A stretch of 64,000 nt of DNA from Octopus vulgaris. Its lineage: Eukaryota. The DNA lies in NCBI GenBank assembly GCA_951406725.2, contig OX597824.1:11036001-11100000 (forward strand). The letters run 5' to 3'. The position numbers and the translations under genes were made by a program. Below, piece by piece: positions 1 through 64,000 of this stretch (position 1 is the stretch's first letter; the number at the start of each line of letters is the position of its first letter). Under the pieces are notes generated by a model. That model did not search any database. It worked only from the letters and a program-made list of their open reading frames with translations, and was not told the origin of the DNA.

Positions 1-130
1 AGAAGGGATGAACAAAGACACACAAACGGATTAAGTCGATTATATCGACCCCAGTGCGTAACTGGTACTTAATTTATCGACCCTGAAAGGATGAAAGGCA
101 AAGTCGACCTCGGCGGAATTTGAACTCAAG
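1..130 (-). mobile_element. SINE family A (tRNA-derived head, GTCGACTTTGCCTTTCATCCTTTCGGGGTCGA core), partial
   Basis: Reverse complement of the family A sequence that recurs more than 15 times in the window. Confidence 0.85.
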
Positions 131-618
131 CTTGTACATACTAACAACTGAACCTAGACTGAATATTCAATATTTTAGAAACTTCCACCCAAACCAATCG
201 CCAACCGTTACTACAGTTCCACATAAAATAAAAAAAATAAACACTAACTATATTGACCTCACTCATTCAACAAACCTTTTATGTTACCAACCCAGTGATT
301 TGTTAAGTGCAACATTTCCTTCAACATTAATAAAATAAATTATTAAATCTTATCAATGAAAATAAAAGAAAATAAAAGAACAATTAAAATAAAAAAGTTT
401 TTTTATCATTTTTTTTTTTAGATTAATTACAATCGCATAAGAAGTACCAATGGCATAAAGAAGGAGAACAGTGCTCGGTGCCTTTTTGAAAGCACTCAAG
501 AAGTCAAACTGGAAATCTGGCCTAGATGCTTACAATAAAATAGATTCTATTAAAAGGTACCCAAAGGCCAGGCAGTGGTGTTAAGTCAACCACTCAAGTG
601 TCTCAGGGTCTTTGTACT

Positions 619-980
619 AGTGGTTGTGTGGTAAGTAGCTTGCTTACCAACCACATGGTTCCAAGTTCAGTCCCACTGCGTGGCACCTTGCGCAAGTGTC
701 TTCAATTATATCTTCAGGCTGACCAAAGCCTTGTGAGTGGATTTGGTAGACGGAAACTGAAAGAAGTCCGTCGTATGTGTGTGTATGTTTGTGTGTCTGT
801 GTCCCCCAACCACCATCGCTTGACAACCAATGTTGGTGTGTTTGCATCCTCGTAACTTAGCAGTTCGTCAAAACAGACCGATAGATAAAGTACTAGGCTT
901 ACAAAGAATAAGTCCTAGGGTCAATATGTTCGACTAAAGGTGGTGCTCCAGCATGGCCGCAGTCAAATGACTGAAATGAA
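619..980 (+). mobile_element. SINE family B (CORE-like, internal (TG)n/(TA)n, AGTAAAAG-type tail)
   Basis: GTGGTTGTGTGGTAAGTAGC (A-box-like), GTTCAGTCCC (B-box-like), GGCACCTTG-GCAAGTG CORE-like motif; homologous to 40290-40710 and 41430-41862. Confidence 0.85.
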
Positions 981-1285
981 GAATATATACACAGAAGCTT
1001 TTTCCAGTTTCCATCTACCAAATCCACTCACAAGGCTTTGGTTGGCCCAAGGTTATTTGCCTAAGGTGGGACTGAACCCCAAACAGTGTGGTTGGGAAGC
1101 AACTTCACAGGCACACCTACATCTAAATTACTTTATGTTTAAAATAAATCACATTCATCCAACTACTTCATTAAGAATCATACGTGATTTATAAGCAGTC
1201 AACCAACCATGTATAATTAAGATACAGTTCTAATTACAACTATATATATATATATATATATATATCATCATCGTTTAACGTCCGT

Positions 1286-1341
<56 letters not shown>

Positions 1342-1496
1342 AATTACATATATATATATATATATATAATTACAGCTATATATATATATTGCTTTCTTAT
1401 CATCTGATGTTTCAACTATTTCTGTGTAGAATATTTTAACATAATCTTTAAGTATACAGCCTTTGATACATAGCTTTCACTATGACAACACAGATA

Positions 1497-1916
1497 CTCT
1501 CTCTCTTTACTCCTTTACTTGTTTCAGTCATTTGACTGAGGCCATGATGGAGCACCGCCTTTAGTCGAGCGAATCAACCCCAGGACTTATTGGATTAAGT
1601 CAACCACTCAACTGTCTCAGGGTCTTTGTACTAGTGGCTGTGTGGTAAGTAGCTTACCACACTAAGTTACGGGGCATAAACACACCAGCATCGGTTGTCA
1701 AGCGATGTTGGATGGGGGGGGGGGGACAAACACACACAAACACATATATATACATATATACGACGAGCTTCTTTCAGTTTCCGTCTACCAAATCCACACA
1801 CAAGGCTCTAGTCGGCCCGAGGCCATAGTGGAAGAGACTTGCCCAAGGTGCCACGCAGTGGGACTGAACCCGGAACTATGTGGTTGGTAAGCAAGCTACT
1901 TACCACACAGCCACGC
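1497..1916 (-). mobile_element. SINE family B with a templated internal insertion
   Basis: Full reverse-strand copy; 1595-1662 is replaced by a copy of 581-641 plus a short fold-back. Confidence 0.85.
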
Positions 1917-2067
1917 CTATATATTAGCATGAAAGTGCAATCTATCTATATTGTGAACTATGTTCTATGTATGATGCATGAACGCCTGAGAAATATACCG
2001 TGCATCACGTGATACAGAGGACAGACAAAAGGTTAAAATCACCATGGCAACTGTATAGTTCATATAT

Positions 2068-2290
2068 GAGCTGGCAAGACACGTTAGCATGCTGGGCGAA
2101 ATGCTTAGCGGTATTTCGTCTGTCATTACGTTCTGAGTTCAAATTCCGCCGAGGTCGACTTTGCCTTTCATCCTTTCGGGGTCGATAAATTAAGTACCAG
2201 TTTCGCACTGGGGTCGATGTAATTAACTTAATCCCTTTGTCTGTCCTTGTTTGTCCCCTGTGTTTAGCCCCTTGTGGGCAATAAAGAAAT
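2068..2290 (+). mobile_element. SINE family A, near full length
   Basis: GAGCTGGCA...TTAGCA head, GAGTTCAAATTCC B-box, core, 3' tail GCCCCTTGTGGGCAATAAAGAAAT. Confidence 0.9.
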
Positions 2291-5200
2291 GTATATATAT
2301 ATATATAAAGAAAATAACTGAATTGCCGCTATGTTTCAACAAGGACGAGATGAACACAGGTAGAACGTCTTTGATTATAGGTCTGGATAAGGGGCTGACC
2401 CGAGTTAAGCCAACATAGCTATTTTATTTTTAATCTCAAGGAGGTCATTTCTATGGAGAAGAAGATTCTAGCAGGACAATAGTTTACATAATGCGAAGAA
2501 AAGAGAACTTGACGATTTCTTAAATCTTCGATGAAAAGCTCCATGAGAGAGAAAAATCTTCACTCCAATCCTCCTCTCTTGAAAAACAATACAAATATCG
2601 ATTTTTTCTATTTATGTAGTATAAATCACTTCTTTGAAAAATAATCTCAAAGAAAAATGCACCAGTTCCGAAACTGATAGTTTGGTTTCAGATTTAACCT
2701 AGGATCAGCTCAAGTAACAAGCTATAGATAATACAGACACCATAAAATAGAATTGCCTAGCTTGTGTGTGTGTGTGTGTGTGTGTGTAGTGGTACCAGAA
2801 GGGAGGAGAGACAGACAAGAAATAACAGAGACTGCTTAGATAAAACAGAAAGAAGCTGATGGCTAATGTATTTGTGTACGAGTGAGTCTGAGAGTAACAT
2901 CCAGCACATGTGACATTATTTGTAAATGTCCGCTTTAAGCAGACGAGTTAAATTGAAGTAGCAGGTTGCTTGTGGAAAGAGAGAGAGAGAGAAATCAATA
3001 AATAACTTCGCTACTGAAGTTTGTGTGACAATTGACAGGGTAAGAAGAATAAGTTCCCGACAAGCCAACAGTACGCGATTTATCGGTAGCTGATTGATTG
3101 TAACCATTCTACTTCAAGCAAGACAATAATTACCTTGTAAAAAAACACCAAGAGATGCCACCCCACCACACAATCCCTCAGTTCCTGTTCCCTAATTAAA
3201 AAAAAAAAATTTAAAAACCTCGAAAGAACGTTGAGGTTTCTATCAGTTAGAAATAGCAACCAAATCTTTAATTCACATTTTCTCTCTCTCTCTTTAAATG
3301 GAAAAGGCACATTAGATAACACAATCATAGAAGTATGTCAGAATATAGGACAGGATGGTCACGGATAAATCGCTTTTGATCATAGATCACGGTTGAACTG
3401 GTACTGAACAGCGACAAACTAAAAGCTTAGCCTGGCAACAAATTCAAGGCTTGACCTTTGTTGAAAATCAATAATAAGAGCAGAGGTAAGTTCCTGTGAC
3501 CTGGTTTTGATTTTCGCTCGATACTAAGCCATAATCCGTGTCCTAAATGCTACTATAAACAATATGAATGCCTTCACTTCGAACTCCCAGTCTTCTTAAC
3601 GTGTCATACGTTGTACCAATGTCAGGAAGCGACGAGGAGCAGAGCGGAAAGCACTACCAATCTGTGGTGACATGCTTTTCCTCGACACCACGGGGCCACC
3701 GATGTAATTACCTAGGTGTTACCCAACTAAACAGGTATATTGGGTGGGTACACAGTAACCAACTGAATCCTCTACTCAGCTGCTGTAGTGGTAGTAAATT
3801 AAAAGAAGGAAACAAGCCGTTACTAAATATTCAGGGTTAATTAGCACACTCGGAAATTGGAAGGCTACTATATAACTATGATTATTATGAAAATTCTTAT
3901 TCTACATGAGCTCATAAAATACAAATGCAGTTACATATCTACATGTTTACATGAATTAATATAATGCTAGCGAACCGAACATGAACATGCAGGGAAGTAA
4001 ATAAATCTCCAATGTATATTTACATAAATACACTTTTACATAACCACATCTATATTAATATTATACACACATACATGTAAGTCTACACATGCATGCACAC
4101 TGACAGAAGCACATATACACACACTCTTGGGTGGGTCATTGTCATTACGAAACCCGCATTGGTTCTATTTCACATCTTTTTTTAGCAATAAAAAGACAAC
4201 TAGACAACAGTGCAGGTTTCTTATTGCGCCCGTGTGTAGCTAATATAAAGAAAAATGCGAAAATACTCATACTATGAAAATGTGAAGTTGAGAGAAAAAT
4301 AAACCAAAGATTTTTTTAATTATTTATATTTATTTATTTGATTTTTAATCAGTAAGACTGGCGTGAGAGATTGTCCTTGACACCACCAAAAGCAGCTGAG
4401 GTGTAAAGGTTGTAAGCAGAAGAGGAACTGTCAGTTATAATTAGCTGTACTAACATCACAACTGTCCCAAAACCGGTTAGGAAAGGTCTACATAACAACA
4501 CACACACAATGGAATTGTGTGTGCGTGAGATGACAGACTGGGTGTATGTATGTATGTATGTATGTATGTGGATGTATGGTTGGGTGTAGTAATAATGTTA
4601 TTTTATGTTCAGTGTGATTGAATGTCGAGGAAGTGTGAGTTAAAAGCATGGCTGTGTGATTTTAAATAATCATTATACATAAGGTTCCGTGTGGTTCTAT
4701 ATTGTAGTTGTGCGAGATTGTACGAATATATGTGAATATGAAGTTGTGAGTAAATATCAATGAAATTATGTATTTAAGTATGATATGTACATATAAGTGT
4801 GTGAGCGCGCGCGTGCGTGTGTGTGTGTGAGCGCGCGCGTGTGTGTGTGTGTGCGTGTGTAGGTTTAGGAGAATACTAAACAGTGTTATGATCAGGTGCG
4901 ACTCTTCCCAATGTTTTAACACAGTAATACATATGTGGCCTATGTTTAATTATTAAACGAAACGAGCAAACTTAAAAATAAAACCTCAAGATTAGCCGAA
5001 GTAAAAAAAAAAATTAATTACTTAAGGCACCCAGATTTTTTCCAAGTCGTTCAGTTTAATTCATTCTAAAACATTGTTGAACTAGTAGACGACTCTAAAT
5101 ACCACCAACCACTGTAAACTTCCATTTAAATAGTAAAACTGCCAGTTTAAATCAATATCCACGTCGAACAGCGATATCAGTGTGAATGTACAGAATTTAA

Positions 5201-8200
5201 TTCTAAATGTTTCTAATTATAATTAAACGGTTACCAGTTTTAATTGAAACTGATGGAAAGAATACTCATACAAACAATAACCGCCAAATAACAGGAAGCA
5301 AGTTTCAATGTTTGAATTAGTTCTGAAACCCAAACAAGATAGATAGTTTCTAGGTTGTCGACTCGACCTGCTAGAAATAACAACTCAATCTCCATTATAT
5401 CGCTCTCTATGGTTAACAAAAGAAAAAAGACGGATACATTATGAGATTGTACGATTATATATATGAATACATTATGTCTGAGTGAAGGGAGTAGTCACGA
5501 CTGGAACGTTTTCTGATCATGGGTCTGCTTGAGTGGTGAAATATACTATACTTGTGACTAGCCAGGGATTAAGACCGAGGTAAATGTGTTTCGGGTGTCG
5601 TGAAATGAATGAGTAAAGGGTCAATTTGAGGTTAATATATTAGTAATTAGGGATTAAGATCGAACTATCGCACAATAATTTTATAAACTGGTCGTCAAGA
5701 TTGATTTTTGGATAAGAGAGAGAGCAAATAATTACATACAGCAGTAATAAGAGATCAGGTATCGACATTTTCCGAATTGAACACGTGTTTATTACAAACA
5801 GTAATTATGTATGATTATGTGCGTGAAGGAGATGGATTCGTTGAGTGAAATGAACACTTTCCGCAGTCCGCCGGCTTTAAATTACCGGTTTCCTAAATGT
5901 AAACATAGAAATAAGGTGGCATGTTTAAAGGAGGGAAAGAAGACCACCATGTCCGAATCTCGATGCCTGAAACACCCAATACAAAGAAGATTCCTCTACA
6001 AAGTGGCTGTAAATTTGTCTCTGGATTAACGGATAAATCGTGCAGGTGGAATAATCTGTATTTTTGTGGCGGGAATAAGAGATGATGAGAAAAAAATGGG
6101 TCAGAATACTTGAATTATGTATCATAAAATCACACACGCAATGTAAATGTTAAAAAAAATATTTTTTTAAAAAATAGGTGAAAATGTAAAATAAATATTT
6201 ACCCGTTGGTCGACAGGGACGGTATTTCTCTTCCGTCGTAGGTTAGGAGAGCGAAGGACTTTTCTAGAGATGCTAGGTTTATCCATAGTGCATTGAATCA
6301 AGTGACCTGGTCAATTCAATTAGCCACAAGTCATAGGGTTGACCAAAACTTGCTCATCGACTTTCTGCCACCCTTCAACCACTTGGCTTCTCTTATGTTG
6401 ACAGCAGTATTAAGTCTGTCAATGGCTTCACTACAAAGCGACGAGTATTTCGCATAAATAGGAAAAGTAATGAAATAAACTTTGCTTCTTTCTCTTTGGT
6501 CGAAGTTTTAAAACTGCTTATTTTATATCTGACATCTTGAGACTTCGTTTTCGGAGGGATTATGTGTGTGTGGTTCCTTTTTCCCTCATTAGCGAGTACC
6601 AATGGAAATCATAAACAAGACAGTGGCGAAGAGGCCCTGCAATGAGAGAAAGGGAGCTGTGTAGTCATTTATTTATTGTACACACGGTTGCCCTCCTCTT
6701 TTTCTTCTTCTTCTTACTGTTCAAAGTCGGCAGTGGTGCAGATGATACTGCCATTATTCAAACGTTTAAATATCCTTCTTGCTTATTTCACTTCCCCCAT
6801 ACATGAGTCTTTCTTTTGGGTTTCTTCACCTTTTTTTTCCCCCTTCTTTCCTGCTTCTCTGTTGGCAAAACAACAACAGAATTAGAGAGGCGGGGGTTAG
6901 ATTAAACTAACACTATGTGCGTATTTACGTGCACCCGTGCCTCTCAGTAGAGACAACACATGGAAGAGAGAGAGTGTATATAAAACCCATATTGCTGTCT
7001 CGTGCTGCTCTGTATATATCTGTGTATGTGTGTGTGTACGTAATGCGATTAGAGAGGGGGAGGGGTAGAGCACTGCTAACACCTTACCTCTCCTCCTCCT
7101 TCCTTACATACCATACACGGCGACCGACTGCTTTAACGAACGAACGATTTCATTGGTTTCGCAGTCTTGACTCGCTTTCTTTCACTATTCCACATGTGTC
7201 TGTCTTTTTCTAAAAGTCTGCTACAGAATGGAGAGATTTCTCATCAGACATAAGAAAAATCGATACTAAAATGACAACACCTATCTGTTGAGGGTATCTT
7301 CGGGATAGAATCGGTGTATTCACATACGCACACACGCGCATTGTAATTTTATAGTATAGACTCCAAAAAAAAAAACTCTTCGAATTTATATGTTTTAAGA
7401 ATTAGAATTCTTGATTCTGCAAAAAGAAAATTTTTTCCGAAATTCGAATTTTTAGAAAACCAATTCCATGTATGCACGCTATATAAAATCGTACACACGC
7501 ACACTCACAGGCGTATGATAACCCTGTAGAATAGAGTCGGAAATACTTTATTTCACCAGAGACCGTAATTTTTTTGAATTTGAGTTAGAGTTAATGATTC
7601 TGCAATAACTAAAATTTTCGCGAAAATTTAAATTTTTTTTCTCCTTCACCATCCTCTTCCACATTTCCCTAATTTTTTAATTTTTGACCTTCGAAAAAAA
7701 TTTCTGATCTGTTTAAAACATTATGTATGAATCTACCTTCGCCAAATAAAAAAAAACTAAAAATTAAATTTGAAAAAAATAAAAAAACAATTTCATTTTT
7801 CTCAATTCTTGTTTTCCTCTCTTTTTTCCATAACTTCTTTGTTTTGTTTTGTTTTTTTTTGGGGTGGGGGTACTTCTTTTTCGTAATCATTTTCTGCTTT
7901 ACTAAGGATCAAAGATTATGATTATGGAAAAATTAAATTTTCACAATTTCAATTATTTGGCGGAGTTTCGTTTCGAAATTTTTTTTTTTTAATCTTTCAC
8001 AGAAGTGTAAAAGGAGGCAAAATATTTTTTTCAATCAAATTTCGAACGCTATTCTTCAGAGAAGTATTCCCTCTTTTCTTTTTTTTTCTTTTGCTTTTAG
8101 ACAAATCGTAATCTCAAATATTTCAAATATACAAATCCAAAGAAATTAATCATTTTTGCAGAACTCGATAGTTCCTAACTATGTTCTACTAGATTACTCC

Positions 8201-8221
8201 GACAGAGAGATAGATAGATAA

Positions 8222-8428
8222 GTTTCTTTATTGGCCACACAGGGCTGCACACAGATGGGACAAGTTACAAGGTAGAGCTTTTCTTTTGGGGGATGAAAAA
8301 AACAAAAAACAAAAGAAACAAAAAAAAGGGGGTGGCGTAGGTTTTCGATCAAGAGGGATCGTAAAAGGGAAGAAAAGAAAGAAAAAAAGATAAATAAATA
8401 GAATAAGAAATAAAAAAATTAAAATAAA
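8222..8428 (-). mobile_element. Putative LINE 3' terminal fragment inserted in (GATA)n
   Basis: Minus strand ends TTGTCCCATCTGTGTGCAGCCCTGTGTGGCCAATAAAGAAAC, homologous to the SINE A tail but with unrelated upstream sequence; GATA repeats on both sides. Confidence 0.5.
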
Positions 8429-8779
<351 letters not shown>

Positions 8780-9065
8780 ATGGCTTCAGTTTGCGATAGA
8801 TTTTGAAATTTTTAAAAGAAATACCTGACAACTGCTATTTTAAAGAGTTGTCCACCTCTACTTTTCAAACGTCTTATCGTTTGATAGATAAGCGTTCTGT
8901 CGCTATTTATTGTAGGTGGAGATGGCTTTTGCGACAGAAAAGTGAAAAGGAAAAGCGGTAATGGCGGCGGCGGTGGTGATGGTGGTGAATGGTGGCGGTG
9001 GTTAAGGCGATACAGAATGGAGGGATAGAACAGCTGACGCATGATTAAGACAGTGTGAGGGTAAT

Positions 9066-9768
9066 AAGAAGAAGAAGAAGAAGATGAATTATGAAGAAGA
9101 AGAATGAAGAAGAAGAAGAAGAAGAAGATGAATTATGAAGAAGAAGAATGAAGAAGAAGAAGTATGAAGAAGAAAAATGAAGAAGAATGAAGAAGAAGAA
9201 TGAAGAAAGAAGAAAGAAGAAGAATGAAGAAGAAGAAGAAGAAGAAGAAGAAGAATGAGGAAGAATGAAGAAGAAAAACGAAGAAGAAGAAAAATGAAGA
9301 AGAAGAAAAAGAATGAAGAAGAAGAATGAAGAAGAAGAAGAAGAAGAAGAAGAAGAAGAATGAAGAAGAAAAATGAAGAAGAATGAAGAAGAAAAATGAA
9401 GAAGAAGAATGAAGAAGAAAGAAGAAAGAAGAATAATGAAGAAGAAGAAGAAGAAGAAGAAGAATGAGGAAGAAGAATGAAGAAGAAGAATGAAGAAGAA
9501 GAAGAATGAAGAAGAAGAAGAAGAAGAAGAAGAAGAAGAAGAATGAAGAAGAAGAATGAAGAAGAAGAAGAAGAATGAAGAAGAAGAATGAAGAAGAAGA
9601 ATGAAGAAGAATAAGAAGAATGAAGAAGAAGAATGCAGAAGAAGAAGAAGAAGAAGAAGAAGAAGAAGAATGAAGAAGAAGAATGAAGAAGAAGAAGAAG
9701 AAGAAGAAGAAGAAGAAGAAGAAGAAGAATGAAGAAGAAGAAGAAGAAGAATGAAGAAGAAGAAGAAG
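9066..9768. repeat. ~700-bp (GAA)n tract punctuated by GAAT
   Basis: Directly visible. Confidence 0.97.
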
Positions 9769-9999
9769 ACAAATGGTGATAATGGAAATAGTAATGAGGA
9801 TGATGATGAATGACAACGATGATAATGTTGATGGCGTCGATGAAAATGAGTTGCTCAACAGAGAAAAGAAGATTTGAGAGATAAAGACAAATAAAGAATA
9901 ATTTTATAAAAAGAAAGGTCGACAGAACGGGAAGATGGAGAGATTCCGAAAGAGAAGTGTGAAGGCTGAGTGTATGACAGATAATTTGGTGAGATAAAG

Positions 10000-10262
10000 A
10001 GAGGGGGGGAAGAGGAGACAGAGAGACTGGTAGAGGAGAAAGTGAGAGGGGTAGAGGAGAAAGAGAAACGGGTAGAGGAGACAGAGAGAGGAGACAGAGA
10101 GACTGGTAGAGGAGAAAGAGAGAGGGGAAAGAGGAGAAAGAGAGACGGGGTAGAGGAGAAAGAGACGAGGTAAAAGAGAAAGAGAGACTGGTAGAGGAGA
10201 AGGAGAGAGGGGTAGAGGGGTAGAGGAGAAAGAGAGAGGGAAAAGAGGAGAAAGAGGAGGGG
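10000..10262. repeat. Purine-rich minisatellite, unit ~GGTAGAGGAGAAAGAGAGA
   Basis: GGTAGAGGAG motif repeated with ~20-bp spacing. Confidence 0.8.
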
Positions 10263-10682
10263 AACAAGACAGTGAAAGAGGGATGGGGAGGAAGTCAGAG
10301 AATAAAAGACGGAGAGAGAAAAAACGCAACATGTCACTTGTCCGTCCTTTACGATGTGTGTGTGTGTATGTGTGACACGGTGCGTATGTATTTGTGTGTG
10401 CGTACATGCATATCTGTGAGTAAGAGACAGACAGGTAAATAAATGAATAAAACAACAAAACAAAACGAAAAGTAAAAAAAAGAAAGGCTGATTGAAAAGA
10501 AATGAAAAAAATATTGCGTAAGATTTTATTCAAAAGATTATATACTGTTTGTATAAACTGACGGCGTCTTTCTTTTTCTTTGTGAGTGTGTGATGGTGGG
10601 GGATGTTTTGAACATTTGCTAGAAAAACTTTAAACTTTTTCTATGCGAAATTTAAATACAGTGAACATATTCTGTCGCCCCT

Positions 10683-11385
10683 TTTCAAGCCTAGCCAGGC
10701 TCATGGGCCCGGTTTCCAGGTTTCTGTGGCGTATGTGTCCCCTCCCCCAGCTGGACGGGACGCCAGTCCATCACAGCGATACTCAAGAAACAGGAAGAAA
10801 GAGAGAAAGTTGAGGCGAAAGAGTACAACAGGGGTCACCACCCCACCTCCCCCACATGGTTTGGATAAACATTATTTTTTTATACACCCATTTCAAGCCT
10901 AGCCAGGCTCATGGGCCCGGTTTCCCGGTTTCTGTGGCATATGTGTCCCCCCACCACTATCAGCTGGACGGGATGCCAGTCCATCGCAGCGTTACTCAAG
11001 AAACAGGAAGAGAGAGTGAGAGAAGTGGTTGTATACTGTCAACTTAATGTGACAGTCCTGTGAGGGAATTACACCACCGCTGTTTAGCCCTAGGAAGCAT
11101 CGACGCTTCCTGTCGGCCTTGACACATTTCCTGTGTCCTTATATATTTACGAAGGGGAGACAAACACTCCCAACAGCTAGGCCTGCATCTAGAGACACGC
11201 ATGTTTCAGGGTCTTTGCCCGTAGCGAAAGAGTACAACAGGGGTCGTCACCACCCCTGCCGGAGCCTCGCGGAGCTTTTTGGTATTTTCGCTCAATAAAT
11301 ACACACAACGCCCGGTCTGGGAATCGAAATCGCGATCCTCCGACCGCGAGTCCGCTGCCCTAACCACTGGGCCATTGCGCCTCCA
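10683..11385 (-). mobile_element. Two SINE family C copies (tRNA-derived head with a TCG anticodon-like loop); the second is interrupted at 11031-11221
   Basis: Minus-strand head GGAGGCGCAATGGCCCAGTGGTTAGGGCAGCGGACTCGCGG...TTCGATTCCC; duplicated tails starting at 10683 and 10892. Confidence 0.85.
11031..11221 (-). mobile_element. 5'-truncated hammerhead-bearing Penelope/retrozyme-like fragment
   Basis: Minus strand reads C-GGG-CAAAGA-CCC-T-GAAAC-ATGCGT-GTC (stem II, core, stem III), followed by a hairpin series collinear with 57519-57683; it splits a SINE C copy. Confidence 0.7.
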
Positions 11386-11584
11386 CATATAGTGAACAAG
11401 ACCGGCAATTTCGTGGGAAGAGATACTTATTTTATCGAACTCGAAAGGAGGAAAGGCAAAGTCGACCTCCGTCGCGTTTGAACTAAGCATTTTGTCCGGC
11501 ACGGTAACGATTCTGCCAGTTCACCGCCTTCTGTGAACTTAGGACATTGAAATAGAATTGATGGATCGCACACACATATATATA

Positions 11585-11799
11585 TTCCTTCTCGAGCCAT
11601 GCCAAGCTCATAAGGGAAATTCTCCACCTGGACGGGACGCCGGTCCGTCTCTGGATTATTCATTTTTGCTAGCTGAGTGGACTGGAACAACGTGAAATGA
11701 AGTATTTTGCTCAAGAACACAACGCATCGTCCGGTCCAGGAATCGAAACCACAATCTTACGATCATGAGTTCGACACCCTAACAACTAAGCCACGCGCC
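11585..11799 (-). mobile_element. SINE family D (tRNA head + CORE-like segment)
   Basis: GGCGCGTGGCTTAGTTGTTAGGGTGTCGAACTC...GGTTTCGATTCCTGG...GTTGTGTTCTTGAGCAAAATACTT; relatives at 25040, 29205 and 34400. Confidence 0.85.
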
Positions 11800-12539
11800 T
11801 ACATATTCTTAACAACGAGGATTGTTTGTTGTTGAATTTTATAAAATTTCGAGAACTGAAATCATTCTTTATTGAAACAGTGGATCTCGAAGCACATAAA
11901 GCAATAAATAATAACATGTGAAGTTTCTAAAATGGATGGAAACATTCGAAGGATTGGTTTGGTCCAAAGGTAGAACACCTGTCATGTCTACATGTGATCT
12001 GAGTTCGAGACTTACGGATAACCTTCGACTTTTTCTATCCAAAAGGTTTCTCAGCCCATTATTTATAGCTTTATGTTCTTCGAAATCTACGGTTCCAAAA
12101 AATTATATATATACGGCTCAAGCAATCAAAAGAGACGGCTTCCAATGAACTAAGCATCTACCGGAGATCCTTTAGTCGACTTATATAATTCGTTTAGGTT
12201 TTAAAAAGAAATAGAGAAAGAAAAGAACATTCCACTCTTATTAAACAACTGTACAGCTGCGTTTGCCAGATAAATTCGTTCCTTTCTTTCTTTCTTTCTT
12301 TTTCAATGGAAGATGAAGACTAATTCTATCTTCCCTGCTCTAGTCAGTCGAAGTCTACGGGCTAAGAGGCGAAATACTTGTGACCCTGAGATACCTGCTG
12401 ATGAAATGAAAATGCTTCCAACATCGCAATAGATTTAAAAGAAGAGTTGTCAAAACCCCAGAGTAACTCCTGCAGTTTTGTGTTGGGCAAAGCATCTCCG
12501 ATGTTTATTTCATCTATAATCCTTATTTTTGATCAACAA

Positions 12540-12780
12540 TTTTAACCAATTATATATTCTCCTTCATTATTTACTACTTCTTGCCAACGTTCCACTTGCG
12601 TGTCAATGCCTTAACGGTAGAAATCACAGGCTCTGACTCGAAGAATTCAACGTGCCATGTTTTCAGTTCCATGTCTTTGGTGAACGAAACGCCTCTCAGG
12701 CTATTGGAGAACGACCGAAAAAGGTGGGAATCTGAAGGTGCTATATCAGGAGAATACGATGAGTGCGGCAGAACTCACCA
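12540..12780 (-). pseudogene. Mariner transposase C-terminal fossil
   Basis: Minus strand translates to W*VLPHSSYSPDIAPSDSHLFRSFSNSLRGVSF..., the YSPDLAPSD motif of mariner transposases. Confidence 0.85.
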
Positions 12781-12818
12781 ACCGAATACCATTTTTGGTC
12801 AAATTAGCGTCGTGTGGA

Positions 12819-13124
12819 AAGCGGCGAGCTGGCAGAAACGTTAGCACGCCAGGCGAAATGCGTAGCCATATTTCATCTGCCGTTACGTTCTGAGTTCAAA
12901 TTCCGCCGAGGTCGACTTTGCCTTTCATCCTCTCGGGGTCGATTAGATAAGTACCAGTTACGCACTGCAGTCGATGTAATCGACTTAATCCGTTTGTCTG
13001 TCCTTGTTTGTCCCCTCTATGTTTAGCCCCTTGTGGGTAATAAAGAAATAGGTATTTCGTCTGCCGTTACGTTCTGCTCAAATTCTGCCGAGGTCGACTT
13101 TGCTTTTCATCCTTTAGGGGTCGA
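12819..13124 (+). mobile_element. SINE family A with a partial tandem second unit
   Basis: The tail AAAGAAATAG runs directly into the internal GTATTTCGTCTG restart. Confidence 0.9.
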
Positions 13125-13378
13125 AAAAATACCGCCGATAATTGTTGTTGACAAATAACGGCAGTAATTTTATTCAGCTGAATACACGTCATTGATTGGT
13201 TGGAATTACCGAAATAGGTCAACTTTAACGTGAAATAACTTCGTAAATATATGTTTTTCTCAAAAATGCTAAGAGTAAAACATGTTTTATGTGACACATT
13301 CTACGAGTGTCCGAAGTTTGAAAGTGGTTAGTTACAAAAAATTATTTTTTAAATATGTCGGTGAAAAGGTAAAGACCT
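13125..13378. mobile_element. Right arm of the Merlin-like palindromic MITE
   Basis: Homologous to 14870-15121. Confidence 0.8.
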
Positions 13379-14302
13379 CATGCGTGCGTTGTATCTCGGT
13401 TTACAAGACATTTTGGTTTCGCGAGTCGTTGTACAATGCGAAATCATGGAAATTGCGGACAATACTTTTTAAATGATATACAAAGTAAATGACTAATAAA
13501 ATTTGAACAATCTTTTATTGAAATGGAGAAAATACGATTATCGTATACGCGAGACTACTTGTGTCCGTTTTTATGCTTACACTGATATAAGAAACGTTAT
13601 TGGTTACTTTTGTCACTATGCCTCATAGATTAGCAGTTAGAAAATAGTCACCTAATGCATCACAGCATAATACTAAAATGAATCGATCTTTGAGCACTTT
13701 GAATTCGCTCACCGTTTTTCTATCCTTGATGAATATATGTACATCATTCATGCATGGGTGTATGAACGGATACCTACCTACATACATACATACATATGCA
13801 CGCATGCGCACACAAACACGCACACACACATTCATACATTGCCATTTTGCTCCAACTAGACCGGTTTGTTCAGATCACCATTAAATATTTATTTCCTCGC
13901 CTTTGGTACACTTTCGCCATGCAAATTTGATGTTATGTAGGAAGCTTTTATATAAAAACTTTTCAAGCTATTCCTTACTGCTTGAATTCCAGGTTATAGT
14001 TCATTGGATATTTTATTTATAATGTTGATTTAATTAAAGATCGTTGCTATAGATAATACATCGGGTTTTATAAAGCTACTCCGTATGTATTATATTAGTT
14101 TGAGCTGCCATTATACTGTCGCTGATTTTTCTTTGTATCTTTTAATTGTTCCAACAGTCGCCTCGTTTACTATTAAACTGTTGCGCAGTTCCTGTCGAAC
14201 CGTTTGCATTTTAAAGCTGATTTAATATTTTTACATTTTTATTTTCATTGGGCGACGAGCTAGCAGAAATGTTTAGAGAAATGCTTAGCGACATTTCGTC
14301 TG

Positions 14303-15121
14303 GGATCTTTACCTTACGACCGACAGATTTTTAAAATAATTTTTTGTAACTAAACACTTTTAAACTTCGTATACTGGTAAAATGTGTCATATAAAACATC
14401 TTTTACTCTTGGCGTTGTTGAGAAAATTCTGTATTTTGGAAGTTATTTCTTGTTAAAGTTGTCGTATTTCGGTAATTTCAACCAATCAATGAAGCGTATT
14501 CAACTGAATAAAATTACTGCTGTTGTATGTCAAAAACAATTTCCGGCGGTGTATATTTCGTTTGTCACTGTTATTTATGACATATTTCATCCCAGTTGTG
14601 TTTGCATGAATAAACGAGTGTATCTGAAGCAAGTTTATTTCATGGCACCACCATAATCGTTCGTGCTTCATTTTTCATTTTTATCCGTAACTCTAACCCT
14701 AAAACCTTAACCCTAATCCTAAAACCCTAAACCTAACTCTAAAACCCTAACCCTAAAACCCTAACTCTAAAACCCTTACTCTAACCCTAAAACCCTAACC
14801 CTAACCCTAAAACCTTAAAACCAGTACAAACGCACGAACGATGTCATAAATAACAGTGACAAACGAAATATTCACCGCCGATAGTTGTTGTTGACAAACA
14901 ACGGCAGTAATTTTATTCAGCTGAATACACGTCATTGATTGGTTGAAATTACTGAAATGCGACAACTTTAACAAGAAATAACTTCCAAAATACAGAATTT
15001 TCTCAACAACGCCAAAAGTAAAAGATGTTTTATGCGACACAGTCTACAAGTATACAAAGTTTGAAAGTGTTTAGTTACAAAAAATTATTTTTTAAATCTG
15101 TCGGTCAAAAGGAAAAGATCC
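14303..15121. mobile_element. Full-length palindromic MITE (Merlin-like) with ~280-bp TIRs, 8-bp TSD and a central TAACCC/TAAAACCC array
   Basis: GGATCTTT...AAAGATCC ends; TSD TTCGTCTG at 14295-14302 and 15122-15129; inserted into a SINE A. GG termini with 8-9 bp TSD fit the Merlin superfamily (inference). Confidence 0.9.
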
Positions 15122-16624
15122 TTCGTCTGTTCTTACCTTCTGAGTTCAAATGCTGCCGATGTCGACTTTGCCTTTCATCGTTTTGGGGTCGTTATAATAA
15201 GTACCAGCTGAGCACTGGGATTGATTTAATCGACTTACCCCCTCCCCCGAACTAGCTGTCCTTGTGCCAAAATTTGAAATTAATATTTTCATTTCTAATG
15301 AAATCGCCTTTCTTGTTCATTTTTGGTTTAACACTTGAAACTATTATTTAGACCTTTGCTTGTCCAACTCATTTTCATAAGCATGACCTAAACGTCTATG
15401 TTTGCTTTCAGACTTTTAGTTAGACCTTGTTTCATACGTTCTGAGTAATATAAATCTTCCTTTTCATAAGTTCCAAGTTACTCTGGTTGATGGTTGAAAA
15501 TTGTGAATGTGTGTAACGAACTAGTGTGAATATCTTCTCTGGACCTTTTGGGGGTGCGAGAAGCAATCACTATCCGTTGCTTTAATAATCCAGATCCTCT
15601 ACCAGTCGGAAACAAGACGCAGACGTAAGTAATATATATCTACTTTATTCTCTTATGACAGTAACAGATAATTGGTATATCTGGGTATCCCTTTGGTATA
15701 GATGTGTCAGAGCTGAACGTTATCGCTGTAGAATTTACAAAGTTCAAATGCTAACGACACTGGTCAAAGATGGCGTCCGGAACAGGGAGATGATGTGGTC
15801 TGCAACAATTTGGTTAAAGCCTTCGGCCGACTGCTATCATAAAGGGACAGCGAGAAAATATACGTCCGTTGCCTTCAGTCGCTTTGTCCCAAGTCAATGA
15901 CTGCTGCTGGACGCTAGTGGTCAACGTCCTACGATCCCCTTTGCCTCGGCTAACTGCCACGTAGGCAAATGGTCCTTCTTCCGGGGCTTCGCGCATGCGC
16001 CGCTGTATAGCGTCACTACATGTGTATAATATATAATGTATGGATGCCATGGAAATGAGTTCTGTGTATCATATGTGATATACAGGACAGGCAAAGAGTT
16101 AAGCTCAAAAATTAGCAAAATGAAAAAATTAAACAAATCATACAAATTCCTTTAACTTACATCTGTCTTAATGTCTTAGAAGTGAAATGGAGCAAAACTT
16201 AACGAAAATAAAATTTCGGAAAGGAGACGACAAAATGACTTAGTTGTATTTCTAAATGATATAGGTAAAGTAATAAGGAATGTTACACATTCATATCTGT
16301 GTATACGTGCATCCCCACTCTTGGCACTATTTTGTAGTGAATAGTACAAACTGTGTGTAAAGTACATAATGTATTACTACGCAGAACGTCGTCGTCCGTG
16401 TATCAAGTAAAGATAATAAACACGTAAATATAACAATGGTTTTCAATTGGTTGTCCATCCCATCAGAACCCAAACAACACATAACAAGGAAGCCCGGAAA
16501 ATTTTCGATAACCATTCAAATCTTTCAAACTAAATGACATCTTCAAAAAACTAACTAATGACGCTCGATAAAAACTCATCAGATTCACTGACTGATCTCA
16601 GCAAAATAGATTGATGAATCAAAA

Positions 16625-16858
16625 TTGTTGACAAACAACGGCAGTAATTTTATTCAGCTGAATACACGTCGTTGATTGGTTGAAATTACCGAAATACGAC
16701 AACTTTAACAAGAAATAACCTCCAAAATACAGGATTTTCTCAACAATGCCAAGAGTAAAAGATGTTTTATGTGACACATTCTACAAGTATACGAAGCCTG
16801 AAAGTATTTAGTTACAAAAAATTATTTTTTAAATCTGTCGGTCAAAAGGAAAATATCC
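16625..16858. mobile_element. Right arm of the Merlin-like MITE
   Basis: Homologous to 14885-15121; abuts the R4-like LINE fragment. Confidence 0.85.
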
Positions 16859-16859
16859 G

Positions 16860-17253
16860 ATAATTGACTTTACAGTTCCAAATGACGAACAAATTGATAT
16901 GAGAAGTATAGAAAAATTAGCAAAGTACCAGGACCTAGCTATTGAATGACAAAGACTATGGAAAGTGCGGGTAAAATGTATCCCAGTAGTTATAGGTGCA
17001 TTTGACAACTATCCCTAAAGATCTGAACAGATGGATAGAGGAAATAGGTATAAAACCCAGTTTAGGACAGCTTCAGAAAATAGTGTTATTAGGGACAGCT
17101 AGGATACTTAGGGGGGTTCTTGGTATCTAAGGTTACTTGCTGGAACTCAATAGGAGGGTTCTTGGTGTCTAAGGCTATACTTGTTGTAGCTTAATGTTAG
17201 GATCCTTTTCTTTTCCAACAGTCTAATCTGTTGAGTGTATATAATGATGATGC

Positions 17254-17305
<52 letters not shown>

Positions 17306-17545
17306 AACAATAAGGTGCATTAGGAACTATCCCTAAAGATCTGAACAGATGGATAGAGGAAATAGGCATAAAACTCAGTTTAGGACAGCTCCAGAAAACA
17401 GTGTTATTAGAGACATCTGAGATACTTTAGGAAGGTTCTTAGCATCTAAGGTTACTTGTTGTAGCCCGATTTTAGGATTTTTTTCTTTTCCAACAGTCTA
17501 ATCTGTTGTGTGTATATGAAAATAACAACAACAACAATAATAATG
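16860..17545 (+). pseudogene. Two tandem 5'-truncated R4/Dong-like non-LTR retrotransposon 3' ends (RLE endonuclease C-terminus)
   Basis: Translates IIDFTVPNDEQIDMRSIEKLAKYQDLAIE*QRLWKVRVKCIPVVIGA/TIPKDLNRWIEEIGIKPSLGQLQKIVLLGTARILRGVLGI* (stop at 17128-17130); a second copy starts near 17313; each is followed by AAT/GAT/AAC repeats. Confidence 0.85.
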
Positions 17546-18070
17546 TTAATGTTTTAGATTTGGCACAAGGCCAGCAATTTTTTAGGGGGAGGCGTTAGTC
17601 GATTACATCTACTCCAATGCTCAAGTGGTACATATTTTATCGACTTCGACGTTTGGAACGTAAAGCCGAAAGAAATACCGCCAAGTATTTTTATCCGACG
17701 ATCTAACGATTCTTTATTAACCACCAAGGGTTCGCAATGACATTGGGGATGGGACAGGACGATACGATGAGGATTACGTAAAGGATCGAGTAAAAAAAGA
17801 GAACAGTAACAATAAATTGTAACAAAAATAAGATAACGACTCTCTGGGTCTTCTTCTTCTTCTGTTCGTTTCCAGTCATCAGTTTTTATCTCGTTAAATA
17901 TATTCGTAAACTTGGCAAAAAGAACAAAAGCTTATCTCTTGTCTCTTGTCAGTAAAATACATTAAAAGAAAATTAAATACGCTGATTTGCAAATATTTAT
18001 TCGGATTCGAATTCTTTTGCTAAACTCTCTCTCCGCCTCCCCCCCCTCTCTCTCTCTCTGCGTGCGTGCT

Positions 18071-18118
<48 letters not shown>

Positions 18119-18529
18119 TATATTGAAACAGATTTACAAGCGAAAATACCGGATGAATAATAGACTGACGACGGCGAAACCTCACAATATACCCGCAAGT
18201 CGTCTGAAGTGAATTTTCCTGATTCAATTTCTTTTTTCTTTTTCATCTTTTTAATATATATTTTTAAACGATGAAATTCCATTTTCTTCTATTAAAGTTA
18301 CTCGAATACTTGTATGAAACCAAAACTGCATTTTATTCAATTAAAATTGCTGAAATACCATAAAGGAATTGTATTTCATATCGGAGTGCCTTGATCTGAG
18401 ATGGTGTGTGTGGAAACTGAAACATTTATATCATGGGGGAGTGAAGATAGCCATTTAAAATATACACCGTTATATATTCACTTATGTTTTGTACTAACAC
18501 TGTATAAACAACCTTAAATTAAGAATGAC

Positions 18530-18870
18530 TCTGTGGTAAGAAGTTTGCTTCCCAACCATATGGCACTTTGGGTGAATGTCTTCTTCTATAGCCTTGGGCC
18601 GACCAAAGCATTGTGAATGGATTTGGTGGACGGAAACTGAAAGAATCCCGTCATGTGTGTATGTGTGATCTACCGCTGCTTGATAACGGGTGTCGGTTTG
18701 TTTACGTCCTCGAGACTTAGGGGCTCGGTAAAGAGAGACGAATAAAATAACTGCCTGGTTTCAAAAAAATAAGTACTGGAGTCGATTCTTTCGACTAAAA
18801 ACTCTTCAAGGCGGTACCCAACATTTCCGCACTCTGATGACTGAAACAAGTAAAAAAGGATAAAAGATAT
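18530..18870 (+). mobile_element. SINE family B, diverged
   Basis: Collinear with family B. Confidence 0.75.
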
Positions 18871-20692
18871 TTTTAAAAGTCTTTAAAAGGCAGATTAACA
18901 CAGACTTGATGGAAAGAAGTTTTTGTGATAGTGCTTTTCACTATTTTCAGCTTTTCAAACACACGTGTTATACACACGCGTGCAATAAAGAGGCGTTCTT
19001 GTTGTGGTCACTGATGCAAAATAAGACAAAAATGTGTATTCGATGTAATTTAAATGACTCTTCCACAAAATAATAATATTTTCTGACATAGGCACAAGGC
19101 CTCAAATTTGAAGACCTTATTATTTGACTGGTACTAAATTTCATCCACCCCGAAGGGATGAAAGGGAAAGTTGACCTCGGTAAGATATGAACTCAGATCT
19201 TAAAGAACCAGCAGAAATATCACGAACCTTTTTTGTAAAGGAACTGCTTTTCATGAAATAATTTTTAAGATGGTCACAAGGTTACATTTGTGAAGGGATT
19301 CATATTCGATTATATTGAACTCGTCTCGAGATTGGTACATTATTTTAGAAAGTGGGAATATAAAATCAATCCTGAAGTTATTTGAATTTAGTATACAAAG
19401 AAGCATAACTAAATACCACATGGTAGTTTATTGTTGGAATGAGACAATTGGGCACATCTCTATGGGCGATTTGACACGGTTGACTGGACATTTAAACTGT
19501 TTTGATGACAATACTTTACAGCGCTGGAAGCAAACGTGCACATGCGCAGAAATATACAAATCCAGATAGAAAGAGTATAAGAGGGGATATAGGGAGGAGG
19601 GAATTTTAATTTATAAATTGAACGCGATTGGCATAAGCATAAAGAGAAATATGCTCTCACGCATAAACAGAGGAAAAGAACGAGGGAGGAAGAGGACAAG
19701 GGATGTAGTAAAACGAAAGAAGCATAAAAATCTGATGTCAAATAAGTCAGCGTCGAATCAACGACGCCAAACAAGCGACACCAAAACGGTTGCGCAAGAA
19801 CTTTTCATATCCATTTATTGTTTCTGTTACTGATAATAATTTCCGGTTCAGACACACTGCGGCACATTTGAGGAAATGAAGAGTCGATTATATCGATCCC
19901 AGTACATATATTTAACGATATCAGAAAGATCAAAGGCGATATTAATTACAAAGTATTTTTTAAAAAAACAAATAGAAACAGTAAAACATTTTGTACGGCT
20001 TTTAACAAGGGCTCAATGTCATAACGATCTTTGGGGGACGGTCATAGTCAAGAAAATATGACTCAGCACTCGAGTACTGCTATTTTATTAATTCTTAACG
20101 AATGAAAAACAAAGTTAACCTTGGAGAGAAAAGAAAGGGACGTAACAAAATACCAAGTAGCTTCTTGTCTACCAATAATGACTTCAGATTTTGGCACAAC
20201 AGCAATTTTAGGTCAAGGGAGTTAAGTCAATTACAAGGATCACCCAATCTTTAGTGCTCAAGTGGATCTTATTTTATCGACGTCGAAAAGATGAAAAGCA
20301 AAGCTGACCTCGTCGGAATTTGAACTCAAACGGTAGAGAGCCGGAAGATATGTCACAAAGAGTTATGCTCGATACGCTAAAGATTCTACTAGCTATAATA
20401 ATTACCCTTTCTCATTTTGGCACAAAACAGTTATCCTTTTTAATATGATAATTAGAATAATTGTCCTTTCTAATTTTGGCACAAGGTCAGCTATTTTGAA
20501 AGGAGGGAGCAAGCATCGACTTGAGAGCTCGACAGGTGCTTTTCTTTTTTAACGACCCGAAAGGATTGAAAGCATAGCTGACTTCGACAGAATTTGAACA
20601 CAGGAAGTAAAGAGTTGCCAGAAATGTCACTGAATATTTTTTCCGATGATCTAACGATTCTACAACTTAGGGCTTTATGTCGATGCTCTTAA

Positions 20693-21304
20693 GGATCTTT
20701 ACCTTTTGACCGACAGATTTAAAAAAATAATTTTTTCGTAACTAAACACTTTCAAACTTCGGACACTGGTAGTATGTGTCATATAAAACATCTTTTACTC
20801 TTAGCATTTTTGAGAAAAACTTATATTTAAGAAGTTATTTCACGTTAAAGTTCTCGTATTTCGGTAATTTCAACCAATTAATGACGTGTATTCAGCTAAA
20901 TAAAATTACTGCTGTTGTTTGTAAACAACAACTTCCGGTGGTGTATATTTCGTTTGTCAGTGTTATTTATGATAACCCTAACCCTAAAACCTTAAAGCTA
21001 AAACCAGTACAAACGCACGAGTGATGACATAAATAACAGTGACAAACGAAAAATACACCGCCGATAGTTGTTGTTGACAAACAACGGCAGTAATTTTATT
21101 CAGCTGAATACACGTCATTGATTGGTTGAAATTACCGAAAAAAGACTACTTTAACGTGAAATAACTTCGTAATTATAAGTTTTTCTCAAAAATGCCAAGA
21201 GTAAAAGATGTTTTATATGACACATTCTACCAGTATACCAAGTTTGAAAGTGTTTAATTACAAAAAAATATTTTTTAAATCTGTCGGTCAAAAGGAAAAG
21301 ATCC
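20693..21304. mobile_element. Full-length Merlin-like palindromic MITE (shorter centre)
   Basis: GGATC...GATCC ends; TSD GCTCTTAA/GCTCCTAA; short TAACCC core at ~20974-20995. Confidence 0.9.
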
Positions 21305-21749
21305 GCTCCTAATACTAATTACAATTTCTGACTTATACTTGAGACCACAAATTTGGGACGGGGAGAAGTGTTAATCTATTAAATCGACTCCAATGCATGA
21401 GTGGCACAACTTTTATCGACCCAACAACAAAAAATAAAAAGACGACCTCCACAAGATTTGAGATCAGAGCATAAAGAGGAGAAGTAGATAAATGCTGCGA
21501 GAAATTTTGTTCGGTACTCTATCAATTCTGCCAGATTTCATATTACAATAACAATAACGCAAGAAGGTTTTTAAAAAAAGCAGCGGAAGATCGACTAAAT
21601 AATTGTTATTTTATGGACACAAACATGAGAAAATGGGTTTTAGGGTTTTGGGGAAGTGTCGATGTTCCCATGAGATTCTGACTGACATGAGATATATCTT
21701 CGACAAAACTGACGTCAATGATGTTAAAAATATTTGGGCATTCTCTCTC

Positions 21750-21825
<76 letters not shown>

Positions 21826-21881
21826 CATGTGTATGTGTTCATATATAAATAAACTTACTTGGAAATGGATGCATCGCGTTC

Positions 21882-21912
<31 letters not shown>

Positions 21913-21971
21913 GTAATAATAATAATAATAATGATGATGATGATGATGATGATGATGATATAATAATAAAT

Positions 21972-22170
21972 AATACACGTCATTGATTGGTTGAAGTTAC
22001 CAAAATACGAGTACTTTAACGTGAAATGACTTCCTAAAAATAAGCTTTTCTCAAAAACGCTAAGAGTAAAAGATGTTTTAATATGACACATTCTACCAGT
22101 GTCCGAGGTTTGAAAGTGTTTAATTACAAAAAATTATTTTAAAAATCTGTCGGTCATAAGGTAAAGATCT
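21972..22170. mobile_element. Right arm of the Merlin-like MITE
   Basis: Homologous to 21108-21304. Confidence 0.8.
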
Positions 22171-22435
22171 CAAAAATAGATAATGTGTTTGGCTTTTTTT
22201 TTTTGGTTTTTTTCCGCATAAGGAATTTTTTTGACGATCTTTGGTTATAGGTACATATTTCTGGTGGACTCATAGTGAAAAATAAACAATGTGGGGGAAA
22301 GTGCAAAAGTTCCAATATGTAAAATGCTTATATATTCGTTTCGTTTATTCAGAATACCCAAATCTATTTTTGTATTTTCCCGGGTTGTTTCTTTTTCACT
22401 AGATATATGTACCTAACATCAAAGATCGCCGATTT

Positions 22436-22830
<395 letters not shown>

Positions 22831-23245
22831 TATTATTAATATTCAATAGTTTTTGCAGTGAAGACTATTACCAATTCACTCAACTTCTTTTTTTCTTGTA
22901 CATCCTCTCGAATATTGTTATTAGCTATTTACATTTCTCATTCCGTTTCGATACCTATCTAATAAGGGTTTCATTTGAAAACAATCGACCGCGGTTCCAT
23001 TTCTCAAACCTTGTTTTTCATATGACTATGTGCACAAGAGATTCCTGTTCTTCGGGAAGCAATATAAAGTTAGCATGCAGTTTACAGTCGTAAAAAAAGT
23101 GAAAGTAAATGTCCTAAAAATAATGAAAGTAAATTGCGGTAGAAACCGCGGAAGAGACGACAGTAACACCCCATAATTTCATGTAAACAATATACATGAC
23201 ATAACCAATGTATAGAACGTGCATTCACTTGATAACGTGAGATGG

Positions 23246-23777
23246 GGATCTTTACATTTTGACCGACAGGTTTTTAAAATAATTTTTTGTGACTAAACAC
23301 TTTCATACTTCGTATACTGGTAGAATGTGCCGCATACAACATCTTTTACTTTTGGCGTTGTTGAGAAAATTCTGTATTTTGGAAGTTATTTCGTGTTAAA
23401 GTTGTCGTATTTCGGTAATATCAACCAATCAGTGATGAATAAAATTACTGCTGTTGTTTGTCAACAACAACTTCCGGCGGTGTATATTTCGTTTGTCACA
23501 GTTATATATGACATATTTCATCTCAGTCACGTTTGTATAAATAAACGAGTGTATCTGAAGCATGTTTACTTCATGGCACCACCATAATCATTCGTGCTTC
23601 ATTTTTCATTTTTCTTAACCCTAACCCTAACCCTAACCCTAAAACCTTAACCCTAATCCTAAAATCCTAACCCTAACCCTAACCCTAAAAACCTAACCCT
23701 AACCCAAAATTCCTAATCCTAACCCTAAAACCTTAAAGCTAAAACCAGTACAAACACACGAACGATGTCATAAATAA
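23246..23777. mobile_element. Merlin-like MITE: left arm and telomeric core, right arm truncated
   Basis: Starts GGATCTTTAC; (TAACCC)n at ~23616-23735. Confidence 0.85.
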
Positions 23778-24199
23778 GTAAAAGGATAATAGACAAAGAC
23801 TGTTTGAAAAGGTTGAATGGTTCATTTCCTCTTTTTTGTAGATTATTATGCAATTGCCGAGTATTATTTAGGTATACATCAATTAAACAAGTAATGAGAC
23901 AAGAATACTATTTCCTCCCTCAAATAACAATTCCATGTTTTGAAATGTTCTGTTCTATTCGGTCAATTCCACACTTCATTATCAATTATGGTGACAGCGA
24001 GCTGGCTGCATAAGAATACGATATTTAGTTACTGATGAATAGCAGTAAACTCGACAAGGTGAACTTCCTCTGTATTTTAAACAGAGAATCGTTACATTAC
24101 TGTCGTTCCAGCTACACGCAAATATTCCATTCTTCGTAATCGTTTTAAGTGAAATTAGCATCTTAGCTCCACCCCGACATGCTTTGTTTTTTTTTAATC

Positions 24200-24810
24200 T
24201 TTATCTTTTATCTTTTACTTGTCTTAGTCATTGGACTGCGGCCATGCTGGGGCACTGCCTTGAAGTTTTTAGTCGAAGAAATCGAACACGAACTTAGTTT
24301 TAAGCCTGATACACCTATTCTTATTTCTTTATTGCCCACAAGGGGCTAAACATAGAGGGGACAAACAAGGACAGATAAAGGGATTAAGTCGATTACATCG
24401 ACTCCAGTGCGTAACTGGTACTTAATTTATCGACCCCCGAAAGGATGAAAGGCAAAGTCGACCTCGGCGGAATTTGAACTCAGAATGTAAAGACAATCGA
24501 AATACCACTAAGCACTTCGCTCGGCGTGCTAACGTTTCTGCCAGCTCACCGCCTTTGATACACCTATTCTATCGGCCTCTTTTCACAAACCAAGTTATGG
24601 GGACGTAGACAAATTAACACTAGTTGTCAAGAGATAGTAGGGAACAAATATAGCACAAAGAGCAGACTCGCGCGCGCACCCCCACACACACAAATTAGTG
24701 TATGTGTGTGTATGTATACGACGGTCTTCTTTCAGTTTCCATCTATCAAATCCATTCACAAGGCTTTGGTCTGTCAAAGGCTACAGTAGAAGACATTTGC
24801 ACAACGTGCT
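24200..24810 (-). mobile_element. SINE B interrupted by a full-length SINE A (24321-24554)
   Basis: TSD TGATACACCTATTC on both sides of the SINE A. Confidence 0.88.
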
Positions 24811-24829
24811 ATTATTGTTGTTGTTATTT

Positions 24830-25280
24830 GTTCCTTGTCGAGCCATGCCTGGCTCATAGGGCCGGGTTCCCAGTTTCCTTGGCGTATAGGTTCCTTACCT
24901 GGACGGGACTCCGGTCCGTCACAGGTGAGCTGCAAGATGCAGGAGGAAAGAGTGAGAGAAAGTTCTAAGATTCGAACCCGCGATCCCTCGACCGCGAGTC
25001 CACTGCTCTAACCACTAGGCCATGTGCCTCCACCAAATGTTCCTTCTCGAGCCATGTGAAGCTCATAAGGGTCCGTTTCCCCGGTTTCAGTGGCGTAGAA
25101 AAACCTGCACGGGATGCCGGTCCATCACAGGATTACTCATTTTTGCCAGCTGAGTGGACTGGAGCAACTTGAAATGAAGTGTTTTGCTCAAGAACACAAC
25201 GCATCGCCTGGTCCAGGAATTGAAACCACAACTTTATGATCATGAGTCCAACACCCTAACCACTAAGCCAAGCACCTCCA
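24830..25280 (-). mobile_element. Adjacent SINE C-type and SINE D-type copies
   Basis: tRNA-like heads ending near 25032 and 25280, with a shared tail type. Confidence 0.75.
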
Positions 25281-25861
25281 CATACCGTACTATTATAGCC
25301 TTTGTTAAAACTACATAAGGTTGGTAGCAAATTGTTATTAGCTAAGTTATTATTTATTGATGCATAAACATTGCTAAACAGCAAGAGAAGGACTAACCCC
25401 AGAGCAAATATTGAGTCACATTGCATCATGGGAATTTCCTTGCTGCACTGTTAAATACTAACTCCGCAGAGAATGAACATAGTTCAACGAAAATGCAGTC
25501 GTAATTATATCTATAAATGTTCTTATATAGATGATATTAGTGTTCAATCCTTGATCTTTCCCATGTGGGTATCCTCCACATGAAAATTAGACAACCCACG
25601 CTAGATCTGATCTGCTTACCTTTCAACGAGGTGATTAGTCTTATATTAAACAGGAACATATCGCAACCTCGTAATTATATCTTTTTTTATTTTTTAAGAA
25701 AAGTAAGACTGACAGTTGTTGGTGACATGCAGTGACATTTTCATTATATAAATATCAGAAAAAAGTAACGCCTGAATCGCCGCTACCATCATCAGAAGCA
25801 GCACCACCAGTGTCATCGCTATCATCATCATCATCATCATTTGATAACAATCTTTTAGCAT

Positions 25862-25893
<32 letters not shown>

Positions 25894-26209
25894 TGTATGT
25901 ATGTATCAGTGTGTGTGTGTGTGTGTGTACGTGCGTGTATGCATATAGCTTCTATTCATTGTTCGCTGAAGCCTGATCAAAGAAGGCAAAAGTAGGCCAC
26001 AAAAGCTATTTGAGACAGTTTCTTGATAACTGAGAAATCTGGACAATTTAGCGATGCAAAGCTGTGTTTATGTCATTTGTTTTCATCACTCGAGATATTT
26101 TGTTGTTGTTTAACTCTCAGTCAGTTCTGATTCAGAGAGTTATAATCAAAAGGTAGTCTATCCATAAGCATCCAGTAGTTTTGTCTTGTTTGTCAGATTC
26201 AATATATCA

Positions 26210-26460
26210 TCATCATCATCATCATCATCATAATTTAACGCTGGCATGGGTTGGACGATTTGACTGAGGACTGGCTAACCAGATGGCTGCACCAGACTCC
26301 AATCTTGATCTGGCAGAGTTTCTACAGCTGGATGCCTTCCTAATGCCAACGACTCCAAGAGTGTAGTGGGTGCTTTTACAAGCAACCGGCACGAGGGACA
26401 GTCAGGCGGTACTGGCAATGGCCACGAAAAAGTTTTTTTTTTTTACGTGTCACCTGCACA
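26210..26460 (-). mobile_element. RTE-LINE 3' UTR fragment with (GAT)n tail
   Basis: Homologous to 53350-53540, which follows an RTE ORF fragment. Confidence 0.8.
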
Positions 26461-26463
26461 GTA

Positions 26464-26880
26464 GGGATACCGGACAATTTGAAAAGTTCAATGGTTCATA
26501 TCCCATTACCGGTAGGATACAATATCTGTGACCAAGATTCTCAAAATCCGTTTGGCACGTGGCGTAGCTAGAGTGTGCTCCACCCAGGGCAACCCTTGCA
26601 TTTGATTCTCTCTCCTTTCCGTACCACCAAGCCAATAGAGGAATATATAAAACAAATCCAAAAGTGCTACCCCCATAAAAGCGTTGCCGGGGGCGGCCGC
26701 TCCCTTCACTTCTTTCCACACGATCCACCCATTCGCCCTACTTAACCCCCTTCGCTCCCTTCTTCCCGTTGTCCCCTCCTCTACGTATGCTACTGCACTT
26801 GACATTAGTGTTTAATTCCTTACATGATTACTCAGGTGTGTGGGGCATACAACACGATATGGGGCTGAAAGAGGGAAAAT

Positions 26881-26925
<45 letters not shown>

Positions 26926-27246
26926 GGATAGCGGAATTGTGTGTGTGATTCATAAAAGTAATTCTTTTGCTTTTATATTCCAGTTAATATATCCGACCAT
27001 CTTAAAAAAAAAACCCGAATATATTGGATAACGTAATGCTGGATAAACTTTGTCTAAAAGATGAAAAAGGACTGGATTGTTATGATTGGAATGTCTTTTG
27101 ATCATTGCTGACCTGGGCTTTAAAAAAAAAAACACGTACTCCTCATACCAAAATAGACTGAGCCGTTGGGAATCTTGGTCACAGATATTGTATCCTACCG
27201 GTAATGGGATATGAACCATTGAACTTTTCAAATTGTCCGGTACCCC
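26464..27246. mobile_element. MITE with ~80-bp near-perfect TIRs and TA TSD, containing a nested hAT-like MITE (~26558-26795)
   Basis: 26464-26542 is the reverse complement of 27167-27246; TA on both flanks. Confidence 0.8.
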
Positions 27247-27362
27247 TATCCATTAGGCCATCCATAGATGTCAGTGTTTGGTATTAGCATAAATAATATC
27301 TTGTTCAAGGTGCTGCTTCTCAGACGTTGATCTTAGATGACTAAACGGAAAAATATGAATAT

Positions 27363-27394
<32 letters not shown>

Positions 27395-27834
27395 TGTATG
27401 TATGTATGTATGTATGTATGTATGTATGTATGTATGTATGTTGAACATGAATTAGATAAATTTACAATAGCGTAAGTCACGGGGATAAAAACCCTTTGGA
27501 CAGAAAAGTGAAAGGTTACTCAATATTTATACACTATTATTTACAGATTTATGTACTTCAAGTTCAACAGTTGAAAAAAATGAATTATATATAAATGCAG
27601 ATAAATTCCTCTATTTACATAATATTGAGGTCTCTTTCATTCTTTTGTTGTCTTGCCATATCTATCAATATATATATATATGAAAGGAAAAAGAAATATA
27701 TATATATATATATAATATAATTCGAGACAAAACCACTATTTTATATTAAAATTTTATATAATATTTTACTATAAAATTGGATTTAACCCTAAATCTGATT
27801 TTTCCCTGTAATTTTGGATTCATTCCCTAATATT

Positions 27835-27869
<35 letters not shown>

Positions 27870-27874
<5 letters not shown>

Positions 27875-28240
27875 TTCTATATTTAAGAGATGCGGAATTA
27901 TGTACATTATTTACATTTGATGAAATATTTGTCCTCCTCTAGTTTGTAGTTAACACGTTTCTTTATCAGGTGTCTTGGGGAAATATCGAACCTGGGTTCT
28001 CATTCCTAAGGTATGCTAGTACACAACAACCTCCTAAGCAGACCGAATGCATACATGGGTAGCATATGAGAACCTGTATTAAAGAAGGATAATAATCATA
28101 ACAACAACAACAACAACACTGAAAAATACCTTGGGAATGAGAACCCAGGTGTGAAATTTCCTCGAGACACCCAATGAAGCCGAAACGTTGTGTTAACAAC
28201 TATCAAGATGGGGACAAATCACTGTCAAATGTAAATAATA
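27870..28240. mobile_element. Inverted pair of Penelope-like pseudo-LTR fragments with degenerate hammerhead cores
   Basis: 27907-28014 is the reverse complement of 28126-28240; the arms read CCTGATAAA-GAAACGTGTT and CCAATGAAGCC-GAAACGTTGTGTT. Confidence 0.5.
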
Positions 28241-29204
28241 TAATATATATATATATAAAATTAATACGCCAACTTTTTGTTTTTGTACGTACGTACCTGT
28301 GGTGTGTGTCACACTTACTTCAAAGGAAGAAGTGAGTAGCAAAGGGAGAGAGGGGAGTACAAAGAAGTGAGAGAGAAAGAGAAAGATAGAGAAAGAAAGT
28401 GAGAGAGTAAGAGAGACAGTGATTGGTGACTGCGTTCGTTTTGCGTTTTCAAATGTTTATCAATATTTTCAGAGTAGACTGATACATACATCGCAAGAAA
28501 AGTACATACATAGATCGAATGAAAAGTTGATGCATAGATACATACACACATTGTCAAATTAAAAGTGGGAGAGAGGAGGGACACAGAGGAAGTGAGAGAG
28601 AAAGAGAGAAAGTGAGAGAAACAGTAGATACATAGATCAGAAGAAAAATTGAAACATAGATACATAGACACATTGTTAAATCAAAGACAAATAACTACAA
28701 CAAATATTGGATGTCACTTTCACTTTTCATTACCACGCGAGGATAAAATTAACTCGCAAGTGGCTGAGTACTCCACAGACATATATGCTATTAACGTAGT
28801 TCTCAGAGAGATTTAGCCTCACACAGAATATGACAAGGTTAGTCCTTTTGACTTAAAGCTACAACTCATTTTGGTCGGCTGAGTGGACTGGGGCAAGATA
28901 AACCTTGAAGTTGTTGGAAGAAAACGAAAAAAAGATAGGGGCAGGAAAATCTTTTTAGTCATTAGGGTCACTATGGTTGTTAATCCGGTCCTAACAGTGG
29001 CATTTGTGGGTCTCACATATCTGGAGACCAAGCCCTCCGATAAACATCGATGCACAGGCTGTGTTCTCAAACTGAGTGCGAGTCGAGAGCAAATACACGA
29101 CGGAATAGCAATTATTTCATTTTACCTTTCACTGCTTATACTAAACACATGACAGTTTTGCCTTACATTATGGAATACTTCCTTTTCTTTCACTCTTTTT
29201 AAAA

Positions 29205-29523
29205 AATGGCACTCCATTGGTTACGAAGATGAGGTTCCTGTTTATCTGATCAACGGAACAATCTGCTCATAAAATTAATGCACAAGTGGCTGAGTACTCC
29301 ACAGACATGCATACCATAAGGTAGTTCTCAGGGAGATTCAGACTCACACAGAATGTGACAAGGCTGGCTCCTTTGAATTACAGCTACAACTCATTTTTGC
29401 CAGCTGAGTGGACTGCAGCAAATGAAGTAGAGTACCCTGCTCAAGAACACAGTGTGCCGCAGGAAATCGTATTCATGACTTTACAATCGTGGGCCGAATA
29501 CCCCAAGCCACTGAGCCACGCAC
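29205..29523 (-). mobile_element. SINE family D with tail type 2
   Basis: Homologous to 34400-34723. Confidence 0.8.
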
Positions 29524-30143
29524 TTTCACTCTCTTAACCGCAGAGAAAAGGAGTGAAGCGACAGAGACAGAGGAAGGAAAGTATCAGTTCTTTACAATGA
29601 CAATTAGACTGAGATACGATCGATCTTTTCTAGCTTCTTTACTTTTAACAATGAAGAAGAGGTAAAGACGTTTAGTAATGAATAGAGGGGAAAGTCTTCC
29701 AGGTGTTTACGTTTATATTCTGAGAGTCCTAGAACGACCGAGTGTTAGTACTCTCTTCTTTCCCCCACCTCCGGTACTTATTCGCCTTCTTTCATAGCTC
29801 TTTATGTCCATATAGGTAACAATTAATACAAATATATAATTATATAAATATAATTATAATAAGGGTACTAATGAGTTGTGCCACATGCTAGAAATAGATG
29901 CCAAATGGCTCTAAGAACTATTCACACACAGGTCTGAGTATGTGTGCATGCATACTTATGTGTATATGAGTTATATGTGAGCAGTGGGACAGGAAATCTT
30001 GGGAAGCCGAGTGTTTCCATCTACACAGCAGCCTACGTTGTCTGACAACCTATCCAACAGCTTGCAGGCGATCTTCCCAATGTTTGATACTATTAAAAGT
30101 GGAATAATTCTCATCACACGACTACATCTTTATTAAAGGCAGC

Positions 30144-30563
30144 GGATCTTTTTGGTTTGAACGGCAGTTTTTTCTAGTGGTGTCATATGAAATTGTCACC
30201 CATAATTATGACCCTAGTATCGATCTATTGCATTTCAATCTGTTTTAGGGTTAGGGTTAGGGGTGGGGGGAAGGGTATCTTTTTTTCTTCACAAATGTAA
30301 ATAAAACCAATCTGTTTCTTAAACGAGGGACATATTCATACGGCACAGAATGGTTTTTACCTAATGGACATTATTGATTGGTTGAAATTGCAGAAATTGA
30401 AGGAAAAAAACAACAACAAATATCTTACAAACTATAGAATTTTCTCAATAAAGCCAAGAGAAAAATATATTTTATAAACACATTCTACCAGTATACGAAG
30501 TTTAAAAGTGTTTAGTTACGTGGAAATTATTTTAAAAAACTGCCAGTCAAACCGAAAAGATCG
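30144..30563. mobile_element. Short Merlin-like MITE (second subfamily) with internal TTAGGG repeats
   Basis: ~28-bp TIRs GGATCTTTT.GGTTTGAACGGCAGTTTT; flanks AAAGGCAGC/AAAGGCAGT; sister copy at 39428-39854. Confidence 0.85.
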
Positions 30564-31312
30564 AAAGGCAGTAAATACACAAATGATCCTTTTAAATGTC
30601 AGTTGCTGTACTATTTAGGTTTGATCAACAGTCCCCCCTTCTCTTATTGCCCTTGACACTCCTACCCAATCAATTTACGTGCTCATCCATCACTAACATT
30701 CCACCTTCCAGATGCTAGCGATGTGTTCAATGAAGCATAAGAACTGAATCAATGGATTATTGATTTCGTTTGAATAAAAGGTACAAAAACTTTATATTAT
30801 AAGAAGAAAGGGTAAATGGGATACTGTAATGTCCTTGCCTTTCCCAATGGTATTAGTAGGGGTAATTGAAGTTAACTTGCATCTACCGCGAATCGAACTC
30901 GTGTCGCGGCAACGAATCACTAGGAAAACAGGTTTTCATTCACAATGCACGTCTTAATAAATGAATGAATTTATGATACAGCATATAAGAACACTCCGAC
31001 TGTTCCTCTCAGAAGTTATCAAATCAATACATGTTTGGCAATGATTACTATTCATCGTTTACTACTTTTCATTCTTGGATTTATGATGTAGAAAAGACAG
31101 AGAAAAGAAACTCGTGTTTGTTGTGGGGCAAGGGAATGCGGATTATCTATTTAAACTATGATTGCTTCACATCTCTTCCGTATTCATCCATCAGCTAAGT
31201 TCACTACAAATATATACAAAACATAGCCAGGTCGATTGTACAAAAAAGAGTGTAAGACTATTTGGTTCACAGATTGATTTTTTTTTCTCTTACGAAGCAA
31301 AGAGAATAAGCA

Positions 31313-31520
31313 AGGCAGCGAGCTTGCAGAATCATTAGCACACCGGGCGAAATGCTTAGCGGTATTTTGTCTGCCGCTACGTTCTGAGTTCAAATTCCGC
31401 CGAGGTCGACTTTGCCTTTCATCCTTTCGGGGTCAATAAATTAAGTACCAGTTGCGTACTGAGGTCAATCTAATCGACTAGCTCCCTTCCCAAAAATTTT
31501 GGGCGTAGTGCCTAGAGTAT
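31313..31520 (+). mobile_element. SINE family A variant (alternative tail)
   Basis: Head, B-box and core intact. Confidence 0.85.
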
Positions 31521-31869
31521 AAAATAATCTTTAGCACGTCGGACAAAATATGTAATATTATAATCTTCTGGTTTCAAACGAGTCATGTTTAAGAGCAACA
31601 ATAAATATGAAAACACAGGTTAAAATTGACGGTCATATTTATTTCTCCACAAAAAGAAGATTCCGCAAACTAGTACAACATGAATAATACTGTTAGCAAA
31701 AATCCATAGGTTCCTCGTACAGTTTGTACACATGATGAGGTGCATGAGAAAAGAAAGCATTGCGTCAAAGTCTTCTACTGACAAATTTCTCCTTTCTCAG
31801 TTAGCTTTGAGAAAATTCATTATAGTTGTCGGGTGGCTCAAAACTCACCACGCTTTTGCTAGTTTTGCA

Positions 31870-32392
31870 AGCAGTCTGATTGGATAACTTAAAGCATCCA
31901 ATCAGTACAAACGCATTTGGTCATGTGACCACTTGCAGAAAACACGCGTACAAGCCGATATTGTCCTATTTAAGTCTAAATAGTCAAAGGATCTTTTCTG
32001 ATTGGCTGCCAAGATTTAAAAAAATCAAAGTTTGTTGAAAAATTTAAAATTTGGTGCATTAATGTAGTTTTTCAAGCTGAATTGCTGGAGTTATTTCACT
32101 TTTTCCAGAAAAGTTTTTTAATTTTTTTTTTTTAAGTTATAGAGGCTTAAAGTTTGATCATTTTTACTTAGTCAGGAAACAGGACTTGGAAGCTGTCATT
32201 AGTTTGATAGTTGAGCTCTGATTGGTAGTCTGCAAATGAGTTCATAACTGGGATCCGGAACTCTCGTAGGAAAAAAACATTTCGCCTCCGGCCTACCAAA
32301 ATCAAGTCATATTCTCATCGACATTGTTCTGTTACTGAGTTACTTTGTTTTTCAATACATCTTTCATTTTCCCATCTCACTTCAAGGTAAAT
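31870..32392 (+). promoter_or_regulatory. Probable Pol II promoter, non-coding first exon and splice donor
   Basis: Four CCAAT boxes (31876-31885, 31896-31905, 31998-32005, 32218-32225), palindromic GGTCATGTGACC (31919-31930), CCGGAA (32255-32260), donor AAG|GTAAAT at 32386/32387; CpG depletion begins a few kb downstream. Confidence 0.5.
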
Positions 32393-32984
32393 GTCGCCTT
32401 CCACACGTAATAAAAACAAAAGTGAATAAATAAAAAAAAAACATTACTGAAATTAATAAACAAATTTGACACTTCTGCTGCTAAAGCCGAAAGAATGTCA
32501 TTTTACGAAAATACCATTTTAATTTTATGCTGTAAGAATGATAAATATTTAACTTGCGTTGGTTAAAAGTCCTTTTAATATCCAGAATTAGAAACTTTGG
32601 TTTTGCTTTGTTATACCTCCCAAGAAAAATAAATCTGAGAAATAGTGAAGTAAATTTTTTTGGTTTGAAAAACCTTCACTTTTTTCTATCGTTTTTGTTT
32701 ATTTAAACGTTTATAGCTGTTATTTCAGTTGTGTGTCGTTGCATTTGACAAGTATTTTCAAAATGCTGTTTTATTATTATTGGAGCTTAATTGAGATTAA
32801 GAAGATTGAGATAGTAATTATTATTTTATTTTAATTTAATTTGGGTGATTAGCGATTTCGAATGCCTAGACTTAGTGACCATGGTGAGCTGTCAACTACT
32901 TCAGGATATAAAAAAAAAACAACCTTAAGACAATATGACAATAAGCAACTGTGACTTCAATTAATCAACGATGTACTTGCAGAA

Positions 32985-33210
32985 GGCGGCGAGCTGGCAC
33001 ACCGGGCGAAATGCTTAGCAGTATTGTGTCTGTCGTTACGTTCTGAGTTCAAATTCCGCCGAGGTCGACTTTGCCTTTCATCCTTTCGGGGTCGATAAAT
33101 TAAGTACCAGTTACGCACTGGGGTTTCGATGTAATCGACTTAATCCCTTTGTCCCTTCTGTGTTTAGCCCCTCCTCTATGTTTAGCCCCTTGTGGGCAGT
33201 AAAGAAATAG
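32985..33210 (+). mobile_element. SINE family A, full length
   Basis: TSD ATGTACTTGCA on both sides. Confidence 0.9.
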
Positions 33211-33426
33211 GTATGTACTTGCATCAGCGCTTGTACACTCTCGCACAGCATTTAACAGTTTCTCTTGCTCTTTCACATGTAATATAACCTTTTTTTTTTA
33301 CACGTTTTTCTTTTTCTTTTTCGGATTATGCATACCTACGATTCGTGAGACGGGTGTAATGGTAAGAAGGACAATGCTTCGGTATTAGTACATGATGTCA
33401 GTCTTCTTCTTCTTCTTCTTCTTCTT

Positions 33427-33494
<68 letters not shown>

Positions 33495-34399
33495 TATTAT
33501 TATTATTATTATTATTTATTTTCTTGTACATGCCTGAGATGGGGGTGATGAGGGGGGGGGGAGCTCAACGATTCCATGAAAGGGACGATGGTCCAAAAAG
33601 TTTGGGGTCCCTTGTTTTAGTCGAACAAATCAACCCTAGTACTTATTTTTTAAGTCTGGTACTTTCTCGATTGATTTCATTTGCCGAACCACTAAGTTAC
33701 AGGAATGTAACCAAACCAATACCGGTTGTCAAGTGGTTGTGGGACACGTATACACACACACACACATACATGTTCGCATTCGTGTATGTATACACACTTA
33801 AGGCTTCGAAATAGTTTCCATCTACCAAATTTATTCACAAAGCATTGGTCAGCCCAGGGCTGTAGTAGACACTTGGCGCGTGTGTGTGTCTACTACAGCC
33901 CAGTGGTTAGGGCAGCGGACTCGCGGTCGTAGGATCGCGGTTTCGATTCCTAGACCGGGCGTTGTGAGTGTTTATTGAGCGAAAACACCTAAAGCTCCAC
34001 GAGGCTCCGGCAGGGATGGTGGTGAACCCTGCTGTACTCTTTGAAACAAAACAGACGACGACAACGATTCTAATAAACCAGTAATACCATGAAATGGAAC
34101 GTGGCCTTATTTCATTAACTTACTTTTTATTCACCAAAACTGGTTTTCTTAGCAGCTCCTCCCTCACCTCCAGCTTCTTTTTGTTATTAACAGGTGACAT
34201 TGAAAGAGTGAGAAGTATAAATGGGTGAGAGATGTGTATTTAATAAGGAAGAACCTTGCTTTTGTTGATAATTATTATTGTTTAAATAGAACGAATGCTG
34301 TATATGTAAACACACACACATACACTTAACGCAGATATACTGTTGAAAGCTTGGAACTGTGGGCTTTGTCTCGAGAAAGCATCTCGTATAGATGTACAA

Positions 34400-34723
34400 T
34401 GTGGGAGCACTCCGTCTGTTACGACGACGCGGGTCCAGCTGATATGATCAACAGAACAGCCTGCTCATGAAATTAACATGCAAGTGACCGAGCAATCCAC
34501 AGACACGCGTACCCCTAATGTAGTTCTCAGGGAGATTCAGCGTGACACAGAGTGTGACAAGGCTGGCCCTTTGAAATACAGGTAAAACTCATTTTTGCCA
34601 GCTGATTGGACTGGAGCAACGTGAAATAAAGTGTCTTGCTCAAGGACACAACGCGTCGCCGGAAATCGAACTCACGACCTTACAATCGTGAGCCGAATGC
34701 CATAACCACTAAGCCACGTGCCT
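34400..34723 (-). mobile_element. SINE family D with tail type 2
   Basis: tRNA-like head ending near 34723; tail shared with 36533-36715. Confidence 0.85.
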
Positions 34724-34801
34724 TCTCAATGTAATAAATAAATAAATAAATAAATATGTATGTATCAGCAGCGGACGAAAAGTGTTCAGTGGCGGTGGTG
34801 T

Positions 34802-35279
34802 TGTAGCGACACAAGCAGTCAGCGGCATATTGGATGAGATCTTGCGGTACCCATTGCCATCTCCGAGACTGGAGCGAGACCTCACTTGCAACCATTTGCC
34901 ATGCGCGAGATCACAACGATGCTCGCTATGGCAAACTGTATATAAGGGCAAAACAGAAACAGATTCATTCTCTCTCTCTCTGCTTCTACGTAGCAGCACT
35001 TGCTGAACACACTTCACTGGCTGGGCCTGTCTGCATGTTGTACCTCCAGAGGCAATGTGCCCGCACTAATGGAGATACAACATGACGTACCCAGCTTGAG
35101 ATAGTTGCTGAGAGCAACACACTTCACCTATTCTGTGAAACTTGTAAATAAACTGGTTGCAAACTGCATTTGTACTTAAAGACTTCTTTCTTTGCCTGCA
35201 AGAAGAACTACACGAAGAACAAGATATAATGGGAGAAGGCGATATTCTCCCAATATCGTAAACCTTGCCTTCCATTATA
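34802..35279 (+). mobile_element. Solo LTR (Gypsy-like)
   Basis: TGTAGCG...CATTATA imperfect inverted ends, 4-bp TSD GTGT (34798-34801 and 35280-35283), internal TATATAAG (~34939) and AATAAA (~35147). Confidence 0.65.
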
Positions 35280-35650
35280 GTGTTGTTGCTAAAAACGTAT
35301 TTCTGCTTCTTTGAGCATCATCAATAGCAAGTATCCACTAGCAACTGCGTGCTAAGACAAATTTAATCTCTTCTGATGTAGAAAAACAGTAATTAGCAAA
35401 TCAATGGTGTCGCAGTTAGCCGGCAGGTTGGATAAATTTCGATATTAGCGACGGGAGTAGTATGAATTCAAAAGTATAATAGACGAATACCGCAGTTTCC
35501 AGGTTTTCAGCAGTATATCTCTCTGCTCTTAATCATTTAATACAGAATGTCATTTTGAACTAATACTGCTTTCGGTATTAATAAAGAATATTGTGTGAAC
35601 GTGTGTGCGCGTGTGCGTTTTTGATTATCAGTTTGATGAGAGGGTAGTTT

Positions 35651-35839
35651 CACTAGCGCAACTGGGGGAAGGGGCGGTCCGCACCGGGCGGCACTTATGA
35701 AGGGGCGGCATTTTTAAAGGGGCGGCACTTTTCATCCTGTTGTAGTCTCTTGCTGTAAGCAATATGTGTTTTTCGTGGGGCCAGGGGAAAGAAAAAGGAA
35801 GGGTCGCCCCGGGCGGCACACATTCTAGCTACGATAGTA
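35651..35839. mobile_element. hAT-like MITE with GGGGCGGCA subterminal repeats
   Basis: Imperfect TIR CACTAGCGCAACTGG/CTAGCTACGATAGTA; 8-bp TSD GGTAGTTT. Confidence 0.75.
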
Positions 35840-36532
35840 GGTAGTTTGATACAGTTTTGCAGTCTTCAACTCTTTCAGGGTTTTACTAACGAACACAGTA
35901 TTCAATACAATCTAATTATATTTGTTTTATCGGCGATAAAAACTATTAAAAAGCGTAATAAAGACAACGTAAAAGGATAAAACAAAAATACAGCTTTTAT
36001 TTATTTATTTACTTTACTTTATTGCAAGAATTCCCATTAAAACACATCTGTCAAACTGCTGGCAAAAGTCTTTTGATTAACTGATAACGAACCCTGCGTT
36101 TGAGGAGGAGGCTAACGTTTAACTTCGCAAATATATAAGATGAATATATAAGATGTTGATATCAAAGAGAACCAACTCATTTCTCTTTCTCTGGTTGTTT
36201 GCCTGTGTTTATAATTACTGAACTTCTGACTCATTAATTTACATCCCGCTACAGGTGACATATCCTTAGGTACGACACACGTATCCATACTTGCTTAGTT
36301 TTTATTCCAAATTAGGTAAACTTTCCAAATACAATCGTTATCAAGACGAAAGCAATGTAACAAAAAGAAAAAAAAACAGCTGAGGGAAATTTATTAACAC
36401 ATTATAATAAATATATGTTAACACATCTCAGTTGAAAAAAAAAAGTTGATGTTTTAGTCATCTGTTAGTGTTGACATTTATGTAGCGTTATGTAGTGTTT
36501 TGGTTGTTTCATATTACCTCATAATGGTGGTG

Positions 36533-36915
36533 GAAGCACTCCGTCGGTTACGACGATGAGGGTTCCGGTTGATCCGAATCAACGGAACAGCCTGCTCGTG
36601 AAATTAACGTGTAAGTGGCTGAGCACTCCACAGACACGTGTACCCTTAACGTAGTTCTCGGGGATATTCAGCGTGACACAGTGTGTGAAAAGGCTGGTCC
36701 TTTAAAATACAGGTACAACAGAAACAGGAAGTAAGAGTGAGAGAAAGTTGTGGTGAAAGAGTACAGCAGGGATCACCACCATCCCCTGCCGGAGCCTCGT
36801 GGAGCTTTTAGGTGTTTTCGCTCAATAAACACTCACAACGCCAGGTCTGGGAATCGAAACCGCGATCCTATGACCGCGAGTCCGCTGCCCTAACCACTGG
36901 GCCATTGCGCCTCCA
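36533..36915 (-). mobile_element. SINE family C with tail type 2, full length
   Basis: tRNA-like head ending at 36915. Confidence 0.9.
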
Positions 36916-37384
36916 CACCTCATAGTACGTTGTACAGTTCACTGCCAGAAATCTCTAATTGTTCAGTGCATATTACAGTAATTTGTTGATTGTTAATAAA
37001 AACAGTAAAATATACAACTTGCATTTGAAAATAAATAGTGACAGCTATGAGATAATTGAATGCAGCACAATATCGCTTTCATCAGCTCATTTGGGGAGAT
37101 CTTTTTTTCAGCACCTTGTAAACATGCATATTGTTGTTATTTGAGGGGTTTTTTTGTCGGTTTTGTAACATATTTATTTTCCTTAACTCCTTTTCCTTTA
37201 AAATGCTGTTTTGCTATCATTTTTTTTTGCCGTCATTTAGTACAGGATGCCAAATATGATCTGATTGCAAACATATTCAACAATATTACGCCTACCTTGA
37301 ATATGAGGGCATATCTACAGATGTGTCCCACGTTTGACTCTGCTTCCTTATAACTTTCTATAAAATGGATATTTTAAAATATTT

Positions 37385-37970
37385 TCTGCGTGGTTGTATG
37401 GTAACAAGCTTGCTTCTCATCCACAGGGTTCAATCCCACTGATTGGCACCTTAAGGAGGGACATATTCATACAGCACAGAATGTTGTTTACCTCAATGGA
37501 CGTATTTGATTGGTTAAAATTGCCGAAATGCAAGAAATTAAAGACGAAATATGTTACAAACCATAGAATTTTCTCAATAAAGCCAAGAGAAAAAAATATT
37601 TTATAAACACATTCTACCAGTATACGAAGTTTAAAAATTTTTAGTTACCTAGAAATTATGTTAAAAGCTGCCGTTCAAACCGAAAAAATCCCAACTGTCT
37701 TCTACTATTGCCTCAGGCTGACCGTAAGCCTTGTGAATGGATTTGGTAGACGGAAACTGTATATGTTTATGTGTTTGTCTCCCCCCCCCTCTATTGCTTG
37801 ACGACCGATTATGGTGTGTTTATGTCCCTAAAACTTAGTGATTCGGCAAAAGAGACTGATAGAATAAGCACCAGGCTTACAATGAATAATTCATGGGGTT
37901 GATTTCTTCAGCTAAAGGCAGTGCTCCAGCATGGCTGCAATCAAATTACTGAAGTAAATAAAAATAGAAT
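37385..37970 (+). mobile_element. SINE B interrupted by the right half of a short Merlin-like MITE (~37457-37692)
   Basis: The MITE end CCGTTCAAACCGAAAAAATCC is followed by resumption of SINE B. Confidence 0.75.
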
Positions 37971-38159
37971 AAATCTGTTTTAGATTAGATAGCTTACAAA
38001 TGTAAGAGAAGTGGTGGCAATAATTCACTCACCTCATCAAAGAATATGAAGAAACAAAAAGTTGAGGTGTTTGAATTGCCCAATGCCATCCCCGTCTTTT
38101 TTTTTTTTTCTTTTTCACATCAAATTCCAACAAAATCATAATCTACTACACCTGGAATG

Positions 38160-38828
38160 TATTTACTCCTTTGCTGTTTCAGTCATCAGACTGTGGCCAT
38201 GCTGGGGCACCGACTTGAATTTTTAGTTGAATGAATTGACCCCAGTACTTATATATTTTTAAGCCTGGTAATTATTCTATAGGTTCCTTTTGCCGAACCA
38301 CTAAGTTACAGGGACATGAACACACCAGCACCAGTTGTCAAGCGATGTTGGTGGGGGGGGGACAAACACAGAACAAAAACACACAGATATATATATATAA
38401 TGGTGTAATAAAGTATTGATTGGGTATCATCTGATGGTTGATGTTTGATTGATTTAAGTATGTTTCTCCATTTTCTAATTTTGTATATATATATATATAT
38501 ATATATATAATGACAGGCTTCTTTCAGTTTCTGCCAACCAAATCTACTCACAAGGCATCGTTACCAGCGTCGCCTTACTGGCACCTGTGCTGGTGGCATG
38601 TATAAAAAGATTCAAGCAAGGTCATTGCCAGTACTGCCTGACTGGCCCCCGTGCTGGTGGCACGTAAATAGCACCCACTACACTCTCAGAGTGGTTGGCA
38701 TTAGGAAGGGCATCCAGCTGTAGAAACTCTGCCAGATCAAGACTGGAACCTGGTGCAGCCATCTGGTTCGCCAGCCCTCAGTCAAAATTGTTCAACCCAT
38801 GGAAAGTGGACGTAAAATGATGATGATC
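38160..38828. mobile_element. SINE B (minus, 38160-38555) followed by an RTE 3' end (plus, 38556-38828)
   Basis: Homology to other copies in the window; (TGA)n tail. Confidence 0.8.
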
Positions 38829-39427
38829 CATTTTTCAAAAAGTTATGAGGAAATGAATTGAGATATGTGAATTGTTATATATATATATATATAACTGAAA
38901 AATTTCTGACAGAAGTGTGCATGCTGTGTAAAGTGCCTTAAAAGAGGCCTAGTGTATCTGGCATTGTGGTCATGTACATTAGCTGTGGGTAAACAAGAGG
39001 ACAAAGTGTGACATGCTAGCACACTGAAATAGATAGACAAACTTTCTCTGTGTATATTATGACCGACCTGGGATCTTACAGAGGTAAGTTGTGTGTGGAA
39101 ACAAGGGCACAGATAGCATGATGAGACATCTGATGTGGGTTAATTCCTGCAAAGAAGATGAGCAGGCACAAATCTGATAAAACAAAGCAGTTAGGGCACA
39201 ATATTGAGGTGCATGTATGTAACCGAGTGTAGATATGCAGACATGTGTGCATGAACATTGAATAGTGCAGCAAAAGTTAACTGATCTGTGAAACATCGCA
39301 AACATTTATGAACAAACATGTAGCAAAGAAATCATGCAATTGAATGAAGTGTTCAATACATGTGCATGAAAAATTGAGCATGCAGCCAAAGGGACAAATA
39401 AATTATAAAAAGTATGGAACATACATA

Positions 39428-39854
39428 GGATCTTTTCGGTTTGAACGGCAGTTTTTTCTAGCAGTGTCATATGAAATTGTCACCCATAATTATGACCCTA
39501 GTATTGATCTATTGCATTTCAATCTGTTTTAGGGTTAGTTAGGGTTAGGGTTAGGGGTGGGGGGAAGGATATCTTTTTTTCTTCACAAATGTAAATAAAC
39601 CCAATCTGTTTCTTAAACGAGGGACATATTCATACGGCACAGAATGTTTTTAACCTCAATAGATGTTAATGATTGGTTGAAATTGCAGAAATTGAAGAAA
39701 AAAACCAACAAATCTCTTATAAACTATAGAATTTTCTCAATAAAGCCAAGAGGAAAAGATGTTTTATAAACACATTCTACCAGTAAACGAAGTTTAAAAT
39801 TTTTTAGTTACCGAGAAATTATGTTAAAAACTGCCGTTCAAACCGAAAAGATCC
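39428..39854. mobile_element. Short Merlin-like MITE with TTAGGG repeats
   Basis: TIR GGATCTTTTCGGTTTGAACGGCAGTTTT / AAAACTGCCGTTCAAACCGAAAAGATCC; TSD CATACATA/CATAGATA. Confidence 0.9.
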
Positions 39855-40131
39855 CATAGATATTTTCTTCCTCTCTAAGGTGCAATAGTAGGAGAAAGGG
39901 AAATTGAAGAATGAAGTAACTTCTAAGAAGGGAGTGTGAAAGGTGTAATTGTGCTAGATGAGGCAGAGCAAAAAATTGAAAGGAGGCATGAAGGAAGGAG
40001 GGAACAGAAAGAAAGGGATGATACAATGAAGGGAAGATAGAAAGAGGGTCAATTGAAAGGAGAGAGTAAAAAAGGAAATAATGGGAGAAGAAAAGTCTCG
40101 TGTGCACTAGCACACATGTACTCTGAGTGTG

Positions 40132-40164
<33 letters not shown>

Positions 40165-40289
40165 ATGTGTGTGTGTGTGTGTGTGTGTGCATGTATGTAT
40201 GTATATATTGTCATAGGTGATTATGATGTAATAATAAGATTTGAAGATCCCCCACCCATTTCAATCCTGATGTCTTTTGGAAAAAAATT

Positions 40290-40450
40290 TGGCTGTGTGG
40301 TAAGTAGCTTGCTAACCAACCACATGGTTCCGGGTTCAGTCCCACTGCGTGGCACCTTGGGCAAGTGTCTTCTACTATAGCCTCAGGCCGACCAATGCCT
40401 TGTGAGTGGATTTGGTAGACGGAAACTGAAAGAAGCCTGTCGTATATATG

Positions 40451-40489
<39 letters not shown>

Positions 40490-40710
40490 ATGTTTGTGTG
40501 TCTGTGTTTGTTCCCCCAACAGTGATTGACAACCGATGCTGGTGTGTTTACTTCGCCGTCACTTAGCGGTTCGGCAAGAGAGACCGATAGAATAAGTACT
40601 GGGCTTACAAAGAATAAGTCCCGGAGTCGAGTTGCTCGATTAAAGGCGGTGCTCCAGCATGGCTGCAGTCAAATGACTGAAACAAGTAAAAGAGTAAAAG
40701 AGTAAAGAGT
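40290..40710 (+). mobile_element. SINE family B, full length
   Basis: Complete head to (AGTAAAAG)n tail. Confidence 0.9.
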
Positions 40711-41429
40711 ATACACATGCACTTGTCAATGCTGAAATATTGAAAGTAAATGGAAATATCTCAGGCTGGAAATAAACTGGACTGTACGAAATATTTATAT
40801 ATTTATGTACTGAGTATGTTTAAATTTAAGGATCCAGTCAACCTGTACAATCATGGAAAGAGGACTGGTACAGAAGCCACAAAAAATACTTAGTGAAGAC
40901 AAACGTGCTTCTAAACATGGTATTCTGGCAATTTAATTAGAGACAAATTGTTCGTTGATTCTACCATGCATGCTACATTCCAGTCTCTGGCCATTAAATT
41001 AATTAGTCTATTTATTCAAATTTCTTATTTTGCAGTAATATCTGTTGTCTTTATATGGTGCAGTGATGCTTTGTCCCTAAAGATGGAAGGGGAATAACAG
41101 AAGCTGTATAAAGTGGGGGGGGGGGTAGCTTTGGTGCATTTGTACTGATAAGTAATACCAACAGGGAATAATGTAATGTAGAGCACCCTCCCCACCACCC
41201 ATATTATAAATATACTGCAATCTCAGTCAGTCCTTGACTACATGAACCAAACATCTAATAATTTTACCTACCCCTTGATTAGCTTTTCATATTATGGTTC
41301 TCTTTGTATAGTTGTTTTGTGCATGTTTTAAGTTAGCATTGTACACAGTATAGCATTGCCCCAGCATGGCCACAGCTCGTGAGCTGAAACTGGATAAAAT
41401 AAAATAAAATAAAATAAAATAAATACACA

Positions 41430-41862
41430 GGCATAGGAGTGGCTGTGTGGTAAGTAGCTTGCTTACCGACCACATGGTTCCGGGTTCAGTCCCACTGCGT
41501 GGCACCTTGGGCAAGTGTCTTCTACTATAGCCTCGAGCTGACCAAAGCCTTGTGAGTGGATTTGGTAGACGGAAACTGAAAGAAGCCCGTCGTATATATG
41601 TATATACATATGTGTGTGTATGTATGTTTGTGTCTGTGTTTGTGTATGTGTTTGTGTGTCTGTGTTTGTCCCCCCAGCATCGCTTGACAACCGATGCTGG
41701 TGTGTTTACGTCCCCGTAATTTAGCGGTTCGGCAAAAGAGACCGATAGAATAAGTACTAGGCTTACAAAGAATAAGTCCTGGGGTCGATTTGCTCGACTA
41801 AAAAGGTGGTGCTCCAGCATGGCCACAGTCAAATGACTGAAACAAGTAAAAGAGTAAAAGAG
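41430..41862 (+). mobile_element. SINE family B, full length
   Basis: Complete head to tail. Confidence 0.92.
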
Positions 41863-42690
41863 TATTTTGTTTTCCTGTGGCATTTATATTTGTGTGTGTC
41901 CTGGGTATAAATCTGTGTATATATTTCTCAACAAGCATTAAATATAATTATCAAGTGTTTGAACATGTGTACACGTTTTATATTATAAACACATACACAT
42001 GTATATGTATGTATAAGTATGTGTGTGTGTGATTCTTATATGCATGCATTTTTTAAAGTGTGTGTAATTATACATGTTTAACGAATAACATATTTGGTAA
42101 ATGTGTATTTGTGCAATGCTTTTATGTCTCTAATTAAGTCTGAGAGTTTTGGGGATTGAAGCATATAAGAGAACGGTGATGTGGGGGAGAGGATTCCTTT
42201 CCTCTCCTCCCTAACATCAATGCTGATCGCTATAAATTAGATAGAAGTCACTGAGATAAAAATGTACTTTTATCTTTTGCTCGGGTAAACCTGACTTATT
42301 ATACCACCCCCTTCACCACCACTCCCACATAAGACAAGAAACAAAACAAAAGCAAAACAAAAAAGAAGCTACTCATAAAAGAATGAGATTTACCGATTGT
42401 GAATTTGTGTCTCTTAGACAAAACGGCAGGTCAGCTGAATCTGGTGCATCAGGTTAGCTAACAGCTTTGGAATTTATGAACAAACAGTTAATGTCTTTGC
42501 TAGAAATAAAATAAGAACAGAAATCCTTACTAATGAAATGCTTTTCTTTTGTTTTCCTGGTAAAGATCATAAGATACCCAAAACTTCAATGAAGGTAAAG
42601 AGTATGGCAAACCCTTTTTTTTTTACTGAGAATGAGGTTCAAACTAGAGTTCAAAATCTGGTTTCTGTTCCTGAAGGGACTATTAAACTT

Positions 42691-42692
<2 letters not shown>

Positions 42693-42764
<72 letters not shown>

Positions 42765-43073
42765 CTTTCCCTCTCTCTCTCTCCCTCTCTCCCCCTCTCT
42801 TTCTTTCTCTCTCTCTCCCCTCTCTTTCTTTCTCTCTCTCTCTCTCTCCTCTCTCTCCCTCTCTCCCCTCTCTCTCCCTCTCTCCCCTCTCTTTCTCTCT
42901 CTCTCCCTCTCTCTCCCTCTCTCTCCCTCTCTCCCCCTCTCTTTCTTTCTCTCTCTCCCTCTCTCTCCCTCTCCTCCCCTCTCTTTCTCTCTCTCCCCCT
43001 CTCTCTCTTTCTCTTTCTCTCTCTCTCCCTCTCTCTTTCTTTCTCTCTCCCCCTCTCTCCCCCTCTCTTTCTT

Positions 43074-43105
<32 letters not shown>

Positions 43106-43136
43106 CCCTCTCTCTCTCTCTCACACACACACACAC
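42693..43136. repeat. (CT)n-rich polypyrimidine microsatellite
   Basis: Directly visible. Confidence 0.97.
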
Positions 43137-43311
43137 CCTTCCCCCTCACCTACACATTCCACCCCTGGTAAACCATATGCTAGTATGAGAAGAAATCAAT
43201 AAAGATATTTTATAACCCAAGACTTTCACAAGAAATCGTTATTTTAAGAATACTTTATTGTATTTTGTATTTAGCATCAGTCGTTTTCTCACCAACATCT
43301 GTTAAATTCAA

Positions 43312-44345
43312 AGTGCATTCCAGAAGTCTTGAGATTTTTACAGCAGAAACATTTATTAATTTCAAAAAAGTACAAAACTCTAATCTCTTTCAACATAGGA
43401 CCCTCTGACTTTGATGCACTTGTTGTGCTCCAGTCACTTTGTAATGGCCCCATCAAGTCCTCCAAAATGTTGTTCAGGACAGTTGTCATCAGGCTTCTTC
43501 AGCTTGGGGAACAATAAACTCACAGGGAGTAAGGTATGGACTATAGAGAGTGTGAGGGACAGTTTTGGTGCCTGTCACTGTCAAGTACCATAAATCCTCG
43601 AGTATAATCCGCATTTTTCCCCCAAAATTTAAAGGTCAAAATCCCTAGTGCGTACTATATACGAGGTTAAAAATGAAAAATATCTTCTAAGCAATGTCTG
43701 AGTCTCTATTTGCTGTCCGGCAATGTTTATTCAGACGCATTTTGTGATGTCGGGCACAAAAATACCTTAAGCTAAGCCTGAAAGCAATGAAGTCATAATG
43801 AATCATCCATAACTTGCAGTAAGCAACATTTATTAAACTTTATTACTGTTATTTCTTTATTTTCTGCAACCAAAATGCACAAAAAAGCTACACGCTTGCA
43901 TTATGTTATATATACAATAATAATCAAGGACGTTACCGTATATAGTTTTACAAACTAAGAACGTTATATAGACCTGCTTGACTCAAGTTAGAGAAGGGGT
44001 GCGTATTATACACAAGGTTTAGGTTTTTCAGAGGTACAGCCCCCTAAAAATTCCCTGCGTATTATTCTCAAAGGCGGACTATACTCGAGGATTTATGGTA
44101 GTTGGGTACCAGGATGGAATTGTGAACTGGTGCATTGCCCTGGTGCAAGTGCCATCAACCTGAGTGAAAGAGCTCAGGCCTTTTGTGATGAAATGTCTTC
44201 TGAACTCCCTCAAACCCCACACAAAGTACTCTATGTTGACTGTCTGGCCAGAGGGAACCCAGTTGATGTAGATGGTACCCTTGCTGTTGAGGAAGGGAAT
44301 CCTCATAAGCTTTCTACTGGGCTTACTTTGTCTGGCCCCTTGTGC
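43312..44345 (-). pseudogene. Mariner transposase fossil interrupted by a Tc2-like MITE
   Basis: ARQSKPSRKLMRIPFLNSKGTIYINWVPSGQTVNIEY.../KRPELFHSG*WHLHQGNAPVHNSILVPNY|LTVTGTKTVPHTLYSPYLTPCEF: decayed HQDNA and YSPDLAPCD motifs. Confidence 0.88.
43588..44098. mobile_element. Tc1/mariner-superfamily (Tc2/pogo-like) MITE
   Basis: TIR CCATAAATCCTCGAGTATA / TATACTCGAGGATTTATGG; TA TSD; sister copy at 55988-56509. Confidence 0.9.
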
Positions 44346-44877
44346 CAGCAAAAAAACAGATGCCCAGCTCATACAAGTTAATTCATAATCATTCTGTAGC
44401 ATTTTTTTTTCTCTAGTTTCATCTCAGAGTTGCAGCCATGCTGATGCATCGCCATTTTCTTAGTGCAACAGGGGTCGCCACCACCCCCTGCCGGAGCCTC
44501 GTGGAGCTTTATGTGTTTTCGCTCAATAAACACAAACAACACCCAGTCTGGGAACTGAAACCGCGATTCTCCAACCGCGAGTCTGCTGCCCTAACCACTG
44601 GACCATTGCGCATCCATTTCATAAATTTTTGTAGTATTTTTGCCCAGTTTAACACAAAACTTTACTGCATAGTGAGCTTCCAAATTGTTTTCACATCCTG
44701 ACTGCATTTTGCAAACAAGTCAGCTGTGATGATCAGAATTTAGTAGGATTTAAATTTAGTAGGATATAATCAAAGTGCTGTTACAGTCATCTCCTTTAAT
44801 CTGGAATGACAAAATTTGGCCAGTTAGCTTGTAATTGAAATACTAAACTTGATGGGGGCTTCACAAAGTGACTGGAC

Positions 44878-45250
44878 AAATGCGGATTATACTCGAGGAT
44901 TTACGGTACTTGACAGTGACAGGCACCAAAACTGTCCCTCACCCTCTCTATAGTCCACACCTTACTCCCTGTGAGTTTATTGTTCCGCAAGCTGAAGGAG
45001 AAGATGAAGAAGTCTGACGACAACTGACCTGAATACCATTTTGGAGGACTTAATGGGGGCCTTCACAAAGTGACTGGAGCACATCAAGTGCATCAAAGTC
45101 AGAGGGTCTTATGTTGAAAGATTAGAGTTTTGTACTTTTTTTAAATTAATAAATGTTTCTGCTGCAAAAAGTCTCAAGACTTCTGGAATGCACTTTGAAT
45201 TTAACAGATGTTGGTGAGAAAACAGCTGATGCTAAATACAAAATATTGCA
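44878..45250. repeat. Inverted duplication of ~43255-43615
   Basis: Reverse-complement match that includes the MITE end, the mariner 3' part and unique flank. Confidence 0.88.
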
Positions 45251-45555
45251 ATGAAATACTAAAAATTACAATAATCCCAGACAGTTATGCCTCTTTTAAA
45301 AAGTCTCAAAACTTCTGGAACGCACTATGTATGTCAAATATGTTTAAACTAATTTTACATACACACAAACATACACAAGGTTTGTTTTTTCCTATTGGAT
45401 TGCTGCCAAGTTAGAAGACTACTTTGAAGGCTTACAGTCAATCACATCAACTCAAGTATTTAAGGTCTGTTACTTATTTTATTGATTCTCTTTGTCAAAC
45501 CAATGCATTATGGGATTTAAACAAAGACCACTGAGTTTTGAGCAGTGTCAATGTA

Positions 45556-45917
<362 letters not shown>

Positions 45918-46152
45918 GTGTGTGCGTGTGTAAACCTACATAGTAGAAATACAAATATGGCAAATTTAACTCTTCCTCTGTAGATTGAAACAATGATGAA
46001 CTGCTTTAATTGATTGTAGGACCTTATTGAGTTCTCCTCAGAGGGGTCTACATCATTCGACCCAACCCCAGAAAAATAATCAGTAAATAACCAGTTTCAC
46101 TTGCACAGCTTTGCCAGTTTGAAGCTATTTAGAAGACACTTGCCTAAGATAC

Positions 46153-47730
46153 TTATTTCTTTACTACCCACAAGGGGCTAAACACAGAGGGGACAAACAA
46201 GGACAGACAAACGGATTAAGTGCGTAACTGGTAGTTAATTTATCGATCCTGAAAGGATGAAAGGCAAAGTCGACCTCAGTGGAATTTGAACTCAGAAAGT
46301 AGCAGCAGATGGAATACCACCTATTTCTTTACTACCCACAAGGGGCTAAACACAGAGGGGACAAACAAGGACAGACAAACGGATTAAGTGCGTAACTGGT
46401 AGTTAATTTATCGATCCTGAAAGGATGAAAGGCAAAGTCGACCTCAGTGGAATTTGAACTCAGAACGTAGCAGCAGATGGAATACCACCTATTTCTTTAC
46501 TACCCACAAGGGGCTAAACACAGAGGGGACAAACAAGGACAGACAAATGGATTAAGTGCGTAACTGGTAGTTAATTTATCGATCCTGAAAGGATGAAAGG
46601 CAAAGTCGACCTCAGTGGAATTTGAACTCAGAACGTAGCAGCAGATGGAATACCACCTATTTCTTTACTACCCACAAGGGGCTAAACACAGAGGGGACAA
46701 ACAAGGATAGACAAATGGATTAAGTGCGTAACTGGTAGTTAATTTATCGATCCTGAAAGGATGAAAGGCAAAGTCGACCTCAGTGGAATTTGAACTCAGA
46801 ACGTAGCAGCAGATGGAATACCACCTATTTCTTTACTACCCACAAGGGGCTAAACACAGAGGGGACAAACAAGGACAGACAAACGGATTAAGTGCGTAAC
46901 TGGTAGTTAATTTATCGATCCTGAAAGGATGAAAGGCAAAGTCGACCTCAGTGGAATTTGAACTCAGAAAGTAGCAGCAGATGGAATACCACCTATTTCT
47001 TTACTACCCACAAGGGGCTAAACACAGAGGGGACAAACAAGGACAGACAAACGGATTAAGTGCGTAACTGGTAGTTAATTTATCGATCCTGAAAGGATGA
47101 AAGGCAAAGTCGACCTCAGTGGAATTTGAACTCAGAAAGTAGCAGCAGATGGAATACCACCTATTTCTTTACTACCCACAAGGGGCTAAACACAGAGGGG
47201 ACAAACAAGGACAGACAAACGGATTAAGTGCGTAACTGGTAGTTAATTTATCGATCCTGAAAGGATGAAAGGCAAAGTCAACCTCAGTGGAATTTGAACT
47301 CAGAAAGTAGCAGCAGATGGAATACCACCTATTTCTTTACTACCCACAAGGGGCTAAACACAGAGGGGACAAACAAGGACAGACAAACGGATTAAGTGCG
47401 TAACTGGTAGTTAATTTATCGATCCTGAAAGGATGAAAGGCAAAGTCGACCTCAGTGGAATTTGAACTCAGAAAGTAGCAGCAGATGGAATACCACCTAT
47501 TTCTTTACTACCCACAAGGGGCTAAACACAGAGGGGACAAACAAGAACAGACAAATGGATTAAGTCGATTATATCAACCCCAGTGCGTAACTGGTAGTTA
47601 ATTTATCGATCCTGAAAGGATGAAAGGCAAAGTCGACCTCAGTGGAATTTGAACTCAGAACGTAACAGCAGACGAAATACGGCTACGCATTTCACCCGGC
47701 GTGCTAACGTTTCTGCCAGCTTGCCGCCTT
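46153..47730 (-). repeat. Tandem array of SINE A: eight 168-bp units plus one headed unit
   Basis: Unit starts at 46154, 46322, 46490, 46658, 46826, 46994, 47162, 47330 and 47498; outer TSD TGCCTAAGATAC (46141-46152 and 47732-47743). Confidence 0.95.
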
Positions 47731-48134
47731 ATGCCTAAGATACCACATAATAGGACCAAACCCCAAATCCACATGGTTCCAAAGTAAAATGCTTAATACA
47801 CAATCATGTCTGCATCTTTTATTGTATGTGGGTTCAAATGCTGCCAAGCTTGATTTTACTTTTCCTCCTTTCAGGCTTCATAAAATAAGAAACAGTTGAT
47901 AATTATGGTTGCTGTAATTAACTGTGCCCTCCCCAAACAACATCAGGCCTTTTGTCTATAGTGGAAAGGATTATCATATTGTAGACAGATCTATATGGAC
48001 TTAGGTAGTACAATTTTGGTTCATCTAAGCAAAATATTTAAATGCCGAGAGTGCTCAACAACTCAACAGATAGTTGGTGCTATGATTTTGTCTATGTGAA
48101 TTAAAGAAACAGGGAGAATAGATTTTACCTGCAT

Positions 48135-48361
48135 TAGCACTTTAGCATTTAATCCAGCTATATTTGGCTCAAATAATATACCTGTTTTATGTTAAAACTA
48201 ACCAAACTCCAACCTCTCACACCTACCTTACAATGTCTTTCTAAAAATACACAAACACACCATTGAAATTTTGAAGCTACAAAATAATGTGTGATTAATT
48301 CAAAACAATGTGAATAAATAAGCATCACAATTGACAAAGAAATCTGAATCCTAAAGGGTTA
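48135..48361. mobile_element. Degenerate piggyBac-like MITE
   Basis: Ends TTAG-CACTTTAGCATTTA ... TGAATCCTAAAGGG-TTAG resemble TTAA-CCCTTTAGCATT TIRs. Confidence 0.5.
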
Positions 48362-48384
48362 GACAAAGAAATTTGGAATATTTA

Positions 48385-48600
48385 TCTATTATATAAAATC
48401 CGTTCTGTCTGTCTGTGTGTGTGCCGTCTAGGATGTCAGGCATCCTCCATCCGATTGCGCTCAAATTTGATATGTGGATGCCGATGGTATCAGGGCATGT
48501 ATAAGTCTTGAAAAAATTACAAAAATCGATTCCAGGTGAGAATGCGATCAATAAAGCCGTTTCTGTCCTGCTTTTCTTCCGTCAACCTGTACATAACTGC
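48385..48600 (+). mobile_element. Possible non-autonomous Helitron 5' end
   Basis: A|TCTATTATATAAAA start followed by (CTGT)/(GT) repeats, typical of Helitron 5' termini; no CTAG 3' end found. Confidence 0.4.
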
Positions 48601-49529
48601 ACCTTCCATTTTTTGTTGTTTTTGTACTGCTTAAAGGAACATTTCTTTCCTGCCAAGCTTACTGTTTAAACCATGTTTGTGTTCTCCCAGTCAAAAGCCT
48701 TATCACTACTGGTACTTTAAACTCTTCGGTTGCATATTTGTGTGAATAAAATCGTTTTTCTTTGGAATAGAAAAAATGTCTATCTTTATTTCTTCTTTTG
48801 CTGGTGTCTCAAATTTAGGTTAAATCAGTGTTTCTCAAAGGGGAGGCCTATGGGACGGTCGGACAAGTTGTTTTGAGAAAATTTGGTTTAAATGTTTGAC
48901 AATTCAGCACCGTCCATTGGACAGGGGTGGGGTTGCGTTTTGCTCGTCTTATATACAATTGCTTGACCTGTTTTGCTATTACTGTTTATCTCATCACTCT
49001 TTCCACTTGTATCTTATCTGTATTTCTTTTAAGAAATTTCTCTCTGTCTCTCTTTCTATCACACTCTCTCTTTGCTGTACATATGTTTCTTTTCTCTCTC
49101 ATAACCCTCACCTCTCTATTGATAGAGTAGTTACCTCCACATCTTTACCTTAATGGCTTTTTACAAGACTAACGGCATAAAACAACTATGTATGTGTCTA
49201 TGAAAGGAAGTATGTTTAAACTGTATGTAAATGTTGGTAATTGCAGATACACAACTCTTTCTGTCTCTCACCAAACTCTGTCTTCTAACCAACACATCTT
49301 CTTGGCTGTTTGACAAACAACAAAGTGTACAGAGGCCAAGTAAGTAAATATTGTTTCCTAAAGTAATTCTGTACAGAGAGGATTATAAGTCAGTATAAGT
49401 GTATATTCAGTACCATCATTATCATTTTAGCGTCCACTTTTTGATAGTTTCATGGGTTGGACAGAATTTATTGAGGTGGGTTTCCTACAGCCTGATGCCC
49501 TTCCTGTTGTCAACCTTCTCCCATTTTCA

Positions 49530-49760
49530 TCATCATTATCATCATCATCGTTTAATGTCCACTTTCCATGCTAGCATTAGGTTGGACGATTTGACTGAGG
49601 ACTGGTGAATCAGATGGCTGCACCAGGCTCCAGTCTTGATTTGGCAGAGCTTCTACAGCTGGATGCCCTTCTTAACACCAACCACTCCGAGAGTGTAGTG
49701 GGTGCTTTTACATGCCACTGGCACGAGGGCCAGTCAGGTGGTACTGGCAACGGTCACAGA
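49530..49760 (-). mobile_element. RTE 3' UTR fragment
   Basis: GGATGCCCTTC...CCAACCACTCCGAGAGTGTAGTGGGTGC motif with (CAT)n. Confidence 0.8.
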
Positions 49761-50132
49761 AAATTGTATTTTTTTTTTACATGTGTAATTGGTGTAGAAT
49801 TTCATTGACCATTAAAGTATCAAAATAACATAAAGGAATAAAATCGATCCAGAAAATGTCCCAAATGGAATCCCCTGATGCCAATATTTCATGACTGATA
49901 TAGTTTGAGTCTGTGATCTGCTGCTGTTGTACTTAAGCAGTTTTTCCTATTCTCACTCATCTTGCACAAATATTTGTAATTTTTTAAATAATCTTATTTT
50001 TATAACTGAAAAAAAAAAACATCCAAAAAGAAAAAAAGAAAAAAAACAAACGAACAAACCAAATGGAGACTATACATACATACAATTGTATGGACATTTA
50101 TATACAACCATGCATACCACAGTCTTGCATAC

Positions 50133-51100
50133 CTATTTCTTTACTGTCCGCAAGGGGCTAAACACAGAGAGGACAAACAAGGACAGACACACGGATTAAG
50201 TCGATTATATCGACCCCAGTGCGTAACTGGTACTTATTTAATCAACCCCGAAAGGATGAAAGGCAAAGTCGACCTCGGCGGAATTTGAACTCAGAATGTA
50301 ACAACAGACGAAATACCTATTTCTTTACTGCCCTTAAGGGGCTACACACAGAGGGGACAAACATAGGCATACACATGGATTAAGTCGATTATATCGACCA
50401 CAGTGCGTAACTGGTACTTATTTAATTGACCCCGAAAGGATGAAAGGCAAAGTCGACCTTGGCAGAATTTGAACTCAGAACGTAACAACAGACGAAATAC
50501 CTATTTCTTTACTGCCCTTAAGGGGCTACACACAGAGGGGACAAACATAGGCATACACATGGATTAAGTCGATTATATCGACCACAGTGCGTAACTGGTA
50601 CTTATTTAATCGACCCCGAAAGGATGAAAGGCAAAGTCGACCTCGGCGGAATTTGAACTCAGAACGTAACAACAGACGAAATACCTATTTCTTTACTGCC
50701 CTTAAGGGGCTACACACAGAGGGGACAAACATAGGCATACACATGGATTAAGTCGATTATATCGACCCCAGTGCATAACTGGTACTTATTGAATCGAACC
50801 CGAAAGGATGAAAGGCAAAGTCAACCTCGGCAGAATTTGAACTCAGAACGTAACAACAGACGAAATACCTATTTCTTTACTGCCCTCAAGGGGTTACACA
50901 CAGAGGGGACAAACAAGGACAGACAAAGAGATTAAGTCGATTATATCGACCCCAGTGCGTAACTGGTACTTATTTAATCAACCCCGAAAGGATGAAAGGC
51001 AAAGTCAACCTTGGCAGAATTTGAACTCAGAACGTAGCGGCAGACGAAATGCCGCTAAGTATTTCGCCCGGTGTGCTAACGTTTCTGCCAGCTCGCCACC
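50133..51100 (-). repeat. Tandem array of SINE A: four 184-bp units plus one headed unit
   Basis: Unit starts at 50134, 50318, 50502, 50686 and 50870; outer TSD ACAGTCTTGCATAC/ACAGTCTTGCACAC. Confidence 0.95.
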
Positions 51101-52509
51101 TATACAGTCTTGCACACCTTAGACATAAGCAGACAACTTCACACATACATGCACACAGGTATATGCACATTAATTAACGTGTATGTGTGTGCATGTGTGT
51201 GTGTAATAAGACAAATAAGTGTGCATAGCCATACACACAGACGGACAAAAAGATACAGCAAAACACCTATACACTGTCATACATCTGTTTAATATTCATG
51301 AAAGAATGTCGTTTTATATCTGAAGAAGAAATAGTTTTTTGCCAAAACTGAAAAAAAAAAATCAAGTATACCATCTGAATAAATAAAAGAGAAAACACTT
51401 GACAAGAAAAGTACTTAACAAATAGGAAAGAAGTAGGAAAGTTTGTTGGAAAAACAAAAGTTAGAATTACTTAAGGATAGCCGGAGGGTGAGACAGGGAG
51501 CACAGCAAATATGGTGAGACGGCAGTGTTGTGTTCACACAATTTTTATAGTCATTAATCACTGTTATTTTCTTTGCTCTAAAATGGTAAAACAGCTTATG
51601 AGCTGCCTGAATAATAAGCATAATTTATCTTTCCACTCCTGTTATTGTTGTTTAGTGAGTTATTTCCTCATGACCGAAGAAAATTGGGGAAAAAATACCG
51701 TACAAGGATAATTATACTTAGCAATACAAGCAACTTTATTAACTCCTTTATCAACCCTTATAGTAGGTGCATGTTCAGTGCTATTGGTGATAGTGGCCCC
51801 TTCACTTGAGTTAAAAATGGGTTTTAGAATTTACCTCTGGTTGGTAATAGTTAAGCCAGAAAAGAAGCTGTAAATTAAACATTAAATTTTTGGCATCAAG
51901 TTCAAAAATGTTATCATTTTCTCCAACGAAGTTCTCTTTTATCTCAAATATCCTTGGGTTATTGGCTAAATTTTACTTCCAATTTATATTCTTAAATATT
52001 CATTATGCAGCTGTTACACTAGTCTTTGTTTCAAAATATCCCTAAGCTATGTTTAAATATCAAAAACATCCTTAGTTGTTAACCCTTAACTTCCTGTATG
52101 ACACAGTACTGTATGGGACTGCATTGGACAGTCGGTCCTGAAACATGTAATATCACAAAATCATACTAACCTTGCTTACATATATTTGAAAGAAGTAAGG
52201 ACTTCTCTAATGAAAGGGTAAAAAAAAAAAAAAGAAACTCTAGTTCCTTGTATTAATCATTTCTGTTCTGTAAGAAAATTTTTACAGGTCTGAGATTTTG
52301 ACTTAAAAAGTTTTTAACAAAATTTTAAGAGTTAATAAATTTTAGTAAAATCTTTGATAAAATGTTTAACCTGTTAGTATATTAATCTAGCCAATACATG
52401 AAACTTGGACCATGAGTCACTCTGTTTCTTCTGCTAAATATTGATTAAAATATACATATACTTGTATTTTGAGTTCTATTTTAAGTTAAATATATAAATA
52501 TATATATAT

Positions 52510-53540
52510 GACGCTATTATGCTTCACTGGATGTGTAATGTCAGTCAGTGTGCATGCAAGACAGAGGGAAGTGTCCTGAGAGAAAAGTTGGACATAAGAA
52601 GCATCAGATGTTGTGTGCAAGAGAGACAACTGCATTGGTATGGTCATGTGATGCATATGGATGAGGACAGCTGTGTGAAGAAGTGTGACACTGTAACAGT
52701 GGAGGGAACCTGTAGAAGAGGTAGACCCAGGAAGAGATGGGATGAGGGAGTGAAGCACAATCTTTGAATGTTGGGTCTCACAGAGGCAATGACAAGTGAT
52801 CGAGACCTTTGGAGATATGCTGTGCTTGAGAAGACCCATCAAGCCAAGTGAGATCATGTAGTGATGGCCAATGCCAGTGTCATTTAACTGACCTGTTAAA
52901 AGCACCCTTCAATTGTTGGGTGATAGGCTGTGCTTGTGAGGACCTACTGAACCAAGTGCAATTGTAATCAGGGCTAATACCAGTGCTGGCACCCATGCTG
53001 GTGACACGTAAAAAGCACTGTTCGTGTGTTGGGCCTCATAGAGGCAGTGACATCATGCCGAGTGAGATTGTAGTCGTGGCTCATTAAAAGCACCCTTCAA
53101 TCATTGGGTGATATGTTGCGTTTGTGAAGACCTGTTGAACCAAGTGAAATCATAGTTGTGGTCAATTCCAGTGCCATCTAAATGGCATCCATGCCAGTGG
53201 CAGATAAAAAGCACCATTTGAGATTTGGATCTCATGGAGGCAGTGACAGGTGACTGAGACCCTTGGCGATATACCATACTTGTGTTCACCTGTCAAGCCA
53301 TGTGAGACTGTAGTCATGGCCAATGCCAGTGTCGGGTCAATGGCACTCGTAGTGGTAGCATATAAAAAGTACCCACTACACTCTTGGAGTGGTTGGCATA
53401 AGGAAGGGCATCCAGCGGTAAGAAACCTTACCAAATCAGATTGGAACCTGGTGCGGCCCCCTGCCCGGCTTACCATTTTTCAGTCAAACTGTCCAACCCA
53501 TACCAGCATGGAAAGTGGACATTAAATGATGATGATGACG
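52510..53540 (+). pseudogene. 5'-truncated RTE-clade LINE: ORF C-terminus plus repeat-containing 3' UTR
   Basis: ORF 52519-52767 contains LHWYGHVMHM...RRGRPRKRWDEGV, the RTE C-terminal LRWxGHV...GRPxxxW signature; ends in (TGA)n. Confidence 0.9.
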
Positions 53541-53548
53541 ATACATAT

Positions 53549-53752
53549 ATCATCATCATCATCATCATCATCGTTTAACGTCCGTTCTCCATGCTAGCAT
53601 GGGTTGGACGGTTCGACCGGGGATCTGGGAAGCCTGAAGGCTGCACCAGGCTCCAGTCTGATCTGGCAGTGTTTCTACAGCTGGATGCCCTTCCTAACGC
53701 CAACCACTCCTTGAGTGTAGTGGGTGCTTTTTACGTGCCACCTGCACAGGTG
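53549..53752 (-). mobile_element. RTE 3' end, tail-to-tail with the previous element
   Basis: (CAT)n-CGTTTAACGTCCG motif. Confidence 0.85.
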
Positions 53753-55359
53753 CCATATATATATATATATATATATATATGTATAAAATGAGGGTTTTAG
53801 TTCACTGGTGATCTAAATGAATAGGTACACTGTGTAAGTAGTATAGTTTGTCATCCATTAGGTTCCAGGTTCACAGCTGAGGCTGGAGCTAGGGATCCAT
53901 AGTAGGCTTCTGAGTTAGCAGCTATATACATAACGTTTCTGCCAGCTCTCCACCTGCCTTTTCTGGGTTAATTGTGGGCAAATCTCATCTGATAGATCTG
54001 TCATAAACTTTAGATCTTGATTCAATAATATTGAGAGCTACTGAAATATGTGTAAAATATAGTTTAAACGATATCTAGTTATAGAGGTTAGGCCTTCTGT
54101 AGCCCATTGCATCTCTCGTACACAACCTTGTCATCATCATTGTAATCATCATTGTCATCGTAATCATTATCATTATCATCATCATCATCATTCTCATTGT
54201 TGTTTTAACCTCCTCTTTGTAGTGTATTTCGTGCCAGGTAACTTGACTCTTTCTCTCACCCCAAGAATATCTATGAGAGGAGTTGAACCCTGCACTGTGA
54301 GCAAACACTATAATCACATAATTCTGTCAGTGCTCCCAGAAATGTATGTGTGTGTGTATGTATATGTATTTTTTTAATGCCAAATTGACTGAATCAAGTA
54401 AAATATATAAATATTTAAAAAATTTAATGGGTTATGTTTAAAATGGCATCTCATCTAAGTCACAATGTGTCTTTAATTATGCCTGAAGAACGATGGTTCC
54501 AATTTATGTATTAAATCTTTCTGTAATTTCTATCAGGGACATCCTCCATCTCCACTTAAACAACATTATTGGCTGAACTGCCATCATTACAACTTCTACT
54601 CATGCGAATCCCTTAAGGATCTTTTATTCTGGCTTTTCTTGTAAACCCTTTCCCCTCTTCTGTGCCTTCCATTTACCCAGATATTTTTGGTTAGAAGGGA
54701 ATCAGATTCCACCATTGAATCGACTGATGTAGTGCCTGTCTTACTGCTTGAACTTCCCCCACATGTCTCTTGGGTGTTAATTAATAAGGTAAAGTAAAAA
54801 CGTTTTACTGTGTTAATTAGCTGTCTAGTCTGAAGGGAAGCAACATCCCTAAGAGGTTATTTCTTAACCTTGTCTCATCTCATTTGACGAAAGGTATTAG
54901 GATTCTTCTGTGGCTTACATATTGCTAAACACATTTTCATATTCCTTTTGACTCTGTTTTTATCAACTTCTGTTGTTATATGAGAACTTTACTGTCAATA
55001 TTATTTTAACTCTATAGTCTTTTGGATTAATAAATCATGATATTTTCTCATTTTCAGGGCATTAATAAGTGGATGTGTGACATATCTCTCCTTGGATAGG
55101 ATAATCACAGATAACTTTCAAAGGCAATCTTGATATCTATTTCTCTATATCATTGCTTCTGCTAGGTGAACTGAGACAATGAAGAATTTAATATTTTTCC
55201 CAGAAACTCACCCAAAACACTGGATGTTCATTTGGACATTTGATCTACTAGTTGATAGTCCCAAACCTTATGCAGTTAGTCACTTTGGCTTCTACTATGT
55301 CAGTTCTTCCCCTGGAAATACTTAACTATTTAAAATTGTAATACAAAATTTATGAAGCT

Positions 55360-55760
55360 TCTCTTTTACTCTTTTACTTGTTTCAGTCATTTGACTGTGG
55401 CCATGCTGGAGCACCGCTTTTAGTCAAGCAAATTGACCTCAGGGCTTATTCTTTATAAGCCTAGTACTTATTCTATCAGTCTCTTTTGCCGAACTGCTAA
55501 GTTACGGGGACGTAAACACACCAGCGTCGGTTGTCAAGCGATGTTGGGGGGACAAACACAGACACACAAGCATATACACACACACATACATAAATATATA
55601 TTTACATATATACAACAGGCTTCTTTCAGTTTCCATCTACCAAATTCACTCACAAGGCTTTGGTTGGCCCAAGACACTTGCGCAATGTGTCACATAGTGG
55701 GACTGAATCCAGAACCATGTAGTTGTTAAGCAAGCTACTTACCACACAGCCACTCCTATG
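55360..55760 (-). mobile_element. SINE family B
   Basis: Full reverse copy. Confidence 0.9.
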
Positions 55761-55987
55761 CAAAGGTCTATCAAAGAAAAGGCACCAAAGACAGAATTGT
55801 CAATGATAATCTCATATGTTCTTTATCCCATTGGGTTCTGAGTTAAGCATCTGTTGCTTCTATTTTGGCTGGTCAACTATCTACTGATAAAAAGATAAAA
55901 TTTCTTGATTTGTCTACCAGAGATCTGAATGGGTAGTTTGCTGATGTCAACAATCCTTGATAGCATCCTGCTTGTTGTTTATTATTA

Positions 55988-56509
55988 CTGTAAATCCTCG
56001 AGTATAATTTGCATTTTTTCCCCCAAATTTAACGGTCAAAATCCCTAGTGCATACTATATACGAGGTTAAAAATGAAAAATATTTTCTAAGCAATGTCCG
56101 AGTCTCTGTTTGCTGTCCGGAAATGTTTATTCAGATGCATTTTGTGATGTCAGGCACGAAAATACCTTAAGCTAAGCCTGAATGCAATGAAGTCCTAAAA
56201 GCATCATCCATAATTTGCAGTGAGCAACATTTCTTAAAATAAAAGTATTCAGAACACAGAATAACATGTGACATAAACAATTTGCAAACATATTTACATT
56301 CCCATATAACAGTTAAGAACATCACCATTATTGTATTATGCATGCGCGGAAGTGTTTTTTCAACTAGGTGCTGCTGGCTTAATTACGCATGACTCAAGTT
56401 AGAGAAGTGGTGCACGTTATACACAAGGTCTAGGTTTTTCAGAGGTACAGCACCCTAAAAATCCCCTGCGTATTATACTCAAGAGCGGACTATACTCGAG
56501 GATTTATGG
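55988..56509. mobile_element. Tc2/pogo-like MITE
   Basis: Same TIRs as 43588-44098, TA TSD, different central segment. Confidence 0.9.
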
Positions 56510-57518
56510 TACTTTCACATTTGAACATAGTTTTTTGGGGGTTCTATTCTGAAATAGTGAATTGGTGTTTGGGGCTCTATCAACATTCCTGCTTCAGGCT
56601 ACTAGCATAGTTTCTCTTCCTTATATTAAATAATTAAAAGTAAATAAATGATCTATAATAATAATTGAAATCATATAGTCCTTGAGATATGCATTAATCT
56701 AATTTTCTCTGCTTTTGCAAATGTACTTGTGTAAGAAATACCTTTTTCACAGAGAAATATGTATATATTTTTAAAAGTATTTTATGAACAACATGTGAAC
56801 AAACAAAAAAATGTAAGTAGGAGATTTGTGAGTTGAGATTAAATCACATCATATTTAAGTTCTTCATTTTAATTAATTACTTCCTTTTTATACAACTGAG
56901 AATTTATAAAACAAGTAAAATGATACAGCTAATTTCTCTGAGACTGTCACTTGAAAAATCTCTTGGAATTTCTCATCATTTGACTGGCATTGGGCCAACA
57001 TATTCCATGGTATCATCTGCTGAAGAAGAATTTAACGAAATATCAGATATAAAGTGACAAGCCCCTGATTAATGTAGCAAGTGTAAAACAACTGATCCCA
57101 TGGTTAGGGGCTGTAAAGAGAGGAGTTAATATATTCAGAGTTATTTGAATTAAAGCTCTAATTTTAAACTTCACTGGAGTCAAACATTGCATCTCATCCC
57201 TCTGGTGGGAGTCAAAAATTTAAGGACTAGGATGAAGGACAATATCTCACTCTTTCTCTTTTACTCTTTTACCCGTTTCAGTCATTTGACTGTGGCCATG
57301 CTGGAGCACTTCCTTTAGTCGAGCACATCGATCCCAGGACTTATTCTTTGTAAGCCTAGTACTTATTCTATCAGACTCTTTTGCTGAACTGCTAAGTTAC
57401 AGGGACATAACCACACCAGCATTGGTTGTCAAGCGACGTTGGGGGGACAAACACAGACATACAAACATATACACACACATACATATACATTTATATATAT
57501 ATATATATATATAGTAAC

Positions 57519-58098
57519 GTATATTTGCCATTTAAATATGGCTAACCCCTAAGGGTGGATGCTACTGTAGTTTGTAGTCCCAGGAGGACACCTCCTCCAG
57601 CTGGCTATAGACACACTTTCTGTGCCCCATCAGTATTTGCAAAGGGAAGCCATCCTTCCTGTCTTCAACTTATGATACACACGGACTCGAGTTTCTGGGT
57701 ATTGACCCGTCATCGGCGTGTGACAATCACAGTTGTCGATGAAAAGTCGGTTCCCTTCACAAATACATATCCCTTTTCCAGTATCGTAAAGACACTGATA
57801 TCGAAAAGGTGTAATCAAGCAATAATAAATCTTAGAGCGAGTTATAAACAGTAGCTGCAACACATTGTGATGTATATTTGCCATTTAAATATGGCTAACC
57901 CGTTGAAGACGGGAAGGATGACTTCCCTTTGCAAATACTGATGGGGCACAGAAAGTGTGTCTATAGCCAGCTGGAGGAAGTGTCCTCCTGGGGCTACAAA
58001 CTACAGTAGCATCCACCCTTAGGGGTTAGCCATATTTAAATGGCAAATATACATCACGATGTGTTGCAGCTACTGTTTATAACTCGCTCTAAGATTTA
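57519..58098 (-). mobile_element. Penelope-type/retrozyme-like element: 353-nt monomer with partial tandem repeat and inverted segment
   Basis: GTATATTTGCCATTTAAATATGGCTAACCC repeats at 57519 and 57872; 57902-58098 is the reverse complement of 57519-57669 joined to 57826-57871; contains a hammerhead fold. Confidence 0.85.
57666..57735 (-). ncRNA. Type I hammerhead ribozyme (U4C variant, palindromic minimal stem III)
   Basis: Sense strand: CAACU-GUGAU-UGU-CACACG CCGAUGA C-GGGU-CAAU-ACCC-A GAAAC-UCGA-GUC^ CGUGUG-U-AUCAU-A-AGUUG; stems I, II and III all pair. Confidence 0.8.
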
Positions 58099-58561
58099 CT
58101 ATTTCTTCAATTATATATATATATATATATATACATATGCACATATATGCGATGGGCTTCTTTCAGTTTCCATCTGCCAAATCCACTCACAAGGATTTGG
58201 TCGGCCCAAGGCTATAGTAGAAGACACTTGCCCAAAGTGCCACATAGTGGGACTGAACCCGGAACCATGTGGTTGGTAAGCAAGCTACTTACCACACAGC
58301 CACTTCTATGCCTTCTCTGTAAATTTCTGAAATTATACCAGTCACCATCATTAACGTTCATTTTTCCATGCTTGAATGGGTCAAATGAATTATGTTGAGG
58401 CAGATTTTCTATGGCTGGATGATGCTCTTCCTGTCACCAACCCTCACCTGTGTTCCCCACGGCCAGACATCTTTTTCTCAGAAGATTGGAAATGAACAAC
58501 ATCACTTGTATGATGATAATGTTCATTTACAAATATTATGTGATGTCAAGACAAGGATGCA

Positions 58562-58615
58562 TACACGCAAGCACACACACAAATGCACACACACACACGC
58601 ACACACAAACACACA

Positions 58616-58652
<37 letters not shown>

Positions 58653-58851
58653 ACAGACACACACACACACACACACACATTCACACACACACACTCACAC
58701 ACACACTCACTCACACATAAACACTCATACACACACACTCACAAACACACATGCACTCACACACACACTCACACACATTCACACACACTCACACACACAT
58801 ACACTCAATCACACACATGCATGCACACACACACACACTCACACACACACA

Positions 58852-58925
<74 letters not shown>
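58562..58925. repeat. (CA)n-rich microsatellite
   Basis: Directly visible. Confidence 0.95.
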
Positions 58926-58926
<1 letters not shown>

Positions 58927-60227
58927 TCTTGCAACAAACTTCTTTCAGTTTCTGTCTACCAAATCCATTCACAAGATGCCACACAGTGGGACTGAACCCA
59001 AGACCATATGGTTCCTAACCACACAGCCACACCTGAACCAGTGTAATAAATAAACCTCTACTTTCAAATCATCACTGTTTGGGCATTCAGTCTATAAGAC
59101 AGGCCTCTATATGGCCAGTCAATCTGCTAGAAATAACAGCCACATCTTCAAATCATACATTGGCATCTCTAAAAAAGAAATAAAAGGACACATTGGATAA
59201 CAACATCTTAAATATACTGCCTGAAACAAAGATGGTATAGTTACATTTAGAATGCTTTTGATCATAGGCCTACTCATTGACATTCATGGCTTACCCTGGG
59301 CTAAAAAACTACTGACATTAATTTTATCAATCAAAGCTGTAGTAGGTGATGCTTATCTCCATCCATCTGCCCCTCACCAGGTAATTTTTTTTTTTGTTTC
59401 TTTTTACATCTTTTAGAACTGTCAATAACAGCCATGTGACTCTGTTGAAGGATTGCTGCCAGCTGATAAGTGAAGAACTGGTGGAGGCTGGTGTGGTGAA
59501 GTGGTGGTAACAAGAAAGGGTATGTGTGTGTGGGGGGCTGGGGCTGGGGGGGGGGGGTGGAGTGCCTCCATTCCCATAGAAACATTTGTGATAGCTGTGG
59601 ATTGCAAATAATGGGGACAATGCGATAACTGAGCGATAGGATGTAAAAAATTAAGGATGGCAAACACAGCTCGTACCTACAGGGGATGTCGTTAAAGAGA
59701 GGGTGTGTTGCCAGCTTGTATAAGGCAAGAGACTAATATGCGTGCTACTTCACTAACTACCTACAAAATCCCTTTGCAATTATTTCGCTGCTTATGTAGG
59801 ATACAACCTTCCATTCTTCACATTGTTTGATCTAGTTCCATTAGCATTTTTTAAAAAAATTTCTTTTTCTTTTTTCTGGTTATCAGTAATTTAAATCCCT
59901 CATTAGCCACTAATAAGGGATCTGTTTCCTTGCAATTTTTTAAAGAGAACTGATTGTCAAATCAACGATAATGAGGATAGAAAGGATGAAATATAAGGCT
60001 TGGAGAAGCCATATTTCAGGTAACATGATGGACTGACCTCATCCTATAATTTGATGTAGTTACAGCAAAATGACTGCATCTGTGGTCAGTAACTTTTGGT
60101 TGGAAAAACATGATTGCAAAAGCTTTTAGTGATGTAATATTTAAAGATCTAAAATAACAAGCTCAGAAATTATAATTCGATGAGGTAATTGGATCATATT
60201 TCAGAGCTATCATATTCAAATATTGTA

Positions 60228-60435
60228 AAGCAGTGAGCTGGCAGAATGGTTAGCGGGGTGAATAAAATGCTTAGTGGCATTTCTACATTCTGAGTTCAAA
60301 TTCCACTGAGGTTGACTTTACCTTTCATCCTTTCAGGGTTGATAAAAGAAAGTACTAGTTAAGTTAAATACTGAAGTTGGTATAATCGACTAACCCCTCT
60401 CCCTTAAATGCTGGCCTTGTACCAAAATTTGAAGC
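60228..60435 (+). mobile_element. SINE A variant, CpG-decayed
   Basis: Consensus CG sites appear as TG/CA (CCACTGAGGTTGAC, TTCAGGGTTGAT). Confidence 0.8.
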
Positions 60436-60781
60436 AGATATATTACAAGATTGTATCAACATTGTCTTAGTAGAAGTGTTGTTGATCAATAACCTAATTA
60501 ACACTAGTTCAAATAATTCATTAAAACATCAAAACAGTTTCTGCCTATACTGGTTGGAAGGGTTTATAAATATTGGCATAAAGCTTTCTGAATGATAAAG
60601 TATTATTTTTCTTTCTTATTATTACATACCATCATCATTTCTTTTCATGTCTGTTTCTTCATATTAGATTCAATGAATTTGTGAGTGGATTTGGTAGATG
60701 AAAACTGAAAGGAGCTCATCATGCATGCGCGCGCGCGTGTATGTATATACATGCACACACATATATATATATGTATGTGTG

Positions 60782-61172
60782 CATCATCATCATCATCATC
60801 GTTTAACGTCCGCTTTCCATGCTACCATGGGTTGTATGATTTTGACTGAGGACTGGCAAACCAGATGGCTGCACCAGGCTCCAATCTTGATCTGGCAGAG
60901 TTTCTACAGCTGGATGCCCTTCCTAACGCCAACCACTCCGAGAGTGTAGTGGGTGCTTTTTAATGTGCCACTGGCACGGGGGCCAGTCAGGCAGTACTGG
61001 CAATGACCTCGCTCGAATCTTTTTACACGTGCCACCGGCACAGGTGCCAGTGAAGCGACATTGGGAACAATCACACTCAAATGGTGCCATTTTACGTGCC
61101 ACGGGTGCGGAAGCCAGTTGGCTGCTCTGGCAACGATCACGCTCGGATGGTGGTCTTGGCACCCTACTAGCA
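60782..61172 (-). mobile_element. RTE 3' UTR fragment
   Basis: Homologous to 38556-38828 and 53350-53540. Confidence 0.85.
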
Positions 61173-62176
61173 CATAGTTGTAAATGTATGTATGTATATG
61201 TGCAATAGTTGTAAATGTTTATAGCAATCATACAAATCATGTTCTTTTCCAGTCTTCCATGAAAAACAAGGCTGACCATAGTAAAATATTGTCTTGCTTG
61301 GAAAAAGGTCAGGAGATGGCAACAGGCAGCGCATCCTGTTGTAGAAAATTTACCTCAACAAATTCCATCTGATCCATGCAAGCATGGAAAAGTGGACATT
61401 AAAAGAAGATGATCAGTGGACATTAAATGATGATGGTCACTGACAGTGAAAAATAAAATGAAAACCGTAAATACTCCTAAATTTTACCTGAAAAGAAAGA
61501 ATATTAAAGTTTACGGTTTGTTGGTTGTTGTTTAACCCTGGGTGAACTTTGGTTGAGGAGGCCTATGATCCTAGATAGTGGTGGACTGGCCAGGTTGCCA
61601 GCTTGCTCGATGGCAAGTGGGCCCCTGTGTTATTAGAATCCATATATGGGGGCCCATGTTAGTATCTAAGGGGCCCTTTCCCTCAAGTTTGAGAATTTTT
61701 TATTCACTCCTGGAAGAATGCATTAATTATTTCAGTCTGGCTGTGTTTGTGGACAGCTGAAAAGAGTCTCATGGCAACCTGTGTGTGCGCATGTGTGTGT
61801 GTATTAAAGGGCTTCTTCCAGTTTCCATTTATCAAATCCACTCACAAGGCTTTGGTTGGCCCAGGTCTATAGAAGACACCTCCCCAAAGTGTCATGCGGT
61901 GGAACTGAACCTAGAACCAAGTAGTTATAAAGCAAGCTTCTTAACCACACTACTAGACCTACACATACAATCACCATAACAATACACATTCACATATTTA
62001 GTTTCAGGAATATTTTTTTTATTGAATTTAAAATAACGCCATTATTCTTTTTGTATGCCATAAAGATGGTTATCTTTTTAATGGAGAAATATCAATATGC
62101 TTTTTTATTAAAGGTCAACGATAAATATATTCATTCCATGACTCCTGCTTTAATATATATAGTTTTTATTCGCATA

Positions 62177-62660
<484 letters not shown>

Positions 62661-62672
62661 CATCCATTTTAA

Positions 62673-62866
62673 CCCCTTGTCCATCCAAAGTATTTTCATA
62701 AATTTGTCCCAAATTCCATGCTTGTTTTTAGATTTTAGTTAATTCTAAAGTCCTAATCTACTCTGGTGGTTCTAAAATAATTAGGAACGTGTATCATGTA
62801 TGATGTGTGGATGTCAGAGAAATATGTTGTGTGTATCACTTGTGATACACAGGACAGGCAAAGAGT
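62673..62866. mobile_element. piggyBac-like MITE (right end shared with ~16030-16098)
   Basis: TTAA|CCCCTTGTCCATCC ... GGACAGGCAAAGAG|TCAA; the same right end at 16085-16098 is followed by TTAA. Confidence 0.55.
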
Positions 62867-63053
62867 CAAGATAAAGGGTAGAATTTGAAGGAGATTTGGT
62901 TGAAATTGTGGTAGGCAGAATGACCATATGGAGGACCCTTTGGTGGTTCATTTGGTTACTCAGCCAACTATTTGTGTACTATATTAGTACTCAGTCAGAA
63001 TGCTCAACCAGAGCTGAGCTGGTGCTACACAACACACAGCAACAACAACAGCA

Positions 63054-63335
63054 GTGGAGGCACAATGGCCCAATGGTTAGGGTAGCGGACTCGTGGTCAG
63101 AGGATCGTGGTTTCGATTCCCATACCGGATGTTGTGTGTGTTTATTGAGCGAAAACACCTAAAGCTCCACGACGCTCCGGCAGGGGGTGGTGGCGACCCC
63201 TGTTGTACTCTTTCGCTCTAACTTTCTCTCACTCTTTCTCCCTGTTTCTTGTCCCCGACTTCCTATGCAACCGCTGAGCCTGGATGCACATTCATCCATC
63301 CGTCGATGCTCTCGGTGTCAGGGGTTCTTCTGCAG
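63054..63335 (+). mobile_element. SINE family C with a third tail type
   Basis: GTGGAGGCACAATGGCCCAATGGTTAGGGTAGCGGACTCG head. Confidence 0.85.
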
Positions 63336-63934
63336 GTCTTACGAATAGCAAAGGACCACATTTCAAACTTCTCCCAAAAGGACGAAGACCACTACGCTCA
63401 ACATCAACAACAACAACAACAACAACAACAACAACCTATATCATCAATATTAATTTCTACAATCAAATGTTATCACTTTGGTTCAACAAACATTTTATTT
63501 TTCATGGAGTTTTACTTACTTAATGTTTTCATACCATCGCATTACATTTACTTGATAACAACACTACGGTTTTACCATTTGCGCTAAATTTTTACCATAT
63601 ATTAGTGATACAAGCATCTCATTTTCATTCTAGAATTTTCCTCTTGGTAATATTCATTAGAATATTATGTGAGAATATTCATAAATCATCAGGAAAGTAT
63701 GAGAGAATATTCATAATGCTACTCAACATTTCCATAACTTAACTATTTCTGACTATAGAAAGTTGAATTGATTGTAGATTATTCACTTGTCCCACATTTT
63801 TTTTCAGATTTCTCTTGCCCCACCTTTGGCCATTCAGTTTGTCCTTTGCACATTAACCCATTTACCATATTTTTTCCGAAATACACTACTTCTGTTTCAA
63901 TTAATTTGGAAAATAATGAAGAATTCAATAATAT

Positions 63935-64000
63935 ATATTTCTTTACTACCCACAAGGGGCTAAACATAGAAGGGACAAACAAGGACAGACAAAGGGATTA
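63935..64000 (-). mobile_element. SINE family A 3' end (runs off the window)
   Basis: TATTTCTTTACTACCCACAAGGGGCTAAAC. Confidence 0.85.

Follow-up and report, generated by a model that had tools for sequence, protein, structure and literature searches.

In this study, a 64,000-nucleotide stretch of Octopus vulgaris DNA (contig OX597824.1, positions 11,036,001 to 11,100,000, forward strand; hereafter the window) was analyzed for two inserts with hammerhead sequences, one near 11 kb and one near 57.5/57.9 kb. The first (11024..11220, minus strand) is a copy of a repeat family designated A. It lies within another repeat, is truncated at its 5′ side within the hammerhead and ends at the proximal of two 3′ end sites (+170, counted from the cut). 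What is left of the hammerhead is its 3′ half (11194..11220, minus strand) with stem II, GAAA, a near-palindromic stem III and GUC, the predicted cut being after 11194. Cleavage is not expected from this copy, because the 5′ break inside the hammerhead has removed the CUGAUGA core. The hammerhead is followed on the same strand by the 3′ arm of a long rod that extends stem I (11140..11193) and includes a linker and a first hairpin (11155-11171) described in the original prediction; the partner arm of the rod is missing from this copy. Thereafter come the predicted hairpins H2 (11121..11137, minus strand) and H3, an internal loop with two stems (11086..11118, minus strand), the 5′ strand of a helix P (11072..11080, minus strand), whose 3′ strand belongs to the tail past the end of this copy, and the hairpins H4, which is absent in many family A copies, and H5 (together 11035..11065, minus strand). 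The host is an abundant repeat (region 10690-11270, minus strand, as a whole). A second, insert-free copy of it follows at ~10850-10690, in which a few bases are replaced at the insertion site.

The second insert belongs to family B (57514..57901, minus strand). It comprises 1.1 units (unit positions 136-353, then 1-170), with a proximal-site end adjoining a TA run. Its minimal type I hammerhead is complete (57684..57722, minus strand; CCGAUGA core at 57716, palindromic stem III, GUC, predicted cut after 57684), with a C-A mismatch at the base of stem II. The 5′ arm of the rod (57717..57766, minus strand) is predicted to pair with 57633-57683, and the region 57527..57627 (minus strand) contains H2 (57609-57627), H3 (57575-57607), the 5′ strand of P (57560-57568), H4 (57545-57556) and H5 (57527-57542). 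When one unit length is taken directly from the window (57514-57866) and folded, the z value is -6.2, and the rod, H2-H5 and the strands of P all reappear. Adjacent to it lies an inverted, 5′-truncated family B copy (57902..58101, plus strand), which extends from unit position 15 through the tail to the distal site (~+215). This copy has a complete helix P (58003..58076, plus strand; 58003-58011 with 58068-58076) enclosing H4, H5 and a small hairpin, and the position of the proximal end falls inside that small hairpin. The 57.5/57.9-kb insert thus displays both 3′ end sites. The window also contains two tandem arrays (46154-47565, 168 nt, 8.4 copies; 50129-51050, 184 nt, 5 copies), which are assembled from pieces of an abundant dispersed repeat.

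The original prediction had described a conserved domain of ~165 nt downstream of the hammerhead in two highly diverged elements with little primary identity. The hairpins and linkers it listed were confirmed on the minus strand, at 11031-11221 and 57519-57683, and in the inverted copy from 57902, the base of stem II is mismatched in both elements (U-U and C-A), and the isolated fragments fold better than chance (z -2.9 and -2.2). The divergence was overstated: 96 of 170 aligned columns match (56%), the alignment score is 91, whereas none of 1000 shuffles scored above 71, and the 11-kb copy is matched at E 4e-8 by a profile built on sequence alone from families B and C. Judged by these alignments, the two regions are homologous by descent. 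TATAC does occur 163 and 165 nt after the cleavage triplet, but it is not a shared insertion end, since the 11-kb copy overruns it by 7 nt (to 11024), the 57.5-kb copy by 5 nt (to 57514) and the 57.9-kb copy by ~50 nt (to ~58101).

The genome (2.8 Gb, 227 contigs) was searched with the window copies as queries, and many close copies of each were obtained; the 2259-2882 first-look candidates per long query are not copy numbers. Past TATAC, the copies continue with what also lies upstream of the hammerhead, which makes the element a closed unit. Seven families (A-G) were distinguished, of which C to G were reached through chance matches in the flanks of other loci. Their units have 348-361 nt, i.e. 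lengths within 13 nt of each other, and a mutual identity of 51-77%. Tandem arrays were seen in families B and G, and a real family B array has a spacing of 352 nt in 7 of 7 cases. All seven families have a minimal type I hammerhead, identified by motif and folding, in which the core and stems I and II are accompanied by a stem III that is palindromic or nearly so; the core variant U3-A8 occurs in D and F, and G has AUA at the cut. In five of the seven families the base of stem II bears a symmetric mismatch replacing the first pair. The longest ATG-started frame per unit has 8-84 aa, by which a coding explanation was ruled out, and among the open reading frames listed for the first 60 loci, no frame with RT and GIY-YIG endonuclease was seen to belong to the element.

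Non-LTR retrozymes of animals are described in the accessible text of Cervera and de la Pena 2020 (PMC7229834) as tandem units of 150-450 bp with a type I hammerhead, no ORF and a GC content under 50%; the predicted circle is self-paired, and mussel units measure 350-390 bp. The octopus units are short and dispersed or in tandem, carry the type I hammerhead and no ORF, have a GC content of 0.40-0.45 and give a self-paired predicted circle. Therefore, the inserts are very probably truncated copies of ~350-nt hammerhead-bearing tandem units of this class, which are here non-autonomous Penelope-like elements without protein-coding capacity. The original prediction did not recognise the structure as a described motif, but the class to which the units belong has been described. 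At the gathering score, Rfam gave 0 matches in the whole window, and at E<=1 it gave 30 matches in 7 loci, all far below the gathering score and nearly all to microRNA models; this blank is weak, because Rfam missed these hammerheads too.

Several further loci were noted. One array (C2, loci L107-L115) has at least 9 units of an array-specific family B variant, in which both bases of the top H3 pair have undergone transversion and still pair. A family A array (L063:640-1700) contains unlike units. Stem II is degenerate and the H5 loop longer in two of them, and the third is standard, an arrangement suggestive of template switching or of a multimeric template. Further families may be represented by three other diverged single copies (L309:170-420, L189:4795-4973, L263:1975-2115), which were excluded from the family tests.

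All structures reported here are predicted, and the family folds were computed on majority lines. Circular folding was carried out for each family separately, with 40 shuffles each for families A-F, and gave z values of -6.2 to -9.7 for these six. One predicted layout emerged in all seven families, G included. In this layout, the hammerhead tips a rod of ~45 bp, formed by the 55 nt after the cut and an arm upstream of the core, and the rod opens into a multi-helix junction. Beyond the rod come H2, H3 with conserved internal-loop residues, helix P, which encloses H4 and H5 along with, usually, a small hairpin, and then further hairpins, so that about ten helices recur in the same order and topology. 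Helix P arises from pairing of what had appeared as a spacer between H3 and H4 with the tail past TATAC. Holding the hammerhead core open in the predicted circle costs 0.3-4.5 kcal/mol, by which measure the hammerhead is predicted to be free to fold. The structural unit is hence the whole ~350-nt repeat; a stand-alone domain of 165 nt was ruled out, as both the rod and P need sequence outside that stretch. The first hairpin of the original prediction forms in the isolated fragment only. It is locally favoured in five of seven families (A-E, z -1.8 to -2.6; not F or G), but its predicted occupancy in the whole unit is 0 in all seven, because its strand and the neighbouring linker pair with sequence upstream of the hammerhead and thus belong to the rod. 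H4, the small hairpin of the original list, is dispensable in family A, where one set lacks it in 23 of 30 matches.

For the detection of selected pairing, the pairs of one family were projected onto another via a sequence-only alignment and compared with a permutation null. All 13 directed comparisons between families yielded more pair-keeping double changes than the null (p<0.03). Three family pairs share no branch of the tree, and for these 7 double changes were observed against 2.2 in the null (A-E), 6 against 1.4 (B-D) and 16 against 6.0 (F-G). Among 21 real copies (three per family), double changes occurred in 6 of 8 pairs of P, 5 of 5 of stem I, 3 of 5 of inner H3, 1 of 4 of H5 and 1 of 6 of H2, and the covariation score was 0.373 compared with 0.210 after shuffling and 0.08-0.14 after sliding. 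The first hairpin had double changes in 0 of 5 pairs and was 75% paired, partly an effect of the alignment register. RNAalifold recovered stems I and II, H2, H3, P, H4 and H5 unaided, with double changes in 20 of 32 pairs, but not the first hairpin; in an earlier three-family alignment including decayed copies, only 2 of 17 pairs had double changes.

A selected RNA structure, as originally proposed, is thus supported by compensatory changes between families, but the helices listed at that time (H2-H5 taken alone) show significant covariation in only one of six family pairs. The subsets rod, P and tail, taken alone, are mostly not significant either. The best-covarying helix, P, was not in the original list and extends past TATAC. 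Sequence conservation of these stems explains why covariation in the listed helices is weak. In four of six family pairs, conservation is higher in the H2-H5 stems than at unpaired sites (0.87-0.92 versus 0.65-0.76), a pattern that would be expected of a protein-binding site. Within families, pairing is kept by 108 of 196 shared variants compared with 128 of 496 private variants; this signal is gone for non-CpG transitions (47 of 86 versus 99 of 199, p 0.52) and against loop sites (p 0.20 and 0.91).

These data bear on three alternative explanations of the pairing. Inversions and template switches could create and refresh complementary arms without any selection, so that pairing is a by-product. 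Inverted loci are indeed frequent (88 of 209), private mutations are equal in stems and loops, and shared variants lack a clear stem constraint, but about ten helices in the same order and topology in seven families, double changes over many of them and a unit length constant within 13 nt make this explanation very improbable. A slightly better, though still improbable, alternative is that the conserved stems act at the DNA level as internal promoter elements driving transcription of the arrays, the RNA fold being secondary. It would account for the conserved primary sequence of H2, H3 and H5, and newt satellite 2 has an internal promoter. It does not account for the double changes in P, H3 and H5, which alter the sequence yet keep pairing, and no tRNA gene was found in 4 unit-bearing loci. 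The least probable explanation, to which we give hardly any credence, is that the junction forms a second, undescribed ribozyme (ligase or nuclease), one of the functions the original prediction had considered. The conserved multi-helix junction and the conserved internal-loop residues of H3 fit such an activity. No Rfam family match supports it, although this counts for little where hammerheads are also missed; the 3′ ends described below include no third class, and the published retrozymes are, in the accessible text, circularised far better by RtcB than by themselves (PMC7229834).

For the analysis of 3′ ends, each end was assigned to its best family and recounted. Matches shorter than 45 nt or below 78% identity were discarded, as were breaks due to indels and ends that coincide with the edge of a locus; BLAST ends may overrun by a few bases into TA-rich flanks. 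The distribution is not random, as 265 of 297 distinct 3′ ends from all seven families fall in two sharp windows that make up ~44 of 355 positions, with 125 at +162 to +180 (proximal) and 140 at +213 to +237 (distal). The 5′ ends, unlike these, are spread. Because many loci had been chosen for covering the domain, sets chosen by the 5′ part alone were also used, in which 26 of 50 ends lie at +167 to +179, 16 at +216 to +232 and 8 elsewhere. In these sets, 27 of 29 family A ends and 15 of 21 family B ends are inside the two windows, and three of the six family B exceptions resemble internal indels. None of the 50 ends lies at TATAC, where clustering had been expected. The proximal end is located within the loop closed by P and the distal end past H6 in AU-rich sequence, and both clusters hold a fixed place in the fold across seven families at 51-77% identity. 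The proposed link between structure and 3′ end stands in this respect; binding of a reverse transcriptase is what we infer from it. Four contig runs with three species labels, which are not on record as RNA, cover the B unit. Some contigs depart from it at +169/170 and +216/217, among many other loose ends, and contigs are blind to expression and circularity.

The stretch between the two end sites forms an optional tail of 45-60 nt, compared with published tails of 30-40 bp. Among 209 loci, 88 are inverted, 32 tandem and 89 single. A TA run lies within 12 nt of 101 of 297 ends (background 2-6%), and the flanks are 70-90% AT; TA-run flanks occur in five families, with 0 of 44 ends in family E and 0 of 11 in family G. 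Tail, inversion and microsatellite bias are given as Penelope features in the accessible text of PMC8557442, and the units show the optional tail, the inverted 5′-truncated neighbour copy and the bias to AT-rich or (TA)n sites. The two end sites likely mark where a borrowed Penelope-type reverse transcriptase begins copying.

Autonomous Penelope-like elements of the same genome were also inspected. In a young family (loci L181-L187, L310, L311), an ORF lies upstream of a 781-aa RT-GIY-YIG frame that is uninterrupted in many copies; the family has a U3-A8 hammerhead and a pLTR with repeated CCAAT-like and TGACGTC motifs, which we take to be promoter motifs. It has two ends ~35 nt apart with TA flanks, little structure and an optional tail of ~35 nt with a small hairpin. 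A second, related RT-GIY-YIG family and a decayed Poseidon-like family were found as well, these clade names being our presumption, and all three families have hammerheads. In three loci (L278 on the minus strand, L284, L293), the pLTR of the decayed Poseidon-like family carries a tRNA-like segment and an AAT run, located between the ORF end and the hammerhead; boxes resembling A and B were seen by eye in the segment, in which ARAGORN called no tRNA gene. The fold is not present in the three autonomous families tested. By model, no unit region belonged to a coding element in 30 GIY-YIG loci, 14 extended regions and 29 Poseidon-like loci, and alignments of the 3′ ends of the three families with the units did not outscore those of shuffles (p 0.59, 0.88 and 0.12). 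Three short motifs that by eye appeared common to the units and the 3′ end of the 781-aa family were rejected, as their alignment scores did not exceed those of shuffles. Autonomous elements thus end at fixed sites without such a fold, and the fold may be needless for initiation; the search covered the best-scoring loci, so that the partner may be among other families.

With moderate confidence, we propose that a Penelope-type reverse transcriptase, provided in trans, uses the shared rod-plus-junction fold both as its binding site and as the site of an internal start. Arrays would be transcribed, hammerheads would cut pairwise via the palindromic stem III, and the unit-length RNA would probably be closed into a circle. 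The Penelope RT-endonuclease may then bind the H2/H3/P junction and nick AT-rich DNA, and copying would start inside the P-closed loop (~+170) or 45-60 nt downstream (~+215-235) and span from part of a unit up to many units. Template switching would yield the inverted copies. The main alternative, itself rather unlikely, keeps the same class of element but has the fold selected because it stabilises the circular RNA, aids its ligation or controls its hammerhead, with short local signals near the two ends setting the RT start sites. Published retrozyme circles are highly self-paired according to the accessible text of PMC7229834, the rod keeps cleaved ends together, the autonomous 781-aa family manages two ends with little structure, and loss of H4 is tolerated, all of which would agree with it. 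Against it stand the end clusters, fixed relative to the fold in seven families at 51-77% identity, and the conservation of H2, H3 and H5 in sequence as well as pairing, which is more than stability by itself would call for.

Earlier publications already describe retrozymes, the stem II mismatch and two-site initiation. Mobilisation by Penelope elements appears in the accessible text of PMC7229834 as a proposal only, and the base of stem II is mismatched (U-U) in an axolotl family described there. The animal retrozymes of that text have species-specific unit sequences and single predicted folds, whereas here seven families share one layout; a conserved covarying body, fixed 3′ ends and tails, all three present in the octopus units, are not reported in the text accessible to us. 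Li, Clavereau and Pollet (bioRxiv 10.64898/2026.07.22.740005), in the part available, likewise propose Penelope as the parent class, describe monomers, dimers and multimers, and leave the mobilisation mechanism open. In their Xenopus data, 24 of 57 retrozyme families resemble annotated elements, mostly Penelope pLTRs, whereas here the region was absent from all three autonomous families tested. The Anolis Poseidon element PAc, as presented in the accessible text of Frangieh et al. 2024 (PMC11167929), has an internal RT start at two sites downstream of the hammerhead in an AC-rich stem-loop, an optional tail between the two start sites and AT-rich targets; a region that binds protein is proposed to lie between the hammerhead and these sites. 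PAc is autonomous, with its start region within the ORF ~85-92 nt past the cut, whereas the octopus units have a non-coding region, sites at ~+170 and +215-235, a 45-60 nt tail and a covarying fold. The minimal Penelope hammerheads in the accessible text of Cervera and de la Pena 2014 (PMC4209133) share with the octopus units the palindromic short stem III for dimeric cleavage, and have an irregular stem II base and the U3-A8 core variant found here in D and F. In the octopus, by comparison, stem I is extended into the ~45-bp rod and stem II usually has a symmetric mismatch. In the literature covered, outside of which lay most subscription journals and Repbase, we found no multi-family covarying retrozyme fold tied to start sites and no cephalopod retrozymes.

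Tentatively, and with more doubt than for the binding and start-site proposal itself, the seven families may represent a long-lived superfamily of small, parasitic circular RNAs that have kept a single tertiary architecture. As a structured platform, it would capture Penelope reverse transcriptases in trans without sequence common to the autonomous elements and set two initiation sites, and the first hairpin, as an alternative hairpin of the rod arm, could be a switch that releases cleaved units for circularisation. A compact non-coding template for target-primed reverse transcription would be of interest for retrotransposon-based insertion tools, and since this genome has many uninterrupted copies of the 781-aa Penelope ORF, the question can be tested in vitro. 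How animal retrozymes get reverse-transcribed and which RNA signal the Penelope reverse transcriptase recognises are open in the accessible literature. On both questions, the seven octopus families offer a structure backed by covariation and exact predictions of the start sites, besides genomic signs of Penelope-type mobilisation (tails, inversions and TA targets).
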